Program-made: the position numbers and the translations under genes
Notes under the pieces: model-generated
The model's database searches: none
What the model saw: only the letters and a program-made list of their open reading frames with translations
What the model was told of the DNA's origin: nothing
Source: Burkholderiales bacterium
GTDB taxonomy: Bacteria; Pseudomonadota; Gammaproteobacteria; Burkholderiales; JBDZVW01
Assembly (NCBI GenBank): GCA_035700525.1
Contig: DASSON010000080.1
Span: 16,041 to 80,040 of the forward strand
Direction: 5' to 3'
Length of the DNA: 64,000 nucleotides
In this document: piece after piece, positions 1 to 64,000 of the stretch
Numbering within the stretch: the first letter of the stretch is position 1
Layout of the letters: every line of letters starts with the position of its first letter

Positions 1-462
1 GATTGCTTCCGGCGTCATGAAGCCGTGCATCCGCTTGTCGTTGAGCAGCACCACCGGTGCATCGCCGCAGGCGCCAAAACATTCGCCTTCTCTCAGCGTA
101 AAACGGCCGTCCGCCGAGGTTTCGTTGAAGCCGATGCCGAGCTTGTGCTGCAGATGATCGGCGGCACGGGTCGCGCCCGACAATGCGCACGGCAGATTGG
201 TACAGATCGTGAGCTTGTAGCGGCCGACCGGTTCGGTATCGTACATCGTGTAGAACGACGCCACTTCGTATACCCGGACCGGCGGTATGCCGAGATACTG
301 CGCGACGAAATCCATCGTCGCGGTCGACAGCCAGCCCTTTTCTTCCTGTGCGATCGTCAGTGCCGCCATCACCGCCGACTGTTTCTGGTCCGGCGGATAT
401 TTCGTGACCGCCTGGTCGATCCGCGCCAGCGCTTCCGGTGACAGCGCCATCGGTGCGTTCAT
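1..462 (-). CDS. nuoE: NADH-quinone oxidoreductase subunit E, N-terminal ~154 codons (3' end lies beyond the left window edge)
   Basis: Absent from the ORF track because it runs off the window. My reverse-complement translation from the ATG at 462-460 reads [46 protein letters not shown]...[13 protein letters not shown]...[13 protein letters not shown], the NuoE 2Fe-2S cysteine pattern. ATGA start/stop overlap with nuoD and position in nuoABCDE order. Confidence 0.85.
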
Positions 463-1700
463 CGGTCCACCTCGCCGAAAACGATGTCCTGCGTGCTGAT
501 GATCGCGACCACGTCAGCGATCATGTGCCCATGCACCATTTCGTCGAGTGACGCCAGATGCACGAATCCCGGCGCACGCAGCTTCAGCCGGTACGGCTTG
601 TTGGCGCCGTCCGAAATCAGGTAGACGCCGAATTCTCCCTTCGGCGCCTCGACCGCCGCGTAGGCCTCGCCTTCCGGCACGTGCATGCCTTCGGTGAAGA
701 GCTTGAAATGGTGAATCAGCTCTTCCATGTTCTGCTTCATCTTCATGCGCGACGGCGGCGTCACCTTGTGGTTGTCCACCATCACCGGTCCGCGATTGCT
801 GCGCAGCCAGTCGATGCATTGGCGCACGATGCGGTTGGCCTGGCGCATTTCCTCGATGCGCACCAGATAGCGGTCGTAGCAGTCGCCGTTGACGCCAACC
901 GGGATGTCGAATTCCATCCGGTCATAAACCTCGTACGGCTGCTTCTTGCGCAGATCCCATTCGACCCCCGAGCCGCGCAGCATCGGCCCGGTGAATCCGA
1001 GCGCCTTTGCGCGCTCCGGCGATACGACACCGATATCGACGGTGCGCTGCTTCCAGATGCGGTTGTCGGTCAGCAGCGTCTCGTAATCATCGACCAGCTT
1101 CGGAAAGCGCTGCGTGAAATCCTCGATGAAGTCGAGCAGTGATCCCTGGCGCGCGCTGTTCAGCTTGCGCAACGCGGCACGCGACGCGTCGTACTGCGGC
1201 ATGTGATCCGGCAGGTCGCGATAGACGCCGCCCGGGCGGTAATACGCGGCATGCAGTCGCGCGCCCGACACCGCCTCGTAACAGTCCATCAGGTCCTCAC
1301 GCTCGCGGAAGCAATACAGGAACACCGTCATCGCACCAATGTCGAGCGCATGCGCGCCCAGCCACAGCAGGTGATTCAGAATGCGCGTGATCTCGTCGAA
1401 CATGACGCGGATGTATTGCGCGCGGATCGGAATCTCGATCTGCAGCAGCTTCTCGATCGCCATCACGTACGCGTGCTCGTTGCACATCATCGACACGTAG
1501 TCGAGGCGGTCCATGTACGGCACCGACTGCAGGAAGGTCTTGTTCTCCGCCAGCTTCTCGGTCGCGCGGTGCAGCAGTCCGATATGCGGGTCGGCACGCT
1601 GGATCACTTCGCCATCCAGCTCCAGTACCAGCCGCAACACCCCGTGCGCCGCCGGATGCTGCGGCCCGAAGTTCATCGTGTAGTTGCGAATTTCAGCCAT
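459..1700 (-). CDS. nuoD: NADH-quinone oxidoreductase subunit D
   Basis: ORF 459..1754. Start trimmed to the ATG at 1700, giving [31 protein letters not shown], the canonical NuoD N-terminus. Full-length 49-kDa-subunit-like sequence. Confidence 0.95.
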
Positions 1701-2307
1701 TGCGCACCCCGTCGCTGTCGCCGTAGTTGTCCTCGCGAATGATGCGCGGGACAATTTCGCGCGGCTCGATCGTCACCGGCTGATAGATCACGCGGCGCTG
1801 ATCGGGGTCATAGCGCATTTCGACGTTGCCCGAGATCGGGAAATCCTTGCGGAACGGGTGGCCGACGAAGCCGTAGTCGGTCAGGATGCGGCGCAGATCG
1901 GGATGGCCGGTGAAAACGACGCCGAACAGATCGAACGCCTCGCGCTCGAACCAGTCGGCATCCGGCCACACGCCGATCACGGAATCGACAACCGGAAACT
2001 CGTCATCCGCCGCGAACACCTTCACCCGCAGGCGCCGGTTGTGCGTCAGGCTCAGCAGGTGATAGACCACCGCGAAGCGCGCCCCGTCCCACGCGCCGTC
2101 ACCGTAGGTCAGGTAGTCGACACCGCACAGATCGATCAACTGCTCGAACCGCAGTTCCGCAGCGTCGCGCAGCGTCGTTGTCACCGCGAGCAGGTCCCGC
2201 GGTCGAATCGTCAGCGTGGTCTCGCCCAGCGCCTCGACGATCGCAACAGCCCGTTCCCCCAACGCCGCACGCAGCGCGTCGGCCAATGTCTTGTGATTTT
2301 CTGTCAT
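1693..2307 (-). CDS. nuoC: NADH-quinone oxidoreductase subunit C
   Basis: ORF-track protein of 204 aa with the ...[24 protein letters not shown]... 30-kDa subunit motif. 8-nt overlap with the nuoD start. Operon position. Confidence 0.9.
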
Positions 2308-2337
2308 TCCGAAGATCGCTCAGGCATTCGTTCCGCT

Positions 2338-2814
2338 TCAGCGAGCGATCGTATTGGTGCGTTTGATCTTGTTCTGCAGCTGGATGATTCCGTAAAGCAG
2401 CGCCTCGGCGGTCGGCGGACAGCCCGGCACGTAAATATCGACCGGAACGATGCGATCGCAACCGCGCACCACCGAGTACGAATAATGGTAGTAGCCGCCA
2501 CCATTCGCACACGATCCCATCGAAATCACCCAGCGCGGCTCCGGCATCTGGTCATAGACCTTGCGCAGCGCCGGGGCCATCTTGTTGCACAATGTGCCGG
2601 CGACGATCATCACGTCCGACTGCCGCGGACTGGGACGGAACACGACACCGAAACGATCGAGATCGTAACGTGCCGCGCCGGCGTGCATCATTTCCACCGC
2701 GCAGCACGCCAGGCCGAAGGTCATCGGCCACAGCGAGCCGGTACGCGTCCAGTTGATCAGCTTGTCCGCCGTGGTCGTGACGAACCCTTTTTCAAGGACG
2801 CCTTCAATTCCCAC
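2338..2814 (-). CDS. nuoB: NADH-quinone oxidoreductase subunit B
   Basis: 158 aa with [22 protein letters not shown] and VPGCPP, the cluster N2 cysteine motifs. Confidence 0.95.
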
Positions 2815-2850
2815 AACAATCTCCGCTCACGAAATCTCCGTTACAACCGC

Positions 2851-3207
2851 TCATTCCCATTCGAGCGCGCCTTTCTTCCACTCGTAGATGAAGCCCACGA
2901 CGAGAATGGCGAGAAAAAGAATCATCGCCCACAGGCCGAACGTCCCCAGGTCACGCAGCACGGCGGCCCACGGAAAAAGAAAGGCGATTTCGAGGTCGAA
3001 CAGAATGAACAGGATCGCGACGAGGTAATAACGCACATTGAACTTCATGCGCGCATCTTCGAATGCCTCGAAACCACACTCGTACGGGGAAAGCTTTTCG
3101 TCATCGGGCCGATCCGGCGCCAGCAGCTTGCCGATCCCGATCAGCGCCACGCCGATCGCGATACCGACCATGATGAACAGCAATATCGGAAAATAACCTG
3201 CCAGCAT
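2851..3207 (-). CDS. nuoA: NADH-quinone oxidoreductase subunit A
   Basis: 118 aa, three hydrophobic helices, SPYECGF motif, first gene of the nuo block. Confidence 0.9.
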
Positions 3208-3363
3208 CGATCAGACTTCCGTCACCTGAAAATATGGACACCTCTGATCGGCTTTGGTTTTGCTTCGCAACATGTGTCGATCTACTTGTGTTTCTTGTTT
3301 TGGCGTAACTGAAATTACTCGCACTTGCGTCATTGTATCGTCCGAAAACCGCTGCGGATACCC

Positions 3364-3448
3364 TGGTGCCGACGGCGAGACTCGAACTCGCACGACTTTC
3401 GCCACCGCCCCCTCAAGACGGCGTGTCTACCAATTCCACCACGTCGGC
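3364..3448 (-). tRNA. tRNA-Leu, anticodon GAG
   Basis: Reverse complement reads GCCGACGTGGTGGAATTGGTAGACACGCCGTCTTGAGGGGGCGGTGGCGAAAGTCGTGCGAGTTCGAGTCTCGCCGTCGGCACCA. Hand-folded: acceptor GCCGACG/CGTCGGC, 3-bp D stem GTG/CAC, anticodon stem CCGTC/GGCGG with loop TTGAGGG, long variable arm, T arm GCGAG-TTCGAGT-CTCGC, encoded CCA. Confidence 0.85.
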
Positions 3449-3459
3449 GCCTGAATCCG

Positions 3460-3538
3460 GTGAGGAGTAAGGAGTAAGGTGTAAGGAGTAAAACCGCCCC
3501 GAAATCAACCCCTCACTCCTTACCCCTCACGCCTCACG
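3460..3538. repeat. Heptamer-armed palindromic element, copy 1 (short variant without the GC core)
   Basis: 3460-3487 = GTGAGGA GTAAGGA GTAAGGT GTAAGGA. 3511-3538 = CCTCACT CCTTACC CCTCACG CCTCACG. The arms pair block for block. It fills the spacer between the secG stop (3541) and the tRNA-Leu 5' end (3448). Confidence 0.85.
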
Positions 3539-3540
3539 CA

Positions 3541-3909
3541 TCATTTAGGTATTTCCTGTGTCTTGTCCCGCGGGGCCGATGACGGAGCCGGCGCCGGGGT
3601 CGGGGCCTTCGGCGCGACCGGGGCCGCCTGTTTCTGCGTGGCCGGCGCCATACCCGACATCACGCCTTGCGCGCTGCTCTGGTGCGACGCCAGATAGGTC
3701 AGCCCCATGCTGGTCAGAAAGAATACCGTCGCCAGAATGGCCGTCGCGCGGCTCAGAAAATTGGCGGAGCCGGTGGCTCCGAACATGCTGCCGGAAGCGC
3801 CGCCGCCGAACGCGGCGCCGACATCGGCGCCCTTGCCATGCTGCAGCAATACCAGTCCGACGACGGCTATCGCCACCAATACATGAACTACCAATAGCGC
3901 AATTTCCAT
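3541..3909 (-). CDS. secG: Preprotein translocase subunit SecG
   Basis: ORF 3541..3972 trimmed to the ATG at 3909: MEIALLVVHVLVAIAVVGLVLLQHGKGADVGAAFGGGASGSMFGATGSANFLSR, a SecG signature, followed by a Pro/Ala-rich tail. Confidence 0.85.
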   Translation of the reverse strand: MEIALLVVHVLVAIAVVGLVLLQHGKGADVGAAFGGGASGSMFGATGSANFLSRATAILATVFFLTSMGLTYLASHQSSAQGVMSGMAPATQKQAAPVAPKAPTPAPAPSSAPRDKTQEIPK

Positions 3910-3922
3910 CGTTCCGTTTCCG

Positions 3923-4702
3923 TCACGTTGCCGCGACTGCCTGCGGCGCACGGCAAATCGCAACAAATTCATTGACCGACAGCGACGCGCCGCCGATCAG
4001 CCCGCCATCAATGTCGGGCATCGCAAAAAGCTCGGCCGCATTGGCGGCCTTCACGCTGCCGCCGTAGAGCATCACCGTCCGCGCGGCCACGCCGGCATCC
4101 CGCTGCGCCAGCCGTTCACGGACGAACGCATGCACCGCCTGCGCCTGTTCCGGCCGCGCCGTTCTGCCGGTCCCGATCGCCCACACCGGTTCGTAGGCGA
4201 CGACGGAACGCGCGATTCCATCCATGCCGACCGCCGCCAGCGCGGCATCGAGCTGGCGCGCGACAACGGTGCGAGTCAGCTCCGCATCGCGCTCCGCCAG
4301 CGTTTCGCCGACGCACAAAATCGGCGTCAGCCCCGCGTCCAGCGCCGCCGCCAGCTTGCGCGCGACGACGACGTCGGTTTCACCGAACAGCCCGCGGCGC
4401 TCCGAATGCCCGACGATCACGTAAGTGCAGCCGGCATCGACCAGCATGCGCGCCGACACTTCACCGGTATAGGCGCCATTATCGAACTGACAGACATCCT
4501 GCGCGCCCCATGTGACCGGCGTGCCCTGCAGCAGTTCCTGCACCTGAAACAAGTATGGAAACGGCACGCACACCGCACATCGCGCGCCACCGTCACCACG
4601 CGACGCACCGCCCAGCGCGGACACGACGCCGTCGAGCAGCGCCCGGTTACCGGCGCGGTCCCCGTTCATCTTCCAGTTGCCCGCTACCAGCTTCTCGCGC
4701 AT
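3923..4702 (-). CDS. tpiA: Triose-phosphate isomerase
   Basis: ORF 3923..4759 trimmed to the ATG at 4702: MREKLVAGNWKMNG. Contains the AYEPVWAIGTG active-site motif. Confidence 0.9.
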   Translation of the reverse strand: MREKLVAGNWKMNGDRAGNRALLDGVVSALGGASRGDGGARCAVCVPFPYLFQVQELLQGTPVTWGAQDVCQFDNGAYTGEVSARMLVDAGCTYVIVGHSERRGLFGETDVVVARKLAAALDAGLTPILCVGETLAERDAELTRTVVARQLDAALAAVGMDGIARSVVAYEPVWAIGTGRTARPEQAQAVHAFVRERLAQRDAGVAARTVMLYGGSVKAANAAELFAMPDIDGGLIGGASLSVNEFVAICRAPQAVAAT

Positions 4703-5206
4703 CGACAGCCCAACACGTTTAAACCTACTAATTTTACCGGCCGCCATACAACGGGTCAATGTTGCCGATCCGAAGCAACGGCGACGCCCGCGCCATAACC
4801 CTGACCGGCATCAGCCGCAATTACCGGCCAATCGATGCCGGCGGCTGGACCAGGTAGATCAATATCAAAACCGTTGACTTCGGCGTCTCCGGCTTGATTC
4901 CGACCTGGATCGTCGCGATCGGATACGGCTGACAGGTGCTCCAGCCCGTAGCAGCGCCAGCTAAAACCCGGGGGCTTTCTTCGTCAAACTGAAGCTTCGA
5001 CTGCGATCAAGCAGTACTTCGCGCTCTTTCGCTAGTTCGGTACACTTGCAAGCAGCTTGTTGGGCCGTCTAACGAGACAATTGGATATGATGACGGCTCC
5101 ATGAGTTTTTCGCCGGGAATATCCCGCCGCCCCGGCGTTCATCTGACACTTATTTCGCGTTTGATATATTGAATATTCCTTTGCGGCGAAGGGGGGATAA
5201 TCATCC

Positions 5207-5797
5207 ATGCAGACGTCGACACGCTATAGTCGCGCGATTCGGATAGTGCATGCGGTCACTGCAGCAGCGATCACCTTTCAACTGCTGGTCAGCCTCGTCA
5301 TGGATCATCCACACGCGACCCGGCCGATGTCCGCTGTTGGCAAGACGTATTTTCACTACCACGAATGGGCGGGACTGCTGACCGCGGGCGTTCTGCTGTG
5401 CGGCTGGATATACCGTTTACTGAACTGGCAGCGGGAATCGCAAAGCTCGCTGTATCCGTGGATCAGCGCCAATGGCTGTAGGGCCGTTGCGTCCGATCTG
5501 AAGGCATTTTTCTTATTCCGCTGGACACAAGTCCCGCCGGGCAGCGCGCTTGCCGGAACCGTGCACGGTCTCGGTCTGCTTGTTGCTTCAGCAATGGCCG
5601 TGAGCGGAGTCGCGATCTTCATCGGACTTTGGCCGGCGGACAGGGTGACGCCGGGTGTTCATAACCTGATGGAAGTGCACTCGATACTCGCGACCTTCAT
5701 GTGGATTTATCTCTACGGTCACAGCCTGATGGCGCTCTGGCATCAGCTCATCGGACACGCCACGCTCACAGCAATGTTCAGCTTCAAGCAGCGCTGA
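5207..5797 (+). CDS. Cytochrome b561 family protein (Ni_hydr_CYTB-like)
   Basis: 196 aa with four hydrophobic helices carrying conserved His residues (RIVHAV, HYHEWAG, EVHSILA, YGHSLMALWH). Family assigned from memory of PF01292-type proteins. Confidence 0.7.
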   Translation: MQTSTRYSRAIRIVHAVTAAAITFQLLVSLVMDHPHATRPMSAVGKTYFHYHEWAGLLTAGVLLCGWIYRLLNWQRESQSSLYPWISANGCRAVASDLKAFFLFRWTQVPPGSALAGTVHGLGLLVASAMAVSGVAIFIGLWPADRVTPGVHNLMEVHSILATFMWIYLYGHSLMALWHQLIGHATLTAMFSFKQR

Positions 5798-6066
5798 CTA
5801 CGCTGAAATGGCAGCATTGTGACTTGTCATCGATCCGTCAGTATTTAGAGCATTTTTGATTCAAGCATTAATTTCCCGGAGCGACGCGTTTTTCCCTGAA
5901 GAGCGCTACAACTCTTTCAAATCCTTGGGACAGTCCACTCTTAAACCGAAAAATGCTCCAGCTTTCTTTCTCTTTCTGTAAGCCGCGACACCTCGTACGC
6001 AGATCAGCTGACATCGAGCGAAGCGGCTAAATCCGATACAGCGCAGCCCCACTCTCTAGCGCCTTG

Positions 6067-9000
6067 TCATGCCCCGCGCTCCCGCGCAAACTGCCGGCGG
6101 CGCCAGTGCAGGTAGAGCGCCGGAATCAGGTTGGTACTGCGCACGGCGCTCCAGACGAGACCGCCCAGAATCACCACCGCCAGCCCCTGCTCCGGAGCGG
6201 CACCCTGCCCGAAACCGACGGCTGTGGGAAGCATGCCAAGAATCGCTGTGACCGCCGTGAGCACGATGGGACGAAAACGCACGCGGATTGCTTCGCGCAC
6301 CGCCTCCTCGGCAGGCATCCCGTCCATCTCGTTGTGCCGAGTCCGGTCGAGCAGTACGATGCTGTGTCGTAGTCCGATGCCAATCAATGTCAGAAACCCG
6401 ATGATGCCTGTCGCATTGAGTCCGACGCCGCTCAGGACGAGCGCGATGGCACCGCCGGTCACGGCGAGCGGGATCTCCAGCAGCAGGATACCCGGGACGA
6501 GCAGCCCCCCGAACTGCAGAACAAGAATGCCTACCATCAGCAGGAAGGCGGCGGCCGCGGCGATGATGAGTCCGAGCGCGGCGCGCTCGAGTTCGGCATA
6601 GAGTCCCCCGAATTCGATACGGTAACCGGACGGCAAACTCAGGCCCGCCAGTGCCCGGTGCGCTGCCGCTACTGTTTTGCCAAGCGTTCCGGTCGGAGTG
6701 GCCAGGATGTCGAGCGCGCGGGCGCCAGCCACATGGCGAATCTGGTTCGGGGTAGCGACGAGATCTATTGCAGCGAGTTGGCCGAGCGGCGTCCAGCCGC
6801 CATCCGTGCGGATCGGTATGCGTGCGAGCGCCGCGAGCGACTTGTCAGGCGCGCCGGCAAGACGGATGTACAGATCGAGAGGGACATTGCCCTCCGGGAC
6901 CGTGGCGAGAATCTCGCCATTAAGCAGCGGATCGATCTGCGCGTAGAATTGCGCCGGCGTCAGTCCGTACGCGGCCAAAGCTGCAGCCCGCGGCTTGATC
7001 TGTAACTGCGTGACGGGATAGCCATCATTGTTGAAGATATCCGACAGTGCAGGGATGGATCGCAGCCGCGCGGTAATCTTCTCCGACAACGCGCGCAACT
7101 CTCCGAGGCTGCTGCCGAAAACATGAATCACGAACGGCTGCGGCAGCCCTGACAGGCTCTCGCCGAGACGCTCGACCGTGGGGGTGTCGACGGATAGTTG
7201 TACGCCTGTCAGCTGCGACTCCCGCCGTACGCGCTGTCCGATCCGGTCGAGTGCGTTGACGCTGATTCCGCGCTTGAGCACGATCTGCAGCTCGCCGGCA
7301 TAGGCAGGCTCGGTGTAAACGGTGCCCTGCGCCGACCCGATGCGGGCGAAGACATGCGCAACCGCCGGGTCGGCGAGTAATCTGCGGGTCATCTCGTCCA
7401 CTGCTGCTCGCGTGTCGATCAGCGAACTGCCCGGCGGCAAGGTGAACGACTCAAGGAGCACGCCCTCATTCGGCAGCGGCAAAAAGTCGATCGGCACCAA
7501 GAGCAGACCGAGGAGACTGAGCAGCAGCACCCCGAAGGTAATCGCGAGGCTGAGCCGCGGAGCGCGCGACACGAGATCGAACAGCCGCTCATTCCAGCGC
7601 CGTACCCGCTCAAGCAGGCGCTGGCCGCCTGCCATCCCCGCCGGGGCGGCGTGGAAGAAACCCAATCCAAGCGGGATCAGCGTGAGCGAGACCAGGAGCG
7701 ACGCGAGCAGCGCGAAGATCATCGCCAGGGAAAAGGGAATGAAGAAAAGCCCTACCAGTCCGCCGACGAAGAGCAGCGGCACATAGATTGAAACGTTGGT
7801 CAGCGTGCCGGTGATATCCGGGATGATGATGCTCCTTACACCGCGCCAGATTCCCGTCCAGTGATCGTCCCCTTCCTCCCAACAGTGGTGGATGCTCTCC
7901 AGCACGATAATGGCATCATCGGCCAGCAGTCCGATGGCAACCGTAAGGGCCCCGAGCGTCATCAGGTTCAGGTCCTGTCCGACAAAGTAGAGTGTCGCGA
8001 TCGCGATAGCCAGCGACATCGGAATGCTGAATGCCAGCACCCAGATGCCGCGCCCCGTCCCGAGGACCCAGAACAACACGGCAACGGCGAGGGCCATGCC
8101 AATGAGGAGATTGCGGCCGAGGTCAAGCCCGACGATGTGTACAATGTGCCCCTGGCTATAAGTGCGGACCCAGCGCACGCCGGCGGGAAGCTGGTTCACG
8201 GTTGCGGCAAGAGTAGCCTGTGCGGCCCGTGTGACCGGGACGGTCGCCGCCCCGGGTTGCTTGCTGATCGTGAGCGCAATGCTCGGACGGCCATCGAGCG
8301 AAACGGCGATGTGGGTCGGGATCGGTGCGCGCACGACGCGCGCCAGATCGCGCAGCGGAATCGGTCCGTGAGCTCCCGACACTGGAATGTCCTCTATCTG
8401 TGCAACGTGCGTAGGGAAGTGCCGGGCTTCGATGAGGACGTCGTTGTGACCTTGAATGATGTAGCCGGCAGGCGCGAGTAAAACCGAATCTCGGACAGCC
8501 TTCGCCACCGCGTCTACGGACACTCCGAAACGGTGCAATACACCAAGGTCGGGCTGAATCCACAACGCCTCGTCACCGACGCCGTAGACATCCACGTACT
8601 GGACACCGGGCAGCGCGCGCAGCGCGGGTGCGACGTTGGCGAGCACCGCACGCTGTACTTGCGCCGGTGCAACGCCCGGCGGGATTACAGCCGTATAGTC
8701 CGCCACCTCGTTGATCGCGTTTCCCATTATCTGGGCGATCGGCCGTGCTGTCGGCGGCAGCTGGCCGCGCGCGCGATCGATCGCGCCGTTGACGGCCTGC
8801 AGATCAAGCTCGGCTGCCGTACCTTCGCGGAAACGTGCGTGGATTTCCACGGTGCCGTGGCCCATGACGGAGCGGACACTTTGCAGGTCCGGGAGCGTCA
8901 GTATCTGGCCCTCCAATGGATAGACGACCAGGTTCTCGAGTTCGCTCGCTGTCGTCCCCGGAACGTGCACCACAACGTTGATCTGCGGAAAGTTGAGTTG

Positions 9001-9123
9001 CGGCAGCACCTCCACCGGAATGTGCATGAACGCGTAAGCGGCGTACCCAATCAGTGCTACAAGCACGAGCACCCACAGTATGGGCTGCGTTAGCACGCGC
9101 GGCAGAGAGGGAGCAGCAGCCAT
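6067..9123 (-). CDS. RND efflux transporter, inner-membrane permease subunit
   Basis: 1018 aa with the typical 12-TM, two-large-loop RND layout. The TM4 motif GLLADDAIIVLES resembles the AcrB-type DD relay rather than the CzcA DFG-DGA-VEN motif. Starts 3 nt after the adaptor gene stop. Confidence 0.9.
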   Translation of the reverse strand: MAAAPSLPRVLTQPILWVLVLVALIGYAAYAFMHIPVEVLPQLNFPQINVVVHVPGTTASELENLVVYPLEGQILTLPDLQSVRSVMGHGTVEIHARFREGTAAELDLQAVNGAIDRARGQLPPTARPIAQIMGNAINEVADYTAVIPPGVAPAQVQRAVLANVAPALRALPGVQYVDVYGVGDEALWIQPDLGVLHRFGVSVDAVAKAVRDSVLLAPAGYIIQGHNDVLIEARHFPTHVAQIEDIPVSGAHGPIPLRDLARVVRAPIPTHIAVSLDGRPSIALTISKQPGAATVPVTRAAQATLAATVNQLPAGVRWVRTYSQGHIVHIVGLDLGRNLLIGMALAVAVLFWVLGTGRGIWVLAFSIPMSLAIAIATLYFVGQDLNLMTLGALTVAIGLLADDAIIVLESIHHCWEEGDDHWTGIWRGVRSIIIPDITGTLTNVSIYVPLLFVGGLVGLFFIPFSLAMIFALLASLLVSLTLIPLGLGFFHAAPAGMAGGQRLLERVRRWNERLFDLVSRAPRLSLAITFGVLLLSLLGLLLVPIDFLPLPNEGVLLESFTLPPGSSLIDTRAAVDEMTRRLLADPAVAHVFARIGSAQGTVYTEPAYAGELQIVLKRGISVNALDRIGQRVRRESQLTGVQLSVDTPTVERLGESLSGLPQPFVIHVFGSSLGELRALSEKITARLRSIPALSDIFNNDGYPVTQLQIKPRAAALAAYGLTPAQFYAQIDPLLNGEILATVPEGNVPLDLYIRLAGAPDKSLAALARIPIRTDGGWTPLGQLAAIDLVATPNQIRHVAGARALDILATPTGTLGKTVAAAHRALAGLSLPSGYRIEFGGLYAELERAALGLIIAAAAAFLLMVGILVLQFGGLLVPGILLLEIPLAVTGGAIALVLSGVGLNATGIIGFLTLIGIGLRHSIVLLDRTRHNEMDGMPAEEAVREAIRVRFRPIVLTAVTAILGMLPTAVGFGQGAAPEQGLAVVILGGLVWSAVRSTNLIPALYLHWRRRQFARERGA

Positions 9124-9126
9124 GCC

Positions 9127-10191
9127 TCAGTCAGGCGGCGTGTAGTGCCGCGAAATTTCCCGATGAAATTCGAGATACGCGTTCTGCACCACGACCTGCT
9201 GTCCGGACTCAATGCCCTTCTCAATGAAGGTCTGCCGGCCGCGGACAGGGCCGGGTACAACAGCCCGCCTCAGATCCCCTTGCGGCGTGCGCTCCAGGAC
9301 CCACCAGTGCCCTCCATAAAGGATCAGCGCGCGCGTCGGAACCGCTACCATCGATCGCGTCGCGCCTTCCACTGTCACGATTCCGCGCTCTCCGTTGCGC
9401 CACGGAGATGGCGTCTTCTCCCCGCGCACGGCCGGCTCGGCAGCCATCAGCCCGACCGACTCTCCGCCATCCGGGCCAAGCGCGGCTGAAACGGATGCGA
9501 CCGTGACTGCTACGGGTGCACCTCCCGCGGCCGGTTGGAATCGTCCCTTCATGCCGATACGGATTGAGGCAGCATCTGCTCCGTAGTAAGCGGCTTTCAA
9601 CCACAGGCTGCTGCTCGTTTGCACCGTGAGGACGACTTGGCCAGCCGTGATGCGCTCGCCATTGGCCGCAGAAACGGAGAGCACAATTCCGGCGGACGGC
9701 GCGTGCAGCGCGCTCATTTGCTGCGTCGCCCACAGTTGGGCGCGCGCGGTTTCGAAGGCCGCCGTTGCTGTTGCCGCCGCGCTTTGCGCCGCGGCAACAG
9801 CCTGTCGGGTACTGAGGCGCGCGCTCAACTGCTTGTGCTCGATGGCGAGCGATTGTTTGGCTGCGGTGAGGACTGCGTGTGTGCTGCGCACCGCGCTTTT
9901 CCGCTTCACGAGAAGCGACTGAATCTCGGGCCCCGTCAAGGTGGCAAGCGCCTGTCCGGCCGTCACCCGCGATCCCGGCGCTACCGTCATCGTGGCCACA
10001 ATCCCCGCTACGGGGGCACGCACCGCGAGAAGCGCAACGGGCTGCACCTGAGCGTATGCCAGGAAGCGATCTGTGACGGGCTGCGCATGTACGGTGATCG
10101 TTTCCGATCCCGACGTGACAGCGGCGCCCGTCCCGATGCAATACCCGACACACAACACCGCCAGCGCGGCGCATCGCCGTGCAACCCGCAT
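9127..10191 (-). CDS. RND efflux periplasmic adaptor (membrane fusion protein, HlyD family)
   Basis: 354 aa with an N-terminal signal/anchor and an Ala/Gln-rich coiled-coil hairpin (AAAQSAAATATAAFETARAQLW) flanked by beta-rich lipoyl and barrel segments. Immediately upstream of the RND pump. Confidence 0.8.
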   Translation of the reverse strand: MRVARRCAALAVLCVGYCIGTGAAVTSGSETITVHAQPVTDRFLAYAQVQPVALLAVRAPVAGIVATMTVAPGSRVTAGQALATLTGPEIQSLLVKRKSAVRSTHAVLTAAKQSLAIEHKQLSARLSTRQAVAAAQSAAATATAAFETARAQLWATQQMSALHAPSAGIVLSVSAANGERITAGQVVLTVQTSSSLWLKAAYYGADAASIRIGMKGRFQPAAGGAPVAVTVASVSAALGPDGGESVGLMAAEPAVRGEKTPSPWRNGERGIVTVEGATRSMVAVPTRALILYGGHWWVLERTPQGDLRRAVVPGPVRGRQTFIEKGIESGQQVVVQNAYLEFHREISRHYTPPD

Positions 10192-10193
10192 CG

Positions 10194-11099
10194 TCAGGAC
10201 ATCAGCGCGAGCAAGGGACGTACGAGATGGTCTCCGTACTCCGCACCGAGCACAAGCGCGGTCAGGAGCAGTGGTATCAGCAGAAAGGCGACCCGCTCAA
10301 CGGTGAGAGTTCGAGCTTTCTCGTTGCCTGTGGACCGCACGGCCGGTGCGAGCAGGCGAGACACTCGATCCTTAAGCGCGCGCGATTCCCCTGTAAGCCT
10401 GGCGTGGGTCAATTGCATGCGGTTGGCATCGTCGGACCGATCACGTCGCATCGATGCAGCGTGATTGCCAAAACGCACGCACGCCAATACCGCCGCCGCC
10501 AGGTCTGTGCCGCTCACGCCCCGTGCCTGGGCCTCGTCGTCGCGAGCCTGCTCGAGCGCGGCAAGCCAGCTCTCCAGCCGCCGTCGTGCTGGCGGCCATG
10601 GCCATTGCAAGTCCGTGACGAGTTGCGCAAGCCAGATACGCAGCGGGTCGTAGTGCCACATATGCGCGCGTTCGTGCTCGAGCGCAGCACGGATCACCGC
10701 CTCATCGAGTTCTCTGGCGAGGAATGGGGAGAACACGACTTGCGGTCTGAGAAGTCCGACCGTGCACACGCCGCACTCGTCCGGCGCACGCAGCAACGAC
10801 CAGATGGCGCGCACCGCTGCGCGGCCGAATAGCAGTGCAAATGGCGCACAGGCAGCCACCAGCACACCAGGATCAAGCCGATCCCTGACTGGATCCGGCT
10901 GCACCAGCGCCCAGCCGCACAGCCACGCGGCGACCGTGAGCATCGGCAAAACCGGCAGCCAGAGCCGCCACCAGCGCCTGCGCTCGAGCTCGGCCGAGCT
11001 TGCAACCCGGCTGCCGGCAGCCCCCCAGGAAGCGAGAGGCTGCAGCGCTATACCGCCGAGCAGTACGATGAGCAATACCAATAGCGATTCACGTTCCAC
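10194..11099 (-). CDS. M56-family (BlaR1/MecR1-like) membrane metalloprotease, short form without a penicillin-binding sensor domain
   Basis: 301 aa with several TM helices and the zinc motif HERAH in ALEHERAHMWHYDPL (HExxH, as in the BlaR1 protease domain). Ends in a TM helix with no extracellular PBP-like domain. 11-nt overlap with the upstream repressor gene. Confidence 0.75.
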   Translation of the reverse strand: MERESLLVLLIVLLGGIALQPLASWGAAGSRVASSAELERRRWWRLWLPVLPMLTVAAWLCGWALVQPDPVRDRLDPGVLVAACAPFALLFGRAAVRAIWSLLRAPDECGVCTVGLLRPQVVFSPFLARELDEAVIRAALEHERAHMWHYDPLRIWLAQLVTDLQWPWPPARRRLESWLAALEQARDDEAQARGVSGTDLAAAVLACVRFGNHAASMRRDRSDDANRMQLTHARLTGESRALKDRVSRLLAPAVRSTGNEKARTLTVERVAFLLIPLLLTALVLGAEYGDHLVRPLLALMS

Positions 11100-11484
11100 C
11101 TTTCGATCTCCTTCGCGCAGCTACCTGCCTCTCGAGTTCAGCAAGCAGTTCGGGATCGACGGTATCGACTGCCTCCACGAGCGCCGCAACGGCTGCCCGG
11201 GGACTCGACCCTAACAATCGCGTCACGGCATTGCGAGCCCGTGCACGCTCCACTTCTTCACGTGCAATGCGAGGTTGGTAGAGAAACACGTTGCCTTTGC
11301 GCTGACGCTGTATCAGACCTTTTCCACGCAGCCGATCAACCACCTTGGCGGTGGTGGTGTACACCAGGCCCTGCGGTGCACCGAGTCGCTCGTGAAGCTC
11401 GCGTACCGAAGCCGTACCGAGCTGCCACAGTTCCGCCAGCACGGCGTACTCGAGATCATCGGCAGGTAGGCGGAAATGCGCCAT
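11089..11484 (-). CDS. BlaI/MecI/CopY-family transcriptional repressor
   Basis: 131 aa with the winged-helix pattern E..VL.ELW..G.ASVRELHERL....VYTTTAKVVDRLRGKGLIQRQRKGNVFLYQP, typical of the Penicillinase_R family. First gene of the four-gene operon. Confidence 0.8.
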   Translation of the reverse strand: MAHFRLPADDLEYAVLAELWQLGTASVRELHERLGAPQGLVYTTTAKVVDRLRGKGLIQRQRKGNVFLYQPRIAREEVERARARNAVTRLLGSSPRAAVAALVEAVDTVDPELLAELERQVAARRRSKGGT

Positions 11485-11493
11485 GAATTCATT

Positions 11494-11511
11494 CTACGAC
11501 GGATGTCGTAG
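11494..11511. promoter_or_regulatory. Candidate operator for the BlaI-family repressor
   Basis: Perfect inverted repeat CTACGAC-GGAT-GTCGTAG, 10 nt upstream of the repressor ATG. Its TAC..GTA core recalls the TACA/TGTA boxes of BlaI/CopY regulators. Confidence 0.4.
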
Positions 11512-11804
11512 TTATGCAATGAGAGGGGGTCGTTAAATTAAGGTTTAAATTCCGGTCCATCAGCAACACGACCGCGAGAACGGTCAGTAGAACGATGATC
11601 ACGCCGGATCAGCGCACCTCCCGCGCAAATGCGAAACCAGAGTGCGGATCTGATGCGGCGGCCAGTAGGGCGCGCCGAGAACTGTCCGACATCGTCGGTT
11701 TACATTCTGTTACCAAAAAATCGACGCCGGTTCTGGCCGGCAGGCTCATACTTTTATGCGTGCCAGACAAGCATCACTATCAAGAACGGGAAGTGAGGTT
11801 AAGA

Positions 11805-12164
11805 ATGAAGCGTTACCTGATCGCATTTACAGCCTGTGCTGCACTGTGCGCGGTTTCGGCTCCCGCCTTTGCTGATCACGATGATGCTGGTATCGCGATC
11901 GTCGGTGGAATCGTCGGCGGGATCATTGGCTCGACTTTGGGCGGCCCAGTCGTCTATGCTTCACCCCCTCCAGTAGTGTATGCGCCACCTCCCCCAGTGG
12001 TGTACGCACCGCCCCCCGAGGTGATCTATACACCGCCGCCGGTGGTTGTGGAGCAGCGTTACTACGCCCCCTATCCTTACTATGCGCCTCGTGCTTACTA
12101 CCGGGGCGAGAACCACGTGCGATGGGTGCGGCACTGGCATCATCACGACGATGACGATGATTGA
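11805..12164 (+). CDS. Small secreted PxPV-repeat protein with a His/Asp-rich C-terminus
   Basis: ORF 11595..12164 trimmed to the ATG at 11805, preceded by GGAAGTGAGG. Sequence MKRYLIAFTACAALCAVSAPAFA (signal peptide), Gly-zipper GGIVGGIIGSTLGG, repeats PPPVVYA PPPPVVYA PPPEVIYT PPPVVV, Tyr-rich segment, tail WHHHDDDDD. Confidence 0.6.
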   Translation: MKRYLIAFTACAALCAVSAPAFADHDDAGIAIVGGIVGGIIGSTLGGPVVYASPPPVVYAPPPPVVYAPPPEVIYTPPPVVVEQRYYAPYPYYAPRAYYRGENHVRWVRHWHHHDDDDD

Positions 12165-12289
12165 CGCCTTCTGTGATACACGGCGTGTTATTGAGCGTCG
12201 TCGCTACGGTTTCAATGCCTCATTGGGCACGTCGAACAAGTCTTGATTGCGGCCAGATTCATATCCGGCGTCAAGCCCAACACATATCG

Positions 12290-12444
12290 CAAATTATTCG
12301 GTGACCGGAATAAACGTCGGACGGTACTGCGTTCGATCCGACCGCGGCTCACGCTTGGTACGGTAGCATGGGCTGATTGCGCTCTGACACTAATTCATCG
12401 AGCACAGCACGCTTGCAGCGATGTTCAGCTTCAGGCAACGCTGA
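12290..12444 (+). pseudogene. Decayed 3' fragment of a second cytochrome b561 gene
   Basis: 12379-12444 aligns without gaps to 5732-5797, the last 21 codons plus stop of the intact gene. By hand count about 52 of 66 nt are identical. It carries in-frame TGA (12385-12387, TGG in the intact copy) and TAA (12391-12393, CAG in the intact copy). The same ...AMFSF(K/R)QR-stop ending is kept. Weaker similarity with indels continues upstream, and the 3' flank (GCATTGTG) is also shared. Confidence 0.55.
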
Positions 12445-12779
12445 CTGCGACGGCATTGTGGCGCTCGGCCCCGTCGCCCGTTAATCCGGTGTTCAGTCTT
12501 TTTTGGTAAGCTGGCAAGCCCCGCGTGAATCCGGGCCGAATCAGCAGACGGCCTATAGACGCAACTTCGGAGCACCGCTTCAATCAAAAAGCGATGAACG
12601 GATTCGCATCAACGGGATCAGCATTCGGCATCCCAGTCGTCAAGATAGAGCACAGTCAATGAACGACGGCATCGATGACAGCCTCACGGCGATGCCGCGG
12701 TCGATCAAAACCAAAGCGTGACTTGGTGGTGGATGGCCGTCAAGAAAACCGATTTCCCACTAATCAAACGGAATAATGC

Positions 12780-13394
12780 ATGGAATCCTGGAATCAATAT
12801 ATTTTCCTGCTGTTGAACGCGTCCAGTCATCCTGGCGCGATAACGGTGGAAGCTGCGCAATTTGCTGCCAACTGGTTGGTCGTCGCTGCGGCTCTGGTAA
12901 TAGCTTATCTCTGGATATGGGGACTGACGTTAAAACGTAGCGCGCTGATCGCCGTCAGCGTGAGTACAGTTCTGGCACTTGGAATCAATCAGCTCTTGGG
13001 GCTGCTCTGGTTCGAGCCGCGGCCTTTTATAATCGGCTTGGGCCATACGTTGATGAACCATGCCCCCGACAATTCCTTCCCGAGCGACCACGCCACGTTT
13101 ATCTGGAGTCTGGGTTTCGGTCTTATCGCGACGCGCGCCTCGCCACGATGGGGCTGGCTTGTGGCGCTCGCGGGGATAGTGGTAGCTTGGGCACGGATCT
13201 ATCTGGGAGTGCATTTTCCAGCAGACATGGCTGGCTCTTTTGTCGTGGCAATGGCAAGTGCCGCCGTTGCACGCGCGCTTGTCCCCGTGGCGCAGCGCCG
13301 GTTGCTGCCGATCATCGAAGACTGCTACGAAGCGACTCTGGTCAAGCTTCGCCTCACGGCTATTATGCCGGCCAAAAGGGAAGTCGGTGAATGA
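12780..13394 (+). CDS. PAP2-family phosphatase (undecaprenyl-diphosphatase / lipid phosphatase type)
   Basis: 204 aa membrane protein with the three PAP2 motifs: EPRPF, PSDHA and ARIYLGVHFPADM. Confidence 0.8.
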   Translation: MESWNQYIFLLLNASSHPGAITVEAAQFAANWLVVAAALVIAYLWIWGLTLKRSALIAVSVSTVLALGINQLLGLLWFEPRPFIIGLGHTLMNHAPDNSFPSDHATFIWSLGFGLIATRASPRWGWLVALAGIVVAWARIYLGVHFPADMAGSFVVAMASAAVARALVPVAQRRLLPIIEDCYEATLVKLRLTAIMPAKREVGE

Positions 13395-13563
13395 CTGAAC
13401 AACAAAAAAGCCGCACCGCCATACCCTACAAATCATAACGCCTCGTCCGAATTAAGCATACCGCTGATTTCGCGAACAGATTGATCGGGCACGGCGAACC
13501 GGTTTGGGTGCACCAGTTGCTATGATTGTGCACGGCTCACCCGTTCAAGAAGCAAAGATCGAT

Positions 13564-14769
13564 ATGGCAATTGATAGAACTGCAGAGAGCGCCGGCAGGG
13601 AAGCGGGCTTTGGCGCAATACCAAAGGGCATCTGGGCGCTCGGCTTCGTCAGTATGTTGATGGATATTTCGTCCGAAATCATCCACAGCCTGCTTCCGAT
13701 GTTTCTGGTAACGACTCTCGGCGCAAGTGCGTTGATGGTCGGCCTGATCGAGGGTTTCGCCGAGGCGACGGCGGCTATCGTGAAGATCTTTTCAGGCACG
13801 CTGAGCGATTATCTCGGTAAACGCAAATGGCTTGCCGTATGTGGCTACGCGCTGGGAGCTTGCAGCAAACCATTTTTTGCGCTCGCGCCAAGTGCAGGCT
13901 TTGTGTTTGCCGCGCGTTTTGTTGACCGCGTCGGCAAGGGCATTCGTGGCGCACCGCGGGATGCGCTCGTCACAGACATGGCACCGCCACATCTGCGCGG
14001 TGCCGCATTCGGCCTCCGGCAATCGCTTGATACGGTTGGCGCATTCCTGGGCCCATTGCTCGCGGTTGGGTTGATGCTGCTTTGGGCCGATGATTTTCGC
14101 TCCGTTTTCTGGGTGGCTGTCATTCCCGGCTTTCTCGCGGTGGCGTTGCTGCTGTTCGGGGTTCGCGAACCGGACAGACCCGCGAACAGCGTACCCATCA
14201 ATCCGATCAGCGTCGATAATCTCAGGCGGCTCGACCGCGCTTACTGGCGCGTCGTGGTGATCGGTGCCGTGTTCGCACTGGCTCGGTTCAGCGAAGCATT
14301 TCTTGTGCTGAGAGCGATGCAAGGCGGACTTCCGATAGCATGGGTGCCGTTGGTGCTGGTCGCAATGAACGTGGTTTATTCACTTACGGCCTATCCTTTC
14401 GGCAAGCTATCGGATTCGGTCAGCCACGAAAAACTTCTGGCATCGGGCCTGATCGTACTCATAGCCGCTGACCTGGTGCTTGCACACGGAAATCATTGGA
14501 CCATCGTGTTGCTGGGCGTCAGCCTCTGGGGCCTGCATATGGGACTGACCCAGGGATTGCTCTCCGCGATGGTGGCGCACACGGCACCTGCGGATCTGCG
14601 CGGAACGGCGTTCGGCTTTTTCAATTTGCTGAACGGACTGGCAATCCTCGCTGCGAGCGTGGTCGCCGGCCTGCTATGGGAGCAATTTGGCGCAGTGGCC
14701 ACATTTTACGCGGGCGCGGGATTCGGCGTACTGACGCTCGTTGCATTAGTGTTCAGCAAGCGCGCCTGA
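13564..14769 (+). CDS. MFS transporter
   Basis: ORF 13504..14769. ATG at 13564 (MAIDRTAES...) preferred over the upstream non-ATG start. About 12 predicted TM helices with MFS-like loop motifs (GTLSDYLGKRKW, DRVGKGIRGAPRDAL). Confidence 0.8.
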   Translation: MAIDRTAESAGREAGFGAIPKGIWALGFVSMLMDISSEIIHSLLPMFLVTTLGASALMVGLIEGFAEATAAIVKIFSGTLSDYLGKRKWLAVCGYALGACSKPFFALAPSAGFVFAARFVDRVGKGIRGAPRDALVTDMAPPHLRGAAFGLRQSLDTVGAFLGPLLAVGLMLLWADDFRSVFWVAVIPGFLAVALLLFGVREPDRPANSVPINPISVDNLRRLDRAYWRVVVIGAVFALARFSEAFLVLRAMQGGLPIAWVPLVLVAMNVVYSLTAYPFGKLSDSVSHEKLLASGLIVLIAADLVLAHGNHWTIVLLGVSLWGLHMGLTQGLLSAMVAHTAPADLRGTAFGFFNLLNGLAILAASVVAGLLWEQFGAVATFYAGAGFGVLTLVALVFSKRA

Positions 14770-15117
14770 GCATAATCCGGATCAACACCGGCGTACACGA
14801 TCCAGCCGCATACGGCGTTCGGATCGCTGCGCAGCCGTCAAGCCAAGCAACATCACGTCAACCACGACGACGCCGTATACGTAATCGCAGGCAAGTGCCG
14901 GCGCAGTAGTGCCGTCGCCGATCACCTCCACGCTGCAGCCGTTCTCACGTCAGCCCCGCGCCAAGTAGCGCTGAGGCTCTACCTCATCTTCTGCAATCAG
15001 AATCGCATCGGCACACTGCCTCGCCTCACTCAAGGGATCGCACCAATCAGATTACGATGTGGAGCAGGCGCAGGCTCGTAAATTTCTTTAAAGCCGGCAA
15101 TTGAGATGTCCGCGCGA

Positions 15118-15135
15118 TCGTAATAACCCTGTAAC
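15118..15135 (+). promoter_or_regulatory. Candidate Pho box upstream of pstS
   Basis: TCGTAAT-AACC-CTGTAAC: two 7-mers with 11-bp periodicity resembling CTGTCAT half-sites. Followed 10 nt later by CTACGAT (15145-15151) as a possible -10. The same CTACGAT follows the phoB Pho box. Confidence 0.4.
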
Positions 15136-15198
15136 AAATGCCCTCTACGATGCACACCGCGTACGCAAAAAACAATTATCGACACAGGAGATTCAATA

Positions 15199-16245
15199 AT
15201 GAACATTGTCTCATCAGGCACCCGCTTTCTCGCCGCCGCGGCGCTGACGCTCGGTGCCGCGGCCGGCGCCTGCGCTGCCGGCATCACCGGCGCCGGTGCC
15301 ACGTTTCCGTACCCGATCTACGCCAAATGGGCAAACACGTACCAGCAGCAGACCGGTATCGGACTCAATTATCAGTCGATCGGGTCCGGCGGCGGAATCC
15401 GGCAGATCAACGCCGGCACCGTGGACTTCGGCGCATCCGACATGCCGCTCAAGCCCGACGTTCTTGCACAGGACAAGCTGATGCAGTTTCCGACCGTGAT
15501 GGGCGGCGTCGTCCCGGTCGTCAATCTCGACGGCGTGAAGCCCGGCGACATCCGGCTGACCGGTGCGCTGCTGGCGGACATCTATCTCGGCAAAATCAAG
15601 AAGTGGAACGACGCAGCGCTCGCCCATCTCAACCCGAATGTGAAATTGCCCGACCAGGCCATCACCGTGGTGCATCGCTCCGACGGCTCGGGCACCACCT
15701 TCATCTTCACCAATTACCTCATCAAGGTCAGCCCGGAATGGAAAAGCAAGGTCGGCAACGACGTCTCGGTCAAATGGCCGGCTGGCGTCGGTGGCAAGGG
15801 CAATGAAGGCGTGGCTTCCTACGTGCAACGCATCAAGGGCGCCATTGGTTATGTGGAGTACGCCTACGCGCTGCAGAACAAGCTGACCTATGCCATGCTC
15901 AAGAATCGGGATGGCAGCTTCGTGAAGCCCGACGCCAAGAGTTTTCAGGCGGCGGCTGCCGGTGCTGACTGGAACAACGCACCCGGCATGTACATGATCC
16001 TCACCGATGAACCTGGCGCCGCCAGCTGGCCTATTACAGGCGCCACCTTCATCCTGATGCACAAGACCCAGGAAAAACCTGAAACCGCGCGGCAAGTGCT
16101 CAAATTCTTCGACTGGGCTTATGCCAATGGCGATCAGATGGCGGAACAACTGGATTACGTTCCGATGCCGGACAGTGTCGTCAAGCTGATCAAGTCCGAA
16201 TGGAAAGCGCAAATCAAGGACAACCGGGGTAAGCCCGTTCTGTAA
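15199..16245 (+). CDS. pstS: Phosphate ABC transporter substrate-binding protein
   Basis: 348 aa with a signal peptide, then [19 protein letters not shown]...[12 protein letters not shown], typical of PstS. AGGAG RBS. Confidence 0.95.
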
Positions 16246-16256
16246 ACGGTACCACG

Positions 16257-16286
16257 GCAGGCGAGGCCCGAAGCCTCGTTTGCCGC
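16257..16286 (+). terminator. Hairpin after pstS (possible intra-operon attenuator)
   Basis: GGCAGGCGAGGC-CCGAA-GCCTCGTTTGCC, 12 nt after the pstS stop, followed by a short T run. Confidence 0.35.
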
Positions 16287-16325
16287 TCACACCGACTTTT
16301 TCACATCGATACAAGATTGCGCGAA

Positions 16326-17357
16326 ATGTCTGACCAGACTACTGCTGCGCTGCTCCGGCGCTATTCGGCAGCGAACGCACGGCCCGCATCCGCAGCAACG
16401 TCGATCGTTGCCAATCCCGCAACACTCAGACGGCAGCGCCGGTTCGACCTGCTGTTCCGCCATGCGGCCCGGCTCGCCGCCTTTATCGTGTTTGCGCTGC
16501 TGGCCGGCATCATCATTTCACTGATCATCGGCAGCTGGCCGGCGTTCAGCGCATTCGGCTTCGGTTTCCTTTTCAGCACGGAATGGAATCCGGTCACTAA
16601 GCATTTCGGCGCGCTGATCGCGGTTTACGGCACACTCGTCACGTCGGCGATCGCGATGCTGATCGCAATTCCGGTCAGCTTCGGCATCGCACTGTTTCTC
16701 ACCGAGCTTTCCCCGCGCTGGCTCAAGCGTCCGCTGGGACTGGCGATCGAAATGCTCGCCGCGGTGCCCAGCATCATCTACGGCATGTGGGGGCTGTTTG
16801 TATTCGCGCCATTTCTCGCCGAACACGTCCAGCCGTGGCTCATCAGCCGCCTCGGCGATCTGCCGGTGGCGGGCGTGCTGTTCCAGGGGCCGCCGATGGG
16901 TATCGGCATGCTGACGGCCGGCATCATTCTCGCGATCATGGTGATTCCATTCATCACCGCGGTCATGCGCGATGTCTTCGAGCTGGTGCCGGCACTGCTG
17001 AAGGAATCGGCCTACGGCCTCGGCGCCACCACCTGGGAAGTGGTATGGCGCATCGTCCTGCCCTACGCCCGCGTCGGCGTCATCGGCGGCATCATGCTCG
17101 GGCTGGGGCGCGCGCTGGGCGAAACCATGGCGATTACGTTCGTCATCGGCAATGCGCAGCAGATCAATCCGTCACTGCTGGCCGCCGGCAACACCATTTC
17201 ATCGGCGCTCGCCAATGAATTCACCGAAGCGGTCGGCACATTGCACACCGCGGCGCTGATCGAGCTGGGGTTGATACTGCTGCTGATCACGACACTCGTG
17301 CTGGCCGTGTCCAAGCTGCTTTTGCTGCGGCTCGACCGCCGCGGAAGGGGAGCATGA
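16326..17357 (+). CDS. pstC: Phosphate ABC transporter permease
   Basis: ORF 16317..17357, with the first ATG at 16326 ([10 protein letters not shown]). Multi-TM permease with an EAA-like loop ([20 protein letters not shown]). Confidence 0.9.
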
Positions 17358-18196
17358 TGAACCGGACGATCCACCGCCGGCGCCGGATCGTGAACCGGCT
17401 GATGCTCGGCGTCGCCGGCGCCGCGATGGCGTTCGGGCTGCTGTGGCTGGGCTGGATCCTGCTGACACTGTTCGCCGCCGGGCTGCACGGACTCACACCC
17501 GCGCTGTTCACGCAGACGACGCCACCACCAGGCAACAACGGCGGGCTGTCGAACGCCATTGCCGGCAGCGTGCTGATGGCAGCGGCGGCGACCGCGATCG
17601 GCACGCCGATCGGCATCCTGGCCGGCACTTATCTGGCCGAATTCGGACAGCGCGGCTGGCTCGCACCAGCGACGCGTTTCATCAACGACATTCTGCTTTC
17701 CGCGCCGTCGATCGTGATCGGGCTCTTCATCTACACGATCTACGTCGTCTATGTGCGGCATTTCTCGGGCTGGGCCGGCGCGTTTGCGCTGGCGCTGATC
17801 GTGATTCCGGTGGTGGTCCGCACCACCGACGACATGCTCAAGCTGGTGCCGAACAGCCTGCGCGAAGCGGCGATCGCGCTTGGCGCGCCGCCGTGGAAAA
17901 TGGTCACGCTGGTTTCGTGGCGTGCCGCGCGCGCCGGCATCGTCACCGGCGTGCTGCTGGCGGTGGCGCGCATCAGCGGCGAAACCGCGCCGCTGCTGTT
18001 TACCGCGCTCAACAACCAGTTCTGGTCACTCGACATGAATGCGCCGATGGCCAACCTGCCGGTGGTGATCTTCCAGTTCGCGATGAGCCCGTACGACGAC
18101 TGGCACCGGCTGGCGTGGGCCGGCGCAGCGCTGATTGCGGTCGGCGTGCTCGGCATCAACCTCCTGGTGCGTGCGCTGTTCCGCAGAAAAATCTGA
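17354..18196 (+). CDS. pstA: Phosphate ABC transporter permease
   Basis: 280 aa. ATGA overlap with pstC. Permease loop [15 protein letters not shown]. Confidence 0.9.
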
Positions 18197-18218
18197 TGTT
18201 CCTGAACGAAAGAATGCG

Positions 18219-18995
18219 ATGAACGACAAGCCTTATCCAATCGATTCCAAGCTGACGATACGCGACCTGAACTTTTACTACGGCCGGTTTCAGGCGTTGA
18301 AGTCGGTGACGCTGGACGTGCCCGTCAACCAGGTGACGGCATTCATCGGCCCCTCCGGCTGCGGCAAATCGACGCTGCTGCGCACCTTCAACCGTTTGTA
18401 CGAACTGTACCCCGAGCACCGTGCCGAAGGCGAAGTGCTGTTCGACGGCGTCAACATTCTTAGTCGCACCCAGGACGTCACGCTACTGCGCGCGAAGATC
18501 GGCATGGTGTTCCAGAAACCGACACCGTTTCCGATGTCGATCCATGACAACATCGCGTTCGGCGTGAAGCTCTACGAAAAGCTTGCGCGCTCCGAACTGG
18601 ACGACCGCATCGAATGGGCATTGACCAAGGCCGCGCTGTGGAACGAAGTCAAGGACAAGCTGCACCAGAGCGGCAACAGTCTCTCCGGCGGCCAGCAGCA
18701 ACGGCTGTGCATCGCCCGCGGCATCGCGATCCGGCCGGAGGTGCTGCTGATGGACGAACCCTGTTCCGCGCTCGACCCGATATCGACCGCACGCATCGAG
18801 GAGTTGATGCGCGAACTGGTCGAGGACTACACCGTCGTGATCGTCACCCACAACATGCAACAGGCGGCGCGCGTCTCCGACTATACCGCCTACCTGTACC
18901 TCGGCGAGCTGGTCGAATTCGATCGCACCGAAAAGCTGTTCACCTCGCCCGGCCGCAAGGCAACCGAAGACTACATCACCGGCAAGTTCGGCTAG
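18219..18995 (+). CDS. pstB: Phosphate ABC transporter ATP-binding protein
   Basis: ORF 18135..18995 trimmed to the ATG at 18219 ([22 protein letters not shown]). Walker [10 protein letters not shown], signature LSGGQQQRL, Walker B LLMDEP. Confidence 0.95.
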
Positions 18996-19020
18996 ACCGA
19001 TTTTCACCAGGGAATCCGAG

Positions 19021-19728
19021 ATGCAAAACGATCACACTTCGAAACAGTTCGACAACGAGATGGAAGCGATCCGCGGCGCCGTGCTGACGATGGGCGGCAT
19101 GGTCGAGCGGCAGATCGAGCGCGCGATCGATGCACTCGGAAACAGTGACGCCGATCCGCTGGCACCAATACTCGATGATGAGCGCATCGTCAACAACATG
19201 CAGATCGAAATCGATCGCCAGTGCGGCAATGTCATCGTGCGACGCCAGCCGGCGGCCATCGATCTGCGCATCGTGATGACGGTGATACAGATCGTCAACG
19301 ATCTTGAACGGGTCGGTGACGAGGCCAAGAAAATTGCGCTGAGAGCCCGGCCGCTGGCGGGCATCGAGGAACAGTTTGCGCCGGCGCGCGGCAAAGAGAT
19401 CGGCTACATTTCGGAAATGGCGCGTGCGATGCTGCGGGCCGCACTCGACGCCTATGCCCGGCTCGACGTGGTGGCGGCGGCCGAAGTCATCGCGCGCGAC
19501 GAGCAGGTTGACATCGAGTTCGCCGCGATCACACGCCGGCTGATGGATGGCATGATGGCAGATCCGCGCACGATTTCCGCCACGCTCGATGCCCTTTTCA
19601 TTGCCAAATCCATCGAACGCATCGGCGATCATGCCACCAACATCGCCGAGTACGTAATCCACATCGTCAAGGGCAAGGACATACGGCACGCCTCGCTGGA
19701 CGAAATCCGCCGCGAGGCGAAAGCTTGA
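19021..19728 (+). CDS. phoU: Phosphate signalling complex protein PhoU
   Basis: 235 aa with two PhoU repeats (NDLERVGDEAKKIA and KSIERIGDHATNIAE). Follows pstB. Confidence 0.95.
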   Translation: MQNDHTSKQFDNEMEAIRGAVLTMGGMVERQIERAIDALGNSDADPLAPILDDERIVNNMQIEIDRQCGNVIVRRQPAAIDLRIVMTVIQIVNDLERVGDEAKKIALRARPLAGIEEQFAPARGKEIGYISEMARAMLRAALDAYARLDVVAAAEVIARDEQVDIEFAAITRRLMDGMMADPRTISATLDALFIAKSIERIGDHATNIAEYVIHIVKGKDIRHASLDEIRREAKA

Positions 19729-19970
19729 CGAGAATTGAAGACTGAAGGTCGAAGAAAAAGTCACCTCGAAACTTCGTTGTGAGCTGATTTGACGCGGCAC
19801 GTCGGATACGACGGCCGCACTACAATGCGCTGATTCCCCGCCCCCGACCCGCTTTCATCACCCAATTCTTCGGAAATCGCACGCCGAGCGGTGTTTTCAT
19901 CCGGCTCGCCGGCAACACCAAGGCTTGCCCGGTGGCTCATGACGGCGCGTTTGACGGTTGCCGGCCTGTT

Positions 19971-19989
19971 TTTACGAAATCTTTACGAA
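19971..19989 (+). promoter_or_regulatory. Candidate KdpE binding site and kdp promoter
   Basis: Direct repeat TTTACGAA-atc-TTTACGAA with 11-bp periodicity, typical of OmpR-family sites. A good -10 TATAGT lies at 20030-20035, placing the repeat near -60 as in E. coli kdp. Confidence 0.45.
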
Positions 19990-20072
19990 CCGCCGCCAAA
20001 TCTCTATGCCATTTTAATACGGCAGAACCTATAGTTCGTGGCGTGGACAACGCCATTACAAATGGGGCTCCA

Positions 20073-20153
20073 ATGATCTGGGTGGCAGGCGTACTGGTGG
20101 CAGGCGTTTTCGTCTATCTGTTTTACGCGCTGATCAAGCCGGAACGGTTCTGA
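20073..20153 (+). CDS. kdpF: K+-transporting ATPase subunit F
   Basis: Internal ATG of ORF 19932..20153 gives MIWVAGVLVAGVFVYLFYALIKPERF (26 aa), with a KdpF-like single TM helix and a YALxxPE(R/K)F ending. Confidence 0.75.
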   Translation: MIWVAGVLVAGVFVYLFYALIKPERF

Positions 20154-20189
20154 CAAGCCACCGTTCTGCAGCGGCACATCTTTTACGCC

Positions 20190-20273
20190 ATGAACGACCT
20201 GATATTCATCGCTGTTGCGCTGCTTTTCTTCGCCGCATCCGTGACATTCACCATCGCGCTGGATCGAATCTGA
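20190..20273 (+). CDS. Hypothetical 27-aa hydrophobic mini-protein between kdpF and kdpA
   Basis: My translation: MNDLIFIAVALLFFAASVTFTIALDRI-stop. One TM-length hydrophobic core. Third-position GC about 70 percent, like neighbouring genes. No clear SD. Its stop overlaps the GAGGA RBS of kdpA. Confidence 0.3.
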   Translation: MNDLIFIAVALLFFAASVTFTIALDRI

Positions 20274-20285
20274 GGACACTTCGGC

Positions 20286-21989
20286 ATGTTCGACAATGTC
20301 GCCCAGTTTGCCATCGTGGTAGTGGTGATGACACTGCTGGCAATCGCGATGGGGAAATGGCTCGCCCGCGTGTTCACCCGTACCCACCACGGTCTGCCCG
20401 AGCGCTGGACGTACCGCCTGCTCGGGATCGATCCGGATGCAACGATGTCGTGGAAGCGCTACAGCATGGCTTTGTTGCTCGGCAACGCCGCCATGATGCT
20501 GCTTGGCTATCTTCTGTTGCGGCTGCAGGGAATGCTGCCGCTCAATCCAGCCGGTCTTGCGCCGCAGAGCCCCGATCTCGCATTCAATACGGCGGCCTCC
20601 TTTATCACCAACACCAACTGGCAGGCGTATGCCGGAGAAACCAGTTTATCCAATTTCTCGCAGATGGCGGCCATCACCTTCCTGATGATGGTCAGCGCCG
20701 CCACCGGTCTGGCGGCTGGAGGTGCGTTCATTCGCGGCTTGAGTCGCAGGAGTACGGCAGAGATCGGCAACTTCTGGGTCGATCTCACCCGCATCATCTA
20801 TCGCGTGCTGCTGCCATTGTGTTTCAGCCTGGCGCTGATTTACGTGTGGCAAGGCGTACCGCAAACGCTGTCGGCCGGCATCACGGCCACCACCCTCGAG
20901 GGCGCGAAACAGCACATCCTGATGGGGCCGGTAGCCAGCCTGGAATCGATCAAACACATCGGCACCAACGGCGGCGGCTTCTTCGGCATGAACAGCGCGC
21001 ACCCGTACGAGAATCCGACGCCGCTGACCAATACGCTGGATATTCTCGGCATGCTGCTGATCGCGTCGGCGCTGACCTACACCTTCGGCAGTATGCTGAT
21101 ACGCCGGCGCCAGGGCTGGGCGTTCTTTGCCGCGTGTCTCGTCATGCTGCTGGGTTTTCTCGCTGTCGTCTACAGCGCGGAGCAGAACGGCAATCCTCTT
21201 TTTGCCGGAGTCGGCGTGGACCAGCAACCCGGGCCGCTTCAGCCGGGCGGCAACATGGAAGGCAAGGAAATGCGTTTCGGCATCGCGCAGACCAGCCTGT
21301 TCATCGCGACCACGACCGGCGCCACCACCGGCTCGGTGGACGCAATGCACGATTCGCTGACGCCGCTGGGCGGACTGGTGCCGCTCGCCGAAATGATGCT
21401 CAACTGCGTGTTCGGCGGAAAGGGTATCGGTCTGATCAACCTGATCACCTACGCGATTCTTGCCGTGTTCCTGGTGGGCATGATGATCGGGCGGACGCCC
21501 GAGTTCCTGGGTAAAAAGATCGAAGCAACGGAAATGAAACTGGTGATGCTGGCGGTGCTTGCACATCCGTTGAGCATCCTGGGGTTCACCGCGCTGGCGA
21601 CCGCGTGGCCCGGTACCATCGACAGTCTCGCCAATCTCGGCCCGCATGGCTTCAGCGAGGTGCTCTACGCCTATACGTCGGGAACCGCGAACAACGGTTC
21701 AGCGTTCGCGGGATTGAACGCGAACACGCCGTTCTACAACACCACCCTCGGCCTCGCAATGCTGACAGGCCGCTATTTCACGCTGCTGCCGATGCTCGCG
21801 GTGGCTGGATCGCTGGCAATGAAAAAGAACGTGCCGGAGAGTCCAGGAACACTTCGTACCGACACCCCGCTGTTCACCGGCCTGCTGGTCTTCGTGGTGC
21901 TGGTCGTGGGCGGGCTGACTTTCCTGCCCGCGCTCGCGCTCGGGCCGATTGCCGAGCAGTTTCTGATGTCGTCCGGCCATCTGTTCTGA
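20286..21989 (+). CDS. kdpA: K+-transporting ATPase subunit A
   Basis: 567 aa polytopic KdpA with selectivity-filter-like NTNWQ and GTNGGGF motifs. Confidence 0.95.
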
Positions 21990-21998
21990 AAGATCGTC

Positions 21999-22676
21999 AT
22001 GAACAAGACGGGCGTAACCGACCGCCGGTGTGAACCCCTGCTGCGGGATCTGCTGCGGCCCGCGCTGACTTCCGCGGTCTTTTTCATGATCCTGACGGGG
22101 CTTGCGTACCCGCTGCTTACCACCGGCGTCGCCCAGCTGCTGTTCCCACATCAAGCCAACGGCAGCCTGCTGGAACGTGATGGCCATGTCATCGGATCCG
22201 CGTTGCTGGGCCAGAATTTCATTCGTCAGCAGTATTTTCATCCGCGGCCGAGCGCCACCGTGACATCGGATCCCGCCGATCCGGACAAAACCATAGCCCT
22301 GCCCTATAACGCTGCGTTAAGCGGCGCAAGCAATCTCGGGCCCAGCAGCAGAAAGCTGATCACGCAGGTGGCCGAGCGGGCACGAGCATACCGTCGGGAA
22401 AATGGACTCAGCGCGAATGCACCGGTGCCGGTGGACGCGGTGACCGCTTCGGGATCGGGCATTGATCCGGACATTTCGTTGGCCAACGCGCGGCTGCAGG
22501 CCGGGCGGATTGCGCGCGCCCGAAAACTGCCTGAAAAACAGGTGCTGATGCTCATCACGCAGCAGGTGACGCCACGCCAGTTCGACGTGCTGGGCGATCC
22601 CCGTGTGAACGTGTTGAAGCTTAATCTGGCGCTGGATGCCAATATGAATGCGATACGGCGTCCCGCGGCTCAATGA
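21999..22676 (+). CDS. kdpC: K+-transporting ATPase subunit C
   Basis: 225 aa: LRPALTSAVFFMILTGLAYPLLTTGVAQLLFPHQANGSL...GQNF...YFHPRPSA...SGSGIDPDIS...LNLALD. Collinear with E. coli KdpC as I remember it. Confidence 0.9.
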   Translation: MNKTGVTDRRCEPLLRDLLRPALTSAVFFMILTGLAYPLLTTGVAQLLFPHQANGSLLERDGHVIGSALLGQNFIRQQYFHPRPSATVTSDPADPDKTIALPYNAALSGASNLGPSSRKLITQVAERARAYRRENGLSANAPVPVDAVTASGSGIDPDISLANARLQAGRIARARKLPEKQVLMLITQQVTPRQFDVLGDPRVNVLKLNLALDANMNAIRRPAAQ

Positions 22677-22694
22677 TCAAAAAGGATCAATACC

Positions 22695-24800
22695 GTGTCG
22701 CACGAAGACGCTTACAGGGCAGGCAGACCGACGGCATCGCGGCTTTCAGGCATCCCGTTTTGGTACGGGATAGTGATCGAAGCGGCCAGCAAGCTGGCGC
22801 CCCGGACGCAATGGAAAAACCCCGTGATGTTCGTCGTCTATCTCGGCTCCATTGCCACGACGCTGCTGTGGCTGCAGGCGCTGTTGGGCCACAGCGACGC
22901 GCCGGCAGGCTTTATTCTGGCAATCACGATCTGGCTCTGGTTCACCGTATTGTTCGCCAATGCCGCGGAAGCCGTTGCCGAGAGCCGGGGCAAAGCGCAG
23001 GCCACGGCGCTGCGCGCGGCAAAGAAGAGCGTCCCTGCAAAGGTGCTGCACGAACCACGGCACGGCGCGACGTGGCGTTCGGAGCCGGGTGACAGGCTCG
23101 CTGCCGGCGTGGTCGTACTAATTGAGGCGGGCGACACGGTTCCGGCTGACGGTGAGGTCATCGAAGGCGTGGCTGCGGTCGATGAGTCCGCCATCACCGG
23201 GGAATCCGCCCCGGTGATTCGCGAATCGGGCGGCGACCGTTCGGCCGTGACCGGTGGCACCCGAGTGCTGTCCGACTGGATCATCGTGCGCGTCACCGCA
23301 CGGCCCGGCGAAGCCTTCCTCGACCGCATGATCGCGATGGTGGAAAGCGCCAGGCGCGGCAAAACGCCGAACGAAATCGCGCTGACGATTCTGCTGGTCG
23401 CGCTGACCATCATTTTTCTGCTGGTGTGCGTCACGCTGTTGCCGTTTTCGATCTTCAGCGTGCAGCTTAACGGCAGCGGCCAGCCGGCAAGCGTGACGGT
23501 GTTGATTGCGCTGCTGGTGTGCCTGATTCCGACCACCATTGGTGCACTACTGTCCGCGATCGGCATCGCCGGCATGAGTCGCATGCTGCAAGCCAACGTG
23601 ATCGCCACCTCCGGTCGTGCGGTGGAAGCGGCAGGCGACGTCGATGTATTGCTGCTCGACAAGACCGGCACCATCACGCTTGGCAATCGTCAGGCCACCC
23701 GCTTTCTGCATGCTGCCGGCGTGGGTGAAAACGAACTGGCCGAATCGGCACAGCTCGCCTCATTGGCGGACGAAACGCCGGAAGGTCGTTCCATCGTGGT
23801 GCTGGCCAAGCAGAAGTTCGGATTGCGCAGCCGCAGCGTGCATGAATTGCATACTCATTTCGTTCCGTTCAGCGCCCAGACGCGGATCAGCGGCGTCGAT
23901 CTGAATGGTCGCGAGATTCGCAAGGGCGCGGCCGACGCGATACGTGCCTGGGTGGGTGCCCGGGACGGGCGCTTTCCCGTTGAAGTCGAGATGGAAGTGG
24001 AGCACATGGCGCGGCGCGGCGCCACGCCGCTCGTGGTGGCGGAGCGTATCGCAGGCGCAGCGCGAGTGATGGGCGTGATAGAACTCAGGGACATCGTCAA
24101 GGGCGGAATCAAGGAACGCTTCACCGAGCTGCGACGCATGGGGATCAGGACGGTGATGATCACCGGCGACAACCGGCTCACCGCCGCTGCGATCGCGGCT
24201 GACGCAGGTGTCGACGACTTTCTGGCCGAAGCCCGGCCCGAGGACAAACTGGCGCTGATTCGCCGCTACCAGGCGGAAGGGCACCTGGTGGCGATGACCG
24301 GCGACGGCACCAATGACGCACCGGCATTGGCACAGGCCGATGTCGCGGTAGCGATGAACAGCGGAACCCAGGCCGCCAAGGAAGCCGGCAACATGGTCGA
24401 CCTGGACAGCAACCCTACCAAGCTGCTGCAGGTAGTCGAGGTCGGCAAGCAGATGCTCATGACACGCGGAGCGCTGACTACTTTCAGCGTGGCCAATGAT
24501 ATCGCGAAGTACTTTGCCATCATTCCGGCCGTTTTCGTCGCAACCTACCCCGGGTTGGGTGCGCTCAACGTCATGGCGTTGCACAGCCCGGCGTCGGCCA
24601 TTCTTTCGGCAGTGATCTTCAACGCGTTGATCATCATCGCGCTGATTCCGCTCGCGCTCAGAGGCGTACGCTACCGCGCCGATTCGGCGACCGTACTGCT
24701 GCGGCGCAACCTGCTGATCTATGGCGTGGGCGGGTTGATTGCCCCGTTCATTGGTATCAAGCTGATCGATCTCGCCCTTTCCGCGTTCAGTGTGGCCTGA
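22695..24800 (+). CDS. kdpB: K+-transporting ATPase subunit B (P-type ATPase)
   Basis: 701 aa with a GTG start. DKTGTIT phosphorylation site, [16 protein letters not shown], and N-terminal ...[14 protein letters not shown]... as in KdpB. Confidence 0.95.
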
Positions 24801-24901
24801 CGTCGGAAAATGGAACACCGCCGGTGTCGGCAAACCGGCCGACTAACGCCTGATTGCGGTCTGCGATAAGATGGCTGCCATCGAATTGCATGGGGCGCAC
24901 C

Positions 24902-27643
24902 ATGACCGACGAGCGTCCTGATCCCGATGTTCTGCTTGCCAGAGTCCAGCGCGACGAAGCGCGGCACGGGCACGGCCGGCTGAAGATTTTTCTGGGCGCT
25001 GCCGCGGGAGTCGGCAAGACTTACGCAATGTTGTCGGCTCTGCGTGAAAAGCGTGCCGGCGGGACGGACGCCATCGTCGGCGTGACAGAAACACACGGGC
25101 GCTCCGATACCGCGGCGCTGCTCGACGGACTTGAGGCGCTTGCGCTTCGCAGCATCGTTTATCGCGGTGTGCAAGTCCGGGAATTCGACCTTGATGCCGC
25201 TCTTGCGCGCCGTCCACAGCTCATCGCAATGGATGAACTGGCGCACACCAACGCCACCGGTTCGCGCCATCGCAAGCGCTGGAACGACGTGCAGGAGCTG
25301 CTGGATGCGGGGATCGACGTCTACACCACGCTCAACGTTCAGCACCTGGAGAGTCTGAATGACGTGGTAGGGGGAATCACCGGCGTTCGAGTCTCGGAGA
25401 CGGTCCCCGACAGCATTTTCGATGCTGCCGACGAAGTGGAGCTGGTTGATCTGCCGCCGGATGAATTGTTGACACGGCTGCACGAAGGCAAGGTTTACGT
25501 TCCGGCGCAGGCGCAGCACGCCGTTGACAATTTCTTCCGCAAGGGCAACCTCATTGCGTTGCGCGAACTGGCACTGCGGCGAACGGCGGAACGGGTCGAT
25601 GCGCAGATGCGTGATTATCGCGACGGCCACGCGATACGTGACGTGTGGCCGTCGGGCGAGCGCGTGCTCGTATGCATCGGATCTGGCCCAACGTCGGAGC
25701 GGCTGGTACGCGCCGGTCGCAGGCTCGCCGTCACGCTTCACGCCGAGTGGATCGTCGCTTACGTCGAAACTCCCGCGCTGCAACGCCTGTCACCCCAGCG
25801 CAGGGACGCGGTGATGGCGTCGCTCCGGCTCGCCGAAGAACTGGGTGCCACGACAGTGACCTTGAGCGGGCCCGACATGAGCGCCGAAATCCTCGCGCTC
25901 GCGCGCGCTCAAAACGTCACCCGCATCATGCTCGGCAAACCGCGCCGCAGCGGCTGGCGGCGCTGGCTGCTGGGTTCGGTAGTCGATACCATCGTGCGCC
26001 AAGCGCACGGCATCGACGTCCACTTGCTGAGCGCCGAGCCGCGCGCACAGTCGGCCATACCGGAGACCTACTTCGATCGCAGCCGGCTCTACCTGGGCAT
26101 CAGGCCCGAACGCCGCCGCATCACTGCGCAGCAGCGTCGAGCCTATCTGTGGAGCATCGCCGTCACCGCTGCATGCACGCTGGTGGCTACCGTGATGGCC
26201 GGACATTTCGATCTGTCCAACGTTGTCATGATCTACCTGCTCGGCGTTGTTTACGTCGCCGCACGCCATGGTCGCGGCCCCGCGCTACTGGCGTCGGTCC
26301 TGAGCGTTGTGGCCTTCGATCTGTTCCTGGTGCCGCCCTATTTCAATTTCGCGGTGTCGGACACCCAGTTCCTCATCACCTTTGGCGTGATGCTGGTAGT
26401 GGCACTGGTCATCAGCGGGCTGACGGCAAATGTGCGATCACAAGCAAAGGTGGCCAGTCATCGCGAGCGGCGCACGCGCGTGTTATACGATTTGAGCCGA
26501 GAACTCGCGGCGGCACGCACTGAACAGGATATCGTGAAAGCGGTGGTGCGCCACATAGGGGGCGAGTTCGAAGGGCAGAGCGCGGTCCTGTTCCCGGATT
26601 CCGCCGGGAAAATCAGTTATCCGACGGAGGACGGTATCCAGTATTCGTTTCATGGAGCCGATCTCGGTGTTGCACAATGGGTGTTCGATCACACCCGGAT
26701 CGCAGGCAACGGAACCGACACGCTACCCGGCGCCGATGGTGTCTACCTGCCACTCGTCGGTTCGTCTGAAAAAATCGGTGTGCTGGCACTGCTGCCGGTC
26801 AATCTGCGGCGGGTGTTTCTACCGGAGCAGCAACGCCTGCTTGACACATTCATGACACAGGCCGTGCAGGCGATCGAGCGGGTACGGCTCGCGGAACAGG
26901 CGAGAGTTGCTCAGGTGGCGGCGGAAACGGAGCGTCTGCGCAATTCTCTGTTGAGCGCAATCTCGCACGACCTGCGCACGCCGCTGGCGACGATCGTCGG
27001 CGCATCCAGCAGCCTGGTGGAAGAAAGCGGACATCTGGATCCGAAAGCGCGCCGGGAACTCAGCCACAGCATCTACGACGAGGCGCGCCGCATGACCCGC
27101 CTCGCCAATAACATCCTGGATATGGCACGACTTGACGCGGGTGCGGTGAAACTCAATCTGCAGTGGTACCCCGTTGAAGAAATCATCGGGGGCGTACTGA
27201 CGCGCCTGCAGCTCGATCGTCACCTGGTCAATGTGTCACTGCCTGAAAATCTGCCAATGGCGCTGCTTGATGCCGTGCTGATCGAGCAGGTGCTGGAAAA
27301 TTTGCTCGATAATGCAGTCAAGTATGCCGCTGCGCCAATCGACATCAGCGCCCGGGTTCAAGAAAACGTGATGATCATCACGGTGGCGGATCGCGGGCCC
27401 GGTGTGCCGAAAGGGAACGAGAAGCGGCTGTTCGAGAAATTCGAACGTGCCAACATGGAAGGCGTGCATGGCGGTGCCGGTCTGGGGTTGACGATCTGCC
27501 GTGCGATCGTTGTCGCGCATGGTGGTCGCATATGGGCAGAGCAACGGGCGGACGGCGGCGCAGCGTTTCACTTTACGTTGCCCCTCGAAAAAACCCCACC
27601 GGCAATTGAACCGGAATATGATCCAGATGCGGCAGCGGCATGA
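24902..27643 (+). CDS. kdpD: Sensor histidine kinase KdpD
   Basis: ORF 24854..27643 trimmed to the ATG at 24902 (MTDERPDPDVLLARV). N-terminal KdpD domain with GAAAGVGKTYAM, a four-helix TM block, H-box SHDLRTPLA and an HATPase_c domain. Confidence 0.9.
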   Translation: MTDERPDPDVLLARVQRDEARHGHGRLKIFLGAAAGVGKTYAMLSALREKRAGGTDAIVGVTETHGRSDTAALLDGLEALALRSIVYRGVQVREFDLDAALARRPQLIAMDELAHTNATGSRHRKRWNDVQELLDAGIDVYTTLNVQHLESLNDVVGGITGVRVSETVPDSIFDAADEVELVDLPPDELLTRLHEGKVYVPAQAQHAVDNFFRKGNLIALRELALRRTAERVDAQMRDYRDGHAIRDVWPSGERVLVCIGSGPTSERLVRAGRRLAVTLHAEWIVAYVETPALQRLSPQRRDAVMASLRLAEELGATTVTLSGPDMSAEILALARAQNVTRIMLGKPRRSGWRRWLLGSVVDTIVRQAHGIDVHLLSAEPRAQSAIPETYFDRSRLYLGIRPERRRITAQQRRAYLWSIAVTAACTLVATVMAGHFDLSNVVMIYLLGVVYVAARHGRGPALLASVLSVVAFDLFLVPPYFNFAVSDTQFLITFGVMLVVALVISGLTANVRSQAKVASHRERRTRVLYDLSRELAAARTEQDIVKAVVRHIGGEFEGQSAVLFPDSAGKISYPTEDGIQYSFHGADLGVAQWVFDHTRIAGNGTDTLPGADGVYLPLVGSSEKIGVLALLPVNLRRVFLPEQQRLLDTFMTQAVQAIERVRLAEQARVAQVAAETERLRNSLLSAISHDLRTPLATIVGASSSLVEESGHLDPKARRELSHSIYDEARRMTRLANNILDMARLDAGAVKLNLQWYPVEEIIGGVLTRLQLDRHLVNVSLPENLPMALLDAVLIEQVLENLLDNAVKYAAAPIDISARVQENVMIITVADRGPGVPKGNEKRLFEKFERANMEGVHGGAGLGLTICRAIVVAHGGRIWAEQRADGGAAFHFTLPLEKTPPAIEPEYDPDAAAA

Positions 27644-28344
27644 GTGACCCGATGCCGGCAGTCGTCATCATTGAAGACGACGCACAGATCCGGCGCTTCC
27701 TGCGCACGGCGCTGGGGGCGCAGGGCTTCCGGATTCACGAAGCGGCGTCCGGCCAGCAAGGCTTGGTCGAGACCGCTACCCGCAAGCCGGACATCCTGAT
27801 CCTGGATCTGGGGCTTCCCGATATCGACGGGGTTCAGGTGGTGCGCGAATTGCGTGCCTGGACGACGCTGCCAATCATCGTACTCTCGGCACGCAGCCAG
27901 GAGGATGACAAGATCGCTGCGCTCGATGCCGGAGCGGATGACTATCTTACCAAGCCGTTCGGAGTGGGCGAATTGATCGCCCGTATCCAGGTCGCGTTGC
28001 GCCATCGCAGCGCTGGCGTAAAAGATGGAGCCGATGGAATCTTCTCGGTGGCCGACGTCAAGATTGATCTCGGACGGCGGCAGGTTTTCGTCGCAGACTG
28101 TGAAGTGCACCTGACGCCAATCGAATACCGGTTGCTCGCGCTTCTGATCCAGCATGCGGGGCGGGTCGTGACCCACCGGCAACTGCTCAAGGAGGTATGG
28201 GGCCCGTCCTATGTCGAGAATAGTCACTATCTGCGCGTCTACATGGGTGCGCTGCGGCACAAGCTCGAAGCTGATCCGACGCGCCCCCGATTTTTGCTGA
28301 CGGAGGCCGGCGTCGGTTACCGGTTGTCTCCTGACGAAAAGTAA
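27640..28344 (+). CDS. kdpE: Response regulator KdpE (OmpR family)
   Basis: 234 aa. Receiver domain (VVIIEDD...ILILDLGLPDIDG) plus a winged-helix domain (LTPIEYRLLALL...GVGYRL). 4-nt overlap with kdpD. Confidence 0.9.
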   Translation: MSDPMPAVVIIEDDAQIRRFLRTALGAQGFRIHEAASGQQGLVETATRKPDILILDLGLPDIDGVQVVRELRAWTTLPIIVLSARSQEDDKIAALDAGADDYLTKPFGVGELIARIQVALRHRSAGVKDGADGIFSVADVKIDLGRRQVFVADCEVHLTPIEYRLLALLIQHAGRVVTHRQLLKEVWGPSYVENSHYLRVYMGALRHKLEADPTRPRFLLTEAGVGYRLSPDEK

Positions 28345-28369
28345 CCTCAAAAAAACCGATACGGTTGCG

Positions 28370-28391
28370 GCCGGAGCCACCTGGCTCCGGC
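28370..28391 (+). terminator. Hairpin downstream of kdpE
   Basis: GCCGGAGCC-ACCT-GGCTCCGGC, a 9-bp stem 26 nt after the kdpE stop. No U-tract, so terminator function is uncertain. Confidence 0.3.
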
Positions 28392-28757
28392 GCCGAGGCT
28401 GACACCCAACATCAACTCGACGACATCTTGCCGCGTGCCGGCAAGTTCGATAGAATTTTTAATCGTTTTTTTTCGGCATTCCCTTTACTTTACGCACAGG
28501 GAGGTGTTGCATGTCCATGCCAAATCTCACCATCCCGCGGGTGGCACTCCTGCATTTCGTGCAGCATTAGATTGCCGTCCACGCGGGTCTTCCCGCTTGC
28601 AGCAGGCATCGTAAGCGCATTTGTATACGCCTTGCGTCAATCTCCCCAGAGGACCGCTCAGCACTGATCGCCGGCATACGCCGGCTACCGGAGTCGTCCT
28701 TGTTTCTTTTTTTCTCGAATGGAAGCCCGGAGGTATCGCGCCGCCGGGTGATGGCAA

Positions 28758-30596
28758 ATGGTTCGTAAAAAAGTCGATTTCCATGAACAGTCTTTTGGCC
28801 GCGTGCTGAGATTCATCCTGCGACATTGGACCAGGCAGCCGTGGCGCATCGGTCTGATTGCGTTGCTCGCACTGCTCTCCGCGGTAGCCGACGTGTTCAC
28901 GCCGCTGTTCGCCGGGCGGCTCGTCGACGCGCTGGCATCAGGTCCGGCGATCCAGGTCAAAGCGTGGAACGCCGCCTGGCTGGCGTTCTGGTTACTGACC
29001 GGTCTCGGACTGGGCGGCATGGCGCTGCGCCAGCTCGGCTTCATGAACATCATCACCCTCACGCTGAAGATGATGAGTGAAATCGCCGCCGACGCATTTC
29101 ATCGAGTGCAACGACTGTCGACCGACTGGCACGCCAACAGCTTCGCCGGCTCCACGGTGCGCAAGGTCACGCGCGGCATGTGGGCGCTGGATCTGCTCAA
29201 CGACACGCTGCTGATTGCGCTGTTCCCGTCCGTGGTCATGCTGGTCGGCACTACGGTACTGCTCGGCGTACACTGGCCGGTGATGGGTGCGGTAGTGGGC
29301 CTGAGCGCGGCTCTCTACATCAGCGTGATGGTGGCGCTGTCGCTTGGCTATGTGGCACCGGCCGCGCGGGCAGGCAACGCATGGGATACGCGTTTGGGCG
29401 GCGCGCTGGCCGACGCAGTCAGTTGCAACGCGGTGGTCAAGGCGTTCGGCGCCGAAACGCGCGAGGAAAACCGGCTGGCGCGCATCATCGGCAAATGGCA
29501 GCGGCGCACACGGCGCACCTGGGTGCGCCACACACTCAACGGCGGGGTGCAGGCGGTGATGCTGACAGCGATGCAGGCAGCCATTCTGGGCGCTGCGCTA
29601 TGGCTGTGGGCGAGCGGCCGCGCCAGCGTCGGCGATATTGCATTCGCGCTGACCATGTTCTTCATGCTGAAGGGCTATTTGCGCGACGTGGGCATGCACA
29701 TCCGCAACCTGCAGCGTTCGGTCAACGACATGGAAGAGTTGGTCGCGCTGGACAGCCTGCCGCTTGGAGTAGACGACAAACCCGATGCCTGCGCCATCGC
29801 GGTCGCACGGGGCGAAATCCGCTTCGAACGCGTGAGCTTCAGTTATGGTGCCCGCGCGCGGCCGTTGTTCAATGATTTTTCCGTGCGCATTGCACCCGGT
29901 GAGCGCGTCGGGCTGGTCGGCCATTCCGGCTCGGGCAAGACCACTTTCATCAAGCTGGTACAGCGTCTGTACGATGTGAACGATGGTGCGATCACGATCG
30001 ACGGACGGGACATCGCGCAAGTCACGCAGGCGTCGCTGCGCCGCCAGATCGCGATCGTGCAGCAGGAGCCGCTGCTGTTTCACCGTTCGCTGGCCGAAAA
30101 CATTGCCTATGCCCGACCCGGCGCGAGCCATGCCGAGATCAGGCAGGCGGCGCGGCTGGCCGGCGCGCACGATTTCATCGCAGGGCTGCCCGACGGCTAC
30201 CAGACACTGGTCGGCGAACGCGGCATCAAGCTCTCGGGTGGAGAGCGCCAGCGCGTCGCCATCGCGCGTGCGTTCCTGGCCGATGCGCCGATCCTGATAC
30301 TGGATGAAGCCACCTCCAGCCTGGACAGCGAAAGCGAAACGCTGATCCAGCAGGCGATGGAACGGCTGATGGTGGGCCGCACCACGCTGATCATCGCGCA
30401 CCGTCTGTCCACCGTACGCGCACTCGATCGGCTGCTGGTGATGGACCGCGGCCGGATCATCGAGGAAGGCACGCACGATGCGCTGGTGTGCCGCAAGGGC
30501 GGCGTATACAAACGGTTGTTCGAACGCCAGGCGCTGGCGCTGGTCGAGGCCCCGGCCGACGCGGCACTGCACGCCCGAGCAGCGCACGCTGCCTGA
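28758..30596 (+). CDS. ABC exporter, fused permease/ATPase (MsbA/multidrug type)
   Basis: 612 aa. Six-TM N-terminal domain, Walker A GHSGSGKTT, signature LSGGERQRVAIARA, Walker B ILILDEATS. Confidence 0.9.
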   Translation: MVRKKVDFHEQSFGRVLRFILRHWTRQPWRIGLIALLALLSAVADVFTPLFAGRLVDALASGPAIQVKAWNAAWLAFWLLTGLGLGGMALRQLGFMNIITLTLKMMSEIAADAFHRVQRLSTDWHANSFAGSTVRKVTRGMWALDLLNDTLLIALFPSVVMLVGTTVLLGVHWPVMGAVVGLSAALYISVMVALSLGYVAPAARAGNAWDTRLGGALADAVSCNAVVKAFGAETREENRLARIIGKWQRRTRRTWVRHTLNGGVQAVMLTAMQAAILGAALWLWASGRASVGDIAFALTMFFMLKGYLRDVGMHIRNLQRSVNDMEELVALDSLPLGVDDKPDACAIAVARGEIRFERVSFSYGARARPLFNDFSVRIAPGERVGLVGHSGSGKTTFIKLVQRLYDVNDGAITIDGRDIAQVTQASLRRQIAIVQQEPLLFHRSLAENIAYARPGASHAEIRQAARLAGAHDFIAGLPDGYQTLVGERGIKLSGGERQRVAIARAFLADAPILILDEATSSLDSESETLIQQAMERLMVGRTTLIIAHRLSTVRALDRLLVMDRGRIIEEGTHDALVCRKGGVYKRLFERQALALVEAPADAALHARAAHAA

Positions 30597-30675
30597 ACTA
30601 ACATTTCTATCAGGCGTTGTCACGTTGCGCGTGGACGGGCGGCGACGTGCCACCGGTATTCCGCTCTACTGACGC

Positions 30676-31983
30676 TCAATCTCGGGGCGCTGTACCGATC
30701 ACCCGGTTCGCCGGAAATCGAACGCTGAAACAACTGCCCTTTCCCGGCTCGCTGACGACGTCGAGGATCGCCTGGTGGCGCATGACGACGTGCTTGACGA
30801 TCGCCAGTCCGAGCCCGGTGCCGCCGGTCGCGCGCGAGCGGCTGCGGTCCACCCGGTAGAAACGCTCGGTCAGCCGCGCGATATGCCGGCGGTCGATGCC
30901 AATGCCGCTGTCCGTCACGGAGAACACGCCGCTGCCGTCCGCAATGCGCCACGCGAGCTCGATGCTGCCGCCGGCCGGCGTGTAGCGGATCGCATTGCTC
31001 ATCAGGTTGCCGAACGCGCTGTGCAATTCGGTTTCCGCCCCGCGCAGCACCGCGTCCTGCGCGATTGCCAGCGTGATCCGGTGCTGCCCGGCGGAAAGCG
31101 TCAGCGCCTCATCATGCACCGCCTGCAGCAGCTGGGCGACGGCGACGTGTTCTTCGCGCAGTACGTTGCCACTGTTTTCCAGCGCCGACAGTACCAGCAA
31201 ATCCTCGATCAGACGCTGCATGCTGCGCGTCTGGACCAGCATCAGATCCACGTAGTGCTGCAACTGTTCCCGCGCGGGATCGGTATCTTCGATCGTTTCC
31301 AGAAACCCGGCCACGACGGTGAGCGGCGTCTTCAGTTCATGCGAGACATTGGCGACAAAATCGCGGCGCACGGTCGTCACCCGTTCCAGCTCACTGACGT
31401 CACGGCTTATCACAAGCCTTCGATCGACGCCATAACGCACGATCTGCACTGACAAAACGGGTTCCGATTCCCGTTCCGAGCGCAACACCAATGGCTCGCT
31501 GTAGTCATCCGCCTCCAGATAAGCGCGAAACTCCGGCTGGCGAACCAGGCCGAGAATCGGTCGCTTCATATCGCGTTGGCGGTCAATGCCGAAGTGGCGC
31601 TGCGCGGCAGCGTTGCTCCACTCGATATGATGCATGCCGTCCAGCGCAATGACGCCGTCGGGCAGTGCCTGTGCCGCGTTTCGGAAACGTTCGAGCACCA
31701 TCGCCAGCTCGCTCTCGCGGCGCACCCGCTGGCGGGCGAAACGATACAGCTTCGAAAACACCGGAGCCCATGCGCCGGACGCATCCGGCAGCGGAACCTG
31801 CAACGGGCCATCCAGCCATCGATCCAACCGGTGAAGATTGCGCGCGTGCAGAAAAACGATGATCGCGAGGCCGGCCGCGACAGCCGCCAGCGCCCACGCA
31901 ATGCCAGCCGCGAGCCACACTGCCAGCGCTGCGACGACGATCATTCCGCACGCTGACAGCGTGCGCTTTACGACGGCGGTCAT
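30676..31983 (-). CDS. phoR: Phosphate regulon sensor histidine kinase
   Basis: 435 aa. Two N-terminal TM helices, a PAS-like segment, H-box SHELKTPLT and an HATPase domain. Downstream of phoB. Confidence 0.9.
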   Translation of the reverse strand: MTAVVKRTLSACGMIVVAALAVWLAAGIAWALAAVAAGLAIIVFLHARNLHRLDRWLDGPLQVPLPDASGAWAPVFSKLYRFARQRVRRESELAMVLERFRNAAQALPDGVIALDGMHHIEWSNAAAQRHFGIDRQRDMKRPILGLVRQPEFRAYLEADDYSEPLVLRSERESEPVLSVQIVRYGVDRRLVISRDVSELERVTTVRRDFVANVSHELKTPLTVVAGFLETIEDTDPAREQLQHYVDLMLVQTRSMQRLIEDLLVLSALENSGNVLREEHVAVAQLLQAVHDEALTLSAGQHRITLAIAQDAVLRGAETELHSAFGNLMSNAIRYTPAGGSIELAWRIADGSGVFSVTDSGIGIDRRHIARLTERFYRVDRSRSRATGGTGLGLAIVKHVVMRHQAILDVVSEPGKGSCFSVRFPANRVIGTAPRD

Positions 31984-32047
31984 GGCCGGCCACGCGGACC
32001 GGCACCGTCTGCCGCCGAACGATTGTCTGCCGAATGGTGCACCGGAT

Positions 32048-32734
32048 CTATTCGCCGCCCAGGCGGTAACCGCTGCCGCGCACGGTCTCGATCAGCCCGT
32101 CGTGCGCCGTCGGTTCCAGTGCCGCGCGCAGGCGCCGAACGTGCACATCCACCGTGCGATCTTCCAGAAACGCATGGTCGCCCCACACCTGGTCAAGCAA
32201 TTGCGCGCGCGTGTAAACGCGATTCGGATGCGTCATCAGAAAGTGCAGCAGGCGAAATTCGGTAGGGCCCAGTGTAATCGAATGGCCGCCACCGAAGACG
32301 CGGTGCGCCGCGGGGTCGAGCCGCAGGCCGGCGATTTCGACGGCATCTTCGGTGGCGTGCGGCGTGCGCCGGCGCAGCACCGCCTTGATGCGCGAATTAA
32401 GTTCGCGCGGCGAGAACGGCTTGGTGATGTAATCGTCCGCGCCGATTTCAAGCCCCGCGACCTTGTCACGCTCCTCCGAGCGCGCGGTCAGCATGATGAT
32501 CGGGATCGCGCGCGTGCGCGCATCCTGGCGCAGCCGGCGCGCGAAATCGAGTCCCGACAGGCCCGGCAGCATCCAGTCGAGCAGCAGCAGGTCGGGCAAC
32601 GCGTCGCGGATGATCATCATCGCGCTTTCGGCGTCACCGGCCGACTGCACGCGATGGCCGGCATGCCGCAGATTGACCGCGATCAATTCCTGGATCGCGG
32701 GTTCGTCCTCGACTACGAGGATATTGGCGGACAT
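32048..32734 (-). CDS. phoB: Phosphate regulon response regulator
   Basis: ORF 32048..32872 trimmed to MSANILVVEDEPAIQELI (ATG at 32734; an alternative ATG at 32743 would add MEP). Receiver domain plus OmpR/PhoB winged helix (VDVHVRRLRAAL...GSGYRL). Confidence 0.9.
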   Translation of the reverse strand: MSANILVVEDEPAIQELIAVNLRHAGHRVQSAGDAESAMMIIRDALPDLLLLDWMLPGLSGLDFARRLRQDARTRAIPIIMLTARSEERDKVAGLEIGADDYITKPFSPRELNSRIKAVLRRRTPHATEDAVEIAGLRLDPAAHRVFGGGHSITLGPTEFRLLHFLMTHPNRVYTRAQLLDQVWGDHAFLEDRTVDVHVRRLRAALEPTAHDGLIETVRGSGYRLGGE

Positions 32735-32768
32735 GGGTTCCATCGGATCAACATGGCAATCGTAGTTT

Positions 32769-32797
32769 ATGACGATTCTGTTACGGTTTTGTGACAA
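32769..32797 (-). promoter_or_regulatory. Pho box upstream of phoB
   Basis: Minus strand reads TTGTCAC-AAAA-CCGTAAC-AGAA-TCGTCAT: three 7-mers at 11-bp spacing matching the CTGTCAT-type PhoB half-site. Followed by AAACTACGAT as a possible -10. Confidence 0.55.
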
Positions 32798-33331
32798 TCG
32801 CCAGTCCTCTGTCGGAAAGCAGCCATTAGCAGAACCATGCATCAGTCTTGCCGAATCGAATGGGTAAAGCACGCAAGAACTCGTACGATTTTCTTGACTT
32901 TTTGGGGGACAAGGAAAATACTGCGCGCCGTCGCATTAAACGGAGACACTCGTGGACAGCTGCAGTAGATACAGGTCCATCGCTGGTTAGACAGCGGGAC
33001 GCACTGGCTCGGTTGTTTCTTTCCCTGTCCCTGCCGCCGTCTCGCTGAAATAGGCGGGACGGTACGCGCAAAAGCTTCATCTTCATTCAAGCTTTACTTC
33101 GGCCCTGCCCTTGCGGGCGGCGTCGTTGCGGACCCTCCCAGGTTTTAAACGTCGTGGCCTGCCGTGCTCTGGGTAAAGCCGGAGTCGCACGTCATGGTGT
33201 GGACGGCTGTTGCCTGACATCGGTCAAGTCGTCAGCACGTCGGGGCCGTTGGAGGGACACGCGATGGGCCGAATGAAAAACACGGTGTCGCACCGTTACT
33301 TGTTCAACAGTTTGACATAACGGGTGACAAG

Positions 33332-35020
33332 ATGGACCAAATCAAGATTCCGGGCTCGCTGTTAGGGACCAATAACGAAAACCCCGAACGGCAAGCCCCC
33401 TTGCGCAAGGATGCCGTCCTCGATGACGCTCACGTCGGCGATATTCACGGCGCATTCGGGGCAATCAGCCGCAATGATCCCGTTGGGCATCGCGCCTGGA
33501 GCGATCGTCTCAAGACGCTGCTCGCCATCGTCGGTCCGGGGCTCATCGTCATGGTCGGCGACAACGACGCCGGCGCCTTCGGAACCTATACCCAGGCCGG
33601 CCAGAACTATGGCACCTCGCTGCTGTGGACACTACTGCTATTGATCCCTGTGCTTTATGTCAATCAGGAGATGGTATTGCGTCTGGGGGCAGTATCGGGC
33701 GTGGGCCACGCCCGTCTGATTTTCGAGCGCTTTGGCAAGTTCTGGGGCGCTTTCAGTGTCATCGATCTATTGCTTCTCAATGCGCTCACCCTCGTCACCG
33801 AATTTATCGGCATCAGTCTCGGGCTTGATTACCTTGGCGTGTCCAAAGTCTGGGGGGTTACGATTTCCGCTATGGTCGTCATGGTCGCTGTCAGTACCGG
33901 CAATTTCCGCCGTTTCGAGCGCTTCTCGCTGACTCTGGTCTTCGGCAGCCTGTTGTTGATTCCGGTATTTGTCATGGTTCATCCGCCTCTGGGACAGGTG
34001 ATGCACGACTTGTTTGTGCCGCAATTGCCCGAGAGCGGAAAGCTGAACGAGGTGATGTTGCTGATCATCGCCATCATTGGCACTACCGTCGCCCCATGGC
34101 AGCTCTTTTTTCAACAAAGCTACGTGGTCGACAAGCGCATCACGCCGCGTTTCATCCGTTACGAAAAAATCGACTTATGGCTCGGTATCGTGCTCGCGAT
34201 TGTCGGGGCCGTAGTGATGATGGCGTTTTGCGCGGCGACGTTTGGTGGCAGGCCCGAATTCGGGCACTTCACCAACGCGGGTGCCGTCGCCGCCGGCATG
34301 GACCGCTACTTCGGCAGAACGCCGGGTATTCTCTTCGCCCTCGCATTGATCGATGCCAGCATCATCGGTGCTGCCGCAGTGTCGCTGGCCACCGCTTATG
34401 CATTGGGCGACGCGCTTGCAATCCGTCATTCATTACACCGCAAACCGGCCGAGGCCAAGGGGTTCTATGCAGTCTATTTCAGCCTGGTCGTCTTCGCGGC
34501 GGCGTTGGTTCTTACTCCCGGCACGCCGCTCGGATTGCTCACCAATCTGGTGCAGACACTCGCCGGCGTGCTGTTGCCGAGCGCGACGGTATTTCTGCTC
34601 CTGCTTTGCAATGACAAAGCAGTACTCGGCCCGTGGGTCAACTCGCGTGGGGTCAACTTCTTCACCGGCACCGTGATTGCAGCTCTGGTGATGCTGTCAG
34701 TCATTCTGACTGCATCGGTGCTATTCCCCGGCATCACGGAGCAGCAGACTCTGGAAATTCTCGGTGATGGGACGATCGCCGCAATCCTCGTCGTGGCCGG
34801 CGTAAAGTTCTACGAGAGGCGGCACGGAATCGCTCGTGTAACAGCCACCGAACAACCCGACAAATCGCTGCGCGACAGCTGGCGGATGCCGCCGCTCAGC
34901 GAGTTGGCGCCGGCGCGGCTCACATTGATCAATCGCGTATGGATGAGTGTACTGCGTGCTTATCTGGCGATTGCCGCGGGACTGTTGTTGTTCAGGATGA
35001 TCGAGCTCTCGATCAAATAG
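33332..35020 (+). CDS. Nramp-superfamily transporter, atypical (NRMT-like metal-site residues)
   Basis: 562 aa with the Nramp fold pattern (GPGLIVMVGDNDAGAFGTYTQAGQNYGTSLLW). The canonical DPGN is replaced by DAGA (aa 79-82), and the TM6 GATVMPH is replaced by GTTVAPW (aa 250-256). Confidence 0.85.
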   Translation: MDQIKIPGSLLGTNNENPERQAPLRKDAVLDDAHVGDIHGAFGAISRNDPVGHRAWSDRLKTLLAIVGPGLIVMVGDNDAGAFGTYTQAGQNYGTSLLWTLLLLIPVLYVNQEMVLRLGAVSGVGHARLIFERFGKFWGAFSVIDLLLLNALTLVTEFIGISLGLDYLGVSKVWGVTISAMVVMVAVSTGNFRRFERFSLTLVFGSLLLIPVFVMVHPPLGQVMHDLFVPQLPESGKLNEVMLLIIAIIGTTVAPWQLFFQQSYVVDKRITPRFIRYEKIDLWLGIVLAIVGAVVMMAFCAATFGGRPEFGHFTNAGAVAAGMDRYFGRTPGILFALALIDASIIGAAAVSLATAYALGDALAIRHSLHRKPAEAKGFYAVYFSLVVFAAALVLTPGTPLGLLTNLVQTLAGVLLPSATVFLLLLCNDKAVLGPWVNSRGVNFFTGTVIAALVMLSVILTASVLFPGITEQQTLEILGDGTIAAILVVAGVKFYERRHGIARVTATEQPDKSLRDSWRMPPLSELAPARLTLINRVWMSVLRAYLAIAAGLLLFRMIELSIK

Positions 35021-35108
35021 GTCGGGCAGCGCTTCGAAGCAAAATCAACGGCCCGAAAAAGCCCCAGGATTTCTCCGGCCCCGGGCCAGATAGCGACACG
35101 CGGTTTGG

Positions 35109-36461
35109 TCACGCACCTGTCGCGCGGCGCGCCACCTCGGCGATGTGCTCCGCGCACTTCCGGATCTGGTCTTCGGGATGACCTTCGACCATCACGCGCA
35201 GCAGCGGCTCAGTGCCCGACGGCCGGATCAGCACGCGGCCGCGGCCGTCGAACTCTTTTTCCGCCGCCGCCACCGCTTCGCCGATCGCGGCATCGGCGCG
35301 AAAGTCGAATCCCTTCGCAACGCGCACGTTGACCAGCACCTGTGGGTAAAGCGTCACTGGCTGTGCCATCTCGGCAAGAGTCGTTTTTTCGGCCTGCAGC
35401 GCGGCCAGCACCTGCAGTGCCGAGACGATCGCATCGCCGGTCGTATGTTGATCGAGACACACGATATGACCGGAGTTCTCGCCGCCCAGCTGCCAGTCCC
35501 GCTCGAGCAACAGTTCGAGCACGTAGCGGTCGCCGACGTTGGCACGCGCGAACGGAACGTCGAGCGCGGCCAGCGCCTGCTCCAGCCCCAGATTGGTCAT
35601 CAGCGTGCCGGCCACACCGCCCGGCAGCCTGCCGTGCCGCCGGCGGTGGCTGGCGATGATGTAGAGCAGCAGGTCACCGTCGTAGAGACGGCCTTCCGCA
35701 TCGGCCATGATCAGACGGTCGCCGTCGCCATCGATCGCGATGCCGATGTCGGCGCCATGGTGGCGCACCGCCTGCTGCAATGCGGCCGGATGTGTCGCAC
35801 CGCACGCATCGTTGATGTTGAAGCCGTCCGGGGCGTCACTGATCGCGACCACGTCGGCGCCCAGTTCATGAAACACGTGCGGTGCCGCGTAATAGGCGGC
35901 ACCGTGCGCACAATCGACCACCAGCCGCAGCCCGCGCAGATCCGCACGCGTCGGAAAGGTGCTCTTGCAGAACTCGATATAGCGTCCCGCGGCATCGTCG
36001 ATGCGCTGCGCCTTGCCCAGGCTTGCCGTCGCGACACAGTCGAGCGGCTTGTCGAGCTCGGCTTCGATCGCCGTTTCAACGCTGTCCGGCAGCTTGTACC
36101 CGTCTCCGGCAAAAAATTTGATGCCGTTGTCCTCGAACGGATTGTGCGACGCGCTGATCACGACGCCGGCCGCGAGCCGCAGCGCGCGCGTCAAATAGGC
36201 GATGCCGGGTGTCGGCAGCGGTCCGGACAGCAGCGTGTCGATGCCGGCCGCCGCGAATCCCGCCTCCAGTGCCGATTCCAGCATGTACCCGGAAACCCGC
36301 GTGTCCTTGCCGATGAGTACCGCGGGGCGGGCGCCGTCGCCGATGCCCGTCGCCGCCAGCACCTTGCCGGCCGCATAGCCGAGCCGCATCACGAAGTCCG
36401 GCGTGATCGGCGCTTCGCCGACCCGTCCCCGCACGCCGTCAGTGCCGAAATATTTTCTCAT
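35109..36461 (-). CDS. glmM: Phosphoglucosamine mutase
   Basis: 450 aa: [12 protein letters not shown] and the phosphoserine loop [15 protein letters not shown]. Confidence 0.95.
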
Positions 36462-36468
36462 GGTTGGT

Positions 36469-37296
36469 TCATTCCTGTCCCTGCACCGCAGCCAGCACCA
36501 TCAGCGCGTCGCGCGTTGCGGCAACATCATGCACGCGCACGATGTGCGCGCCGTTCTGCACTGCAATCAGCATCGCCGCGATGCTGGCAGGGACGCGCTC
36601 ATTCACTGCACGGCCGGTGATCAGACCGAGCGCCGATTTGCGTGAAAGTCCCGCGACGATCGCCGCGCCCGCTGGTTCGAATTCGCGCAAGCGACGCAAT
36701 AAGGCCAGATTATGCGCCAGCGTTTTGCCGAAGCCGAAACCGGGGTCGATCGCCAGCCTCTCGCCGGCCATGCCCGCGGCGCGCGCCGCCGCCAGCCGTT
36801 CTTCCAGAAACGCCCTCACCTCCGCCACCACGTCGTCGTAATGCGGCGCATGCTGCATGGTTTTCGGATCGCCCTGCATGTGCATGAAACACACGCCGGC
36901 ATCGGTTGCCGCCACTGCGTCCAACGCGCCGGGTGCGCGCAATGCGTTGATGTCGTTGATCATCGCCGCGCCGGCGGCGATCGCTTCACGCATCAATTGC
37001 GGTTTCTGCGTATCGACCGACAGCGGCACCGGAACGTCGCGCAGCGCATCGAGGACCGGAAGAATGCGCCGCCGTTCTTCATCCAGCGGCACGATATCCG
37101 AGCCGGGCCGGGTTGATTCGCCGCCGAAATCGAGAATGTCCGCACCCTCGTCGATCAGCCGGTGCGCCTGCGCGATGGCAGCGTCCGCCGTCGCGAATCG
37201 TCCGCCGTCAGAAAAGGAATCGGGCGTGATGTTGACCACGCCCATGATCAGCGGACGGTCCAGGGACAGTCTGAACTTGCCGCACCGGAAAAACAT
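36469..37296 (-). CDS. folP: Dihydropteroate synthase
   Basis: 275 aa with the [16 protein letters not shown] motif 17 residues after the start, the same spacing as E. coli FolP. Confidence 0.9.
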
Positions 37297-37297
37297 G

Positions 37298-37402
37298 GTG
37301 AGGAGTAAGGTGTGAGGTGTGAGGAGTAAGGGGCTTGAAGTTTGCGGCGCGCTCGGCGCGCAGCGCTACCAACTCCTCACTCCTTACCCCTCACTCCTCA
37401 CG
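37298..37402. repeat. Heptamer-armed palindromic element, copy 2
   Basis: 37298-37332 = GTGAGGA GTAAGGT GTGAGGT GTGAGGA GTAAGGG. Core 37333-37374 contains AAGTTTGCGGCGCGCTCGGCGCGC. 37375-37402 = CCTCACT CCTTACC CCTCACT CCTCACG. Lies 1 nt from the folP ATG and 7 nt from the ftsH stop. Confidence 0.9.
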
Positions 37403-37409
37403 GGGAACT

Positions 37410-39296
37410 TCAGGTTTCCTGTGCCGGAGTCGTGGTGGCTGCCGCGGTCGGCGGCGGATCCTTCGGCGGCGGCGCAGTGGTGGCGAGTGGTTTCGGCGGT
37501 CGCGGCGGACGCCCTTCCATGATGTCGGTGATCTGGTCGGAATCGATGGTTTCCCATTCGAGCAGCGCTTTCGCCATGATCTCGACCTTGTCGCGGTTGT
37601 CCTCGATCAGCTTGCGCGCCAGGCTGTACTGTTCGTCGATGATGCGACGGATTTCAGAATCCGCCCTCTGCAGCGTCGATTCGGAGACATTCTTGTGCGT
37701 CGTGATCGAACGTCCGAGGAACACCTCGCCATCGTTGTCGCCGTAGACCATCGGCCCCATCGCCTCGCTCATGCCCCAGCGCATCACCATGTTGCGCGCC
37801 ATCTCGGTCGCACGCTCGAAATCGTTCGACGCGCCGGTGGTCATCTGCTTCATGAATATTTCTTCGGCGATGCGGCCGCCGAACAGCACCGAGATGTTCT
37901 GCAGAATATGCTCGCGATCCATGCTGTAGCGATCCTGCACCGGCAGCTGCATCGTCACGCCCAGCGCGCGTCCGCGCGGAATGATCGTCACCTTGTGCAC
38001 CGGGTCGGTTTTCGGCAGCAGCCGCGCGGTCACCGCGTGGCCGGATTCGTGATAGGCGGTATTGCGGCGCTCTTCCTCGGGCATCACGATCGAGCGGCGC
38101 TCGGCGCCCATGATGATCTTGTCCTTCGCGCGCTCGAAGTCGTCCATGTCGACCAGGCGCTTGTTGGCGCGGGCCGCGAACAATGCCGCCTCGTTCACCA
38201 GGTTCGCCAGATCGGCGCCCGAAAAACCCGGGGTGCCGCGCGCCAGGATATCGGCGCGCACGTCGGGGCCCATCGGCACCTTGCGCATGTGCACGATCAG
38301 GATCTGCTCGCGCCCGCGGATATCGGGCAGCGGCACCACCACCTGGCGGTCGAAACGGCCCGGCCGCAGCAGCGCCGGATCGAGCACGTCGGGGCGGTTG
38401 GTGGCGGCGATCACGATCACGCCGGACGTGCCTTCGAAGCCGTCCATCTCGACCAGCAACTGGTTCAGCGTCTGCTCGCGCTCGTCGTTGCCGCCGCCGA
38501 GACCGGCGCCGCGCTGGCGGCCGACGGCGTCGATTTCGTCGATGAACACGATGCACGGCGCGTGCTTCTTCGCCTGCTCGAACATGTCGCGCACGCGCGC
38601 GGCACCGACGCCGACGAACATTTCGACGAAGTCGGAACCGGAAATGCTGAAGAACGGCACCTTCGCCTCGCCGGCAATCGCACGCGCCAGCAACGTCTTG
38701 CCGGTGCCCGGATTACCGACCATCAACACGCCGCGCGGAATGCGCCCGCCCAGCTTCTGGAACTTCCCGGGATCGCGCAGAAACTCGACCAGCTCGGAAA
38801 CTTCCTCTTTCGCCTCCTCGCAGCCCGCGACGTCGGCGAACGTGACCGTGTTGTTCGATTCGTCCAGCATGCGCGCGCGGCTCTTGCCGAACGAGAACGC
38901 CCCGCCGCGGCCGCCGCCCTGCATCTGGCGCATGAAGAATATCCAGACGCCGATCAGCAGCAGCATCGGGAACCACGACACGAAGATGTTCATCAGCAGC
39001 GACGGCTCGTGCTCCGGCTTGGCGTCGATCGTGACGCCGCTCTTCAGCAGGTCAGACACCAGCCATGGATCGGACGGCGAATACACGCTGAAGTGCTCGC
39101 CATTGGTCTTGATGCCCTTCAGCACGTGGCCTTCGATCGTCACCTTGCTGATCTGGCCCTGCTTCACGGCGTCCAGAAACTGCGAATACTCCATTTGTTT
39201 CTGGACCGTATGCTGCGAACTGAACTGGTTGAACACCGTCATCAGCACCAGCGCAATGACCAGCCAGATCGCTACATTTTTAATCAGATTGTTCAA
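37410..39296 (-). CDS. ftsH: ATP-dependent zinc metalloprotease FtsH
   Basis: 628 aa. Walker [18 protein letters not shown] region, zinc site HESGHAV. Confidence 0.97.
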
Positions 39297-39347
39297 AGCT
39301 GCTCCTTAAACAGCAGACAGGCTCCACGGCCTCATTTTAAACTCATT

Positions 39348-40004
39348 CTAATCGTCATTGTTAGCGTCCTGGCCACCAAATGTGCCCGAGTGTCTGTTTT
39401 TCCCCAATAAATAGACTTCGCGGCTGCGATCACGGGATGCACCCGGCTTGCGCACATGAACCTGTTCGAATACCTCGCGCATGCTTTCCCGGAATGCTTC
39501 AAAGCCCTCTCCATTAAACACTTTGACTACGAAAATACCTTGTGGTTTCAGGTATTTCCCGGCAAATTCACAGGCCGCTGCAGCAAGCTCGCAAATGCGT
39601 GCCTGATCGATTGCCGCTATACCGCTGATGTTGGGGGACATGTCGCTCAATACAAGATCGACTTCGCGATCCGCCAGCGTCCGCGTCAATTCCATGACAC
39701 AGTCAGGGTCACGAAAATCGCCGCGAATGAAATGTACGCCGGCGAGTGCCGGCATCTCCAGCAGATCGACCGCGACCACACACCCACTCCGCCCCACCGC
39801 CTGCGCCGCGACCTGCGACCAGCCGCCGGGGGCCGCGCCCAGGTCGACGACAGTCGCACCGTGGCGCAACAGACGATCACGGCGGTCGATTTCGAGCAGC
39901 TTGTACGCGGCGCGCGAACGGTAGCCTTCGGCGACGGCACGTTTGACGTAGCTGTCGGTGACGTGCTCGCGCATCCACGCCCGGCTGGTTTTGGTCCGTT
40001 TCAT
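39348..40004 (-). CDS. rlmE: 23S rRNA (uridine2552-2'-O)-methyltransferase
   Basis: 218 aa FtsJ family with the [16 protein letters not shown] motif. Upstream of ftsH. Confidence 0.9.
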
Positions 40005-40037
40005 CGATTACACTGGCCGCTTTTTCCGGGCAGTCCC

Positions 40038-40529
40038 ATGTTGACGTTAGCCGCCCGGCGCCGCCTGCGCGCCGCGGCCCATGCACTCGATCCGGTCGTC
40101 CTGATCGGTGCCGCCGGCCTCACCGCCGCGGTGCTGAAGGAAACCGACCGGGCGCTGACCAGCCACGAACTGATCAAGGTTCGCGCTCACACCGCGGAAC
40201 GCAGCGAGCGCGAAACGCTGCTTGCCGAAATCTGTGAAGCGCTCGATGCGCAGCCGGTGCAGCATATCGGAAAAATCCTTGTGATCTACCGGGAAAACCC
40301 GGACAAGAAGACGAAGCCGTCGCCGCGCGCCAGCCGCACGAAAATGAAAGCGGCGCAAGATGAACGCGCAGCGCGCCGCCGATCACAGCCGCGGCCGGCC
40401 GTCAGCAGCACTCGGCGTCCACGCCGCCCCGCCGTCAGTACGGCACCCGCCGCTGCAGCAAAACCAGCATCAGCCCGAGCACGCACTGGATCAGGTAAAG
40501 CGTCCCCGAAACGCCGTGCCAGGCGCTGA
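40038..40529 (+). CDS. yhbY: YhbY/CRS1-type RNA-binding protein with a long basic C-terminal extension
   Basis: Only the last 163 codons of ORF 39456..40529 are credible (ATG at 40038). MLTLAARRRLRAAAHALDPVVLIGAAGLTAAVLKETDRALTSHELIKVRA is YhbY-like. An Arg/Lys/Pro/Ala tail of about 70 aa follows. Confidence 0.75.
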   Translation: MLTLAARRRLRAAAHALDPVVLIGAAGLTAAVLKETDRALTSHELIKVRAHTAERSERETLLAEICEALDAQPVQHIGKILVIYRENPDKKTKPSPRASRTKMKAAQDERAARRRSQPRPAVSSTRRPRRPAVSTAPAAAAKPASARARTGSGKASPKRRARR

Positions 40530-40893
40530 AGCGGTTGCGCAGCACGCTGCGCATCACATCCTGCGGCAGCGCCTGTGCCTTCAGATGTTCGAGTATCGGC
40601 TGAATACCGAAGTGGCCGGCCAGCGTCAATAGCAGCATCGCCAGCACGATCCAGAAAAAGAGCTGTCCGAACGCGCGCAGCCGGAAGCGCGCGAAGCGGA
40701 ACAGCAGCAGATACAGTCCGCAGCCGATGCCGACGTACGCGGTCAGCGTGAACAGGTGGCCGGCCAGCGTACCCGCCAGCATTCCCGGAAGCCCCTTGAA
40801 CAACACCGGCGCCGCGATACCGCCGATCGCCCACAGTGCGCCGACCCATAATGTCACCGCAACCGGATGCAGCGCATCCGCGAGCTTCCTCAT
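40435..40893 (-). CDS. DUF4149-like membrane protein
   Basis: 152 aa with four hydrophobic helices, in the conserved greA-adjacent position seen in betaproteobacteria. Family assigned from memory. Confidence 0.65.
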   Translation of the reverse strand: MRKLADALHPVAVTLWVGALWAIGGIAAPVLFKGLPGMLAGTLAGHLFTLTAYVGIGCGLYLLLFRFARFRLRAFGQLFFWIVLAMLLLTLAGHFGIQPILEHLKAQALPQDVMRSVLRNRFSAWHGVSGTLYLIQCVLGLMLVLLQRRVPY

Positions 40894-40896
40894 CGA

Positions 40897-41370
40897 TCAG
40901 ATGTACTTGACGTCGAGTATCTCGTATTCGCGTACGCCGCCCGGCGCCTGCACCTCGGCCACGTCGCCGGGATACTTGCCGATCAGCGCGCGCGCCATCG
41001 GCGAACTGATCGAAATCTTGCGTTCCTTGATGTCGGCTTCGTCTTCGCCGACGATCTGGTAGGTCATCGCCTGCCCGTTGTCGTCTTCCAGCTCGACGGT
41101 CGCACCGAACACGCAGCGGCCGTCGGCGTCGATACTGGTCGGATCAATGATTTGTGCATTGCCGAGCTTGCCCTCGAGCTCGATGATGCGGCCCTCGATG
41201 AAGCTCTGCCGTTCCTTCGCGGCGTGATATTCCGCGTTTTCCGAAAGATCGCCGTGCGCGCGTGCTTCGGCGATCGCGCCGATGATCGCCGGGCGTTGAA
41301 CGCTCTTCAGCTCCTGCAATTCGGCGCGCAGCCTTTCCGCGCCGGTTACGGTCAATGGAATATTCGCCAT
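40897..41370 (-). CDS. greA: Transcription elongation factor GreA
   Basis: ORF 40897..41409 trimmed to the ATG at 41370 ([22 protein letters not shown]) with a GGAGAG RBS. 158 aa. Confidence 0.9.
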
Positions 41371-41601
41371 ACTCTCCAGATCCTCGAATGGGCAAAATAA
41401 CGCCCCCACCGGCGCAAACCGGTGCGGGATGAGTGCAAACCTATCTTACCAATATTTACTTACGTGATGGGTTTGCGGGCAGAAAACAGTGAATTCCGGG
41501 CATTCTCGTGTCCGGCGCCGATCCAGAACAACCCGTGCGCGGGACACACCGGCACACCGGCATCTCCTCCCGTCGCCGCCTCTGCCGGCCGCGATCTTTT
41601 T

Positions 41602-44820
<3,219 letters not shown>

Positions 44821-44926
44821 TATTTTTTAACCGCCAAGCCGCCGAGGACGTCGACATAAAACACAGCACAATATGGACAAACAACACGAATCTTCCGGTC
44901 GACAACACCGGTATTCATCTGTAGTT

Positions 44927-46102
44927 TCAAACAGACGTTCCCGCGTGGCGCCCCTGGCGGCTTGGCGGTTCGCTTTTGTGCTTTTCCATGAGCGTCACAA
45001 ACCGATCAAACAAATAATCGACATCATGCGGCCCCGGGCTCGCTTCCGGATGCCCCTGAAAGCAGAACGCCGGCCGGTCGGTAAACGCAAAACCCTGCAG
45101 GCTGCCGTCGAACAGCGAAACATGCGTGACGCGGCAGTTGGCCGGCAGCGTCGCCGCGTCGACGGCGAAGCCGTGGTTCTGGCTGGTGATCACGACACGG
45201 CCGCTGTCGAGATCGTGCACCGGATGATTCGCGCCGTGGTGCCCGAACTTCATTTTTACCGTCTTCGCGCCGCTCGCCAGCGCCATGAACTGATGGCCGA
45301 GGCAGACACCGAACAGTGGCAGCCTGGTCGCCAGGATTTCCTTCACGGTCGCAATGGCGTAATCGCACGGCTGCGGATCGCCCGGCCCGTTCGACAGGAA
45401 GATGCCGTCAGGCTCGAGCGCCAGCGCCTGCTGCGCGGTGGCCTGCGCCGGCAGCACGGTCACGCGGCAGCCGCGCGACGCCAGTTTTCTGAGGATCGTG
45501 TGCTTGGTTCCGAAATCGTAGGCGACGACGTGAAAGTCCGTCCGCTCCCGCGGCCGGTAGCCATGCTCCAGCGCCCACACGCCCTGATCCCAAGTGTAGG
45601 ATTCGCAGCAGCTCACCACCTTTGCGAGATCCATGCCGTCGAGCCCCGGGAATGCACGTGCCGCGGCCAGCGCCTCCTGCTCGTCGATGCGGCCAGCCAT
45701 GACGGCACCGCGCTGCGCGCCCTTTTCGCGCAGGATGCGCGTCAGCTTGCGGGTGTCGATATCGGCAATCGCGACCACCGCATGCTGCTTCAGATAATCG
45801 GCGAGCGTGTGGGTCTTGCGCCAACTGCTGGCAAGCAGTGGCAGGTCGCGAATCACCAGCCCTGCCGCCAGCACTTCCCGCGCCTCGACATCCTCGGCAT
45901 TGACGCCGGTATTGCCGATGTGCGGATAGGTCAGCGTGATGATCTGGCGGCAGTACGAAGGGTCGGTGAGAATTTCCTGGTAACCGGTCATCGCAGTGTT
46001 GAATACCACCTCTCCTGCGGTGAGCCCTTCGGCTCCGACTGCCGCGCCGCGAAAAATCGTGCCATCCTCAAGCACGAGAATGGCAGGCGGACATTGCGGC
46101 AA
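44927..46102 (-). CDS. carA: Carbamoyl-phosphate synthase small subunit
   Basis: 391 aa with the glutamine amidotransferase triad context GVCLGHQ. The C-terminal ~15 aa ([15 protein letters not shown]) look like an extension. Confidence 0.95.
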
Positions 46103-46242
46103 GAAAAGCTCCCGGTTGCGGCTACTGACATGGAAAGCGGGACAGATCGCCGACCCATCCCGCTTAAAGCTGGGGAAATATTCTACTACAAAACCGGTTT
46201 TGTTTCAACGCGCGCCGGTGCCACGAACGCGCGGCTTGCCGT

Positions 46243-47888
<1,646 letters not shown>

Positions 47889-47897
47889 TAAGGTTGC

Positions 47898-47917
47898 AAA
47901 ATAATGAAAAGTTTATA
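47898..47917. promoter_or_regulatory. Possible Fur box in the bamE-fur divergent spacer
   Basis: AAATAATGAAAAGTTTATAT partially resembles GATAATGATAATCATTATC (about 10-11 of 19 by eye), 40 nt upstream of the fur start. Confidence 0.3.
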
Positions 47918-47956
47918 TGATAGCCGAGATAGCCTGACTTCGACAGAGACGATTCC

Positions 47957-48388
47957 GTGACTTATACCTCCGAACTGAAGAATATCGGCCTCAAGGCGAC
48001 GCTGCCACGGCTGCGTATTCTGGAGCTGTTCGAAAAGAGCGAAGAACGGCATCTGGGCGCCGAAGACGTCTACAAACTGTTGCTCAAGGAAGGCACCGAT
48101 ACCGGACTGGCAACCGTGTATCGCGTGCTGACCCAGTTTGAACAGGCGGGTCTGCTGGTGCGCCACCATTTCGAAGGCGGCCGGGCGGTATTCGAACTCA
48201 ATCGCGGCGATCATCATGATCACCTGGTTTGCCTGCAATGCGGCCACGTCGAAGAGTTTTTTGACGAAACCATCGAAAAGCAGCAAACCACGATCGCGAA
48301 AGATCGCGGCTTTACCATCCACGATCATTCACTCTATCTTTACGCCGATTGCACCAAGGTGAACTGTCCGTTTCGGCACCAGGGATAG
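47957..48388 (+). CDS. fur: Ferric uptake regulator
   Basis: 143 aa with a GTG start. RLRILELF...[15 protein letters not shown] (wHTH), [11 protein letters not shown], and a C-terminal CxxxxC. Confidence 0.9.
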
Positions 48389-48391
48389 GGC

Positions 48392-48488
48392 GTGAGGAGT
48401 GAGGCGTCAGGGGTGAGGGGTGAATAATGCGGCGCGCCAGGCGCGCCGGAAACGTCGACTCCTCACTCCTCACCCCTCACTCCTAACA
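48392..48488. repeat. Heptamer-armed palindromic element, copy 3
   Basis: 48392-48426 = GTGAGGA GTGAGGC GTCAGGG GTGAGGG GTGAATA. Core ATGCGGCGCGCCAGGCGCGCCGGAAACGTCGACT. 48461-48488 = CCTCACT CCTCACC CCTCACT CCTAACA. Starts 3 nt after the fur stop and overlaps the recN 3' end. Confidence 0.9.
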
Positions 48489-50130
48489 TCTCGGCCGCAT
48501 GCCGCCGCGTCGTCGCGGTGATCTTCACGCCACCCAGCATGCGCGCGATTTCCTCGACGCGGGCGTCGCGGCCAAGGGGGGATACGTGGCTGGTGACCTT
48601 GTCCTTGCCGGCATGCTTCACCACCTGCCATTGCGCATCACCGGCGGCGGCGACCTGCGGCAGATGAGTCACGCACATGACCTGGTGATTGCGGCCGAGC
48701 GTCTTCAGCATGCGGCCGACAATTTCGGCAACGCGCCCGCCAATGCCGGCATCGACTTCATCGAAAATCAGTGTCGGCACCTGCGCGACCGAGCTGGTCA
48801 CGGTCTGAATCGCAAGCGAAATGCGTGACAACTCGCCGCCGGAAGCGACGCGGCCGAGCGGACGCAGTTCCGCGCCGGCATGCGTGGCGATCAGAAATTC
48901 GATCCGTTCCAGCCCGTGCGCATTGCCTTCATCGAGCGCATCGAGCACGATTTCGAAACGGCTGCCCCCCAGCGCCAGCCGCTGCATCAGTTCGCTCACG
49001 TCGCGCGCCAGACGGCGCGCGGCTTTCGCCCGTCCCGCGCTCAGTCGGCGCGCACGCTCCAGGTAGCGCGTGTGCGCTTCCTGTTCACGCTGCCGCAGCG
49101 CCTCGAGGTCGCTGCCGGCATCCAGTGCCGCAACGCGCCCGCGCGCTTCATCGAGCAGTGCCGGCAGCGCCTCCGGCTGCACGCGATACTTGCGCGCGGC
49201 CGAATGCAATGCGTCGATGCGACTTTCCACCGTCCGCAGCCGCCGCGGGTCGAGCTCCAGACGTTCACAATAGTGACGCAATGCATAGACCGCTTCCTGC
49301 GCCTGTGCCTGCACCGGGTCAAGGATCGCGATGATGTCACCGAGACTGGTGTCGTAATCCTGCAGATGACGCAGCCGCGACACGACGGCATTGATCTGTG
49401 CCAGCACCGACTGTTCGCTTTCGGAAAGCGCATCCGACGCAAACTGCGCGCCTTCGAGCAGGCTCGCGGCATGGGCCAGGCGCTGGTGTTCCGCGGCCGT
49501 TTCTTCCCATTCACCGGGCGCCGGCGCCAGCGCCTCGAGTTCACGCAGCTGCCAGTCCAGCCGTTCGCGCTCGGCCTCGAGCGCCCGCGCGTCATGTTCG
49601 ACGGCGGCACGCTGCGCCCGTGCTTCCTGCCACGCGCGATGGCCCTGCGCCACGTCAAGGCCGTACTGATGCAGTCCGGCATAACGGTCCAGCAGTTCGC
49701 GCTGCACCGCCGGGCGCAACAGCGACTGGTGCTGATGCTGACCATGGATGTCGACCAGGAATTCCCCGGCTTCGCGCAACTGCTGCACCGTACAGGGCCG
49801 GCCGTTGATGAAGCTGCGCGAACGTCCGCCGGCGTCGATCACGCGCCGCATCAGACAGCCGCCCTCATCGATTGCCAGCGTATTGTCGGCCAGCCAGCGA
49901 CCGACCGCACTGTCCGCGGCAACATCGAATGCTGCGCTGACGTCGGCACGCTCCGCGCCGGCGCGCACCACGCCGGCATCCCCACGCCCCCCAAGCGCCA
50001 GCGCCAGCGCATCGATCAGGATCGACTTGCCGGCGCCGGTTTCACCGGTCAGCACCGTGAATCCCGCATCGAATTCGATGTCGAGGTGTTCGACGACGAC
50101 AAAATTATGGACGCTCAGGCTGCGCAACAT
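48463..50130 (-). CDS. recN: DNA repair protein RecN
   Basis: 555 aa: MLRSLSVHNFVVVEHLDIEFDAGFTVLTGETGAGKSI (Walker A), a long coiled coil and a C-terminal SMC-like ATPase half. Confidence 0.93.
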   Translation of the reverse strand: MLRSLSVHNFVVVEHLDIEFDAGFTVLTGETGAGKSILIDALALALGGRGDAGVVRAGAERADVSAAFDVAADSAVGRWLADNTLAIDEGGCLMRRVIDAGGRSRSFINGRPCTVQQLREAGEFLVDIHGQHQHQSLLRPAVQRELLDRYAGLHQYGLDVAQGHRAWQEARAQRAAVEHDARALEAERERLDWQLRELEALAPAPGEWEETAAEHQRLAHAASLLEGAQFASDALSESEQSVLAQINAVVSRLRHLQDYDTSLGDIIAILDPVQAQAQEAVYALRHYCERLELDPRRLRTVESRIDALHSAARKYRVQPEALPALLDEARGRVAALDAGSDLEALRQREQEAHTRYLERARRLSAGRAKAARRLARDVSELMQRLALGGSRFEIVLDALDEGNAHGLERIEFLIATHAGAELRPLGRVASGGELSRISLAIQTVTSSVAQVPTLIFDEVDAGIGGRVAEIVGRMLKTLGRNHQVMCVTHLPQVAAAGDAQWQVVKHAGKDKVTSHVSPLGRDARVEEIARMLGGVKITATTRRHAAEMLGVRGEE

Positions 50131-50139
50131 TGAAAGTGC

Positions 50140-50229
50140 GTGAGGAGTGAGGAGTCAGGTGTGAGGCGTTAAAGTTTCCGGCGCGCTCGGCGCGCCGCAT
50201 TTTCTACTCCTCACTCCTCACACCTCACG
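50140..50229. repeat. Heptamer-armed palindromic element, copy 4
   Basis: 50140-50174 = GTGAGGA GTGAGGA GTCAGGT GTGAGGC GTTAAAG. Core TTTCCGGCGCGCTCGGCGCGCCGCATTTTCTACT. 50209-50229 = CCTCACT CCTCACA CCTCACG. Lies 9 nt from the recN ATG (50130) and 3 nt from the nadK stop (50233). Confidence 0.9.
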
Positions 50230-50232
50230 TTT

Positions 50233-51105
50233 TTAAAGAAACTCGCTCCAGTGCAGTTTTCCGCGCAGCATATTGTAGTAGCTGTGCCCCACCGGATGCA
50301 GCAGCCGCACCATGTGATCGTAGCGCCGCACCATCACGCGATCGCCTTCGCGCAGGTCGAAGTGGGAGTGACTGTCGCAGTGCGCGCGCGCATCGGCGGC
50401 GTCCTTGATCACGATCTCGACCAGCGAATCACCGCTGATCACGATCGGGCGGTTACTGAGCGTATGCGGGCACACCGGCACCAGCGCCAGCATCGACAGC
50501 GACGGATGCACGATCGGGCCGCCGGCGGACAGCGCATAGGCGGTCGAGCCGGTAGGCGACGCCACGATCAGTCCATCGGAGCGCTGGGTGTAGATGAATT
50601 CGCCGTCGATGCGCATGTCGAATTCGATCATGCTGCCTTTCACGCCCTTGCTCACGACCACGTCATTGAACGCCAGTACGCTGAACACGCTGGACTCGCC
50701 GCTGAACACTTCGACCGACAGCAGCATGCGGTCCTCGGTCATGTAGTGCCCGTCGAGAATCGCGCCCAGCGTCTCGAACATCGTGCCGATCGAAATGTCG
50801 GTCAGAAAACCGAGGCGGCCCTGATTGACCCCGACCAGCGCGACATCGAATGGCGCGAAAGTGCGTGCGATGTTGAGCATCGTGCCGTCGCCGCCCAGCA
50901 CCACCGCCAGATCGGCGCGCCGCCCCATCTCCTCCAGCGTCAGCGCGGGATAGGAATGGGCGCTCGCATGCGCACCGGACAGCCGGTCGAGCAGCACGTC
51001 GACACCGCGGCCTTCGAGAAATCGCGCGAGTTCGAGCAACGGCCCGATGATTTCCGGACTTTTGTACTTGCCGATCAGCCCGACGCATGAGAATGACGGT
51101 TTCAT
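50233..51105 (-). CDS. nadK: NAD kinase
   Basis: 290 aa with the GGDGT motif (VVLGGDGTMLN) and the PpnK-like C-terminal domain. Confidence 0.9.
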   Translation of the reverse strand: MKPSFSCVGLIGKYKSPEIIGPLLELARFLEGRGVDVLLDRLSGAHASAHSYPALTLEEMGRRADLAVVLGGDGTMLNIARTFAPFDVALVGVNQGRLGFLTDISIGTMFETLGAILDGHYMTEDRMLLSVEVFSGESSVFSVLAFNDVVVSKGVKGSMIEFDMRIDGEFIYTQRSDGLIVASPTGSTAYALSAGGPIVHPSLSMLALVPVCPHTLSNRPIVISGDSLVEIVIKDAADARAHCDSHSHFDLREGDRVMVRRYDHMVRLLHPVGHSYYNMLRGKLHWSEFL

Positions 51106-51236
51106 GGCGGCATTAAACCATAATTCGCCGCGCCACGGCAGCGTGAAATCCGCAGATAATGAAATGGTTACTTCGCGTGACCGCGAACCTTGTGACGCCC
51201 ATTTCGGTATGTGTAGAATACCCGTCGAGATCCGCC

Positions 51237-52265
51237 ATGAATCTGATACTCAGCGAACGCGCCCAACTCCTGCTCAAAACACTCGTCGAACGCTATATTG
51301 CGGAAGGCCAGCCGGTCGGGTCGCGCACGCTTTCACGCTACTCCGGACTGGATCTGAGTCCCGCCAGCATCCGCAACGTGATGGCGGACCTCGAGGAGCT
51401 GGGGTTCATCGTCAGCCCGCATACTTCGGCCGGACGCATTCCGACCGCACGCGGCTATCGCTTCTTCGTCGATACCCTGCTCACCATCCAGCAGCTCGGC
51501 ACCATCGAAATCAGCCAGCTCGGCGGCCAGCTGCAGGCGGAGAACACACACCGGCTGGTGTCGTCGGCATCGCAACTGTTGTCCGACCTGACGCGCTTCG
51601 CCGGCGTCGTCGTCACCCCGCGCCGCAGTCCGGCGTTCCGCCACATCGAGTTTCTCGGCCTGTCGGAAAAGCGCATCCTGCTGATCATCGTCACGCCCGA
51701 CGGCGACGTGCAGAATCGCATCCTCGTGACCGAAAACACCTATTCGCCGGCGATGCTGGTGGAGGCCGGCAACATTCTGAATCAGAATTATGCCGGACTG
51801 TCGTTCGACGAAATCCGCCGGCGCATTCAGCAGGAGCTGAAGGAGCTGCGCGAAAACATGACGCGTCTGATGACTGCCGCGCTCGAGGCCGGCAGCCAGG
51901 CCGCCGACGAATCGTCCGAAAACTACGTGATCTCGGGCGAAAGCAATCTGCTGGAAGTGCAGGATCTGTCATCGAACATGGCCAGCCTGCGCCAGTTGTT
52001 CGACCTGTTCGAGAAAAAGACCGGCCTGCTGCAACTGCTCGACAGCAGTTCGCGCGCGCAGGGCGTGCAGATCTTCATCGGCGAGGAATCCGGGCTGGCG
52101 CCGCTCGACGAGTGCAGCGTGGTGACCGCCTCCTACGAGGTGGACGGCCAGGTCGTCGGCACGGTGGGCGTCATCGGACCCACGCGCATGGCTTACGAAC
52201 GCGTCATTCCGATCGTCGATATTACCGCGAAGCTGATGTCGAGCGCGCTGTCGCAGCACCCGTAG
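51237..52265 (+). CDS. hrcA: Heat-inducible transcription repressor HrcA
   Basis: ORF 51159..52265 trimmed to the ATG at 51237: [33 protein letters not shown]. Divergent from nadK. Confidence 0.9.
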
Positions 52266-52268
52266 CGA

Positions 52269-52358
52269 GTGAGGCGTGAGGTGTCAGGAGTGAATAACGC
52301 GGCGCGCCATACGCGCCGGAAACTTGAACTCCTCACTCCTTACCCCTCACGCCCCACG
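52269..52358. repeat. Heptamer-armed palindromic element, copy 5
   Basis: 52269-52296 = GTGAGGC GTGAGGT GTCAGGA GTGAATA. Core ACGCGGCGCGCCATACGCGCCGGAAACTTGAACT. 52331-52358 = CCTCACT CCTTACC CCTCACG CCCCACG. Starts 3 nt after the hrcA stop and ends 2-8 nt before the hemH start. Confidence 0.9.
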
Positions 52359-52366
52359 CCTTGCTA

Positions 52367-53461
52367 ATGTCCGTTTTCCGCGCCTCTCCCCCGTATCATC
52401 ACGGCACGCCGGCAAAAACCGGCGTGCTGCTGGTCAATCTGGGCACGCCGGAAGCACCGACGGCGCAAGCGGTCAAGCCGTACCTGCGCGAATTTCTGAG
52501 CGATCCGGCGGTGGTGGAACTGCCGCGCCTGATCTGGCAGCCGCTGCTGCATCTGTTCGTACTCACCACGCGGCCGCGCCGTACTGCGGAAAAATACGCC
52601 GAAATCTGGATGGCCGACGGCTCGCCGCTCAAGGTCCATACCGAGCGCCAGACGAAACTGCTGCGCGGCTATCTCGGCGAGCGTATCCGGACACCGCTGG
52701 CGGTTGAGTACGCGATGCGTTACGGCATGCCGGCGATCGGAGAAAAACTCGACGCGCTGATCGCGCACGGCTGCGACCGCATCCTGATCGTGCCGCTTTA
52801 TCCGCAGTACGCGGCAAGCACCGTAGGCAGCACGTGCACGGCCGTGTTCCGCCACGCCGCCACACTGCGCAGGATGCCGGCGCTGCGCACGATCACGCAT
52901 TTTCACGACCATCCGGGTTACATCGCGGCACTCGCGCAGAGCGTGCGCGAGCACTGGTCGCGCAACGGCCGGCCCGACCTGCTGCTGATGAGCTTTCATG
53001 GCGTGCCGCGCTACACACTGACCAAGGGCGATCCGTATCATTGTGAATGCCAGAAAACGGCGCGCCTGCTGGCACGTGAGCTGAATCTGCCCGAACATGC
53101 GTACCGGGTATGCTTCCAGTCCCGTTTCGGTCGCACCGAATGGCTCAAGCCGTACACGTCGGCCACGCTGGTCCAGCTCGGGCGCGAACAAACCGGACGG
53201 GTCGACGTGATCTGCCCCGGCTTCGTATCGGATTGCCTGGAGACGCTGGAAGAAATCGCGATCACCAACAAGGCGGCATTCCTCAACGCCGGGGGCGGCG
53301 AATTTCATTTCATTCCGTGCCTGAATCAGCGCGATGACTGGATGCGCGCGCTATCCGACATCGTGTTCGACAACCTGCTGGGCTGGCCCGCGGGCACGCC
53401 CGACGCCACCGAGGCGGAAACGGCGCGCCGGCGCGCGCTGGAAATGGGCGCCCAGGATTAG
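52367..53461 (+). CDS. hemH: Ferrochelatase
   Basis: ORF 52361..53461 (TTG at 52361, first ATG at 52367). [10 protein letters not shown]...YLREFLSDP...PLYPQY..ST, typical of HemH. Confidence 0.9.
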
Positions 53462-53510
53462 CAAATACTGATGCCGGTATGCGAAACTTGCGGTTTTTTT
53501 CCTGTTCGTC

Positions 53511-53540
53511 CTTGAAATTTTTTCGACCATCCCCAAAGTA
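53511..53540 (+). promoter_or_regulatory. Sigma-32 (RpoH)-type promoter for grpE
   Basis: CTTGAAA (53511-53517), a 13-14 nt spacer, then CCCCAAAGTA (53531-53540). Compare the consensus CTTGAA-N13-17-CCCCATNT. Lies 29 nt upstream of the grpE ATG. Confidence 0.55.
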
Positions 53541-53568
53541 GCTTTGAAATCATCCGGGAGACTACGTA

Positions 53569-54264
53569 ATGCAGGACAAACCGCGAATCGAGCCGCGACT
53601 GAACGCTGATCCTGACGAAACCATCAAACCGCAGGAAAAGCCTACCGCCGCACCGCGCGCAAAATCCGAGGACCGCGCGCCGGCTTCCACTGATCGCACG
53701 CCGACTCCTGCCCAGCGCGCACCGGCTTCAGCCGATCGCACACCGGCCGCCGCAGGTGCCGACGAGGCCACCCGCGCCGCTGCCGGACACGCTGATGCGG
53801 CGCTGCAGGAACGCCTGAAGCAGGCCGAACAAGCAGTGCAGGAACACCGTGAGGCGTGGCTGCGTGCCGTGGCCGAAGCCGACAACATCCGCAAGCGCAC
53901 GCGGGCGGAAGCGTCCAATGCGCAGCGCTTTGCGATCGAGTCGTTCGCGAAGGAACTGCTGGCGGTGCGCGACAGCCTGGAAGCAGCATTGGCGGCCGAC
54001 AATACGACGGTGGAAGCACTGAAAAACGGCGTGGAGTTGACGCTCAGGCAGCTCGATGCGGCCTTTTCCCGCTTCAACGTGACGGAGGTCAATCCGCAAG
54101 GCGAGAAATTCGATCCGCATCGCCACGAGGCGATGACCACGATAGAATCCGACGCTGAACCGAACACCGTGATCAACGTGCTGCAGAAGGGATACGTGCT
54201 GCACGATCGGGTGCTGCGTCCGGCACTGGTCACCGTGGCCAAGTCGAAATCGGTTGAAAGCTAG
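53569..54264 (+). CDS. grpE: Nucleotide exchange factor GrpE
   Basis: 231 aa. Low-complexity N-terminus, then [20 protein letters not shown]...FDPHRHEAM, the GrpE core. Confidence 0.9.
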
Positions 54265-54282
54265 CGCGCAAGCCCTCATATA
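54254..54282 (+). promoter_or_regulatory. Sigma-32-type promoter for dnaK
   Basis: TTGAAA (54254-54259), a 13-nt spacer, then CCCTCATATA (54273-54282). Overlaps the grpE stop region. Confidence 0.5.
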
Positions 54283-54350
54283 ACAAAGCAATGATTTGAC
54301 GAGCCGCGCTGCGGCGGGCAATTTACAGAAACAACGGTTGAGGAATCACT

Positions 54351-56294
54351 ATGGCAAAGATTATCGGTATTGACCTGGGCACCACCAATTCGTGCGTGGC
54401 CGTGATGGAAAACGGCCAGCCCAAGGTGATTGAGAATTCGGAAGGCGCGCGCACCACGCCGTCGATCGTCGCCTACGCCGAAGACGGCGAAATCCTGGTC
54501 GGCGCGTCGGCCAAGCGCCAGGCGGTGACCAACCCGAAGAACACGCTGTTTGCGGTGAAACGGCTGATCGGCCGGCGCTTCGAAGAAAAGGAAGTGCAGA
54601 AAGACGTCGGACTGATGCCGTACCAGATTCTGCGCGCCGACAACGGCGACGCCTGGGTCGAAGTGCGCGGCAAGAAAATCGCGCCGCCGGAGATCTCGGC
54701 GCAGGTGCTGATCAAGATGAAGAAAACCGCCGAGGACTATCTCGGCGAGCCGGTCAGTGAAGCCGTGATCACGGTCCCCGCCTATTTCAACGACTCGCAG
54801 CGCCAGGCAACCAAGGATGCCGGGCGCATTGCCGGCCTCGAGGTCAAGCGCATCATCAACGAGCCGACCGCGGCGGCGCTCGCATTCGGCATGGACAAGA
54901 AGCAGGGCGATCGCAAGGTCGCGGTCTACGATCTGGGCGGCGGCACCTTCGACATCTCGATCATCGAAATCGCCGCGGTCGAGGGCGAGCACCAGTTCGA
55001 AGTGCTGTCGACCAACGGCGACACCTTCCTCGGCGGCGAAGATTTCGATCAGCGCGTGATCGAATATCTGTGCGACGAATTCAAGAAGGAACAGGGGATC
55101 GACCTGCGCAAGGACATGCTGGCGCTGCAGCGCCTGAAGGACGCGGCCGAAAAGGCCAAGATCGAGCTCTCCAGCGCGCAGCAGACCGACGTCAACCTGC
55201 CGTACATCACGGCCGACAGCTCGGGACCGAAGCATCTCGCGGTCAAGATCACGCGTGCCAAGTTCGAAAGCCTGGTCGAGGATCTGATCGAGCGCACCAT
55301 CGAGCCGTGTCGTACCGCGGTCAAGGACGCAGGCATCAAAATTTCCGACATCGAGGACGTGATCCTGGTCGGCGGCCAGACGCGCATGCCGAAAGTGCAG
55401 GAAAAAGTGCGCGAATTCTTCGGCAAGGACCCGCGCAAGGACGTCAATCCGGACGAGGCGGTCGCCGTCGGCGCCGCGATTCAGGGCGGCGTGCTGAAGG
55501 GCGACGTCAAGGACGTGCTGCTGCTCGACGTGACGCCGCTGTCGCTCGGCATCGAAACATTGGGCAGCGTGATGACCAAGCTGATCCAGAAGAACACCAC
55601 GATCCCGACCAAGGCGACGCAGGTATTCTCGACCGCCGAAGACAATCAGACCGCGGTGACGATCCATGTGCTGCAGGGCGAGCGCGATGTCGCGTCCGGC
55701 AACAAGAGCCTCGGCCAGTTCAACCTGACCGACATTCCGCCGGCGCCGCGCGGCATGCCGCAGATCGAAGTCACGTTCGACATTGACGCCAACGGTATCC
55801 TGCACGTGTCGGCGAAGGACAAGGCGACCGGCAAGGAAAGCAAGATTACGATCAAGGCCAGCTCCGGGCTGGGCGAGGATGAAATCCAGCGCATGGTGAA
55901 GGATGCCGAGGCGCATGCCGAGGAAGACCGCAAGGCGCTGGAGCTGGTGACCGCCCGCAACCAGTGCGACGCAATGGTGCATTCGACGAAGAAGTCGCTC
56001 GCCGAGCATGGCGACAAGATCAGCAGCGATGAAAAGTCCAGGATCGAGACGGCGCTGAAAAACGCCGAAGAAGCGCTGAAAGGCAACGACAAGGACAAGA
56101 TCGAGGCGGCGACGCAGGCGCTGGCCGAAGCAGCTCACAAGCTTGCCGAAAAGATGTATGCCGAGCAGAATTCGGCGCAGGGCGGAGCCGCCGGCGGCAC
56201 CAACAGCGGTGGCGGCGGCGACAGTGGTGAAAAGACCGACGACGGCAACGTGGTGGATGCCGAATTCGAGGAAATCAAGGACGGCAAGAAGTAA
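54351..56294 (+). CDS. dnaK: Molecular chaperone DnaK (Hsp70)
   Basis: 647 aa: [18 protein letters not shown]..., DLGGGTFD, and the full Hsp70 architecture. Confidence 0.98.
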
Positions 56295-56322
56295 CTCCCG
56301 CGGAGGGAGCGGCATGAGGCGC

Positions 56323-56348
56323 GGGGTGAAGCGAAATCGCTTCACCCC
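56323..56348 (+). terminator. Hairpin between dnaK and dnaJ (attenuator/partial terminator)
   Basis: GGGGTGAAGCG-AAAT-CGCTTCACCCC, an 11-bp perfect stem 29 nt after the dnaK stop, followed by TT. Confidence 0.5.
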
Positions 56349-56401
56349 TTCGCGCATTTGCGTCTCACAGCCCGCGCAGATTATTCAAACATAGAAGATA
56401 G

Positions 56402-57517
56402 ATGGCCAAACGCGACTACTACGAAATTCTCGGCGTCAATCGCGACGCATCGGAAGATGCGATCCGCAAGGCATACCGCAAGCTGGCGATGAAGTATCAC
56501 CCGGACCGCAATCCGGACAATCCGAAAGCCGAGGAACACTTCAAGGAAGCGAAGGAAGCGTACGAAGTCCTGACCGATCCCAACAAGCGTGTGGCCTACG
56601 ACCAGTATGGTCATGCCGGGGTCGATCCGTCCGCTGCAGCAGGCGCCGGCGCCGGTTTCGGCAGTTTCGCCGAAGCCTTCGGCGACATCTTCGGCGACAT
56701 CTTCGGCAGCGGGCGCGGGCGCTCGAACGTCTACCGCGGCGCCGACCTGCGCTACAATCTCGAGATCTCGCTCGAAGACGCCGCGCGCGGCACCGAAACC
56801 AAGATCCGCATCCCGACGATGGCCGAATGCGCGACGTGCCACGGCAGCGGCGCGCGCCCCGGCACCTCGCCCAGCACGTGCCCCACCTGCGGTGGCCACG
56901 GCCAGGTCCGCATGCAGCAGGGCTTCTTCTCGATTCAGCAGACGTGTCCGAAGTGCCACGGCAGCGGTCGCGTCGTCACCAGCCCGTGCGGCGACTGCCA
57001 CGGCGCCGGACGCATCAAGCAGCACAAGACGCTGTCGGTGCGCATCCCGTCGGGCGTCGATGACGGCGACCGCATCCGGCTCTCCGGTGAAGGCGAGGCC
57101 GGTGTCAACGGCGGCCCGGCGGGCGACCTCTACGTCGTCATCCATATCACGCAGCATGCGGTGTTCACGCGCGATCACAACGACCTGCATTGCGAAATGC
57201 CGATCAGCATCACGACGGCAGCGCTCGGCGGCGAAATCGACATTCCGACGCTCGACAGTTCGGCCAAGATCAAGATTCCGGCGGAAACCCAGACCGGCAA
57301 GATATTCCGGCTGCGCGGCAAGGGCATCAAGGGCATCCGCTCCAGCAGCCGCGGCGATCTGTTGTGCCACGTCGTGGTTGAAACGCCAATCAACCTCACC
57401 GCGCGCCAGCGCGAACTGCTGCTCGAACTGGAGCAGATCAGCCACAGCGACGAAGGCAAGCACACCCCCCGCGCCAAATCATGGATGGACAAGGTAAAAG
57501 AATTTTTTGAACCCTAA
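56402..57517 (+). CDS. dnaJ: Molecular chaperone DnaJ
   Basis: 371 aa. J domain with HPD, a Gly/Phe region, and four CxxCxGxG zinc motifs ([32 protein letters not shown]). Confidence 0.97.
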
Positions 57518-57776
57518 AAATTCTTTACTTGCGGCGGAGGCTAACATGCGTAGCGTGTTAAGCCGCGCAGCGGCGGCCGGAGCCACAAGTCCCGGAATTC
57601 TGAACCCTAAAAAATTCTTTGCTTGCGGCGGAGGCTAACGTTTGCAACGCAAACGTTAAGCGCCTGTGGCGCGGGCCGGAGCCACAAGCCCCCGAGAATT
57701 CTTCGAACCTTGAAGAATTTCTTGACCTTGTGGCGCAGGCCAAGCTGCGCAGCAGGTTAAGCCCGTAGCGGCAGCC
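57500..57776 (+). repeat. Tandem array of about 95-100 nt structured repeats (two good units plus one degenerate) starting inside the dnaJ 3' end
   Basis: Block 57508-57545 is nearly identical to 57601-57639 (one indel, one substitution). GGCCGGAGCCACAAG occurs at 57575-57589 and 57674-57688. A unit-specific hairpin lies between the blocks. Third, degenerate unit at about 57712-57776. Confidence 0.8.
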
Positions 57777-57840
57777 TTTTCGGGGCGGCGATAAAAGCGT
57801 AGCGTGTAAATCGGGCCGCAACGGGGCTGGAGAAACGGCA

Positions 57841-58467
57841 ATGTCATGGTACGCGGACCATGTGTTTCCGCATCTGATGGACTGGACAATGCGCACCCCG
57901 CGCGTTCGCACGGAGCGCACCGCTGCCCTGCTTCCGGCATCTGGTCACGTACTCGAGATCGGTTTCGGCACCGGCCTCAATCTGCCGTGCTATCCGCGTG
58001 CGGTGACGCGGCTCACCGCGCTCGAACCCGCGACATTGCTGGAGTCGCGGGTCGCGCGGCGTATTGCGGACGCCGCGATGCCGGTGGAGCTGGTACGGCG
58101 TGGCGCCGAAACGCTGCCGTTCGAAAACGGCCGCTTCGATTGCGTGGTCAGCACGTTCACGCTGTGCACCATAGCCGATGCGCGCGCCGCGCTGTGTGAA
58201 ATCCGGCGCGTGCTGAAACCGGACGGGCGGTTCATATTTCTCGAACACGGCCGCAGCGACGATGCGCGGACGGCGCGCTGGCAGGACCGTCTCAACCCGA
58301 TCCAGCGCGTCGTCGGCTGCGGCTGCAATCTCAATCGCCGGATCGACCTTCTGATCAGCGCCGGTGGTCTCGGCATCCGGCAGCTCGACCGTTACCTGCT
58401 GCAGGGCGTGCCGCGCGTCGGCGGCGAACTCTATCGTGGCGTTGCCGTTCCGGCAGACGCCGCCTGA
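57841..58467 (+). CDS. Class I SAM-dependent methyltransferase
   Basis: 208 aa with motif I VLEIGFGTGLN and the Methyltransf_11-like pattern (RVLKPDGRFIFLEH). Confidence 0.75.
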   Translation: MSWYADHVFPHLMDWTMRTPRVRTERTAALLPASGHVLEIGFGTGLNLPCYPRAVTRLTALEPATLLESRVARRIADAAMPVELVRRGAETLPFENGRFDCVVSTFTLCTIADARAALCEIRRVLKPDGRFIFLEHGRSDDARTARWQDRLNPIQRVVGCGCNLNRRIDLLISAGGLGIRQLDRYLLQGVPRVGGELYRGVAVPADAA

Positions 58468-58605
58468 ACCCGCGCCGCAACCGTCTGTTCCCCTGCCGGG
58501 CGCGCACGGTTGGAACCGCTGCCAGGGAACATCGGGCGGCGGCCGACTTCCCGGTTCGTGGCAGGCCGCCCGTAATGGGGACGCCACACCACACACGTCC
58601 GTTGC

Positions 58606-58633
58606 TTGACACCTCCCGCCGACGGCGTAATGT
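58606..58633 (+). promoter_or_regulatory. Candidate sigma-70 promoter for the TPR gene
   Basis: TTGACA (58606-58611), a 16-nt spacer, TAATGT (58628-58633). Followed by the 5'-UTR hairpin GGGAACGC-agaatcg-GCGTTCCC. Confidence 0.35.
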
Positions 58634-58699
58634 AATTCGAATCCGCTCTCGTGGGGGAACGCAGAATCGGCGTTCCCGGCTCAAGGTGGGGGATGTCAC

Positions 58700-59926
58700 A
58701 TGGCCGATATCCGTGGTTGGGCCGCCGGTTTGTATGCGGCATTTCTAATCTGCCAGCCGGCAGCAGCGGCCGCCGCACACCCGCTGTCTCACGGCAGCCA
58801 CCCGGCTGCGCCACAGTCATCGGCACCGGCCAACGCCGATGACATGCCGGCACTCAACCGTGCGTTCAAGGCGCTGACCGATGCGGCGGACCAGGACAAG
58901 ATCGATACGGTCCGCACCGCGACGCAGACCATTATCCACACCCTCGGCACCAGCGTGCTGGTGCCGCATGAACTGATCTCGGTGGCACGCGAGCTTGCCC
59001 AGCGCGGCCAGCTTGCAGCAGCGCAGGCGGTACTGGAGCCGACGATCAGCGCCTATCCCGAACGCGCCGACGCGGTCGCCCTGCTCGGCCATGTCGACCT
59101 GATCATGGGAAAATATCACCGTGCGATAGACCATCTGCGTGCGGCGCTGGATGCAGGCGTCGACTGGCGCACCGCATCGCGCCTCGGCCTCGCTTATGAA
59201 CTGGCCGGGAACATTCCGGCGGCGCGCGCCGCACTCGATCGTGCTTATCGCATGGATCCGTGGCTGCACGACCTCAAGTTCGAACAGGCGCTGCTCATGC
59301 TCTACAGCAACAAAGCCGCCGCGGTGCACGGGCTGCGCCTCTATATCCAGCAGTATCGGGAACTGGATCACGGCATCGAAAGCGATTCCGCGCAGCAGGT
59401 GCTCGACGCGCTGACGGCCAAACAGGAAGCCGCGGCCCTGGTCAAGGCCGCCACCGGCCTTGTTGCGGCGAACGCGGCACCATTTGTGCTGCCGATCGCC
59501 GCGTATCTGCAGCACCTGGACGCGCACAGCGCACAACCCTACCTTCTGCGCGCGCTATTTTTTCATGCGTTGCACATGACTCCGCAGGAACGCGACGAAT
59601 GGAGCAAGGCGTTCGTCCATCTTTCCGCAGCACACGACCCGCGTGCCGAAACGGCGCTTCGCAGCGGCGTTTCGCTGAGCCTGCAGCTGAACAACGCGAA
59701 GCAGGCGCGCACATTGCTCGACCGGGGCAAGCGTTACGCTGCCGCGGGCTGGTATCAATATGCGTACGGGCGCACGCTGGATGCGCTGGGACGGCACGCG
59801 CAGGCAAAGAAGCGCTTCCAGACCTGCGCCCGCAGTCGGGCGATCACCGAAAACTGGCGCCGGCGTTGCGAAGACGCGGGCAACGGCATGGCGCCGCATG
59901 AAGCCGGAAAATATACCGGCACCTGA
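58700..59926 (+). CDS. Secreted TPR-like repeat protein
   Basis: 408 aa. N-terminal hydrophobic/Ala-rich signal-like segment and helical repeats rich in A/L/Y/R (for example AIDHLRAALDAG...LGLAYELAGNIPAARAALDRAYRMDP). Confidence 0.6.
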   Translation: MADIRGWAAGLYAAFLICQPAAAAAAHPLSHGSHPAAPQSSAPANADDMPALNRAFKALTDAADQDKIDTVRTATQTIIHTLGTSVLVPHELISVARELAQRGQLAAAQAVLEPTISAYPERADAVALLGHVDLIMGKYHRAIDHLRAALDAGVDWRTASRLGLAYELAGNIPAARAALDRAYRMDPWLHDLKFEQALLMLYSNKAAAVHGLRLYIQQYRELDHGIESDSAQQVLDALTAKQEAAALVKAATGLVAANAAPFVLPIAAYLQHLDAHSAQPYLLRALFFHALHMTPQERDEWSKAFVHLSAAHDPRAETALRSGVSLSLQLNNAKQARTLLDRGKRYAAAGWYQYAYGRTLDALGRHAQAKKRFQTCARSRAITENWRRRCEDAGNGMAPHEAGKYTGT

Positions 59927-59992
59927 ACGCCATTCAGCACTGCCGCGTCGCGCCATCCTCCCGGGTATCGCGACCGCCGATAGTCACGAAAA

Positions 59993-61021
59993 TCATTTCT
60001 TTTTTCTGCTTGCGGAAATGATGCTACGGTAACGGTCGGCAAGCTTGACCATGTTGTCAGCGTATTTCGCGCACACCTCGCGATCGCCATACTGGATCGC
60101 GGCCCACGGTGCCTTCGTCTTCGCATACACTTTCTTGTATTCGGGGTCGGTGAACACCGCTTTGGCGGTGGCGTTGAGCTTCTCGAATCGCTGCGGATAT
60201 CGCTTCGGCACGTCGGCATGAATTGCCCATGCGCGCGATGATGGCAGGTCCGGAATGTGAGTGCCGAACACCTTGTTCACCGACGGCGCACCGCCCATCT
60301 GGTCGGCCAGCTTGTTTTCATCGCTGAACACGCCCAGCACGCGCACCTGGTCGCCGATACGGATTGCCACACCGGAGCTTGCGGTACCGCACTGTGCTTC
60401 CCCGGTGATGACGGCGCTCACGGCAGGGTTGCTTCCACCGTACGGCACCAGGTTGAATTTCGCGCCGGTCGCCTCGGCCAATGCCAGCATGCCGATCGAC
60501 GCCGGATGCGGCAGCCGGCTGGTTGCCACCGGCACCGTCTGCTGCTTCGCGTGCGCCACCAGATCCTTCAGTGTCTTGAACGGACTGTTCTTCGCCACAA
60601 AGACGACGTTGTCGTCAACATCAACGCGGCAGAAGTAAATGTAGTCCTGCGGATACTGGTACGGCGGCTTCTGCACCACGTACATGATCGTCTCCGGCCC
60701 CATGTTGCCGAACAACAGGTTGTAGCCATCGTGCGCACGCTTGCCGAGATACACTTCATACCCGACCTCGCCTGACGCACCGGGATAGAACTTGAACTCG
60801 AATTTGGCGCCGATATGATTCGACCATATGTCGCAGAACGTGCGTGCCAGCCGGTCGGCCGAACCGCCTTCACGCGTCGGAACGACGACACTCAGATTGT
60901 GGTCAGGGAAATTTCCGGCTGCCGTCGCGCGCTGCAGCGGCGCCAGCCCCAAGCCCACCGCGACCGCAGTCGACGTTTTCAGAAAGTCCCGGCGGGTGGC
61001 CGGTTTTTTGATTTCAGACAT
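59993..61021 (-). CDS. Bug/TctC-family (tripartite tricarboxylate transporter) substrate-binding protein
   Basis: ORF 59993..61291 trimmed to the ATG at 61021 behind a GGAGGA RBS. MSEIKKPATRRDFLKTSTAVAVGLGL is a Tat signal. VVVPTREGGSADRLAR and LVPYGGSNPAVSAVITGEAQ resemble Bug-family motifs. Confidence 0.7.
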   Translation of the reverse strand: MSEIKKPATRRDFLKTSTAVAVGLGLAPLQRATAAGNFPDHNLSVVVPTREGGSADRLARTFCDIWSNHIGAKFEFKFYPGASGEVGYEVYLGKRAHDGYNLLFGNMGPETIMYVVQKPPYQYPQDYIYFCRVDVDDNVVFVAKNSPFKTLKDLVAHAKQQTVPVATSRLPHPASIGMLALAEATGAKFNLVPYGGSNPAVSAVITGEAQCGTASSGVAIRIGDQVRVLGVFSDENKLADQMGGAPSVNKVFGTHIPDLPSSRAWAIHADVPKRYPQRFEKLNATAKAVFTDPEYKKVYAKTKAPWAAIQYGDREVCAKYADNMVKLADRYRSIISASRKKK

Positions 61022-61044
61022 GATGTCCTCCATTTTTCGATGAT

Positions 61045-61950
61045 TTACACATCGCCGCGCTCGGGCATCGTCAGAAACGCGTGCATCACGTGCCAGAACC
61101 GATGACGGTTGACGCCGATAGGCGCGACATGAGCCTGGCCCGGCAGGATCACGAACTGCTTGTCCTTGTTGGGCAGCGCCTGATAAAACGCCAGCAAATC
61201 CTCCTCGGTCGCAATGCCATCGTGTTCGCCCCGTATGATCAGCACCGGGCACAGCACCTGTCGCGGATCGACAATCGGCAGGTTGGCGCACATGTCGATA
61301 TAAGTACCGGTCGGCACCGAATCACCATACTGCAGCTCGGCGTCGGCGAGTGCGTTGATCACGGCATCCTCGTACATACCCGGCTTGTCACGATTCAAAA
61401 TGTTATGGAAGAATGCGCGGTCAATCGGGCGCGCATGATGGCTGCGGAACCAGGGCAGTTTTTCGCGGCGCTGCGCCAGCGTCGGCGAGCCGGTACCGGT
61501 CCACACCAGTGCGGCCAGCACCAGCCGCTCGGCACGCTCGGGACACGCGGCGGCAAAGGCCGCCACGCGCAAGGCGCCGGAAGACTGACCATAAAACGCG
61601 AAACGCGAACTCCCGGTCTCACGTTCGACAAGCGCAGTACCCGCCCGCAGATCCTCGACGCCGCTTGCAATGTCGGAATTGCATGAGGTACGTGACGAAC
61701 GGCCATAGCCTTCGTGATCCATCGTCCACACATCGAATCCGTATCCGGCAAAGCGGTCCATCAACGAATAATCGGATCGTCCGGGCACCGTCAGATCGAA
61801 GGCGGAACGCCCGCAGTACGACGAACCATGCACCAGGAACAGTACCGGACGACGCCCATGGCCTGCCGCCCCGGTGAGGCGCTTGCGGTAGAGATACAAC
61901 TCCACATCGCCTTTTTTCGCCCAGTACTCACTGCTCTCGACTTCAGCCAT
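61045..61950 (-). CDS. Alpha/beta hydrolase
   Basis: ORF 61045..62130 trimmed to the ATG at 61950 behind an AAGGAGA RBS (MAEVESSEYWAKKG). HG oxyanion motif LVHGSS, nucleophile elbow GQSSG, C-terminal His (GQAHV). Confidence 0.75.
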   Translation of the reverse strand: MAEVESSEYWAKKGDVELYLYRKRLTGAAGHGRRPVLFLVHGSSYCGRSAFDLTVPGRSDYSLMDRFAGYGFDVWTMDHEGYGRSSRTSCNSDIASGVEDLRAGTALVERETGSSRFAFYGQSSGALRVAAFAAACPERAERLVLAALVWTGTGSPTLAQRREKLPWFRSHHARPIDRAFFHNILNRDKPGMYEDAVINALADAELQYGDSVPTGTYIDMCANLPIVDPRQVLCPVLIIRGEHDGIATEEDLLAFYQALPNKDKQFVILPGQAHVAPIGVNRHRFWHVMHAFLTMPERGDV

Positions 61951-62175
61951 TGGTCGTTCCATCTCCTTTTGATTACCCGGCCTTCGCGGCATTGAAATCC
62001 GGGGTGCCCGGGAACGGTGATGGGTGCGATATGTCTTCGCGACCAGCCGGAAATCATTGCCGCTGTAAATGAACGCAGCGCGACCAGGCGGCGGCGCCCG
62101 CATGGAGCCGTGTTGCTGCGGGCACCGCAACGTGCTGCCGATCGTCCGGCTGCCGGAAGATCGCGGTTCAGCGCA

Positions 62176-63315
62176 TCAGAACACGTGAGTCATCGTCAGG
62201 CCGTAGACGGTCTGATCCTGACCGATGTTCTGCACCGCCTGCTCCTGAAAGTAGCCGGCGTTGTCGTCATTGTTCAGCCGTGCATACGTGAGCGTGACCA
62301 ACGTGCGCTTGGAGAACTTGTAGCCGTAGCGCAGCGCCCACATGTTGGCCCCGGTGTTGCCCGCGCCATCGTTGCCGACCACGCCCCCGAACGTGCCGAC
62401 TTGCGAGCCGCTGGTGTCGTTCGCCTTGATGTACTCGACATGCAGACTGTGCGGCCCACTGATGTGCCAGTCGCCGAACACCCCCCACGCATTGCGCTTG
62501 GTGTCCCCGCTGCCGGCTGCGACATCATCGGAGAACTTCAGGTGCTCATAGGTCAGCCCCACCCGGAACACCTTCGCGAACTTGTAGGCACCGCTGATAT
62601 TCCACCCGTCGTCGCTGCTGCCTTCGCGCGCAAAGTCCTTGTGCTTCTCGTAGCCCAGCCCCACCCGGATCGGGCCATTGTGGTAGTCCAGCGCCAGCGA
62701 ATACAGCCGCGGGCTGCCGTTCACCGTGTCGGGCGTGTTCACGCCGCCGATGGTGTCCTTGCCGCGATTATCCGACACCGCGCCACTGATCTGAAGGCCG
62801 CCGAACCTCGGGCTGTCATACCAGATCAACCCCTTGTGCCGACGGGAAAAGCTGTACACGCCGCCATCGTTGCCATTGGTCGTCGTGTCGTTGCCGATGA
62901 TCGCCTGCACGCCGCCGATGTCGGTGCGGCCAAATGACTGCCATTTTCCGGAACCGCCGTTGATGCGCTTGTACGGGGTATCCCATTGCCCGACACCGAA
63001 CAATCCCCAGTCGCCCTTGAGCCCGATGCCGGTATTGCGGTCGGTCCACTTGCGATCGGCACCATCAAGCGGGAAAGTCTGCTCCAACTGGAACCATGCC
63101 GCGTTGCCACTGCCCAGATCTTCGGTGCCCTTGACCCCAATGGCCGAACTGCCGGGATTGAACACCGCGTCCCCGGCGTTGGTGCCATTGCCCGAATCAA
63201 TGTGCGCATACCCCACCCGCGCCTTGCCGTAAATCTGCACCGTGCTCTTCGCCGATGCCACCAGCGGTACTGCACAAGCTCCCGCTACTGCCAGTATGAT
63301 CAGCTTTCTCTTCAT
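62176..63315 (-). CDS. Outer-membrane general porin (Gram-negative porin family)
   Basis: ORF 62176..63390 trimmed to the ATG at 63315 (MKRKLIILAVAGACAVPLVASA signal peptide). Alternating beta-strand pattern, C-terminal ...GLTMTHVF with a terminal Phe. Confidence 0.85.
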   Translation of the reverse strand: MKRKLIILAVAGACAVPLVASAKSTVQIYGKARVGYAHIDSGNGTNAGDAVFNPGSSAIGVKGTEDLGSGNAAWFQLEQTFPLDGADRKWTDRNTGIGLKGDWGLFGVGQWDTPYKRINGGSGKWQSFGRTDIGGVQAIIGNDTTTNGNDGGVYSFSRRHKGLIWYDSPRFGGLQISGAVSDNRGKDTIGGVNTPDTVNGSPRLYSLALDYHNGPIRVGLGYEKHKDFAREGSSDDGWNISGAYKFAKVFRVGLTYEHLKFSDDVAAGSGDTKRNAWGVFGDWHISGPHSLHVEYIKANDTSGSQVGTFGGVVGNDGAGNTGANMWALRYGYKFSKRTLVTLTYARLNNDDNAGYFQEQAVQNIGQDQTVYGLTMTHVF

Positions 63316-63497
63316 CGATTGCGCCCTCTTTAAGGTTTCATCACTGGAGAAGTTATTCTCCGCCTCCATGGATGCCGCCCCCCTTCTCAAGAGATTGACT
63401 CCATTTGCTGCTTGCCCGATTCAAGGCCGTCGGCCTGTCCCGGGCGCCTCGGAAGATCCGTCGAAATTTCGCGACGGATCGCTCCTGTGCTTCCGCG

Positions 63498-64000
63498 CTA
63501 AGTGCCGTAGTGAACGGTCAGGTCACCGACGCCGTCGACATGGCCGTCGAGCCGGTCGCCACGCTGCACCCGCCCCACACCGGCCGGCGTCCCGGTGAAG
63601 ATCATGTCCCCAGCCTCCAGCCGCACCAGCCGCGACAAATACGCGATCTGCTCCTCCACCCGCCAGATCTGCTGGTTCAGGTCCCCGTGCTGCTTTACCT
63701 CCCCGTTGACCTTCAGCCAGATCGCCCCCTTGTCCGGATGACCAATCTGCCCCGCCGGCTGCAGCGCCGTGATCGGCGCCGAGTTGTCGAACCCCTTGCC
63801 CATCTCCCACGGCCGCCCCATCTTCTTCGCCTGCCCCTGCAGGTCGCGCCGCGTCATGTCCAGCCCCACCCCGTAGCCATACACACAGTCGAGCGCCTGC
63901 TCCACCGCAATGTCCGCCCCGCCGCTCTTCAGCGCCACCACCAGCTCGATCTCGTGCTGCAGGTCCTCCGTGGCCGGCGGATACGGCACCGTCGCCCCCG
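63498..64000 (-). CDS. Fumarylacetoacetate hydrolase (FAH) family protein, C-terminal part (5' end beyond the window)
   Basis: ...[13 protein letters not shown]...[14 protein letters not shown]...[15 protein letters not shown]...[13 protein letters not shown] matches the FAH-family catalytic domain. The reading frame is open to the window edge. Confidence 0.8.

Follow-up and report, generated by a model that had tools for sequence, protein, structure and literature searches.

A BlaI/BlaR-type repressor-protease gene pair in one operon with an RND efflux pump in a Burkholderiales bacterium

The BlaR1/BlaI and MecR1/MecI systems of Staphylococcus aureus and Bacillus licheniformis combine a repressor with a membrane protease, whose HExxH/ExxxD gluzincin domain is placed in a four-helix membrane anchor and which carries an extracellular penicillin-binding sensor domain; their targets are beta-lactamase or PBP2a. 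BlaI/MecI-type repressors are described as binding a palindrome at their own promoter and as being inactivated by cleavage (PMC9834060). The penicillin-binding domain is present in only about 6% of M56 proteins (PMC13081940). In the atypical BlaIR systems, such as Rv1845c/Rv1846c of M. tuberculosis, BlaIR of M. abscessus, PvmSR of P. aeruginosa and CenIR of C. difficile, the BlaR homologue lacks the sensor domain. Their targets, as given in two preprints and in work on mycobacteria, are ATP synthase/cell-division, virulence/metabolism or cell-wall genes, and none of them has been reported to control an efflux pump. Another system of this kind is PetR/PetP of the cyanobacterium Synechocystis sp. 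PCC 6803, in which the petP gene overlaps petR and encodes a BlaR-like protease that has four helices but no sensor domain and that degrades the BlaI/CopY-type repressor PetR when copper is present; the authors have proposed that the loop between helices 2 and 3 of PetP is the metal sensor, and the core of the PetR operator is GAC-N5-GTC (bioRxiv 10.1101/2020.07.31.226407). PetRP controls the switch between electron carriers (petE/petJ) and not a transporter. With regard to pumps, ZneCAB and CzcCBA of Cupriavidus metallidurans are regulated by the two-component systems ZneRS and CzcRS, and these pumps carry a DFG-DGA-VEN signature in TM4. Our literature search retrieved no characterised BlaI/BlaR-type system that is wired to an RND pump; such wiring thus appears to be uncharacterised, in line with the view, put forward in an earlier sequence-only reading of the DNA studied here, that a proteolytic switch on RND efflux is not a textbook arrangement.

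The window, by which we mean the whole 64-kb stretch of DNA that was analysed, contains four tightly packed open reading frames on the minus strand. They encode a BlaI/MecI/CopY-family repressor (11089..11484; 131 aa, ATG start, no cysteines), a BlaR-like membrane zinc metalloprotease of the M48/M56 superfamily (10194..11099; 301 aa, GTG start, four transmembrane helices), an RND periplasmic adaptor, or membrane fusion protein (9127..10191; 354 aa), and an RND permease belonging to a divergent clade between the heavy-metal and multidrug families (6067..9123; 1018 aa). Between the repressor and protease genes there is an overlap of 11 nt, with an AGGAG sequence 8 nt 5' of the protease GTG start, and gaps of 2 and 3 nt, respectively, separate the protease gene from the adaptor gene and the adaptor gene from the permease gene. 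The repressor-protease-RND operon that the sequence-only reading had described at these coordinates is real, and most of the checkable statements of that reading are supported, its M56 assignment in part. We consider it fairly probable that the operon is autoregulated, with its first two genes forming a BlaI/BlaR-type proteolytic switch and the last two an RND efflux pump as the output of this switch.

The first gene product matches Pfam Penicillinase_R over the full length of the profile (positions 3-113 of 115) with 79 bits, against a cutoff of 22.6, which bears out its assignment to the BlaI family. Its nearest solved structure is 2G9W (E 2.4e-9), which we take to be M. tuberculosis Rv1846c, followed by MecI and BlaI as detectable homologues, and the genes for its own homologues (61-88% identity) are located directly 5' of the protease gene wherever a locus includes upstream sequence. 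For the protease, Peptidase_M56 is the only Pfam family matched, and the family motifs are present, but the score of 23.3 bits over the active-site region is below the cutoff of 31 bits, so that the M56 assignment stands in part. M56 was the best family for all 20 protease homologues, and two of ten remote relatives passed the cutoff. The conserved HExxH (HERAH at residues 142-146), D(+5) and ExxxD motifs and an arginine match the types of M56 signature motif given in the PvmS preprint, and none of H142, E143, H146, D151, E183, D187 and R245 varies among 70 sequences, down to 33% identity. In the AlphaFold2 model (pLDDT 90.5), the transmembrane helices span residues 2-18, 49-65, 76-102 and 264-299, a helical domain lies between the third and the fourth of them, and the protein ends about 15 residues past the last one, which leaves it without a sensor domain. 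Pfam, the residues and the model agree with the earlier description of a 301-aa protein with a HERAH site and no penicillin-binding sensor domain. This absence is not unusual, sensor-less BlaR proteins being already known as common. S. aureus BlaR1 showed no significant match to the window protease by sequence profile or by fold (8exr_B matched the model with probability 0.35, TM-score 0.26 and E 1.5), and profiles of the protease family searched against the PDB did not retrieve it. The protein is best called a BlaR-like protease of the M48/M56 superfamily, as is PetP.

The best precedent for the switch is the copper-sensing PetRP system of cyanobacteria. In both cases, the gene of a BlaI/CopY-family repressor overlaps that of a protease of about 280-300 aa, and, by its published architecture, PetP shares with the window protease the four transmembrane helices, the M48/M56 affiliation, a cytoplasmic HExxH between helices 3 and 4 and the lack of a C-terminal sensor. 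Both operators, too, are inverted repeats that have a GAC...GTC core and lie between the -35 and -10 boxes of the repressed promoter, with a spacing of N5 in PetRP and N4 here. The loop between helices 2 and 3 has two conserved methionines in PetP, whereas in the window protease it is acidic and proline-rich (QPDPVRDRLDPG), with E-P-D in most relatives. The staphylococcal operator half-site, TACA/TGTA, differs from the TACGAC found here.

This half-site is part of a perfect 18-bp palindrome, CTACGAC-GGAT-GTCGTAG (11494..11511), which ends 9 nt before the repressor ATG at 11484; its sequence and perfection were as previously described, but the distance had been given as 10 nt. By calculation, 64 kb should contain about four inverted repeats of the 7+7 type with a 4-nt loop (64000/4^7), and as such a repeat alone is not rare, the significance of the palindrome lies in its conservation across loci. 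Its core, TACGAC-N4-GTCGTA (12 specified bases), has a single exact copy in the window; perfect cores occur 70 times in 1.18 Mb of related loci, where chance would yield about 0.07 copies, and 65 of them are situated at blaI promoters, 20-70 nt 5' of the blaI start. The related loci show invariant arms around a spacer of free sequence, and 47 of 78 have the site at exactly -26 from the blaI start codon. The remaining five cores include sites directly 5' of TonB-dependent receptor genes in sister loci, which fits the expectation for a true regulon mark. We predict that the palindrome is the operator of the BlaI-family repressor. It is located between a putative -35 hexamer, TTGCAT (11514..11519, minus strand), and, 17 nt downstream of that, a putative -10 hexamer, TAGAAT (11491..11496, minus strand), which overlaps its right arm and ends 6 nt before the ATG; together these boxes are the sole promoter-like element of the operon. 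TTGCAT was missed by a simple promoter scan because only three of its six bases match TTGACA. In an alignment of 47 upstream regions, the T-tG positions of the -35 region are kept (consensus ccTtGcc), and TTGAC stands at this place in many loci from Burkholderiales. The upstream consensus across the 47 loci reads GTCGTAgaaT-6 nt-ATG, a Shine-Dalgarno-like tetramer precedes the blaI start in three of them, and with a -10 box that ends 6 nt from the ATG the operon transcript is probably leaderless.

The families of the two pump components are confirmed by Pfam and NCBIfam profiles. The adaptor matches NCBIfam RND_mfp with 101.2 bits (cutoff 94.9), followed by CzcB/NccB with 70 bits, and Pfam HlyD_3 and HlyD_D23; the permease matches Pfam ACR_tran with 589 bits. 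As previously stated, the operon lacks an outer-membrane-factor gene, unlike ZneCAB and CzcCBA, and this extends to the whole 64-kb window, in which neither tblastn nor a profile of 25 cassette-linked outer-membrane factors detected one. Such a gene lies directly 3' of the pump in 22 of the 31 relatives with enough downstream sequence to judge, indicating that its absence belongs to the present genome and not to the family.

The cassette and its operator were found again in dozens of bacteria from soil and mine sites; Paraburkholderia sp. B3 and Trinickia sp. NRRL B-1857 are among the carriers. The repressor and protease genes are always linked across the related loci, and overlap in most of them; in 48 of 83 loci, from Steroidobacteraceae and Burkholderiales, they are followed by the adaptor-pump pair, which makes the order repressor-M56-MFP-RND a conserved cassette, and precomputed Pfam labels give the same arrangement for loci L001, L002 and L004. 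Elsewhere among the loci the pair is followed by a CzcA-like pump, by TonB-dependent receptor genes with an operator of their own, or by no transporter. The switch is present without any pump in 27 loci, and the pump is therefore only one possible cargo of it.

In the mechanism that we propose, a repressor dimer on the operator would block RNA polymerase and limit the four genes to weak basal expression. A signal sensed by the membrane-embedded part of the protease, most likely through the periplasmic loop that joins helices 2 and 3 and is short, conserved and acidic, would activate the cytoplasmic HExxH domain, and the active protease would cleave or otherwise inactivate the repressor. Derepression would then produce the leaderless operon mRNA and raise the levels of pump, sensor and repressor, and when the signal drops, fresh repressor would turn the operon off again. 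Cleavage of the repressor upon activation of the protease by the signal, with derepression of the pump, is the most likely course of events by this analysis. The pump itself may use an outer-membrane factor encoded elsewhere, or may deliver its substrate to the periplasm only.

The signal and the pump substrate most likely belong to the same class of compound, for which a divalent metal cation is our tentative choice, at a little under an even chance, in preference to an organic amphiphile, which is possible but less probable. The metal cation is favoured because, among solved structures, the zinc pump ZneA is nearest to the whole permease (283 bits, against 241 for MdtB and about 156 for AcrB) and also to its C-terminal half, and because of a conserved acidic cluster. 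D402, D403, E605, E611, E651 and E655 are invariant among 35 permease orthologues, and of these E611, E651 and E655 align with E610, D654 and D658 of ZneA. It is, however, also conceivable, though on balance unlikely, that the same switch governs the export of organic amphiphiles or xenobiotics by a multidrug or solvent-type pump, with the transmembrane helices of the protease serving to sense membrane-active compounds or damage to the envelope. TM4, with GLLADDAIIVLES at residues 398-410, reads AIGLLADDAIIVLES and has an A-D-D-A proton relay as in multidrug pumps and not the signature of ZneCAB and CzcCBA, and with the invariant D402/D403 goes R919 in TM10, conserved in 34 of 35 orthologues, at a position that presumably corresponds to K940 of AcrB. 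Moreover, among NCBIfam models the multidrug RND_permease_2 scores best (441 bits), before CusA/CzcA (385 bits, cutoff 701), both scores being far below the cutoffs; multidrug-type structures are the closest ones for the N-terminal half of the permease and also for its N-terminal porter region; and in the adaptor no cluster of Met, His or Cys that could act as metal ligand is conserved. Against organic export, in turn, speak not only the ZneA kinship and the acidic cluster, but also the cassette adaptors and outer-membrane factors, which lean to metal-type families (orthologous adaptors match BSH_CusB, BSH_CzcB and CzcB_C, mostly at a weak or faint Pfam level), and the sister switches, which are found before a CusA/CzcA-family pump (czcCBA gene order, 631 bits) and beside a divergently transcribed ArsB-like permease gene. 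The pump class is thus ambiguous: the earlier designation "AcrB-like rather than CzcA-like" holds for the TM4 motif only, the whole protein being nearest to ZneA. Nor does the signal have to be a metal, given that TonB-dependent receptors, too, are under the control of this family of switches.

The role of the protease could be explained differently if it were an HtpX-like housekeeping quality-control protease or a pump assembly factor, with the repressor sensing the signal itself as CopY does. Besides the failure to match BlaR1 significantly, this would agree with the weak match of 12 of 20 family members to Peptidase_M48 and with the HtpX homologue that was the sole sequence match of a broad protease profile in the PDB, at a non-significant E of 0.43. 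Yet blaI accompanies the protease gene in all loci, even in the 27 without a pump, which argues that the protease is a partner of the repressor rather than of the pump; the repressor lacks cysteines and the CopY metal-binding motif, and reaches 40 bits against the CopY model, whose cutoff is 122. In addition, about 96% of M56 proteins have a BlaI-like repressor within five genes (PMC13081940), and PetP, of the same architecture, is needed for the degradation of PetR (bioRxiv 10.1101/2020.07.31.226407). Taken with these points, the housekeeping role is improbable. A classical beta-lactam-responsive BlaR1/BlaI system re-targeted to efflux is suggested by the family names alone and is far less probable still, as the protein stops shortly past its fourth helix without a penicillin-binding/transpeptidase domain, no beta-lactamase gene is found in the neighbourhood, and the sensor-less relatives PvmSR and CenIR showed no role in beta-lactam resistance in published studies. 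The reading that we prefer remains that of a repressor inactivated by its partner protease.

Divergent from the operon, on the plus strand, a gene at 11805..12164 encodes a small secreted protein of 119 aa, which is possibly an accessory gene product of the system. It matches no family in Pfam or NCBIfam, and carries a signal peptide and PPPVVY repeats, ending in a HWHHHDDDDD tail. In two loci of Candidimonas, L072 (8068-8427, minus strand) and L069, homologues of like build occupy the same divergent site beside blaI.

All four open reading frames of the operon, which are tightly packed on the minus strand, lie where the sequence-only reading had placed them. They encode, in order, a repressor of 131 aa (11484-11089), a membrane protease of 301 aa with a GTG start (11099-10194), an adaptor of 354 aa (10191-9127) and an RND permease of 1018 aa (9123-6067). 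The repressor and protease genes overlap by 11 nt, with an AGGAG sequence 8 nt 5' of the GTG of the latter, and the adaptor gene is separated from the protease gene by 2 nt and from the permease gene by 3 nt. The assignment of the repressor to the BlaI family holds, since it exceeds the curated cutoff of Pfam Penicillinase_R (PF03965; 79 bits, cutoff 22.6) in a full-length match (profile positions 3-113 of 115). Its closest solved structure is 2G9W (E 2.4e-9), which we take to be M. tuberculosis Rv1846c, followed by MecI (1.7e-3) and BlaI (1.8e-3). Family profiles likewise bear out the adaptor, with a score above the RND_mfp cutoff, and the permease, a full-length ACR_tran protein. CopY/TcrY copper repressors carry a C-terminal cysteine-rich metal-binding motif, CxCx4CxC; the repressor contains no cysteine and is therefore not a copper binder of the CopY type, a possibility that we also rejected on its score against TIGR02698 (40 bits, cutoff 121.95).

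The protease was expected to belong to family M56. In this case the motifs and the linkage to blaI are sound, but the score is borderline: the sole Pfam match is Peptidase_M56 (PF05569), with 23.3 bits where the cutoff is 31, and it covers only the active-site region (profile positions 169-224). M56 was the best family for all 20 homologues analyzed (best E 7.7e-7), 12 of which also matched Peptidase_M48 weakly, and two of ten remote relatives passed the Pfam M56 cutoff (31.1 and 37.6 bits). A search of 1.84 billion representative proteins returned 238 clusters of homologues at E<=1e-30, mostly of ~280 aa and aligned over nearly their full length among the matches listed, and 1,974 clusters in the tail down to E<=1e-3. 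Residues H142, E143, H146, D151, E183, D187 and R245 are invariant in an alignment of 70 sequences with identities down to 33%, and they represent the same motif types as the M56 signature described in the PvmS preprint (HExxH, an Asp five residues past the second His, ExxxD and a conserved Arg); the equivalence of R245 to Arg294 of BlaR1 is an assumption. The protein is therefore best described, in the wording used for PetP of Synechocystis, as a BlaR-like member of the M48/M56 superfamily.

An AlphaFold2 model built from the 70-sequence alignment (pLDDT 90.5, pTM 0.87) predicts long helices at residues 2-18, 49-65, 76-102 and 264-299, with a helical HExxH domain (110-250) between the third and the fourth; the membrane orientation was assigned from the charge distribution. 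The chain stops at residue 301, just past the fourth helix, and therefore lacks a sensor domain; Pfam detects no penicillin-binding (transpeptidase-fold) domain in it either, as had been proposed from the sequence. A Foldseek search with this model gave no significant PDB match; S. aureus BlaR1 (8exr_B) ranked fourth, with the top probability and TM-score of the list, in a match that was itself non-significant. An earlier model, made from a shallow alignment, was poor (pLDDT 66), and its Foldseek matches are meaningless. Profiles of the protease family made from 20 (A1) and 70 (A2) sequences did not retrieve BlaR1 from all PDB sequences, their only matches being a thymidylate kinase, by chance, and an HtpX homologue that was not significant. 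The loop that joins helices 2 and 3 reads QPDPVRDRLDPG, with P68, D69, P70, V71 and D73 conserved and no Met, and position 67, a Gln in the window protein, is occupied by Glu in most homologues; it is a conserved, acidic, proline-rich segment without methionines in the homologues as well. The CxxC pair C109/C112 was considered as a metal site and rejected, as the second cysteine is a serine in most homologues.

The palindrome CTACGAC-GGAT-GTCGTAG reported upstream of the first ATG is present at 11494-11511, although it ends 9 nt, and not 10 nt, 5' of the start codon. Inverted repeats of 7+7 nt are common by chance, with about four expected in 64 kb by simple arithmetic, and the case for operator function therefore rests on conservation. 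In the related loci, the arms of the core TACGAC-N4-GTCGTA upstream of blaI are invariant and the spacer is free, and the core lies exactly at -26 from the start codon in 47 of 78 loci. Perfect cores occur 70 times in the 1.18 Mb of loci, where about 0.07 would be expected by chance, and 65 of the 70 are located 20-70 nt 5' of blaI. The conserved inverted repeat is thus a predicted operator at the repressor's own promoter. The operator of M. tuberculosis BlaI may resemble TACGAC/GTCGTA.

The consensus of the 47 aligned upstream regions is ccTtGcc...cTACGACg...GTCGTAgaaT, followed by 6 nt and the ATG. In the window the promoter consists of TTGCAT, 17 nt and TAGAAT, so that the operator fills the -35/-10 spacer and overlaps the -10 box. 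The latter ends 6 nt before the start codon, both in the window (11482-11496) and in the 47 aligned loci, and 44 of these lack a Shine-Dalgarno-like sequence before the start (it is found in only three). Because of these two features, the simplest reading is that the operon mRNA is probably leaderless and begins at the start codon, which is GTG in seven loci. Leaderless mRNAs are probably uncommon in Gammaproteobacteria and Burkholderiales.

The 64-kb window contains no second operator; three sites with two mismatches are what chance would produce. Three of the five perfect cores that do not precede blaI lie just upstream of genes for TonB-dependent receptors (L058, 13961; L066, 9928; L068, 9686), which is how a genuine regulon mark would behave. 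In these three loci the switch occurs without a pump, and the receptor genes sit together with sulfotransferase or phosphoesterase and beta-propeller genes. The same switch family therein appears to control outer-membrane uptake genes. Eight pump-less loci (L012, L020, L024, L025, L027, L034, L039 and L048) have an altered operator in the 60 nt upstream of blaI; it reads GGGAC-GGCG-GACCTA or TCCGAC-GGCG-GTCCTA, an imperfect repeat in which the promoter spacing is kept, and could reflect a changed repressor specificity or a decaying switch. Most of these loci adjoin an ArsB-like permease gene.

Metagenome-assembled genomes of Steroidobacteraceae abound in protease homologues of ~60% identity. 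The precomputed Pfam labels of three related loci (L001, L002 and L004) give repressor, protease, adaptor and RND pump in this order, with an outer-membrane factor added in two and a divergent ArsB-like permease gene upstream in all three. A scan of one genome per species provided 80 further loci, giving a census of 83. The carriers are Steroidobacteraceae, Burkholderiales and a few delta-proteobacterial and Binataceae genomes, and include two cultured isolates, Paraburkholderia sp. B3 and Trinickia sp. NRRL B-1857. The same adaptor and pump follow the protease gene in 48 of the 83 loci, and the repressor-M56-adaptor-RND arrangement thus proves to be a conserved cassette, as had been asked of a neighbourhood survey; these pumps are 65-82% identical to that of the window. 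The cassette continues with an outer-membrane factor in 22 loci and lacks one in nine, and in 17 the contig is too short to see the rest (adaptor, or adaptor and pump, present). In five sister loci the genes instead follow the order of czcCBA, with an outer-membrane factor, an adaptor and a pump of the CusA/CzcA family; these pumps share only ~27% identity with the window pump, and that of L074, the one tested, reaches 631 bits with the CusA/CzcA model. No pump is found downstream of the protease in 27 loci, and three are uninformative. An ArsB-like gene lies beside 12 of the 27 pump-less loci, and at least six others are near TonB-dependent receptor genes, with phosphoesterase or sulfotransferase genes in different loci. 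The repressor gene, in turn, is located directly 5' of the protease gene, mostly overlapping it, in every locus with upstream sequence. Since this linkage is constant and the cargo varies, it is the switch that forms the conserved unit, with the pump as the cargo most often found.

The absence of an outer-membrane-factor gene from the operon, pointed out earlier, extends to the whole 64-kb window, in which not even a remnant was found. Among the 31 relatives with enough downstream sequence, 22 have such a gene directly 3' of the pump gene, and the comparison of these neighbourhoods indicates that the loss is specific to some genomes.

The surroundings of the cassette also vary on its upstream side. 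Divergent from the blaI promoter, the window contains a gene (11805-12164, plus strand) for a small secreted protein of 119 aa. Besides a signal peptide, this protein has a Gly-rich stretch and three repeats of the PPPVVY type, and HWHHHDDDDD forms its C-terminal tail. No known family matches it, and it may be a periplasmic metal-binding accessory. A homologue of the same build (tail HWKHHGEDDDDD) is found at the same position in Candidimonas, a member of another order (L072, 8068-8427, minus strand; L069, about 8074-8301, minus strand). In L001 (8223-9491, minus strand) and 25 other loci, the gene divergent from blaI encodes a permease of the ArsB/CitMHS superfamily, which scores 157 bits for ArsB (cutoff 457). 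The intergenic region is ~125-140 bp, as measured in L001 and L011, and this gene may share the operator-controlled region. Neither the permease gene nor a remnant of it is present in the window, where the gene for the small secreted protein stands instead. Beyond the divergent neighbour, a PAP2 phosphatase gene (12780-13394, plus strand) is syntenic with the PAP2 gene upstream of the cassette in L001, L002 and L004.

The TM4 motif of the pump had been described as AcrB-like and not CzcA-like. Pumps of the CusA/CzcA family carry the TM4 signature DFG-DGA-VEN, which is absent from the permease, whose TM4 reads AIGLLADDAIIVLES (A-D-D-A), and the permease scores 385 bits against TIGR00914 (CusA/CzcA; cutoff 701). 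The proton relay of AcrB involves D407 and D408 in TM4 and K940 in TM10. In the permease D402 and D403 are invariant, and a basic residue, R919, is kept in TM10 of 34 of 35 orthologues. The TM4 Asp pair and R919 support the original description, but the closest solved structure to the whole permease is ZneA (283 bits, vs 241 for MdtB and ~156 for AcrB), so that it is not simply AcrB-like. These relay residues are the first argument for an organic substrate, i.e. a pump of the multidrug type. Others are that, of the NCBIfam models, a multidrug one scores best, even though the scores for NF033617, NF000282 and TIGR00915 (HAE-1), at 441, 328 and 272 bits, are below the cutoffs of 1250, 1250 and 940, and that structures of the multidrug type are the nearest to the N-terminal half. 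We regard this reading as a real but lesser possibility.

A metal cation as the substrate, which we consider possible at somewhat short of an even chance, is favoured by ZneA being the closest solved structure not only overall but also for the C-terminal half. Residues E605, E611, E651 and E655 are invariant in the 35 orthologues, and the last three align with E610, D654 and D658 of ZneA; D602 of ZneA aligns with V602, near the invariant E605. ZneA has D or E at 602, 610, 654 and 658 in the alignment; in the ZneA structure, D602, E610, D654 and D658 are reported to be the zinc ligands. The adaptors and outer-membrane factors lean to the CzcB, CusB and IhpA models, five related loci have CzcA-like pumps behind the same switch, an ArsB-like permease gene lies beside the switch in about two dozen, and the divergent neighbour gene in the window encodes the secreted protein with the HWHHHDDDDD tail. 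In addition, many isolate labels of the carrier genomes presumably denote Chinese metal-mine sites and contaminated wells at Oak Ridge. What remains after the metal-cation and organic readings falls to a substrate that is neither. The adaptor has no conserved cluster of metal ligands, only M214 and H343 being nearly invariant.

The best-supported model for the switch is a proteolytic derepression loop of the BlaI/BlaR type; the parts, their linkage and the operator are seen in the sequence, and we infer activation and cleavage from the family. The repressor would sit on the operator until the protease perceives a signal, through its membrane or periplasmic part, and its cytoplasmic zinc site becomes active; the protease would then cleave the repressor, and the whole operon, sensor and repressor included, would be expressed. 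The closest working precedent is PetRP, the copper-sensing PetR/PetP pair of Synechocystis, with which the switch shares a four-helix, sensor-less protease whose gene overlaps that of the repressor. PetP has four helices and no sensor domain, its gene overlaps petR, degradation of PetR requires both PetP and copper, the authors proposed the 14-residue helix 2-3 loop as the sensor, and the PetR operator has the core GAC-N5-GTC (bioRxiv 10.1101/2020.07.31.226407). The PetP loop contains a conserved Met pair, whereas that of the window protease is acidic, proline-rich and without Met, which, speculatively, would fit a hard cation better than Cu(I). Unlike the window protease, BlaR1 and MecR1 carry an extracellular penicillin-binding sensor after the fourth helix. 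However, according to a 2026 preprint, only about 6% of M56 proteins have a penicillin-binding domain, and 96% are encoded near a BlaI-like gene (PMC13081940), so that absence of the sensor domain is the commonest state in this family. The sensor-less BlaR systems studied to date are BlaIR of M. tuberculosis and M. abscessus, PvmSR, CenIR and PetRP, none of which is reported to control an efflux pump. A more far-reaching view, which we put forward tentatively and hold to be rather unlikely, is that a portable proteolytic switch senses periplasmic metal cations without a sensor domain, via the conserved acidic helix 2-3 loop of a BlaR-like protease, and has been set before varied envelope transporters: TonB-dependent receptors, CzcA-like pumps and an unusual RND pump that combines a multidrug-type proton relay with an acidic site like that of ZneA.

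RND pumps are known to be controlled by regulators of the TetR, MarR, LysR or AraC type, by two-component systems and by ECF sigma factors, and RND metal efflux by two-component systems, MerR or ArsR regulators and ECF sigma factors. The operon likely adds a new mode to this repertoire: a BlaI/BlaR-type switch would be a further control logic, in which nothing is reversed at the level of the protein and only new synthesis resets the system. The full-text literature searched, in which subscription journals are sparsely covered, contained no characterised BlaI/BlaR or M56 system tied to RND or czc genes; such an absence is no proof of novelty. The sequence-only interpretation is thus supported, subject to corrections concerning the M56 score, the rarity of the sensor domain, the class of the pump and the outer-membrane factor. 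The novelty lies in the output and the sensing element, and not in the regulatory logic, which was already known; the operator, and how the cassette is distributed, have now been defined.

What sensor-less BlaR-like proteases detect is an open question in 2026 preprints, for which the operon offers a clean, testable case: since the cargo is a transporter, the transporter substrate is the obvious candidate signal, and the existence of two cultured carriers makes the idea testable at the bench. An operator this exact and portable allows regulons to be read straight from genome sequences. Should the signal prove to be a metal, the protease-repressor family would be relevant to the metal resistance of soil and mine-site bacteria, and the metal-sensing portable switch, if true, would be the first control of RND metal efflux by regulated proteolysis. 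The repressor and its operator, a strictly conserved pair, could also find use as a compact part for inducible expression.

As to a possible spread of the cassette, a tblastn search of 72,556 plasmids with the protease gave no match, and GC content was rejected as a clear sign of recent transfer, because the cassette (0.62-0.66) and its flanks (0.54-0.65) differ only slightly. In a Sideroxydans genome, a Pfam-confirmed phage-type integrase gene adjoins the cassette (L044, 7236-8243, minus strand), and in Paraburkholderia sp. B3 two open reading frames beside it resemble, judged by eye, a DDE transposase and a TniB-like ATPase (L062, 5440-7560, plus strand). These mobile-element neighbours in Burkholderiales carriers suggest horizontal spread of the cassette.

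Follow-up and report, generated by a model that had tools for sequence, protein, structure and literature searches.

An excess of heptamer repeats between bacterial genes has been on record since 2007 and is unexplained; PMC4692102 credits the first observation to Mrazek 2007. In Xanthomonas, Rehm et al. (2015) counted about 185 (GGGAATC)n arrays per genome, including 70-75 cases in which two arrays lie close together in convergent orientation (PMC4692102). These arrays prefer aligned ORFs, are transcribed and are of unknown function. Seen on the sense strand, G-rich arrays are found no more than 50 bp from a stop codon or overlapping it; seen on the antisense strand, they are found within 50 bp upstream of ORFs (PMC4692102). 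A convergent heptamer repeat with the unit GGGGA(T/C)T is also found in Nostoc (PMC4692102).

Here, we describe a family of palindromes with heptamer arms in a stretch of 64,000 nt (the window) from an uncultured Burkholderiales lineage. As in the pairs of Rehm et al., the arms consist of 7-nt units in variable number (typically about four in theirs), the G-rich strands converge, and the pairs lie between co-directional or convergent ORFs with the G array at the stop and the C array at the start. Besides the host, two features differ. The unit in the window is GTRAGGN, which contains GG only and no G-tracts of three or more, and the window copies are a true sequence family, united by a conserved, non-repetitive core that contains a GC mini-hairpin. 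An earlier note on this DNA had not recognised the architecture, but convergent G-rich heptamer arrays have been published for Xanthomonas and Nostoc (PMC4692102), and the window family is a new sequence variant of this unexplained architecture.

Several other described systems share features with the window copies. The intervening sequences (IVS) of 23S rRNA, as known from Coxiella, are selfish insertions with a stem of about 28 bp that is cut in the middle by RNase III, and they occur with or without an S23p ORF (PMC4990558). Cassettes of the IVS/S23p type are bounded by a stem in the transcript, and their sporadic distribution looks like the result of horizontal transfer. The window copies resemble them in that their terminal inverted repeats form a stem of at least about 25 bp. 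Unlike IVS elements, they are located in mRNA or tRNA spacers and not in a helix of the 23S rRNA, they contain no ORF, and a cut by RNase III would be expected of them by analogy.

Like REP, BIME and REPIN elements, the copies are extragenic palindromes located where neighbouring genes are co-directional or convergent, in many cases near stop codons. REP elements are known to make upstream mRNA more stable, to attenuate transcription and to influence the termination of translation. They are 20-40 nt long, start with a GTAG or CGTC head and have no tandem substructure, whereas the window elements measure 80-105 nt and have heptamer arms. Unlike in REPIN-RAYT systems, no RAYT was seen in the part of the ORFs of the 64-kb window that was scanned. 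Judged by their defining features, REP/BIME, ERIC, BOX, RUP and Correia elements do not account for the family, in agreement with the earlier note. MITEs are similar in being short, non-coding and multi-copy, with terminal inverted repeats and an internal sequence that varies between lineages. Unlike MITEs, the window copies have no target-site duplication and no parent IS was seen, and their repeats are tandem arrays of variable length.

Finally, MacGregor (2015) described direct arrays of 2-6 TAACTGA units in Beggiatoaceae, cyanobacteria and Bacteroidetes (PMC4679880). Most of these end about 1 nt before the starts of genes without a Shine-Dalgarno (SD) sequence, and they are distributed across phyla with no known mechanism of transfer (PMC4679880). 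In the window, where SD-less genes are common, three SD-less starts follow a C-rich arm at distances of 1, 8 and 9 nt. Unlike the window pairs, the TAACTGA arrays are direct, are built of another unit and have the stop-containing strand as the sense strand upstream of genes.

A dispersed family of palindromes with heptamer arms

The five copies in the window (A to E, Table 1) share one plan, consisting of (GTRAGGN)3-5, a centre and (CCTYACN)3-4. They are typically about 90 nt long (80-105 nt) with heptamer arrays of 21-35 nt as arms, and they are the strongest intergenic inverted repeats of the window. Copies A, C, D and E have a non-repetitive, asymmetric 40-nt core in common that contains an 8-bp GC mini-hairpin. 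The core consensus of these four copies and their orthologs is AATGCGGCGCGCC-NNN-GGCGCGCCGGAAACTTCAAC. Copy B consists of the arms alone. The earlier note was correct that heptamer number varies (here 3-5 units in the G-rich arm and 3-4 in the C-rich arm), while its statement that all copies follow the same plan applies to the arms (5/5) and not to the GC core, which copy B lacks. In copy A, read on the + strand, the G-rich array at 37298-37332 is GTGAGGA GTAAGGT GTGAGGT GTGAGGA GTAAGGG, and the C-rich array at 37375-37402 is CCTCACT CCTTACC CCTCACT CCTCACG. The core between them (37333-37374) contains GCGGCGCGC-TCG-GCGCGC, with the GC mini-hairpin inside.

A pattern of three GTRAGGN units with at most two mismatches yielded 24 matches, all of them within the five loci, and none in 100 shuffles. 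The two-unit pattern yielded 29 matches in the window versus a shuffle mean of 0.5. A covariance model constructed from copies A, C, D and E together with six orthologs found in relatives identified exactly five copies in the window (E-values of 1e-12 to 1e-27), with the next-best match at 15 bits. Pattern search, covariance model and direct reading thus agree on the palindromic family of five copies that the earlier note had proposed. As the core they have in common is asymmetric and non-repetitive, the copies are homologous and not independent products of slippage. Judged from their sequences, the five elements are homologous members of one lineage-specific dispersed repeat family.

The core also gives the copies an orientation. 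Core-bearing copies scored 90-113 bits on one strand and 45-80 bits on the other, and in each of the four, the strand favoured by the covariance model was the sense strand of the upstream gene. The core of copy A is in consensus orientation on the - strand, which is sense for both ftsH and folP. Those of copies D and E are likewise sense for both neighbours (nadK and recN, hrcA and hemH, respectively), and that of copy C is sense for fur. With four independent sites, this bias is too small a sample for a claim of significance.

The copies have predicted fold energies of -48 to -67 kcal/mol (z-scores of -5.7 to -6.9). Each stem contains 31-39 pairs (-47 to -65 kcal/mol), about 25-29 bp of which are in the arms, and its mismatches are single and spaced at roughly every seventh position. 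Copy B folds far more stably on the sense strand (-46.6 kcal/mol) than on the antisense strand (-30.3 kcal/mol). Overall, minimum free energy folds of the sense and antisense strands are equally stable, with 23 and 21 G-U pairs, respectively, which leaves room for a palindrome at the DNA level.

The Rfam search suggested in the earlier note returned no family for the elements at the gathering threshold. In both gathering and permissive scans tRNA alone passed, and the best sub-threshold match on an element was mir-1224, with 33 bits versus a gathering score of 105. Literature matches by sequence were limited to primers.

Placement at gene boundaries

All five copies are located in mRNA or tRNA spacers, and Rfam detected no rRNA in the window. 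Four of the spacers separate co-directional genes and one separates convergent genes, while none is divergent. The copies are therein confined to predicted transcribed spacers, namely apparent operon junctions and gene 3' ends. They fill these spacers almost completely, as the earlier note had observed: every copy is 1-11 nt from its flanking genes, with upstream stops 2-7 nt from the arms. The distances it gave for copy A are right (ftsH stop, 7 nt; folP ATG, 1 nt). The same applies to its range of 1-9 nt between the C-rich arm and three start codons. The arm ends 1 nt before folP, 9 nt before the recN ATG (copy D) and 8 nt before hemH (copy E), the last counted to the ATG at 52367 and not to the TTG at 52361.

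The placement of the copies between genes, also stated in that note, needs one amendment, as copy C overlaps the end of recN. Its arm at 48463-48487 codes for the last five RecN residues and the TGA stop (VRGEE*). The GTGAGGA unit provides a stop codon and GGAG, and three units provide stops in all three frames, which is why an arm can supply the recN terminus.

Table 1. Coordinates of the palindromic copies and of their flanking genes in the window.
Feature	Position	Strand	Basis or score
Copy A, ftsH-folP spacer	37298..37402	-	covariance model 99 bits on -, 66 on +
Copy B, secG-tRNA-Leu spacer	3460..3538	-	covariance model 58 vs 54.5 bits
Copy C, between convergent fur and recN	48392..48488	+	covariance model 113 bits on +, 80 on -
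Copy D, nadK-recN spacer	50140..50229	-	covariance model 104 bits on -, 78 on +
Copy E, hrcA-hemH spacer	52269..52358	+	covariance model 99 bits on +, 66 on -
ftsH, upstream of copy A	37410..39296	-	Pfam
folP, downstream of copy A	36469..37296	-	Pfam
recN, copy D on its 5' side, copy C on its 3' side	48463..50130	-	Pfam
nadK, upstream of copy D	50233..51105	-	Pfam
fur, stop 3 nt before copy C	47957..48388	+	Pfam
hrcA, stop 3 nt before copy E	51159..52265	+	Pfam
hemH, start placed at ATG via L212 ortholog	52367..53461	+	Pfam
secG, stop 2-3 nt before copy B	3541..3972	-	Pfam
tRNA-Leu(GAG), 11 nt past copy B	3364..3448	-	Rfam, ARAGORN

Conservation and turnover in relatives

The ftsH-folP copy was found at the same site in relatives with FolP identities of 94, 92, 89 and 86%. 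Where FolP identity falls to about 70%, the ftsH-folP spacers are of an ordinary kind, 51-80 nt long and free of heptamers. Pairwise identity of the ftsH-folP element is 0.77-0.86 versus 0.66-0.81 for third codon positions of folP, so the element diverges no faster than these positions. Its conservation above the third-position rate could result from gene conversion among copies and not from selection.

Arm length changes in steps of 7 nt. Among the ftsH-folP copies there is one 7-nt indel in the C-rich arm, and copy A has one 7-nt unit more than the copies of relatives at this site. In one relative (L130), the ftsH-folP element has lost its core and still forms a shorter hairpin. Copy A is identical in six metagenome contigs from six samples and is therefore not a hypervariable contingency repeat. 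These sequence comparisons indicate that the ftsH-folP copies are inherited elements kept at orthologous sites, and not products of local slippage. A common core combined with orthologous retention is a first constraint on the heptamer question, as it points to inheritance instead of local slippage.

Three further copies are each common to the window and one other locus: hrcA-hemH in L212, nadK-recN in L213 and fur/recN in L214. The nadK-recN spacer of L212, which has 90% RecN identity, contains an unrelated element with TGAAGGA units and a different core, and there has therefore been turnover at this site. A metagenome scan with RecN retrieved only relatives of at most 64% identity, in which no orthologous copies were found and other heptamer families were seen. 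In more distant betaproteobacteria, the GTRAGGN unit was absent from 623 kb of recN neighbourhoods. The nadK-recN spacers of these betaproteobacteria contain equivalent palindromes of GTGAACR, GTGAAAM, GGTGATG or GGATGAA units, which span the distance from stop to start with margins of mostly 10 nt or less (the 3' margin in L149 is longer).

We found no compensatory double substitutions among the 27 pairs of the family alignment. One-sided changes, read on the sense strand, included about 12 of the G-U type and four of the A-C type, which is a weak trend.

Heptamer palindromes across phyla

A scan for the C-arm motif in one genome per species identified at least 120 loci in many phyla. The GTGAGGA motif was the seed of this cross-phylum sample, which includes many MAG contigs. 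The GTGAGGA elements in other phyla have the arms in common with the window family, but not the core. Among the matches listed, array density was 34.6 per 100 kb for period 7 versus 3.3 for period 8. Also among these, 79 period-7 arrays have a different heptamer as their unit, which indicates that a genome rich in heptamers tends to harbour several families. Variant units found elsewhere include GTTAGGA and GATAGGA, both of which keep AGGAG. Annotated phage collections contained no matches, and annotated plasmid collections yielded nothing but direct (GGGGTGA)n arrays, carried by plasmids of Xanthomonas.

The inverted pairs share a polarity. Among the matches listed, the G-richer arm is on the 5' side in 56 of 59 inverted pairs of any heptamer. 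Two pairs have the opposite order, one of which is 389 nt long overall and probably consists of arms from two adjacent elements. The G-rich arm is also on the 5' side in all five window copies, and it comes first in all 24 inverted pairs on IMG/VR viral contigs. Whichever strand is transcribed, such a palindrome reads G-then-C, and the G-rich arm is therefore always the first in the transcript. The polarity could be due to filtering at the RNA level or to the mode of array generation. In the case of RNA-level filtering, an unpaired C-rich leader would expose a Rho-loading site, and G-rich sequence beside a start codon would mask the start. That the G-rich arm comes first across phyla, heptamer sequences and viral contigs is a second constraint on the heptamer question.

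Stop codons in three frames were considered as a cause of the polarity. They fit GTGAGGA, but GGGACTC, GGGAATC and GGGACCG are free of stops and the polarity is kept, and we therefore rejected them as a general cause. Orientation calls based on the longest ORF at the cross-phylum loci were discarded as unreliable, since they misclassified known cases in the window, where the DNA is high in GC.

Heptamer arrays around S23p genes

In the close relative L212, (GGGACTC)5 and (GAGTCCC)5 between carA and carB enclose 367 nt with an intact ORF for a PF05635 "23S rRNA-intervening sequence protein", or S23p (E-value of 5e-31). A second close relative (L270) possesses the same S23p cassette. The arms of an S23p cassette in Xanthomonas (L269) are (GGGACCG)4 and (CGGTCCC)4, and in Rudanella (Bacteroidota, L019) an S23p gene is located between (GTGAGGA)4 and a degenerate C-rich arm. 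The ORFs in L212 and L019 were the sole PF05635-like ORFs among the loci that were initially collected, before the plasmid set was added.

As an unseeded test, we retrieved ten plasmid S23p genes by tblastn, chosen without reference to heptamers. Nine of the ten loci are independent, L260 and L262 being orthologous. Complementary heptamer arrays, purine- or G-rich upstream and C-rich downstream, frame the gene in five of the nine, including loci on cyanobacterial plasmids. Two of the nine have direct arrays on both sides and two have none. Several of the plasmid S23p genes lie within cas operons. No published link between S23p genes and heptamer arrays was found, so the connection has not been reported before as far as the searchable literature shows. 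It supplies a third constraint, as arms of the same type frame S23p genes and tie the heptamers to a class of selfish insertions that RNase III has been shown by experiment to neutralise. The constraints make the long-standing heptamer question directly testable.

The window itself contains no PF05635-like ORF, its cores have no similarity to the S23p cassettes, and its carA-carB spacer holds a different inverted repeat that is not built of heptamers. Any descent of the window elements from S23p cassettes is hypothetical. We tentatively consider a broader possibility, which we regard as improbable though not far-fetched. Palindromes like those of GTRAGGN may be gene-less, MITE-like forms of an unrecognised and widespread mobile cassette, so that rRNA IVS, the S23p genes of carAB and cas loci, the GGGAATC arrays of Xanthomonas and the GTRAGGN family of the window would all be one phenomenon. 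In its complete form, such a cassette would have an S23p/Avd-like four-helix-bundle gene (PF05635) flanked by a G-rich array on one side and a C-rich array on the other. Its insertions would target transcribed DNA and, as RNA, be rendered neutral by a stem of their own that RNase III can cleave. The G-first polarity would then stem from the way arrays are made (e.g., repeat addition at 3' ends on both strands) or from selection at the RNA level.

Possible nature of the elements

Family homology, vertical retention, gain and loss of 7-nt units, polarity, stop codons supplied by the arms and the framing of S23p genes are the basis of our preferred reading. We propose, with a confidence that is evenly balanced, that the copies are ORF-less, IVS-like selfish hairpin insertions tolerated in operon spacers, and that their stem is probably a substrate of RNase III. 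Such insertions would persist only where a spacer is transcribed and not translated, as at operon junctions and gene 3' ends. In the RNA, an imperfect stem of about 30 bp would form and loop out the insert, so that the upstream stop and the downstream start come to lie side by side at its base. RNase III would cut this stem as it does in 23S rRNA intervening sequences, the analogy from which we infer the processing. After the cut, the cistrons would be on separate RNAs, the upstream one protected by the stem left at its 3' end, and the downstream start codon would be either free or coupled to upstream translation.

It is conceivable, although we doubt it, that the copies are purely selfish or neutral DNA repeats of the MITE or REP type, which spread at the DNA level, have no effect on RNA and are found where they do no harm. 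The dispersed family with a common core is consistent with this, as are the turnover at nadK-recN (the unrelated heptamer element in L212, at 90% RecN identity), the presence of similar arms in many phyla and on viral contigs, and the count of zero compensatory changes. However, among the relatives at 86-94% FolP identity the rate of divergence of the element does not exceed that of third codon positions, and the 56:2 polarity and the flush fit between stop and start suggest filtering at the level of RNA or translation. Moreover, there are no direct repeats at the borders of the five copies, as would mark target-site duplications, and direct reading of the five loci revealed no transposase. 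A neutral repeat overlaps with the IVS-like insertion preferred here, and the two are not mutually exclusive.

The earlier note had centred on the SD-like words of the arms. If the elements were translational devices, the SD-like words of the G-rich arm would pair with the anti-SD-like C-rich arm and thereby mask or replace the SD of the downstream gene. The arms do hold AGGAG/GGAG and CUCCU, the variant units GTTAGGA and GATAGGA retain AGGAG, each unit has a stop codon with a GTG 6 nt past the preceding GGAG, and the C-rich arm ends 1-9 nt before three start codons. Nevertheless, we consider such a device unlikely. The element had been thought to leave folP, recN and hemH without an SD of their own, but 26 of the 36 window genes have none (an SD core of at least 4 nt precedes only ten), and relatives without the element are SD-less at folP and recN too, so the loss cannot be attributed to the element. 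Pairing of SD with anti-SD does not hold as an organising principle either, since the equivalent nadK-recN palindromes of other lineages use non-SD heptamers and the GGGAATC and GGGACCG units of Xanthomonas are not SD-like. In addition, two of the five copies are not followed by a start codon, as a tRNA comes after one and the other lies between convergent stops. We see the value of the family in its constraints on the old heptamer question and in the connection to S23p genes and IVS; the SD-based reading is weak.

A transcription terminator or attenuator, bidirectional at convergent genes, is very unlikely. The hairpins are very stable, copy C lies between convergent genes, and a U-rich tail comes after the core hairpin when the antisense strand is read, the core of copy D being flagged as terminator-like on the + strand (antisense), the sole such flag. 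However, in none of the five copies does the sense strand have a U-tract after the stem, for which reason we rejected a terminator function on that strand. In addition, four copies lie inside apparent operons, with no space for a new promoter before folP, recN or hemH.

A DNA-level element (G-quadruplex [G4], cruciform or arrays of sites for a DNA-binding protein) has the least chance of all: G4 formation by GGGAATC repeats was shown by Rehm et al. (PMC4692102), both strands fold equally well, and three heptamers make 21 bp or two helical turns, but GTRAGGN has GG runs only, from which G4 formation was judged unlikely and would give at best a weak two-tetrad G4 versus a hairpin of -50 to -65 kcal/mol, GTGAAAC and TCAGGAG cannot form G4 and show the same polarity, and the published orientation rules follow gene direction, which points to a level relevant to the transcript (PMC4692102).

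Consequences for annotation

The arms affect gene annotation, as they supply stop codons and C-terminal residues to RecN in the window and to CarA in relatives. Many S23p homologs are mis-named "carbamoyl-phosphate synthase large subunit", and the carA-S23p-carB arrangement is therefore widespread. Correspondingly, one pipeline calls S23p genes between carA and carB carB.

Other heptamers build palindromes in distant betaproteobacteria

In distant betaproteobacteria, palindromes are formed by other, lineage-specific heptamers (GTGAACR, GTGAAAM, GGATGAA, GGTGATG and GTRAGCG), and some of these genomes carry at least two within a few kb (see the table of heptamer arrays). Several of them occupy the nadK-recN spacer, which suggests that this spacer is a hotspot for heptamer palindromes. 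One of these loci (L132) also has, 3′ of recN at 5660-5800, an inverted structure of another type, with GGTGATG-containing units at a period of ~13 nt opposed to CATCACC-containing units.

Relation to neighbouring genes

The arms can also contribute coding sequence. In copy C, the window element at fur/recN, the arm at window 48463-48487 supplies the five C-terminal residues of RecN, VRGEE, together with the TGA stop codon. In a close relative (L212), the RecN terminus (RMKDEG*) comes from a GGATGAA-type array instead. In copy D, which lies between nadK and recN, the GC mini-hairpin of the core followed by CATTTTCTAC (window 50179-50197, + strand) was flagged as terminator-like, only on the strand antisense to both genes. 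The antisense side of the family core, the conserved asymmetric segment between the arms, generally bears a U-rich tail, which might be the reason that the core persists inside operons in the sense orientation only. A Shine-Dalgarno core of at least 4 nt was found within 25 nt upstream of only 10 of 36 window gene starts, these being approximate, uncurated starts placed at the first start codon of each ORF; the count suggests low Shine-Dalgarno usage in this organism.

S23p genes between heptamer arrays

At carA-carB, two close relatives of the window organism and a Xanthomonas carry a PF05635 four-helix bundle gene (23S rRNA IVS protein, S23p, known from ribosomal-RNA intervening sequences) between inverted heptamer arrays, and the G-rich 5′ arm (G arm) of this cassette encodes the CarA C-terminus. 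The cassette is absent from the window organism. A non-heptameric inverted repeat in the window covers the end of carA and the carA-carB spacer, the site of the cassette in the relatives. The JGI pipeline labels many S23p homologs in the match list as "carbamoyl-phosphate synthase large subunit", apparently a misannotation that stems from their location between carA and carB.

Heptamer arrays and inverted repeats in the window and comparison loci
Feature	Locus and positions	Details
Other-heptamer palindrome	L132 3872-3997	
Other-heptamer palindromes	L136 3889-3995 and 1766-1862	
Other-heptamer palindrome	L137 3897-3995	
Other-heptamer palindrome	L149 about 3870-3960	
Other-heptamer palindromes	L138 340-422 and 1311-1402	
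S23p cassette, carA-carB	L212 7923-8366	close relative; inverted arrays, arms GGGACTC/GAGTCCC
S23p cassette, carA-carB	L270 55-560	close relative; arms GGGACTC/GAGTCCC
S23p cassette, carA-carB	L269 1150-1620	Xanthomonas; arms GGGACCG/CGGTCCC
Non-heptameric inverted repeat	window 44829-44850 and 44949-44970	22 nt, 86% complementary; AACCGCCAAGCCGCC...
Direct GGGGTGA array	L217 1468-1545	Xanthomonas phaseoli plasmid pXap47; about 10 units
Paired arrays	L116 6817-6932 and 7286-7442	Stigonema; 5′ GGGGAAT, 3′ ACTCCCT (complement AGGGAGT)
Viral elements	L254 7782-7929 and 10597-10744	(GTGAGGA)3/(TCCTCAC)3
Viral elements	L226 8105-8268 and 10956-11120	(GTGAGGA)3/(TCCTCAC)3
Viral elements	L222, L246, L252, L253	(GTGAGGA)3/(TCCTCAC)3

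Ten plasmid S23p loci (L259-L268; cyanobacterial, Azospirillum and Gemmatirosa plasmids) were picked without regard to heptamers, and arrays flank most of their S23p genes (about positions 290-870). Several of these genes sit within cas operons (cas10-cmr3; cas6-cas4), the cas6-cas4 insertion having the direct arrays (AAAGCTA)15 and (AAAGCCA)10.

Direct, unequal and viral arrays

Searching plasmids with the G arm gave no matches beyond direct GGGGTGA arrays on Xanthomonas plasmids. The array on pXap47 has an avrBs3 TALE gene on one side and a hypothetical gene on the other, and a separate inverted repeat of ~45 nt (L217 1330-1440) adjoins the array. In Stigonema, the heptamers of the 5′ and 3′ arms are not mutual complements; therefore, arms can diverge while the G-rich arm stays 5′.

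Low-GC IMG/VR viral contigs contain an element in which an AT-rich stretch of about 130 nt separates (GTGAGGA)3 from a following (TCCTCAC)3. A DUF5906/VapE-like primase-helicase gene (741-745 aa) lies between paired elements in two of the contigs; no PHROG match was obtained for the remaining ORFs.

Follow-up and report, generated by a model that had tools for sequence, protein, structure and literature searches.

Arrays of G-rich heptamers have been described in Xanthomonas (unit GGGAATC) and Nostoc (unit GGGGAYT), mostly with four units each (Rehm et al. 2015, PMC4692102). The majority of these arrays form convergent, inverted stem-loop pairs, of which there are 70-75 per genome; part of the sequence lies within an ORF in 7-11% of the arrays, and related species retain most of them between the same genes (PMC4692102). 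In marine Beggiatoaceae, forward arrays of the repeat TAACTGA stop all three reading frames and overlap only the last 18 nt or less of an ORF (MacGregor 2015, PMC4679880). Thirteen sets of this repeat overlap the stop codon of the upstream gene, and few have a Shine-Dalgarno (SD) sequence before the next gene (PMC4679880). Multicopy heptanucleotide families are also found in Geobacter metallireducens, with GGACCGG repeated four times and MTYCTGA repeated five times in hairpin-like pairs (Aklujkar et al. 2009, PMC2700814), and were read by their authors as regulator binding sites or regulatory RNAs (PMC2700814). ORFs next to REP elements often take their TAG stop codon from the GTAG terminus of the REP (PMC3733652). 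REPs are also credited with mRNA stabilisation (PMC12306157), and those no more than 15 nt from a stop codon stalled ribosomes and reduced translation (Liang et al. 2015, via PMC12306157).

Here we report a family of foldbacks built from the heptamer GTGAGGN in an uncultured Burkholderiales bacterium, one copy of which, between the convergent genes fur and recN, carries the recN stop codon. The window, that is, the whole 64 kb stretch of DNA that was analysed, holds five copies (c1 to c5, Table 1), all of which contain a stop codon or begin no more than 8 nt from one. Gene identities around the copies were taken from Pfam, and that of the tRNA from Rfam.

Table 1. Coordinates of the five foldback copies in the window and anatomy of copy c3 between fur and recN.
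Feature	Position	Strand	Details
c1	3460-3537		3 nt past the secG stop codon (3541-3543, - strand); 11 nt before a co-directional tRNA gene (3367-3448); without GC core
c2	37298-37401		8 nt past the ftsH stop codon (37410-37412); abuts the folP start codon (37294-37296); core reversed
fur gene	47957-48388	+	from the ORF list; Pfam FUR match, E = 1.8e-44; RHQG-stop tail kept in relatives
fur stop codon TAG	48386-48388	+	3 nt (GGC, 48389-48391) separate TAG from c3
c3, whole foldback	48392-48487		fills the fur/recN gap; four GTGAGGN units, core and four inverted NCCTNAC units
c3, G-rich arm (fur side)	48392-48426	+	GTGAGGA GTGAGGC GTCAGGG GTGAGGG (48392-48419), then inner unit GTGAATA
c3, GC-rich palindromic core GCGGCGCGCCAGGCGCGCCGG	~48428-48449		from alignment, fold and comparison of orientation
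c3, C-rich arm	48460-48487	+	TCCTCAC TCCTCAC CCCTCAC TCCTAAC
recN gene	48463-50130	-	555 aa; homologues at E = 0, named RecN by their sources
recN codons L549-E555 and stop codon TGA (48463-48465)	48463-48486	-	wholly within the c3 arm
c4	50140-50228		4 nt past the nadK stop codon (50233-50235); 9 nt before the recN ATG (50128-50130); core reversed
c5	52262-52357		hrcA TAG (52263-52265) lies in the degenerate outer heptamer GTAGCGA; hemH ATG ~10 nt after the far arm

Each arm of c3 consists of four tandem units, and TRF gives a period of 7 at all five loci. With up to one mismatch allowed, there are 27 occurrences of GTGAGGNGTGAGG in the 64 kb window, where 0.11 would be expected. The arms of c3 form a 30-nt inverted repeat with 83% complementarity, and the region is predicted to fold with an energy of -69.6 kcal/mol (z = -6.2) for the + strand and -62.5 kcal/mol (z = -5.4) for the - strand. 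c3 combines tandem units, convergent arrays, a stem-loop and a position near the 3' end of an ORF, as expected of an inverted heptamer pair. At the gathering score, a scan of the whole window with Rfam 15 returned only the tRNA at 3367-3448, and no family at c3.

On the recN sense strand the C-rich arm of c3 reads GTTAGGA GTGAGGG GTGAGGA GTGAGGA. The gene ends ATG TTA GGA GTG AGG GGT GAG GAG TGA, which encodes MLGVRGEE and a stop codon in the fourth heptamer unit, and the outermost heptamer begins with the last base, G, of the M548 codon (48487). An earlier note on this DNA had read the in-frame ending LGVRGEE and its stop codon in repeat sequence exactly in this way. It had also placed the fur TAG 3 nt from the start of the G-rich arm, with coordinates that are exact to the base, and the 26-nt overlap it gave between arm and recN comes to 25-26 nt in strict heptamer register.

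How much of this tail is owed to the element can be judged from a comparison with 116 RecN homologues at 60-66% identity. Conservation among them reaches ...HAAEML (the final residue being L549 in the window protein), beyond which 58 homologues have four residues, 31 have five and others up to 17. Immediately after L549, 68% of the homologues have G and 66% have K or R at position +3; 42% show the combination G-[VIAML]-[KR], and 17% have GV[KR]. Three relatives that lack a GTGAGG arm end in GGA GTC AAA AAC TGA, GGA GTT AAG AGC TAA and GGC GTG AAA ACT TAA. Because G-[VIAML]-[KR] recurs among the homologues and the arm-less relatives carry the same residues, the L-G-V-basic part of the tail is ancestral; what is new in RecN is a K to R change at position 552, an extension of about three residues (GEE) and the stop codon. 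The earlier note had proposed that the element supplies the last seven codons and the stop of recN, having either replaced the native terminus or been co-opted as coding sequence. The first of these claims stands for the stop codon and GEE, which come from the element, but not for L-G-V-basic, which by comparison with the 116 homologues predates it. Likewise, the stop and the last codons do lie in heptamer DNA, but the tail does not consist of seven novel residues. The alignment of orthologues recommended in the note placed the end of homology at L549 and showed different C-termini in element-free relatives. Orthologues ending in LGVRGEE without an element, which the note had named as the case against its claim, were not found (0/116), so that the claim survives; outside the element-bearing clade none of the 116 homologues ends in GEE or GVRGEE, or indeed in EE.

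The codons of the tail tell a complementary story. Among 11,333 codons in 28 long, high-GC3 ORFs of the window, TTA accounts for 0.7% of Leu, GGA for 9.2% of Gly and AGG for 2.3% of Arg codons. L549, G550 and R552 are written with precisely these three, at a joint probability of ~1.5e-5; their codons belong to the heptamer and not to the usage of the genome. It is the outer 1.5 heptamers that fall on the codons of the ancestral L-G-V-basic residues. The outer unit GTTAGGA and the T that precedes it depart twice from the family consensus C-GTGAGGA. In the recN frame the consensus outer heptamer would read ACG TGA, while the actual sequence is ATG TTA, so the two off-consensus bases preserve Met548 and Leu549 and abolish a premature stop. 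Since rare codons dictated by the heptamer coexist with only two departures, both of which save Met and Leu, coding and repeat constraints are superimposed here, and over the nine bases ATG TTA GGA the constraints of both the repeat and the protein are legible.

The unit itself explains why genes are closed by these arms. In GTGAGGN a TGA occupies positions 2-4 of the unit (TAA in GTAAGGN variants) and recurs every 7 nt; as 7 is not divisible by 3, every frame meets a stop within three units. Stop codons are absent from the C-rich strand of heptamer arrays. Whichever strand is read, the G-rich arm of the inverted repeat comes first, so that a gene running into it from either side is closed within 21 nt. 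A scan of metagenome contigs with the C-arm motif yielded more than 120 contigs, with GC contents of 0.38-0.71, and in the 149 arrays of at least three units a G-rich arm lay up to 120 nt upstream in 47 cases and downstream in none. We also surveyed stop positions using a GC3 rule for gene calls and considering only stops within 60 nt of an arm. This rule is conservative and drops some true genes, recN itself included; without it, spurious antisense ORFs distort the count in high-GC DNA. Of the 22 hairpins with a confident upstream gene, 8 have the stop codon within the arm itself; in 11 it precedes the arm by 1-12 nt and in the remaining 3 by 13-30 nt. It follows from the unit that the recN tail is one of the few tails that GTGAGGN can dictate, and a recN stop within the repeat is an ordinary outcome for stop-rich heptamer repeats that lie against gene ends. 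As a separate observation, three further real-looking ORFs end in metagenomic heptamer arms. The endings of ORFs in such arms include a PyrE-like ...SGVRSEE-stop, a LysR-like ...ELGVRS-stop and a GyrA-like ...DGEE-stop (identities by eye).

Alignment of the five copies in the window showed that the arms are shared by all of them and the GC core by c2-c5 only. c3 and c5 carry the core one way round, c2 and c4 the other, while the order of the arms is constant (GTCAGG is always in the same arm); a core flipped within fixed arms is the expected product of recombination between inverted arms. The element has the ends CGTGAGG...CCTCACG, and all five copies lack flanking target-site duplications. 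A scan of ~30 larger ORFs of the window revealed neither a transposase nor a RAYT gene; the families matched by these ORFs have core housekeeping or transport functions. With no sign of a mobilising enzyme, an empty site or a recent insertion, mobility is suggested solely by the dispersed occurrence of arms and core that are nearly identical.

Relatives allow the c3 insertion to be dated. GTDB representative genomes contained no relative closer than 65% RecN identity, and the close relatives used here (L001-L005) came from look-ups of protein matches. The synteny hemH-hrcA-nadK-recN-fur-bamE-dapB is kept in them. In L005, an independent NCBI MAG with 94% RecN identity, c3 is intact and the 27-nt recN tail is identical. 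In L004 (90%) the recN-side arm alone is left (GCGAGGA TGAAGGA TGAGGGA TGA), and the tail is GTARMKDEG-stop. In L001 and L002 (85%) both arms and half of the core are decayed but recognisable, with three units on the fur side, and recN ends ATG TTG GGC GTG AAG AAT GAG GAA TGA (GVKNEE-stop); L003 has the same RecN protein as L001, and its element carries an extra internal deletion of 28 nt. Because the element is present, and decaying, in relatives at 85-94% RecN identity, the insertion is old and predates the clade, and its coding-side arm outlives the remainder. The 74 non-coding nt of c3 hold 3 differences between the window and L005, compared with a divergence of 15.9% at the fourfold sites in recN and fur (Fisher p = 0.005). 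This slow divergence could reflect either constraint or homogenisation. Comparison with L001 and L004 gives an uneven result: c4 is 81% identical to its L001 orthologue and cannot be aligned with that of L004, which has TGAAGGA units around a different core, and among c4 orthologues there is a 7-nt indel that changes the unit number by one in either direction. c5 is 78% identical to L004, where the hrcA stop is a TGA within GTGAAGT in the orthologous element, and its core is flipped in L001. The decay or replacement of orthologous copies (c3 in L001 and L004, c4 in L004) fits weak or no selection.

Related hairpins recur in the wider clade. At 60% RecN identity or more, 5 of 10 relatives have a heptamer hairpin in the nadK-recN spacer according to an automatic screen, and two more were recognised by eye; below 60% there is none in 70 relatives. 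The units in these spacers are GTGATGR/GTAATGR, GGTAAGT, GTGATTC, GGAAGGC, GTGAAAG and GAGAGGC. Relatives free of the hairpin have nadK-recN spacers of 2-25 nt, also without an SD. Overlaps like that of c3 are found at two recN-fur junctions, one with GTGAATG units and the tail GAVNGK-stop (L006), and the other with the stop TAA inside CTAAGGG (L007). The clade is rich in such foldbacks.

Going beyond the anatomy, copy family, age, ancestral tail, codon bias, all-frame stops and slow divergence documented above, we propose, with a probability of roughly 0.6, that recN was closed by the ancestral insertion of a dispersed foldback, which would now act at the RNA level in the manner of a REP. According to this proposal, c3 is a copy of a REP-like or MITE-like family of foldbacks of ~95-105 nt, in which GTGAGGN arrays surround a GC core. 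An ancestor of an uncultured Burkholderiales clade would have gained it in the very short spacer of the convergent fur and recN genes, after which the recN frame would have entered the G-rich arm and been closed there. The tails expected from such an arm are VR(G/S)EE-stop, EE-stop or an immediate stop. RecN would presumably tolerate a new tail, since the stretch that follows ...AEML is naturally short and variable. The codons TTA-GGA may have arisen in either of two ways. The element may have inserted at a native, heptamer-like GGN-GTG-AAR, with the stem then extending and recoding CTN-GGN to TTA-GGA; alternatively, the arm may have overwritten ancestral codons that were repaired afterwards. 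The 3+3 arms and TTG GGC codons of L001 fit the former route, and the usual 4+4 arms of the family fit the latter; we lean slightly towards the former.

Could the repeat instead have grown in place? Heptamers are the most over-represented unit among long simple sequence repeats (SSRs) in bacteria (Mrazek, as cited in PMC4692102 and PMC4679880), and the arms might be local slippage products of a 7-nt unit that included the stop region of recN itself, which became palindromic later, so that the tail was self-grown. The native recN tail GGN GTG AAR is already unit-like, unit number shifts by one between orthologues (the 7-nt indel in c4), and the nadK-recN spacer hairpins of relatives are built from lineage-specific units. 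Yet the five copies share not only the unit but also the arm order and a GC core of ~25 nt that is unrelated to the flanking genes, which argues for the copying of whole elements, and the recN stop region cannot give rise to the arm on the fur side; we consider local growth unlikely. That the overlap is an assembly or sequencing artefact, with the true recN stop lying upstream, is next to impossible. The one point in its favour is that short tandem repeats are a general hazard when metagenomes are assembled, and the check for a sequencing error at the recN stop, suggested in the earlier note, revealed none: an identical RecN is present in a JGI assembly (P0001), the identical 27-nt tail recurs in the independent L005, and related tails are in frame in L001-L004. 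The earlier note had also regarded the hairpin as a possible bidirectional terminator of fur and recN, in which case the overlap with recN would be incidental. A very stable stem on both strands, the position exactly between two convergent stops and the location of every copy downstream of a stop codon are what one would expect of such a terminator. Against it, c3 has no U tract on either side (no T run follows either arm, as the note had itself observed), and a terminator scan made no call at 48392-48487. The only element-related match in a scan for consensus terminators and promoters was to the core of c4, on the strand antisense to nadK and recN. Moreover, sister copies lie between adjacent co-directional genes: those in ftsH-folP, nadK-recN and hrcA-hemH are 0 to ~10 nt from the next start, which leaves no room for a promoter, so that the genes downstream of c2, c4 and c5 would need read-through, and c1 lies between secG and a co-directional tRNA gene. 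The terminator reading is therefore hard to sustain, and we rate it as rather improbable.

Another explanation is that the element is a translational device, whose stem stalls the ribosomes that terminate on recN and, in co-directional spacers, brings stop and start together. In all copies the stop codon is inside the 5' arm or within 8 nt of it, and the starts that follow c2, c4 and c5 are 0 to ~10 nt past the 3' arm, without an SD. In Escherichia coli, translation is reduced by REPs that lie no further than 15 nt from a stop codon (Liang et al. 2015, via PMC12306157). The slower divergence of c3 than of fourfold sites and the retention of nadK-recN spacer hairpins across the clade despite sequence turnover point the same way. 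However, there is no strand-specific wobble signal: in 19 hairpins with one-sided transcription we counted 56 G.U and 54 A.C oppositions, which gives no evidence of pairing tuned to the transcribed strand, and no co-variation of the seventh base between opposite heptamers was seen by inspection. Hairpin-free relatives share the short, SD-less spacer, which implies that the missing SD is older than the element, and several orthologous copies decay. We regard this device as improbable. A broader version, in which the foldbacks form a clade-wide intercistronic module that provides all-frame stops on both strands and then a stem joining stop to start, is equally speculative. If it were true, coupling in nadK-recN, ftsH-folP and hrcA-hemH would be kept across an insert of ~90 nt, a bacterial analogue of ribosome shunting, while at convergent ends such as fur/recN the stem would throttle termination; lineage-specific units at conserved sites, together with the strict polarity in which the G-rich arm leads, would then be due to selection or to a co-evolving factor that acts in trans. 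As for regulation of recN by LexA, matches to the LexA box (CTGT-N8-ACAG) near c4 were not above chance, and none was upstream of recN; nor did any other signal turn up near c4.

Under the favoured reading, an old insertion of a dispersed foldback, the RNA of c3 would be a stable 3' stem-loop of the REP kind, which could buffer mRNA decay. On the recN side the stem begins 22 nt ahead of the stop codon, and on the fur side 3 nt beyond it. Since it precedes the recN stop, the stem may in addition hold back ribosomes at termination and so reduce RecN levels. As the stem lies close to both stops, fur and recN would both be candidates for a REP-like effect, by analogy with the REPs described elsewhere.

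For annotation, our results mean that in this lineage repeat DNA provides the stop and the final few codons of some core genes (recN and hrcA), and C-terminal differences between orthologues therefore represent turnover of the repeat and not evolution of the protein. c3 provides a clean, dated case of a foldback with stops in all frames at a gene end, at almost no cost. The GTGAGGN family and its relatives with other units would make a good system in which to test effects on mRNA decay against effects on translation termination. As a single finding, it leaves current views unchanged.

Exact dimers of the GTGAGGN unit matched only unrelated primer sequences in the papers searched, and precedents exist in TAACTGA, GGGAATC and REP elements; the family is therefore undescribed, while repeats of this kind and stop-supplying events are already known. 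MITEs (Correia/NEMIS) and Rickettsia palindromic elements (RPEs) are non-coding foldbacks of ~100-150 nt with inverted ends that can insert into or beside genes and add coding sequence to them; MITEs have terminal inverted repeats of unique sequence and target-site duplications, and RPEs are translated through in frame. The arms of the GTGAGGN foldbacks, in contrast, are tandem heptamers that lack target-site duplications at all five copies, and they terminate the ORF that enters them. As with REPs and BIMEs, these are high-copy extragenic palindromes at the 3' ends of genes without target-site duplications, but a REP is a single palindrome of 20-40 nt with a GTAG/CGTC head, whereas the present elements are ~96-100 nt long with a heptamer-built stem and no GTAG head and, unlike RAYT-associated REPs, have no RAYT gene among the ~30 larger ORFs scanned in the window. 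The Geobacter families resemble them in being multicopy, with four or five tandem heptamers and some strand-switching pairs, between and sometimes within genes; their unit sequences are different, and a relation to stop codons was not reported for them. With the Xanthomonas and Nostoc pairs the c3 family shares inverted four-unit heptamer arrays near the 3' ends of ORFs. It differs from them in its shared GC-rich palindromic core, in its much closer position to stop codons (0-8 nt) and in its host, an uncultured betaproteobacterium; unlike GGGAATC, the GTGAGGN unit contains a stop codon, and it has runs of GG only, which makes it a weak candidate for a G-quadruplex. TAACTGA sets are direct repeats (one inverted set is reported), mostly upstream of starts, and their arrays are unstructured as RNA and have no core, in all of which they differ from the foldbacks described here. 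Like TAACTGA, however, the GTGAGGN unit carries its own stop codon, closes all reading frames and is limited to the ends of ORFs.

Heptamer hairpins with lineage-specific units occupy the nadK-recN spacer in relatives with at least 60% RecN identity (Table), and were found in 0 of 70 more distant relatives. The sequence of the nadK-recN hairpins turns over, while their architecture and position are conserved.

At the recN-fur junction, where the recN stop codon of the window lies within an arm of the foldback repeat (copy c3), all close relatives share the ...CPFRHQG* end of Fur together with the stop codon that follows it, and the 3 nt that separate this stop from the arm are kept as well (window 48386-48391 for stop plus gap), reading GGC in the window and L005 and GAC in L001. 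Two close-relative contigs, L003 (2097-2128) and L001 (4668-4727), encode an identical RecN protein, and their decayed elements differ by a 28-nt deletion that lies inside the element and is flanked by CGC microhomology; this difference is a population-level polymorphism of the repeat. In the further relatives L206 (4163-4230) and L207 (4163-4225), tandem 9-mers resembling ACGCAAAGG replace the heptamers downstream of recN, and in L206 the fur stop, about 200 nt away, is adjoined by an arm of three GTGAAGG units.

Compared with c3 and the hrcA-hemH copy (c5), the ftsH-folP copy (c2, 37298-37401) and the nadK-recN copy (c4, 50140-50228) carry the GC-rich core AATGCGGCGCGCCnnGCGCGCCGGAAAC in the opposite orientation, despite an unchanged arm order among the four, and at the orthologous hrcA-hemH site core orientation in L001 (746-866) is opposite to that in the window. 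These comparisons suggest that recombination between the inverted arms inverts the core.

The start codons of folP, recN and hemH lie 0-10 nt past the C-rich arm (window 37294-37297, 50128-50139 and about 52358-52370, respectively), a gap too small for a promoter, and no Shine-Dalgarno sequence is present between arm and start at these three window genes. Hairpin-free relatives have a nadK-recN spacer of 2-25 nt that likewise lacks a Shine-Dalgarno sequence. The outer heptamer of c5 also contains a stop codon, that of hrcA, as does the outer heptamer at this site in L004, and the HrcA tails of the window, L004 and L001 vary in step with their stops (Table).

Positions of stop codons, open reading frame (ORF) ends, hairpins and tandem repeats
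Feature	Source	Position	Strand	Unit or context	Protein tail
hrcA stop	window (c5)	52262-52268		TAG within GTAGCGA	QHP*
hrcA stop	L004	about 285-292		TGA within GTGAAGT	QHS*
hrcA stop	L001	about 855-866		TAG, then directly in-frame heptamer TGA	QH*
nadK-recN spacer hairpins	L006, L008, L009, L206-L209	about 100 nt upstream of recN start		GTGATGR/GTAATGR, GGTAAGT, GTGATTC, GGAAGGC, GTGAAAG, GAGAGGC
PyrE-like ORF (by eye)	L124	about 1191-1216	+		...SGVRSEE*
LysR-type-regulator-like ORF (by eye)	L098	about 3094-3113	+		...ELGVRS*
GyrA-like ORF (by eye)	L202	around 1530	-		...DGEE*
Tandem repeat (TRF)	window	11945-12017		24 nt x3
Tandem repeat (TRF)	window	47295-47356		27 nt x2.3
Tandem repeat (TRF)	window	53680-53747		21 nt x3.2

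Other tandem repeats were detected in the window; the 27-nt repeat falls within the Ala/Pro/Ser-rich portion of an ORF (47085-47888, minus strand) that occupies the place of BamE in syntenic relatives.

Among the metagenome contigs recovered by the C-arm motif scan (L086-L205), the G-rich arm stood 5' of the C-rich arm in all 47 paired GTNAGGN/NCCTNAC arrays, and about two thirds of C-arm arrays were partnerless, some of them being long direct arrays on contigs of low GC content such as L102, L179 and L201. Heptamers also end ORFs on unrelated contigs, whose likeness to PyrE, a LysR-type regulator and GyrA was judged by eye; their tails are of the same kind, dictated by the heptamers, and are convergent with the GVRGEE* of RecN.

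Follow-up and report, generated by a model that had tools for sequence, protein, structure and literature searches.

A heptamer-array hairpin repeat in the nadK-recN spacer of an uncultured Burkholderiales bacterium

Results

The nadK-recN locus and the repeat in its spacer

The window, i.e., the whole 64-kb stretch of Burkholderiales contig DASSON010000080.1 that was analysed, carries recN downstream of nadK on the minus strand, and the spacer between the two genes (50131-50232, 102 nt) is occupied almost entirely by a hairpin-forming repeat that we call copy 4. The features of the locus are as follows.

47957-48388, plus strand: fur, convergent with recN; its stop codon stands in a heptamer-phase position immediately outside repeat copy 3
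48463-50130, minus strand: recN, 555 aa, matched from residue 1 by the NCBIfam RecN profile (equivalogs; E=8e-165), with its ATG at 50130
50131-50139, minus strand: 9-nt linker GCACTTTCA joining the hairpin to the recN ATG
50140-50229, minus strand: the hairpin repeat built of heptamer arrays (copy 4), which covers 90 of the 102 nt (88%) between nadK and recN
50233-51105, minus strand: nadK, NAD kinase, 290 aa, profile match with E=4e-123, stop codon TAA at 50235-50233
51237-52265, plus strand: hrcA, divergent from nadK across an intergenic region of 131 nt (51106-51236)

To the right of nadK, gene calls and profile matches give hrcA and then hemH in divergent orientation, and on the other side the gene calls on identical metagenome contigs give fur, convergent with recN, followed by bamE, dapB and carA. 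The 3' end of recN (48463-48487) lies inside an arm of copy 3, which supplies its last seven codons and the TGA stop; the resulting RecN tail, LGVRGEE, is not longer than the variable tails of relatives. No CIRCE/HrcA operator was found in the 64-kb window.

On the minus strand, copy 4 opens with a 5' G-arm (approximately 50229-50206) that reads (C)GTGAGGT GTGAGGA GTGAGGA GT, continues through the linker and core AGAAAAT GCGGCGCGCC GAG CGCGCCGG AAACTTTAACG, and closes with a 3' C-arm (approximately 50167-50140) that reads CCTCACA CCTGACT CCTCACT CCTCAC. The core palindrome, GCGGCGCGCC-GAG-CGCGCCGG at 50197-50179, has 8 GC pairs. Outside the repeat, only three nucleotides (AAA) separate the nadK TAA from the hairpin base, and the linker GCACTTTCA, in which no Shine-Dalgarno motif is present, leads to the recN ATG. 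The predicted RNA fold has a free energy of -54 kcal/mol (z=-8.06), and none of 200 shuffled sequences was equally stable; in this minimum free energy structure, the recN AUG pairs with the bases directly 3' of the nadK stop codon.

A preliminary description of this DNA had placed copy 4 at 50140-50229, the nadK stop at 50233-50235 and the recN ATG at 50130, and these positions hold. The measured coverage likewise bears out its statement that the repeat fills the nadK-recN spacer, and reading the sequence confirmed the order it gave for the minus strand, i.e., G-rich arm, core, C-rich arm.

A family of heptamer-array repeats at gene junctions

Copy 4 is a member of a dispersed intergenic hairpin repeat family located in gene junctions of this uncultured Burkholderiales-like bacterium. 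The family plan consists of two inverted arrays of a 7-nt unit (GTGAGGN / NCCTCAC), which in most copies surround a central GC palindrome. Matches to GTGAGGAGTGAGGAG with at most 3 mismatches number 32, as against 1.35 expected by chance, and nhmmer with a profile of the copies places five of them, and no more, in the window, with E-values from 1e-9 to 2e-26. Three further copies were found on same-population contigs that reach 6-7 kb past the left edge of the window, approximately 5-6.5 kb to the left of window position 1, which brings the total to eight copies, all at gene junctions, over about 70 kb of this organism's DNA. The copies other than copy 4 are listed below, those in the nuo operon with coordinates on contig L105.

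3460-3537, minus strand: copy 1, between secG and tRNA-Leu (3364-3448), a variant without the GC core, with the secG stop 3 nt upstream
37298-37401, minus strand: copy 2, filling the ftsH-folP spacer, beginning 8 nt past the ftsH TGA, with a single nucleotide left before the folP ATG
48392-48487, plus strand: copy 3, between the convergent fur and recN, beginning 3 nt past the fur TAG, with the canonical core on the plus strand
52269-52357, plus strand: copy 5, filling the hrcA-hemH spacer (52266-52366), beginning 3 nt past the hrcA TAG; the hemH ATG at 52367 follows its end by 9 nt
19197-19274 of L105: nuoI-J copy, beginning directly after the TGA and ending 10 nt before the ATG; spacer 88 nt
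19883-19965 of L105: nuoJ-K copy, with its G-arm inside nuoJ; spacer 69 nt
20281-20368 of L105: nuoK-L copy, with a degenerate G-arm, ending 9 nt before the ATG; spacer 88 nt

Co-directional genes flank seven of the eight copies (secG-tRNA, ftsH-folP, hrcA-hemH, nadK-recN and the three nuo junctions). The remaining nuo junctions measure 36, 30, -8, -4, -4, 10, -1 and 3 nt, and nuoL-M measures 16 nt.

Each arm comprises 3-5 units, in which G1, T2, A4, G5 and G6 are invariant and positions 3 and 7 vary, and the best array period is 7. The element is palindromic, so that the G-arm comes first on either strand. Its position relative to the upstream gene is regular: the G-arm begins 3 nt past the upstream stop codon in copies 1, 3 (counted from fur), 4 and 5, 8 nt past it in copy 2 and 0 nt past it at nuoI-J, and in copies 1, 3 and 5 the upstream stop stands in unit phase within the adjoining heptamer. 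The arrays run into the ORF ends of recN, nuoJ and nuoK. Because every unit holds a TGA or TAA, and because 7 and 3 share no factor, three units of a G-arm suffice to close all reading frames, whichever strand is read; in 8 of 10 arm reads all three were closed within 31 nt.

The core of copy 4 is oriented opposite to those of copies 3 and 5. The preliminary description had noted that copies 3 and 4 flank recN with opposite cores, and indeed AATGCGGCGCGCC...CCGGAAAC reads on the plus strand in copy 3 and on the minus strand in copy 4. We do not claim that the arms are co-oriented with only the core flipped, as the arm-only alignments are ambiguous (scores of 40 vs 33 and 35 vs 33). This bracketing of recN is an expression of the family's habit of occupying gene junctions and is nothing specific to recN. 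A composite transposon formed by copies 3 and 4 around recN was considered and is ruled out by the nadK-recN synteny, which is universal and older than the elements.

A search of the metagenome for GCGCGCCGGAAAC-N7-CCTCAC returned 13 matches with no convincing copy among them and one partial resemblance (L098), and a literature search found no description of GTGAGGN elements. Variants of the G-arm with GTAAGGAGTGAGG (3460-3537, 37298-37401, 52329-52343) come close to an extended Shine-Dalgarno sequence (TAAGGAGGTGA with one G missing), and the C-arm sequence CTCCTTAC resembles the 16S rRNA 3' end. Both likenesses are probably coincidental; the elements built from other units in relatives do not have them.

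The region upstream of recN lacks a LexA box

The preliminary description had reported, by eye, that a CTGT-N8-ACAG box is missing before recN. A string search agrees, with no exact or one-mismatch core upstream of the gene, and so does a position weight matrix (PWM) scan of 50090-51300, i.e., from recN across nadK as far as the hrcA/nadK intergenic region, in which the best score was -4.8. The matrix, built from E. coli LexA sites, spans 20 nt. It scores the E. coli recN boxes at 24.5, 17.8 and 14.9, a control that is partly circular in that the recN sites are in the training list, and, as an independent control, it scores betaproteobacterial LexA boxes at 19.9-23.5. No box of the type found at the nadK promoter in Massilia and Duganella was present in 51080-51260, and the alphaproteobacterial, Gram-positive, Xanthomonad and cyanobacterial LexA motifs were all absent from recN to upstream of nadK. 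The sole exact CTGT-N8-ACAG match in the 64 kb lies at 44919-44934 (CTGTAGTTTCAAACAG, PWM score 12.7), at the carA-carB junction. It was rejected as a real LexA box: 39 of 100 shuffled sequences also contain a match, a frequency consistent with chance.

recN loci across betaproteobacteria

We compared the recN loci of 80 betaproteobacterial species, of which 79 include the recN 5' end and are therefore informative and 77 have a measurable spacer. In all 79 informative loci, nadK lies immediately upstream of recN on the same strand. The 77 measurable spacers have a median length of 30 nt; 14 are 10 nt or shorter, five pairs of genes overlap by 1 nt, one spacer is 0 nt long, and 25 are at least 60 nt.

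The preliminary description had started from the premise that recN is normally LexA-regulated from its own promoter, and had pointed to the upstream regions of relatives as a place to look. That premise is centred on E. coli and fails in this lineage, and the box is missing in the relatives too: no LexA-like site with a score of at least 12 lies within 300 nt of recN in any of the 77 betaproteobacteria, the best being a GTGT-N8-ACAG with a score of 5.4 in L011. It has been reported that recN is not regulated by LexA in alpha- and beta-Proteobacteria (Sanchez-Alberola et al. 2012, PMC3323433). The missing box is thus no anomaly, since betaproteobacterial recN generally lacks one, and copy 4 did not displace an operator, since the box is equally absent from species that have no element (L002, L005, L008 and others). 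In short, the absence of the box is an already published trait of the class and is not caused by copy 4.

A strong LexA box (TACTGT-N8-ACAGTA, PWM score 19.9-23.5) does occur about 110 nt upstream of nadK in five Massilia/Duganella loci (L028, L031, L032, L046 and L049). In L046 (2920-2980), the box directly follows a TTGCAG-17-TATACT promoter upstream of nadK. Judging by this arrangement, the nadK-recN pair of Massilia and Duganella appears to be SOS-controlled as an operon through the nadK promoter.

Variation of the elements among strains and relatives

Relatives L101-103, with 85% RecN identity, have an orthologous copy 4 with the same flanks and core orientation and four units per arm, such that their spacer is 109 nt long vs 102 nt in the window (+7). 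In L100 (90% RecN identity), the nadK-recN spacer (2320-2428) harbors a hairpin built from a different unit, GATGAAG/TTCATCC, with an unrelated loop and no GC core; the same genome has a GTGAGGN copy at hrcA-hemH, and its recN 3' end also has GATGAAG-type units. Elements seem to have been replaced at this site. More distant relatives with 61-65% RecN identity (L001, L003 and L004) also have period-7 hairpins in the nadK-recN spacer, with the units GAGAGGC/GGTGAAG, GTGATGA and GGTAAGT, beginning 2-4 nt past the nadK stop, and in L002 and L005 the spacers are empty and measure 22-24 nt.

Variation was also found within the other copies. Copy 1 has a +14-nt population allele in L105 (10430-10460 vs window 3538-3545), which amounts to two extra heptamers, one of which duplicates sequence including the secG stop codon. 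Copy 3 is decaying in L101 (2138-2195) and L103 (2098-2127) relative to the window (48392-48462): half of the core palindrome is gone in L101 and L102, and a further 28 nt are deleted in L103, though the encoded RecN is identical. The nuoI-J G-arm is degenerate in L106 and L107. At hrcA-hemH, the L102 copy (2426-2523) has its core inverted, relative to the flanking genes, when compared with window positions 52269-52357. Five consensus contigs from the same population as the window (L081-L085) have the core orientation of the window and differ by SNPs, with no flips. The structures evolve fast and are prone to slippage, and they either persist at the same junctions or come back to them repeatedly.

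A near-perfect palindrome unrelated to the family, with about 20 bp per arm, was observed in the 157-nt nadK-recN spacer of Noviherbaspirillum aerium (L020, 3920-3985; z=-5.2). From this example, the nadK-recN junction attracts other hairpin repeats as well.

Discussion

Comparison with known repeat systems

The nearest described system is that of the Xanthomonas heptamer repeats in convergent inverted pairs. The unit there is GGGAATC, each genome contains 70-75 of these pairs, and most of the repeats are transcribed (Rehm et al. 2015, PMC4692102). The two systems share tandem 7-nt units that are mostly intergenic with a preference for co-directional ORFs, a G-rich strand that is the sense strand and lies at most 50 bp from, or overlaps, a stop codon, and a C-rich strand just upstream of the next ORF; in both, opposite-strand arrays lying close together can form stem-loops, and the number of units varies between strains (PMC4692102). 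The elements described here show paired opposite arrays, placement at co-directional junctions in 7 of 8 copies, and unit-number variation in copy 4 (+7 nt in L101-103) and copy 1 (+14 nt in L105). Unlike in Xanthomonas, the unit is GTGAGGN with GG rather than GGG and is not an obvious G-quadruplex former (GGGG is sporadic, e.g., in copy 3), the GC-palindrome core of most copies is conserved and has asymmetric linkers (A-rich and GAAAC), each unit contains a TGA or TAA, and the host is an uncultured betaproteobacterium.

Similarities to the REP/BIME/REPIN elements of Enterobacteria and Pseudomonas are also apparent. Those too are dispersed extragenic palindromes at operon junctions and 3' ends that form stable stem-loops and are co-transcribed with genes. 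REPs are said to stabilise upstream mRNA, in work attributed to Newbury in 1987, and those lying less than 15 nt from a stop codon reportedly lower the expression of the upstream gene, a finding credited to Liang, Rudd and Deutscher in 2015. REPINs are described as inverted doublets (PMC3116915), and the eight copies in about 70 kb are likewise extragenic, high-copy, hairpin-forming inverted doublets. Whereas REP/BIME has a single imperfect palindrome, the GTGAGGN arms consist of heptamers in tandem; they have no GTAG head as such, and genomes related to the window use different units at the same sites.

The TAACTGA heptamers of Beggiatoaceae and the cyanobacterial STRR heptamers resemble the present family in being intergenic heptanucleotide arrays near start and stop codons whose units bear stop codons, so that three units close all frames, and whose arrays overlap ORF ends by a few units only (PMC4679880). 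They differ in being direct repeats that almost never form inverted pairs, lie mostly just upstream of starts and have no core (PMC4679880). MITEs such as Correia, ERIC and Nezha share with the family a length of about 100 bp, inverted termini, many copies and insertion in operons; unlike MITEs, GTGAGGN elements have internally repetitive termini and no known parent IS. By inspection, none of the five window copies is flanked by a direct repeat that could be a target-site duplication, which leaves MITE membership unsupported; the empty L002 and L005 sites are too diverged to align.

The E. coli recN locus has the same order of a heat-shock gene, nadK and recN with bamE nearby, and a spacer of similar length (85 nt vs 102 nt in the window). 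In contrast, the E. coli spacer has three LexA boxes and its own promoter, whereas the window spacer has none and is 88% hairpin repeat.

Read-through of a passenger hairpin

We consider it probable that nadK and recN form a conserved transcription unit in which recN is transcribed from the nadK promoter through copy 4, a passenger hairpin with a modulatory effect. On this reading, the promoter of the pair must be located in the 131-nt hrcA/nadK intergenic region (51106-51236). Transcription from it would pass through copy 4 into recN, and the RNA would contain a very stable stem-loop whose base lies 3 nt past the nadK stop on one side and 9 nt short of the recN AUG on the other. On the model of REP/BIME elements, the hairpin would probably shield the nadK message from 3' exonucleases and lower or uncouple recN translation. 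From the sequence, we infer co-transcription of nadK and recN, together with any effect of the hairpin on the mRNA, as the likeliest account, and the hairpin itself is most likely neither an operator nor a promoter nor an intrinsic terminator.

The preliminary description had left three options for recN, namely read-through from nadK, promoter activity of the element, and RNA-based regulation. Read-through is favoured by the universal nadK-recN adjacency, by the small or overlapping spacers and by the box at the nadK promoter in Massilia and Duganella. The other two options fared less well. A sigma-70 scan of low sensitivity gave no promoter-like match on the recN strand; the scan detected no promoter at all on the minus strand, that of nadK included, which makes it weak evidence that the spacer is silent. 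RNA-based regulation gained no positive support, with neither an Rfam family nor covariation: at gathering score, Rfam 15 detected only tRNA-Leu in the window (a relaxed scan added sub-threshold eukaryotic miRNA hairpins), and across the eight copies there was one compensatory pair, with a covariation term of -0.09, where only invariant positions pair and variable ones do not.

As for termination, copy 4 has the GC-rich stem-loop of an intrinsic terminator (-54 kcal/mol), and no U-run was found 3' of the stem on the recN strand, where the outer stem is followed by GCACUUUCAAUG and the core by GAAACUUUAA. The terminator scan flagged solely the antisense side of the copy 4 core, i.e., the plus strand. 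We further infer that the elements let transcription pass because hairpins of this family occur within the nuo operon, and its distal subunits still have to be produced. Nevertheless, a hairpin of -54 kcal/mol could pause or partly stop RNA polymerase or trigger Rho. A rule whereby operon-internal copies face the non-terminating way fits copies 2, 4 and 5; it was rejected on account of the flipped L102 hrcA-hemH copy and the weak T-runs.

Alternative explanations

One alternative is that the hairpin bridges translation rather than being a passenger: the stem would join the nadK stop (3 nt away) to the recN AUG (9 nt away), and a ribosome terminating on nadK would melt its base and re-initiate on recN, which has no Shine-Dalgarno sequence. 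This would preserve the coupling seen in relatives with 0-30-nt spacers. The distances to stop and start recur, being 3 and 9 nt in copies 4 and 5 and 0 and 10 nt at nuoI-J, with the nuoK-L copy ending 9 nt before the ATG, and the hairpins of L001, L003, L004, L100 and L102, which are orthologues or consist of other units, begin 2-4 nt past the stop. No Shine-Dalgarno sequence precedes recN, hemH, folP, nuoJ or nuoL, the neighbouring nuo junctions overlap, implying that coupling is the norm there, and the predicted fold brings the recN AUG into pairing next to the nadK stop. However, recN is also without a Shine-Dalgarno sequence in relatives that have no element, the geometry may be no more than a consequence of insertion where the spacer was tiny to begin with, and the AUG pairing amounts to five weak pairs that are missing at nuoI-J. 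At nuoJ-K, moreover, the stop falls after the G-arm and nuoK has a GGGAGGG of its own. We know of no bacterial precedent for hairpin-bridged re-initiation, and regard this explanation as unlikely.

An extension of this idea would have stop, hairpin and start form a selected module of operon punctuation, in which the G-arm closes the frames, the stem protects the upstream message and ribosomes re-initiate across approximately 90 nt. We hold this to be somewhat less likely still. If true, it would represent a bacterial analogue of ribosome shunting and would explain why repeats persist at nadK-recN and hrcA-hemH across lineages with 61-85% RecN identity.

No greater likelihood than that of the punctuation module attaches, in our estimation, to a transcriptional attenuator or insulator, in which the hairpin would stop or pause most polymerases past nadK and leave recN with low, conditional read-through. 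The very stable stem does begin right past the stop codon, and BIMEs reportedly attenuate transcription, as Espeli and colleagues are said to have found in 2001. Also in its favour, the heptamer repeats of Xanthomonas coincide with transcript starts or ends more often than controls do (PMC4692102). It is opposed by the lack of a sense-strand U-tract, the only terminator call being on the antisense side, by the three copies within the nuo operon, where the downstream subunits are required, and by the copies at ftsH-folP and hrcA-hemH.

It is very improbable that the element carries or creates a recN promoter, possibly one under a damage regulator other than LexA. While the element fills the sole non-coding DNA before recN and a weak -10-like TAGAAA adjoins its core, the recN strand shows no -35/-10 match and the element is rich in G and C. 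It is moreover found behind genes, ahead of a tRNA and within nuo, and the 0-24-nt spacers of relatives leave no room for a promoter.

An invertible switch, in which recombination between the inverted arms flips the core of about 37 nt and moves a weak terminator-like hairpin with its T-rich tail to the other strand, has just as slight a chance: the core orientation does differ between copy 4 and copies 3 and 5, and between the window and L102 at hrcA-hemH, and one side of the core has ATTTTCT or ATTATTC, with a terminator-like call for copy 4 on the plus strand, but the five same-population contigs (which are consensus contigs) have SNPs without flips, the T-run is weak or absent in copy 2 and in copy 5 of L102, the L102 copy, which lies within an operon, has the orientation that is supposed to terminate, and no recombinase is known.

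Significance

For recN, the comparison removes an apparent anomaly, as SOS-independent, nadK-driven expression would be the betaproteobacterial norm. With this repeat family, heptamer-array hairpins, a class that is poorly understood, are now seen in uncultured Burkholderiales in addition to Xanthomonas, and the family shows ongoing slippage of units (alleles of 7 and 14 nt), decay and inversion of the core. The stop-proximal geometry in essential operons could be used to test whether large hairpins between coupled genes are tolerated or exploited.

Additional length polymorphisms

Two further observations concern genes to the left of recN. The bamE gene (47085-47888) is called at 244 aa on most contigs and at 259 aa on one sample's contig, which suggests an in-frame 45-nt length polymorphism. 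In addition, a 19-nt indel polymorphism lies 3' of dapB (46215-46233) between two CGCGCGTT direct repeats, the 19 nt being missing in contig L083.

Follow-up and report, generated by a model that had tools for sequence, protein, structure and literature searches.

The repeats that fill the spacer between dnaJ and a class I methyltransferase gene (57518-57840) in the 64-kb window, by which we mean the whole 64,000-nucleotide stretch of Burkholderiales DNA that was analysed, are best read as four copies of a small, folded and previously uncatalogued element of Betaproteobacteria, here called X. It is reasonably probable that the array consists of copies of a non-autonomous mobile element of the single-strand type that captures the tails of genes. 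Each unit is about 94-105 nt long and gene-free (locus L047 is the sole exception) and has three parts: CAAG with a copy of the last dnaJ codons and the stop codon; the reverse complement of those codons, forming the hairpin P0; and a conserved 55-70-nt three-way-junction core with the pattern CTTGCGGCG-N-AGGCTAAC-hpA-GTTAA-hpB-GGCCG-N-AGCCA, where hpA and hpB are hairpins. The core is present at about 90 loci in many Betaproteobacteria. The family was collected from 72 genome stretches and 23 metagenome loci, and there are 95 covariance-model matches; 68 of the genome stretches have genuine cores, and the matches in the other four (L009, L027, L066 and L069), which are without the 3' half, were counted as chance.

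The coordinates of the array are collected in Table 1. The left part of unit 1 is the final 28 nt of the dnaJ coding sequence, and the dnaJ stop codon TAA (57515-57517) straddles the boundary between the loop and the 3' arm of P0. An identical DnaJ protein is encoded on metagenome contigs with hrcA-grpE-dnaK-dnaJ synteny. In core X1, stem P1 (CTTG(C)GGC/GCC(A)CAAG) is followed by a 3x3 loop (GGA/GGA) and stem P2 (GGCU/GGCC), and the hairpins are AACATGC-GTA-GCGTGTT (hpA) and GCCGC-GCA-GCGGC (hpB). The element proper stops at GCCA (57585); the final CAAG (57586-57589) opens unit 2, which goes on with the dnaJ tail, in a damaged copy, and its complement. Core X2, intact like X1, agrees with it in the junction sequences and differs in the hairpins, hpA being AACGTTTGC-AAC-GCAAACGTT and hpB GCGCC-TGT-GGCGC. 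The tail in unit 3, GAATTCTTCGAACCTTGA (57696-57713), encodes EFFEP and a stop with only synonymous changes relative to the working dnaJ tail, and the 3' arm of its P0, GAAGAATTTCTTGAC (57712-57726), is still complementary to a full older tail, CAAG-GTCAAGAAATTCTTC. Core X3, degenerate as far as about 57776, retains CTTGTGGCGCAGGC, hpA and GTTAAGCC, its 3' strand having decayed, and aligns with an intact core in the related loci L080 and L081. What remains of the fourth core is hpB, the 3' strand and, of hpA, the 3' half; this partial core matches hpA of X1, and its GGAG (57829-57832) would serve as the Shine-Dalgarno sequence of the next gene, in an arrangement (..GGCCGGAG-N7-ATG) that recurs in L080 and L081. 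The last remnant would supply the ribosome-binding site of that gene as a by-product. The methyltransferase gene itself is context and lies outside the element.

Table 1. Features of the dnaJ-proximal array, in window positions
Feature	Position	Strand	Basis or content
dnaJ CDS	56402..57517	+	371 aa; ORF list and translation
Left junction motif GA^CAAG, as GACAAG (codons Asp-Lys)	57488..57493	+	Common to family; also in dnaJ, glmS, smpB contexts
Hairpin P0 of unit 1	57490..57531	+	Inverted repeat and folds
P0 5' arm, unit 1	57490-57507		CAAG and dnaJ codons VKEF
P0 loop, unit 1	57508-57515		TGAACCCT
P0 3' arm, unit 1	57516-57531		Complement AAAAATTCTTTACTTG; ends in CTTG opening core 1
Core X1, three-way junction	57528..57589	+	Covariance model 68.4 bits, E = 8e-18; fold
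Unit 2 tail remnant and P0 3' arm	57590..57621	+	TCCCG-GAATTCTGAACCCTAA-AAAATTCTTTG; direct repeats, alignment with relatives
Core X2	57622..57688	+	Covariance model 69.6 bits, E = 3e-18; fold
Unit 3 displaced tail and P0	57689..57726	+	Read from sequence; orthologous to distal unit of L080/L081
Core X3, degenerate	57727..57776	+	Covariance model 17.2 bits, E = 0.014, match spanning 57727-57797
Partial fourth core	57794..57832	+	AAAGCGTAGCGTGTAAATCGGGCCGCAACGGGGCTGGAG; fourth member of window repeat family
Class I methyltransferase gene, downstream	57841..58467	+	ORF and translation; Pfam labels on identical contigs

A preliminary description of this DNA had proposed a tandem structured array behind dnaJ, and all of its sequence statements are correct where it placed them. 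One block shared by units 1 and 2, CTTGCGGCGGAGGCTAAC, occurs exactly twice in 64 kb (57528 and 57622; 0.06 expected), and the second, GGCCGGAGCCACAAG, lies at 57575 and 57674, with a near-complement at 57727-57741. The recurrence of TGAACCCTAAAAA (57508 and 57601) is borne out, the hairpins AAAGAATTTTT/AAAAATTCTTT, around the dnaJ stop codon, and TAACGTTTGC/GCAAACGTTA are present, and so is the pairing of GCCACAAG with CTTGTGGC. The array does begin inside dnaJ codons, but its true start is the CAAG of Asp-Lys (57490-57493) and not 57500, and the tandem units number four instead of three, the partial fourth reaching the Shine-Dalgarno GGAG. Among the options offered, that of another repeat family was the right one, the unit being a member of a widespread family with conserved structure. 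What went unseen is that dnaJ codons lie within the repeat unit, that displaced gene tails follow downstream, and that the repeats behave like mobile DNA.

The covariation noticed between units 1 and 2 is real and is upheld family-wide on 90 distinct copies. Paired cells make up 90.9%, compared with 26-36% when the partners are slid, double changes occur in 19 of 25 pairs, and none of 500 shuffles reaches the observed values. Compensatory variation is strong in both hpA and hpB, the hairpin loops are mostly of three bases, often GNA, and the fold of the spacer is more stable than its shuffles (z = -3.9). Among 94 units, 76 have a P0 of at least seven pairs, and among 293 control sites 35 reach that number; the equivalent hairpins in other species covary with their dnaJ codons, and the element-free dnaJ loci L082 and L083 are without a P0-like hairpin.

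Could it be that the terminator region of dnaJ was simply duplicated in tandem, at this place and in this lineage, the fallback of the preliminary description? The units are head-to-tail and each has dnaJ-tail sequence, and a full-model scan of the window confines the copies to the dnaJ-methyltransferase spacer. Yet the same core stands at other genes and in many families of Betaproteobacteria, and between units 1 and 2 both hpA and hpB have been exchanged as whole hairpins instead of drifting apart. Nor is there a T-run terminator to duplicate: a scan of both strands from 57300 to 58000 found no site with a hairpin and T-run, and the cores end in ..GCCACAAG without one. The homologous copies refute local duplication, which is scarcely credible. 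The compound terminator that had also been suggested is unsupported, both by the terminator scan and by the position of some cores, which precede tRNA genes or stand between overlapping genes. Because the units are too divergent, the spacer yields no tandem array with Tandem Repeats Finder, whose sole match (57319-57337) lies within dnaJ. A promoter scan of the spacer region returned nothing.

An Rfam scan of the kind that had been proposed matches no family to the region: with Rfam 15 at the gathering threshold, the window yields only a tRNA (3367-3448), permissive searching of the spacer region gives best E-values of 0.75-3.5, far below threshold, and in 18 related loci only tRNA, rRNA and SRP are found, none on the cores. 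A tRNA-like or tmRNA reading of the core was rejected, as ARAGORN finds only genuine adjoining tRNAs. The small spacer ORFs (43-49 aa) were rejected as coding sequence; they are not conserved, because hpA and hpB vary freely. Translational bypass between two CAAGs was also rejected, since tail 1 is complete with its own stop codon and later tails differ in frame. Comparison by blastn with plasmid and phage collections gave no match to the element. A single viral-contig match, inside an RNA-virus-like ORF, is due to chance, and no description of the element was found in the literature with sequence strings and context terms. To our knowledge, X is missing the sequence features that define a DGR, a retron, a group I or II intron, a Tn7 end or a DNA uptake sequence, and these readings were dropped.

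X occurs at many unrelated sites, and its presence and copy number vary among close relatives. Genomes that carry it include those of Ca. Ferrigenium straubiae KS (NZ_CP194331) and MAG bin90 (CP070643), and Sideroxydans, Gallionella and Ferrigenium are candidates for a carrier in culture. The contexts include smpB (12 loci), glmS (10), dnaJ (at least nine), argB, ftsZ and rlmD, directly after which the core is found, together with tRNA-Ser, tRNA-Phe and tRNA-Leu and the neighbourhoods of 5S and SRP. The core also lies in tRNA-loop copies, after 5S rRNA, upstream of tRNA genes, between overlapping genes and divergent from SRP RNA genes. One core type serves more than 10 different targets, which share only GA^CAAG or GA^AAA. 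The element is found in a single orientation immediately 3' of GA, at sites of the type (T/G)GA^(C/A)A(A/G), and of 76 units, 63 have GA before the P0-opening CAAG. On the left the element is bounded by the CAAG that pairs in P0 with the core-opening CTTG, 15-120 nt upstream and after GGA or TGA; the right boundary is constant at ...GCCA, and the CAAG after each core is part of the next unit. In L085 two elements abut, ...ACCA being followed directly by CAAGACGC.... The flanks TGACCTACTT...AAGTAGGTCA in one recurrent context may be a target hairpin and not element ends.

At dnaJ, glmS and smpB, CAAG lies in the last codons, so the gene tail belongs to the unit, and a displaced copy of the host gene's tail follows each core. 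Complete displaced glmS, smpB and dnaJ tails with silent differences are found behind cores; comparison of displaced and working glmS tails at seven loci shows 47 synonymous changes and no non-synonymous ones. The middle smpB tail of L051 resembles the tail of another lineage. At tRNA sites, a partial 5' half is interrupted after ..TGA and an intact tRNA follows downstream. At rlmD, filled alleles encode a C-terminus read from X (...VFDKTLA and stop) whereas most homologues end in ...VFEKx, and L108 is an empty allele; in place of the GAAGCC of the empty allele, the filled one carries an additional 16 bases, AAAAGGAAAATATAAA, a difference exceeding the element alone. With DnaJ at 96% identity, the dnaJ array has four units in the window, three in L081 and two in L080, and L082 and L083 have dnaJ loci with none. 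The difference between L080 and L081 can also be read as deletion by recombination between tails instead of insertion.

These tails and empty sites bear on whether X is instead a host cis-acting RNA element, such as a 3'-UTR stabiliser, a processing signal or a 3'-derived small RNA, inherited vertically at dnaJ, smpB and glmS, with ordinary recombination between lineages and arrays made by slippage. The core is always co-oriented with the upstream gene and starts within about 20 nt of its stop codon, which is in or beside the P0 loop; covariation is kept in orthologous copies; and the sense strand has an invariant U.G pair and many tandem G.A pairs. The strand asymmetry is modest, with 47 G.U against 26 A.C in the copies and a sense strand more stable than the antisense in 46 versus 39 copies (P = 0.03). 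Against an RNA function, however, the element is missing from close relatives that have the same genes, it also sits within broken tRNA copies, rewrites a C-terminus where it separates two overlapping genes, and stands divergently to SRP RNA genes, and the silent displaced tails and foreign tails require transfer at the level of DNA. The three-base, often GNA, loops are not the tetraloops usual in RNA, and no Rfam family matches. We regard an RNA element as quite improbable as the explanation of the family. The array is nevertheless probably also a 3'-end structure of the dnaJ transcript, because it is transcribed together with dnaJ, and this would be a by-product.

How might a mobile X enter the end of a conserved gene and leave it intact? 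A unit would enter the same GA^CAAG site of the orthologous gene, supply an in-frame tail and push the resident tail downstream. We infer that the silent spare tails after each core exist because an incoming unit displaces the resident tail, and the mirrored order at tRNA genes, in which a displaced 5' half and X precede an intact tRNA, would arise by the same insertion route. At the gene-proximal junction, arrays could grow or shrink as units re-insert at the regenerated GA^CAAG or recombine with one another. The enzyme would act in trans on a folded single strand, in which the internal CTTG-C-GGC may pair with both ends (CAAG... and ...GCC) and position them to be excised or joined into a circle, an alignment by internal sequence that resembles HUH-type rolling-circle or peel-and-paste elements. 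No transposase or recombinase is encoded near any copy in the 64-kb window and the 8-kb loci, and no full-length relative with tnpA or tnpB occurs in about 0.65 Mb of loci; in all-against-all clustering of the 529 ORFs at the loci, only the upstream host genes and housekeeping neighbours recur. A possible composite element in L008, with two opposed matches 2 kb apart, was rejected, the ORFs between them being lnt, a gene for a GIY-YIG protein, and glyQ.

Further observations count against the mobile reading, beside the absence of a nearby enzyme, the rlmD alleles, the alternative reading of L080 and L081 and the modest strand asymmetry. Copy number looks low, with one locus in 64 kb and the exact core pattern at one to two loci per genome; orthologous copies hold their structure by compensatory change, which could mean a host-level function; and the 3' arm of P0, the complement of the tail, is unaccounted for by known insertion chemistry. 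There is a small chance that the core is the recognition and alignment structure of an undescribed single-strand transposition or recombination system, or a self-cleaving, self-ligating, circularising nucleic acid, that moves units of about 100 nt between lineages and systematically swaps the 3' tails of the essential genes dnaJ, glmS and smpB and the 5' halves of tRNAs without inactivating them. Since it brings along the very part of the gene that it pushes aside, such an element would be "harmless by design".

For a tail-capturing mobile element, the closest analogues on our best reading appear to be the miniature elements of IS91/IS801 and the PATEs of IS200/IS605. The transposase of the IS91/IS801 family is a Y2 enzyme of the HUH class. 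[quoted passage not shown] X is similar in that its boundary tetranucleotides include CAAG and GGAC, its core is constant, like the conserved right end that is sufficient in trans for IS91/IS801, its left boundary varies, falling at whichever suitable tetranucleotide comes next, with upstream gene fragments captured, and inverted repeats and target duplication are absent. The combination expected of an IS91/IS801/ISCR miniature, a constant right end, a tetranucleotide left boundary that shifts and captured DNA, is thus found in X. Unlike IS91/IS801, X has no transposase gene at its loci, is much smaller with a three-way junction as its core, pairs its captured piece with its own complement in P0, and would re-enter the orthologous gene in frame. 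We recognised no resemblance to X in the IS91/ISCR ori-end sequences known to us. IS608 and ISDra2 insert in one orientation 3' of a short sequence, and internal bases pair with their cleavage sites. Like the IS200/IS605 family, its ORF-less derivatives (the PATEs) and REP elements with RAYT, X has hairpins near both ends and neither inverted repeats nor duplication, and it would likewise insert strand- and orientation-specifically 3' of a short sequence and pair internal bases with the cleavage sites. To the left of X, conservation extends only to (T/G)GA and so falls short of a fixed 4-5-mer; neither a Y1 transposase nor TnpB or RAYT is found near X copies, and we know of no tail capture by IS200/IS605 or REP elements. 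REP/BIME sequences, mobilised by the Y1 HUH enzyme RAYT, are short palindromes dispersed at high copy in intergenic regions, often as inverted pairs and clusters, whereas X forms direct arrays at low copy, in one spacer in 64 kb.

The single-strand fold also recalls integrons, in which attC sites are imperfect palindromes of 57-141 nt with RYYYAAC and GTTRRRY at their outer ends and a G^TT crossover, folding into a hairpin whose paired boxes are set apart by an unpaired spacer and which also has a mismatch and a variable terminal structure. The core might be a folded single-strand site for a tyrosine recombinase, integron attC-like or Xer-exploiting, with units that are mostly empty cassettes exchanged at GA^CAAG and one-unit circles integrating at the GACAAG of the gene. 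A circular unit would have the paired boxes GGCC/GGCU and GCC-A-CAAG/CTTG-C-GGC around an unpaired 3x3 spacer, a fixed A.C mismatch at the junction and the variable terminal hairpin P0 closing the structure, a layout like that of attC. The CAAG after the core belongs to the next unit, like TTRRRY in cassette arrays, the arrays are in a single orientation, GGCTAAC and GTTAAGC resemble the R boxes RYYYAAC and GTTRRRY, and the L047 array holds a 700-nt ORF-bearing insert. These boxes, however, are internal, 11-20 nt apart and flanking only hpA, and the boundaries are GA^CAAG and GCCA^, not G^TT; the spacer has only 3 nt, a short length for the core of a tyrosine recombinase. The start of the array lies within dnaJ, and neither intI, another integrase or recombinase gene nor attI accompanies the loci; units almost never contain genes and carry gene tails instead, inside the ends of housekeeping genes. 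A recombinase site of this kind is unlikely in our estimation.

Gene-restoring islands offer another parallel to X. CIMEs and tycheposon remnants are deleted relics of integrase-driven islands that carry a replacement end for the target gene, at tRNA genes. As with these, an element-borne end keeps the target gene of X whole, the resident end is found displaced beyond the element, direct repeats of the gene end flank the element, arrays are built by accretion, and the targets include tRNA genes, smpB and glmS. The whole X "island", however, is about 100 nt, without an integrase at its loci, and one core serves more than 10 targets instead of the single target of an att core. Neisserial dRS3/RS arrays and Correia elements are small betaproteobacterial repeats that lie after genes, are co-transcribed and are implicated in recombination. 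X likewise forms arrays of small repeats after genes in Betaproteobacteria but has no similarity to them in sequence or structure, and those repeats have inverted-repeat ends, TA or dRS3 targets and high copy number. The terminal inverted repeats and fixed-length duplication of classical MITEs are absent from the rlmD, argB and tRNA junctions of X.

If X is a mobile element that captures gene tails, it would represent a widespread family of mobile elements, very small and so far unrecorded, found in environmental Betaproteobacteria, among them iron oxidisers, Rhodocyclaceae, Casimicrobiaceae and Burkholderiales. For genome annotation, X would explain "extra" partial tRNA genes and the duplication of gene ends beside dnaJ, smpB and glmS. 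The conserved three-way junction, with both ends paired to one internal sequence, provides a concrete, testable handle on the enzyme or the chemistry. X would also rewrite C-termini, as in RlmD, donate ribosome-binding sites and influence the 3' termini of transcripts of the heat-shock and tmRNA systems. By carrying a replacement for the end that is displaced, the family would have overcome the difficulty of entering essential, highly conserved genes, and the silent spare tails would therefore be a readable record of past horizontal transfers.

What are the repeats that fill the 323-nt spacer between dnaJ and the methyltransferase gene? The preliminary description had reported repeat blocks and hairpins there, and had offered a terminator or another repeat family among the explanations. 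All of its repeats were found at the positions given there, at a frequency far above chance, and the predicted fold of the spacer is more stable than those of shuffled controls (z = -3.9). Tandem Repeats Finder called no tandem array in the spacer, and an Rfam scan of the region matched no family. The terminator and small-RNA options are unsupported, the former as the spacer region holds no terminator-like site, and the repeat-family option was right, because the conserved core of the unit (X) recurs across many genomes. The original observation is confirmed and extended here. The array does begin inside dnaJ codons, but further upstream than proposed: its first hairpin pairs CAAG and the dnaJ codons that follow with their complement, and the repeat therefore begins at the Asp-Lys codons GAC AAG (57488-57493).

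Features of the dnaJ spacer and of the repeat unit
Feature	Position	Strand	Basis or content
dnaJ	56402-57517	+	ORF and translation
class I methyltransferase gene	starts 57841 (ATG)	+	3' of dnaJ spacer
core X1	57528-57589	+	covariance model, 68.4 bits
core X2	57622-57688	+	covariance model, 69.6 bits
core X3	57727-57797	+	covariance model, 17.2 bits
P0 5' arm, unit 1	57490-57507	+	CAAG and dnaJ codons for VKEF
P0 loop, unit 1	57508-57515	+	TGAACCCT
dnaJ stop TAA	57515-57517	+	spans P0 loop/3'-arm boundary
P0 3' arm, unit 1	57516-57531	+	complement of VKEF codons; ends in core-opening CTTG
stem P1			CTTG(C)GGC / GCC(A)CAAG; fixed C.A mismatch
symmetric 3x3 loop			GNA/GNA; after P1
stem P2			GGCU/GGCC; contains U.G pair
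hairpin hpA			flanks AAC...GUU
hairpin hpB			preceded by two A residues

In units 1 and 2 the core is 62-67 nt long and its predicted fold is a three-way junction. The hpA and hpB stems differ wholly between these units with pairing retained, which bears out the earlier claim of structure kept while sequence changed. A second hairpin, P0, lies upstream of each core and has at least seven pairs in 76 of 94 units, compared with 35 of 293 control CTTG sites. The internal CTTG-C-GGC is complementary to both element ends, the 5' CAAG and the 3' GCC. If the unit is closed into a circle, it is predicted to form a single continuous helix that extends from P2 across the loop and P1 into P0, with hpA and hpB capping the other end.

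When one genome per species was scanned with an exact pattern, 72 stretches matched, 68 of them with genuine cores; the others (loci L009, L027, L066 and L069) are chance matches without the 3' half of the core. The sole "viral" pattern match (L079, 794-830) is also a chance match without the 3' half; it falls within a 667-aa ORF resembling an RNA-virus replicase, on a contig of 2.3 kb. Nearly all 68 genuine stretches are annotated as Betaproteobacteria, Gallionellaceae, Rhodocyclaceae, Casimicrobiaceae, Burkholderiales, Thiobacillus and Hydrogenophilus among them; some come from MAGs with no finer label than Gamma-/Proteobacteria or Pseudomonadota, and one, L024, is labelled Ignavibacteria. 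The L024 copy is a typical glmS-associated one whose glmS sequence resembles betaproteobacterial loci, and its contig may be mis-binned. A covariance model built from 61 cores found three credible matches in the window, all within the spacer, and only weak ones in the rest of the 64 kb (at most 16.2 bits, E from 0.03 up). Across the 95 core copies that it recovered from the window and the 68 genuine loci, pairing holds in 90.9% of cells, compared with 26-36% when partners are slid, in an alignment fitted to the model, which favours structure; the raw MAFFT alignment and slid controls agree with the structure despite this. Two-sided changes occur in 19 of 25 core pairs, none of 500 shuffles reached the observed pairing values, and the first variable hpA pair is U-A in 30 copies, G-C in 20, A-U in 18 and C-G in 16. 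The core structure is well supported and covarying.

Evidence for which strand folds is modest. Core pairs include 47 G.U compared with 26 A.C, plus the invariant U.G pair, and 112 G.A cells, mostly tandem, which on the opposite strand would give C.T or T.C. The sense strand is the more stable in 46 copies, the antisense in 39 (P = 0.03). Three-base loops (84, of which 46 are GNA) outnumber tetraloops (59) in the core hairpins, and such a loop pattern is no less characteristic of stable DNA mini-hairpins than of RNA. A host RNA function, such as 3'-end protection of dnaJ mRNA, would likewise keep the structure intact in orthologous copies, and it may coexist with mobility.

That the element is mobile is our preferred reading, held with some reserve. 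DnaJ is identical in seven metagenome contigs, and the spacer is unchanged in all four that reach through it (L001-L004). Two further contigs, L080 and L081, encode DnaJ 96% identical to that of the window and share the downstream gene; L080 has two units in a spacer of 174 nt, and L081 has three in one of 269 nt. Alignment shows the distal units of the three sequences to be orthologues; the copy in the window (X3) is degenerate, and those of L080 and L081 are intact. L080 is without the gene-proximal unit, and its difference from L081 may reflect deletion rather than insertion. A 53-nt extra piece found only in the window holds a 39-nt partial unit (57794-57832), whose GGAG (57829-57832) stops 8 nt short of the methyltransferase ATG (57841). 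This Shine-Dalgarno GGAG originates in the GNA-loop region (..GGCCGGAG..) of a truncated core, the last of the array; L080 and L081 show the same arrangement, with their GGAG also supplied by a truncated final core. In L082 and L083, dnaJ loci of about 84% identity, the spacer measures 68 nt and contains neither the element nor a long tail complement; the P0 3' arm is therefore brought in by the element rather than being a terminator native to dnaJ. At L084, all that remains after dnaJ is a relic (2014-2050, GCGGACCTTGCGGTGAACGCC) in which the complement of the initial tail codons is joined to the opening bases of a core, which suggests an old, decayed insertion.

Elsewhere the element lies 0-21 nt 3' of a stop codon, co-oriented with the upstream gene: smpB at 12 loci, glmS at 10, dnaJ at at least nine, and argB, ftsZ, an acyl-CoA ligase gene and others in single cases. 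It also occurs just upstream of intact tRNA-Ser(UGA), tRNA-Ser(GGA), tRNA-Phe and tRNA-Leu(CAA) genes, 3' of 5S rRNA and beside SRP RNA genes. Its sites are many and unrelated, and its presence and copy number vary among close relatives. No protein family besides the upstream host gene recurs in the loci around copies, no mobilising enzyme was found there or in the window, and plasmid and phage collections yielded no element; copy number appears low. In L034 a parA-like gene (MAVIAVFNQKGGVGKTT...) starts about 130 nt 3' of a glmS-associated core, as at some integrative-island edges.

A gene-independent form, X-full (CAAGACGC-hairpin-GCTT-CTTGCGGCG...GGCCGNAGCCA), occupies tRNA, argB, rlmD and other sites, and a metagenome scan found it at 23 loci. 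The filled rlmD 3' end reads ...GTGTTTGA^CAAGACGC...GCCA^AAAAGG... (carets mark junctions), so that the RlmD C-terminus ...VFDKTLA* is read from the element, while most homologues end ...VFEKx*; the empty allele in L108 reads GTGTTTGAGAAGCCATGAAACGC, and the filled and empty alleles differ by more than the element itself. In L085 two elements abut directly (...ACCA^CAAGACGC...). Insertions are found in anticodon loops after ..TTGA, ..CTGA and ..CTCA, in T-loop-like sequence after GGTTCGA, and within a hairpin loop, TGACCTACTT...GTGA^X^AAGTAGGTCA. This last context recurs with its hairpin conserved in L086, L087, L089, L090, L100-L104, L106, L107, L008, L031 and L062, downstream of 5S rRNA in L008 and L062, and a terminator-like hairpin stands 5' of it in several metagenome loci; the outer arms TGACCTACTT/AAGTAGGTCA may represent a hairpin that serves as the target, a 5S-like fragment in reduced form or the element's outer layer. 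Heptamer runs (CGTGATT/CGTGACT) flank the element in L094, L036, L054, L010 and L068, where it follows ..GTGA; the L010 and L068 copies adjoin SRP RNA genes. Comparable arrays in the window (3463-3491, 37298-37324, 37372-37401, 48387-48423, 48458-48484 and 50140-50166; AGGAGTA, GTGAGGT, ACTCCTC, AGGGGTG and GTGAGGA) are presumably the heptamer family of the preliminary description. Among the 76 units with a P0 of at least seven pairs, GA precedes the CAAG in 63 and the CA of a preceding ...GCCA in seven. Element junctions show neither inverted terminal repeats nor target duplication. The right end is defined, the left end is set by CAAG and the junction is GA^.

At dnaJ, glmS and smpB, P0 takes its CAAG from the GAC AAG of the gene itself, 24, 36 and 66-75 nt before the stop, respectively, and the gene tail appears again after the core's ...GCCA-CAAG. 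Displaced glmS tails still encode PRNLAKSVTVE*, with 47 synonymous and no non-synonymous differences from the working tail across seven loci, which rules out decaying duplicates; either the two tails diverged as working ends in different lineages, or excision periodically brings each back into use. Of the smpB tails in L051, the middle one (...KDRDWQREQQRLLRQKS*) is closer to the SmpB of another lineage, and the outer one matches the working tail. The window's displaced tail GAATTCTTCGAACCTTGA (57696-57713) encodes EFFEP* with only silent changes from the working GAATTTTTTGAACCCTAA, and the 3' arm of its unit still complements the full older tail, CAAG-GTCAAGAAATTCTTC. tRNA sites are the mirror image: a diverged 5' half ending ..TGA is followed by X, 10-14 nt of tRNA past the anticodon, a spacer and the intact tRNA. 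C-termini are rewritten by the element, and displaced silent tails and tRNA halves accompany it. The only cargo-like case seen is in L047 (530-1226, minus strand), where an A+T-rich insert of about 700 nt, with a predicted ORF for a membrane protein of about 200 aa, separates two units of an smpB array; part of an smpB tail and then an intact core come after the insert.

How might such a unit move? We infer that a non-autonomous unit would be moved in trans by an enzyme reading its folded single strand. A shift of the left boundary to an upstream GA^CAAG would capture the gene tail, and the tail-carrying unit would enter the same site of an orthologous gene harmlessly. Arrays would form when a unit re-inserts at the proximal junction, once this is regenerated, or when units recombine with one another; for the complement of the captured tail, one might guess at element-level selection for P0 or at template-switch copying. 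[quoted passage not shown] Other features are shared with IS200/IS605 PATEs and integron attC sites. We claim membership in none of these groups, and HUH-like chemistry is a tentative and rather doubtful suggestion. We file the element as a new variant among small non-autonomous, single-strand-type mobile elements, one with the unusual habit of carrying gene tails.
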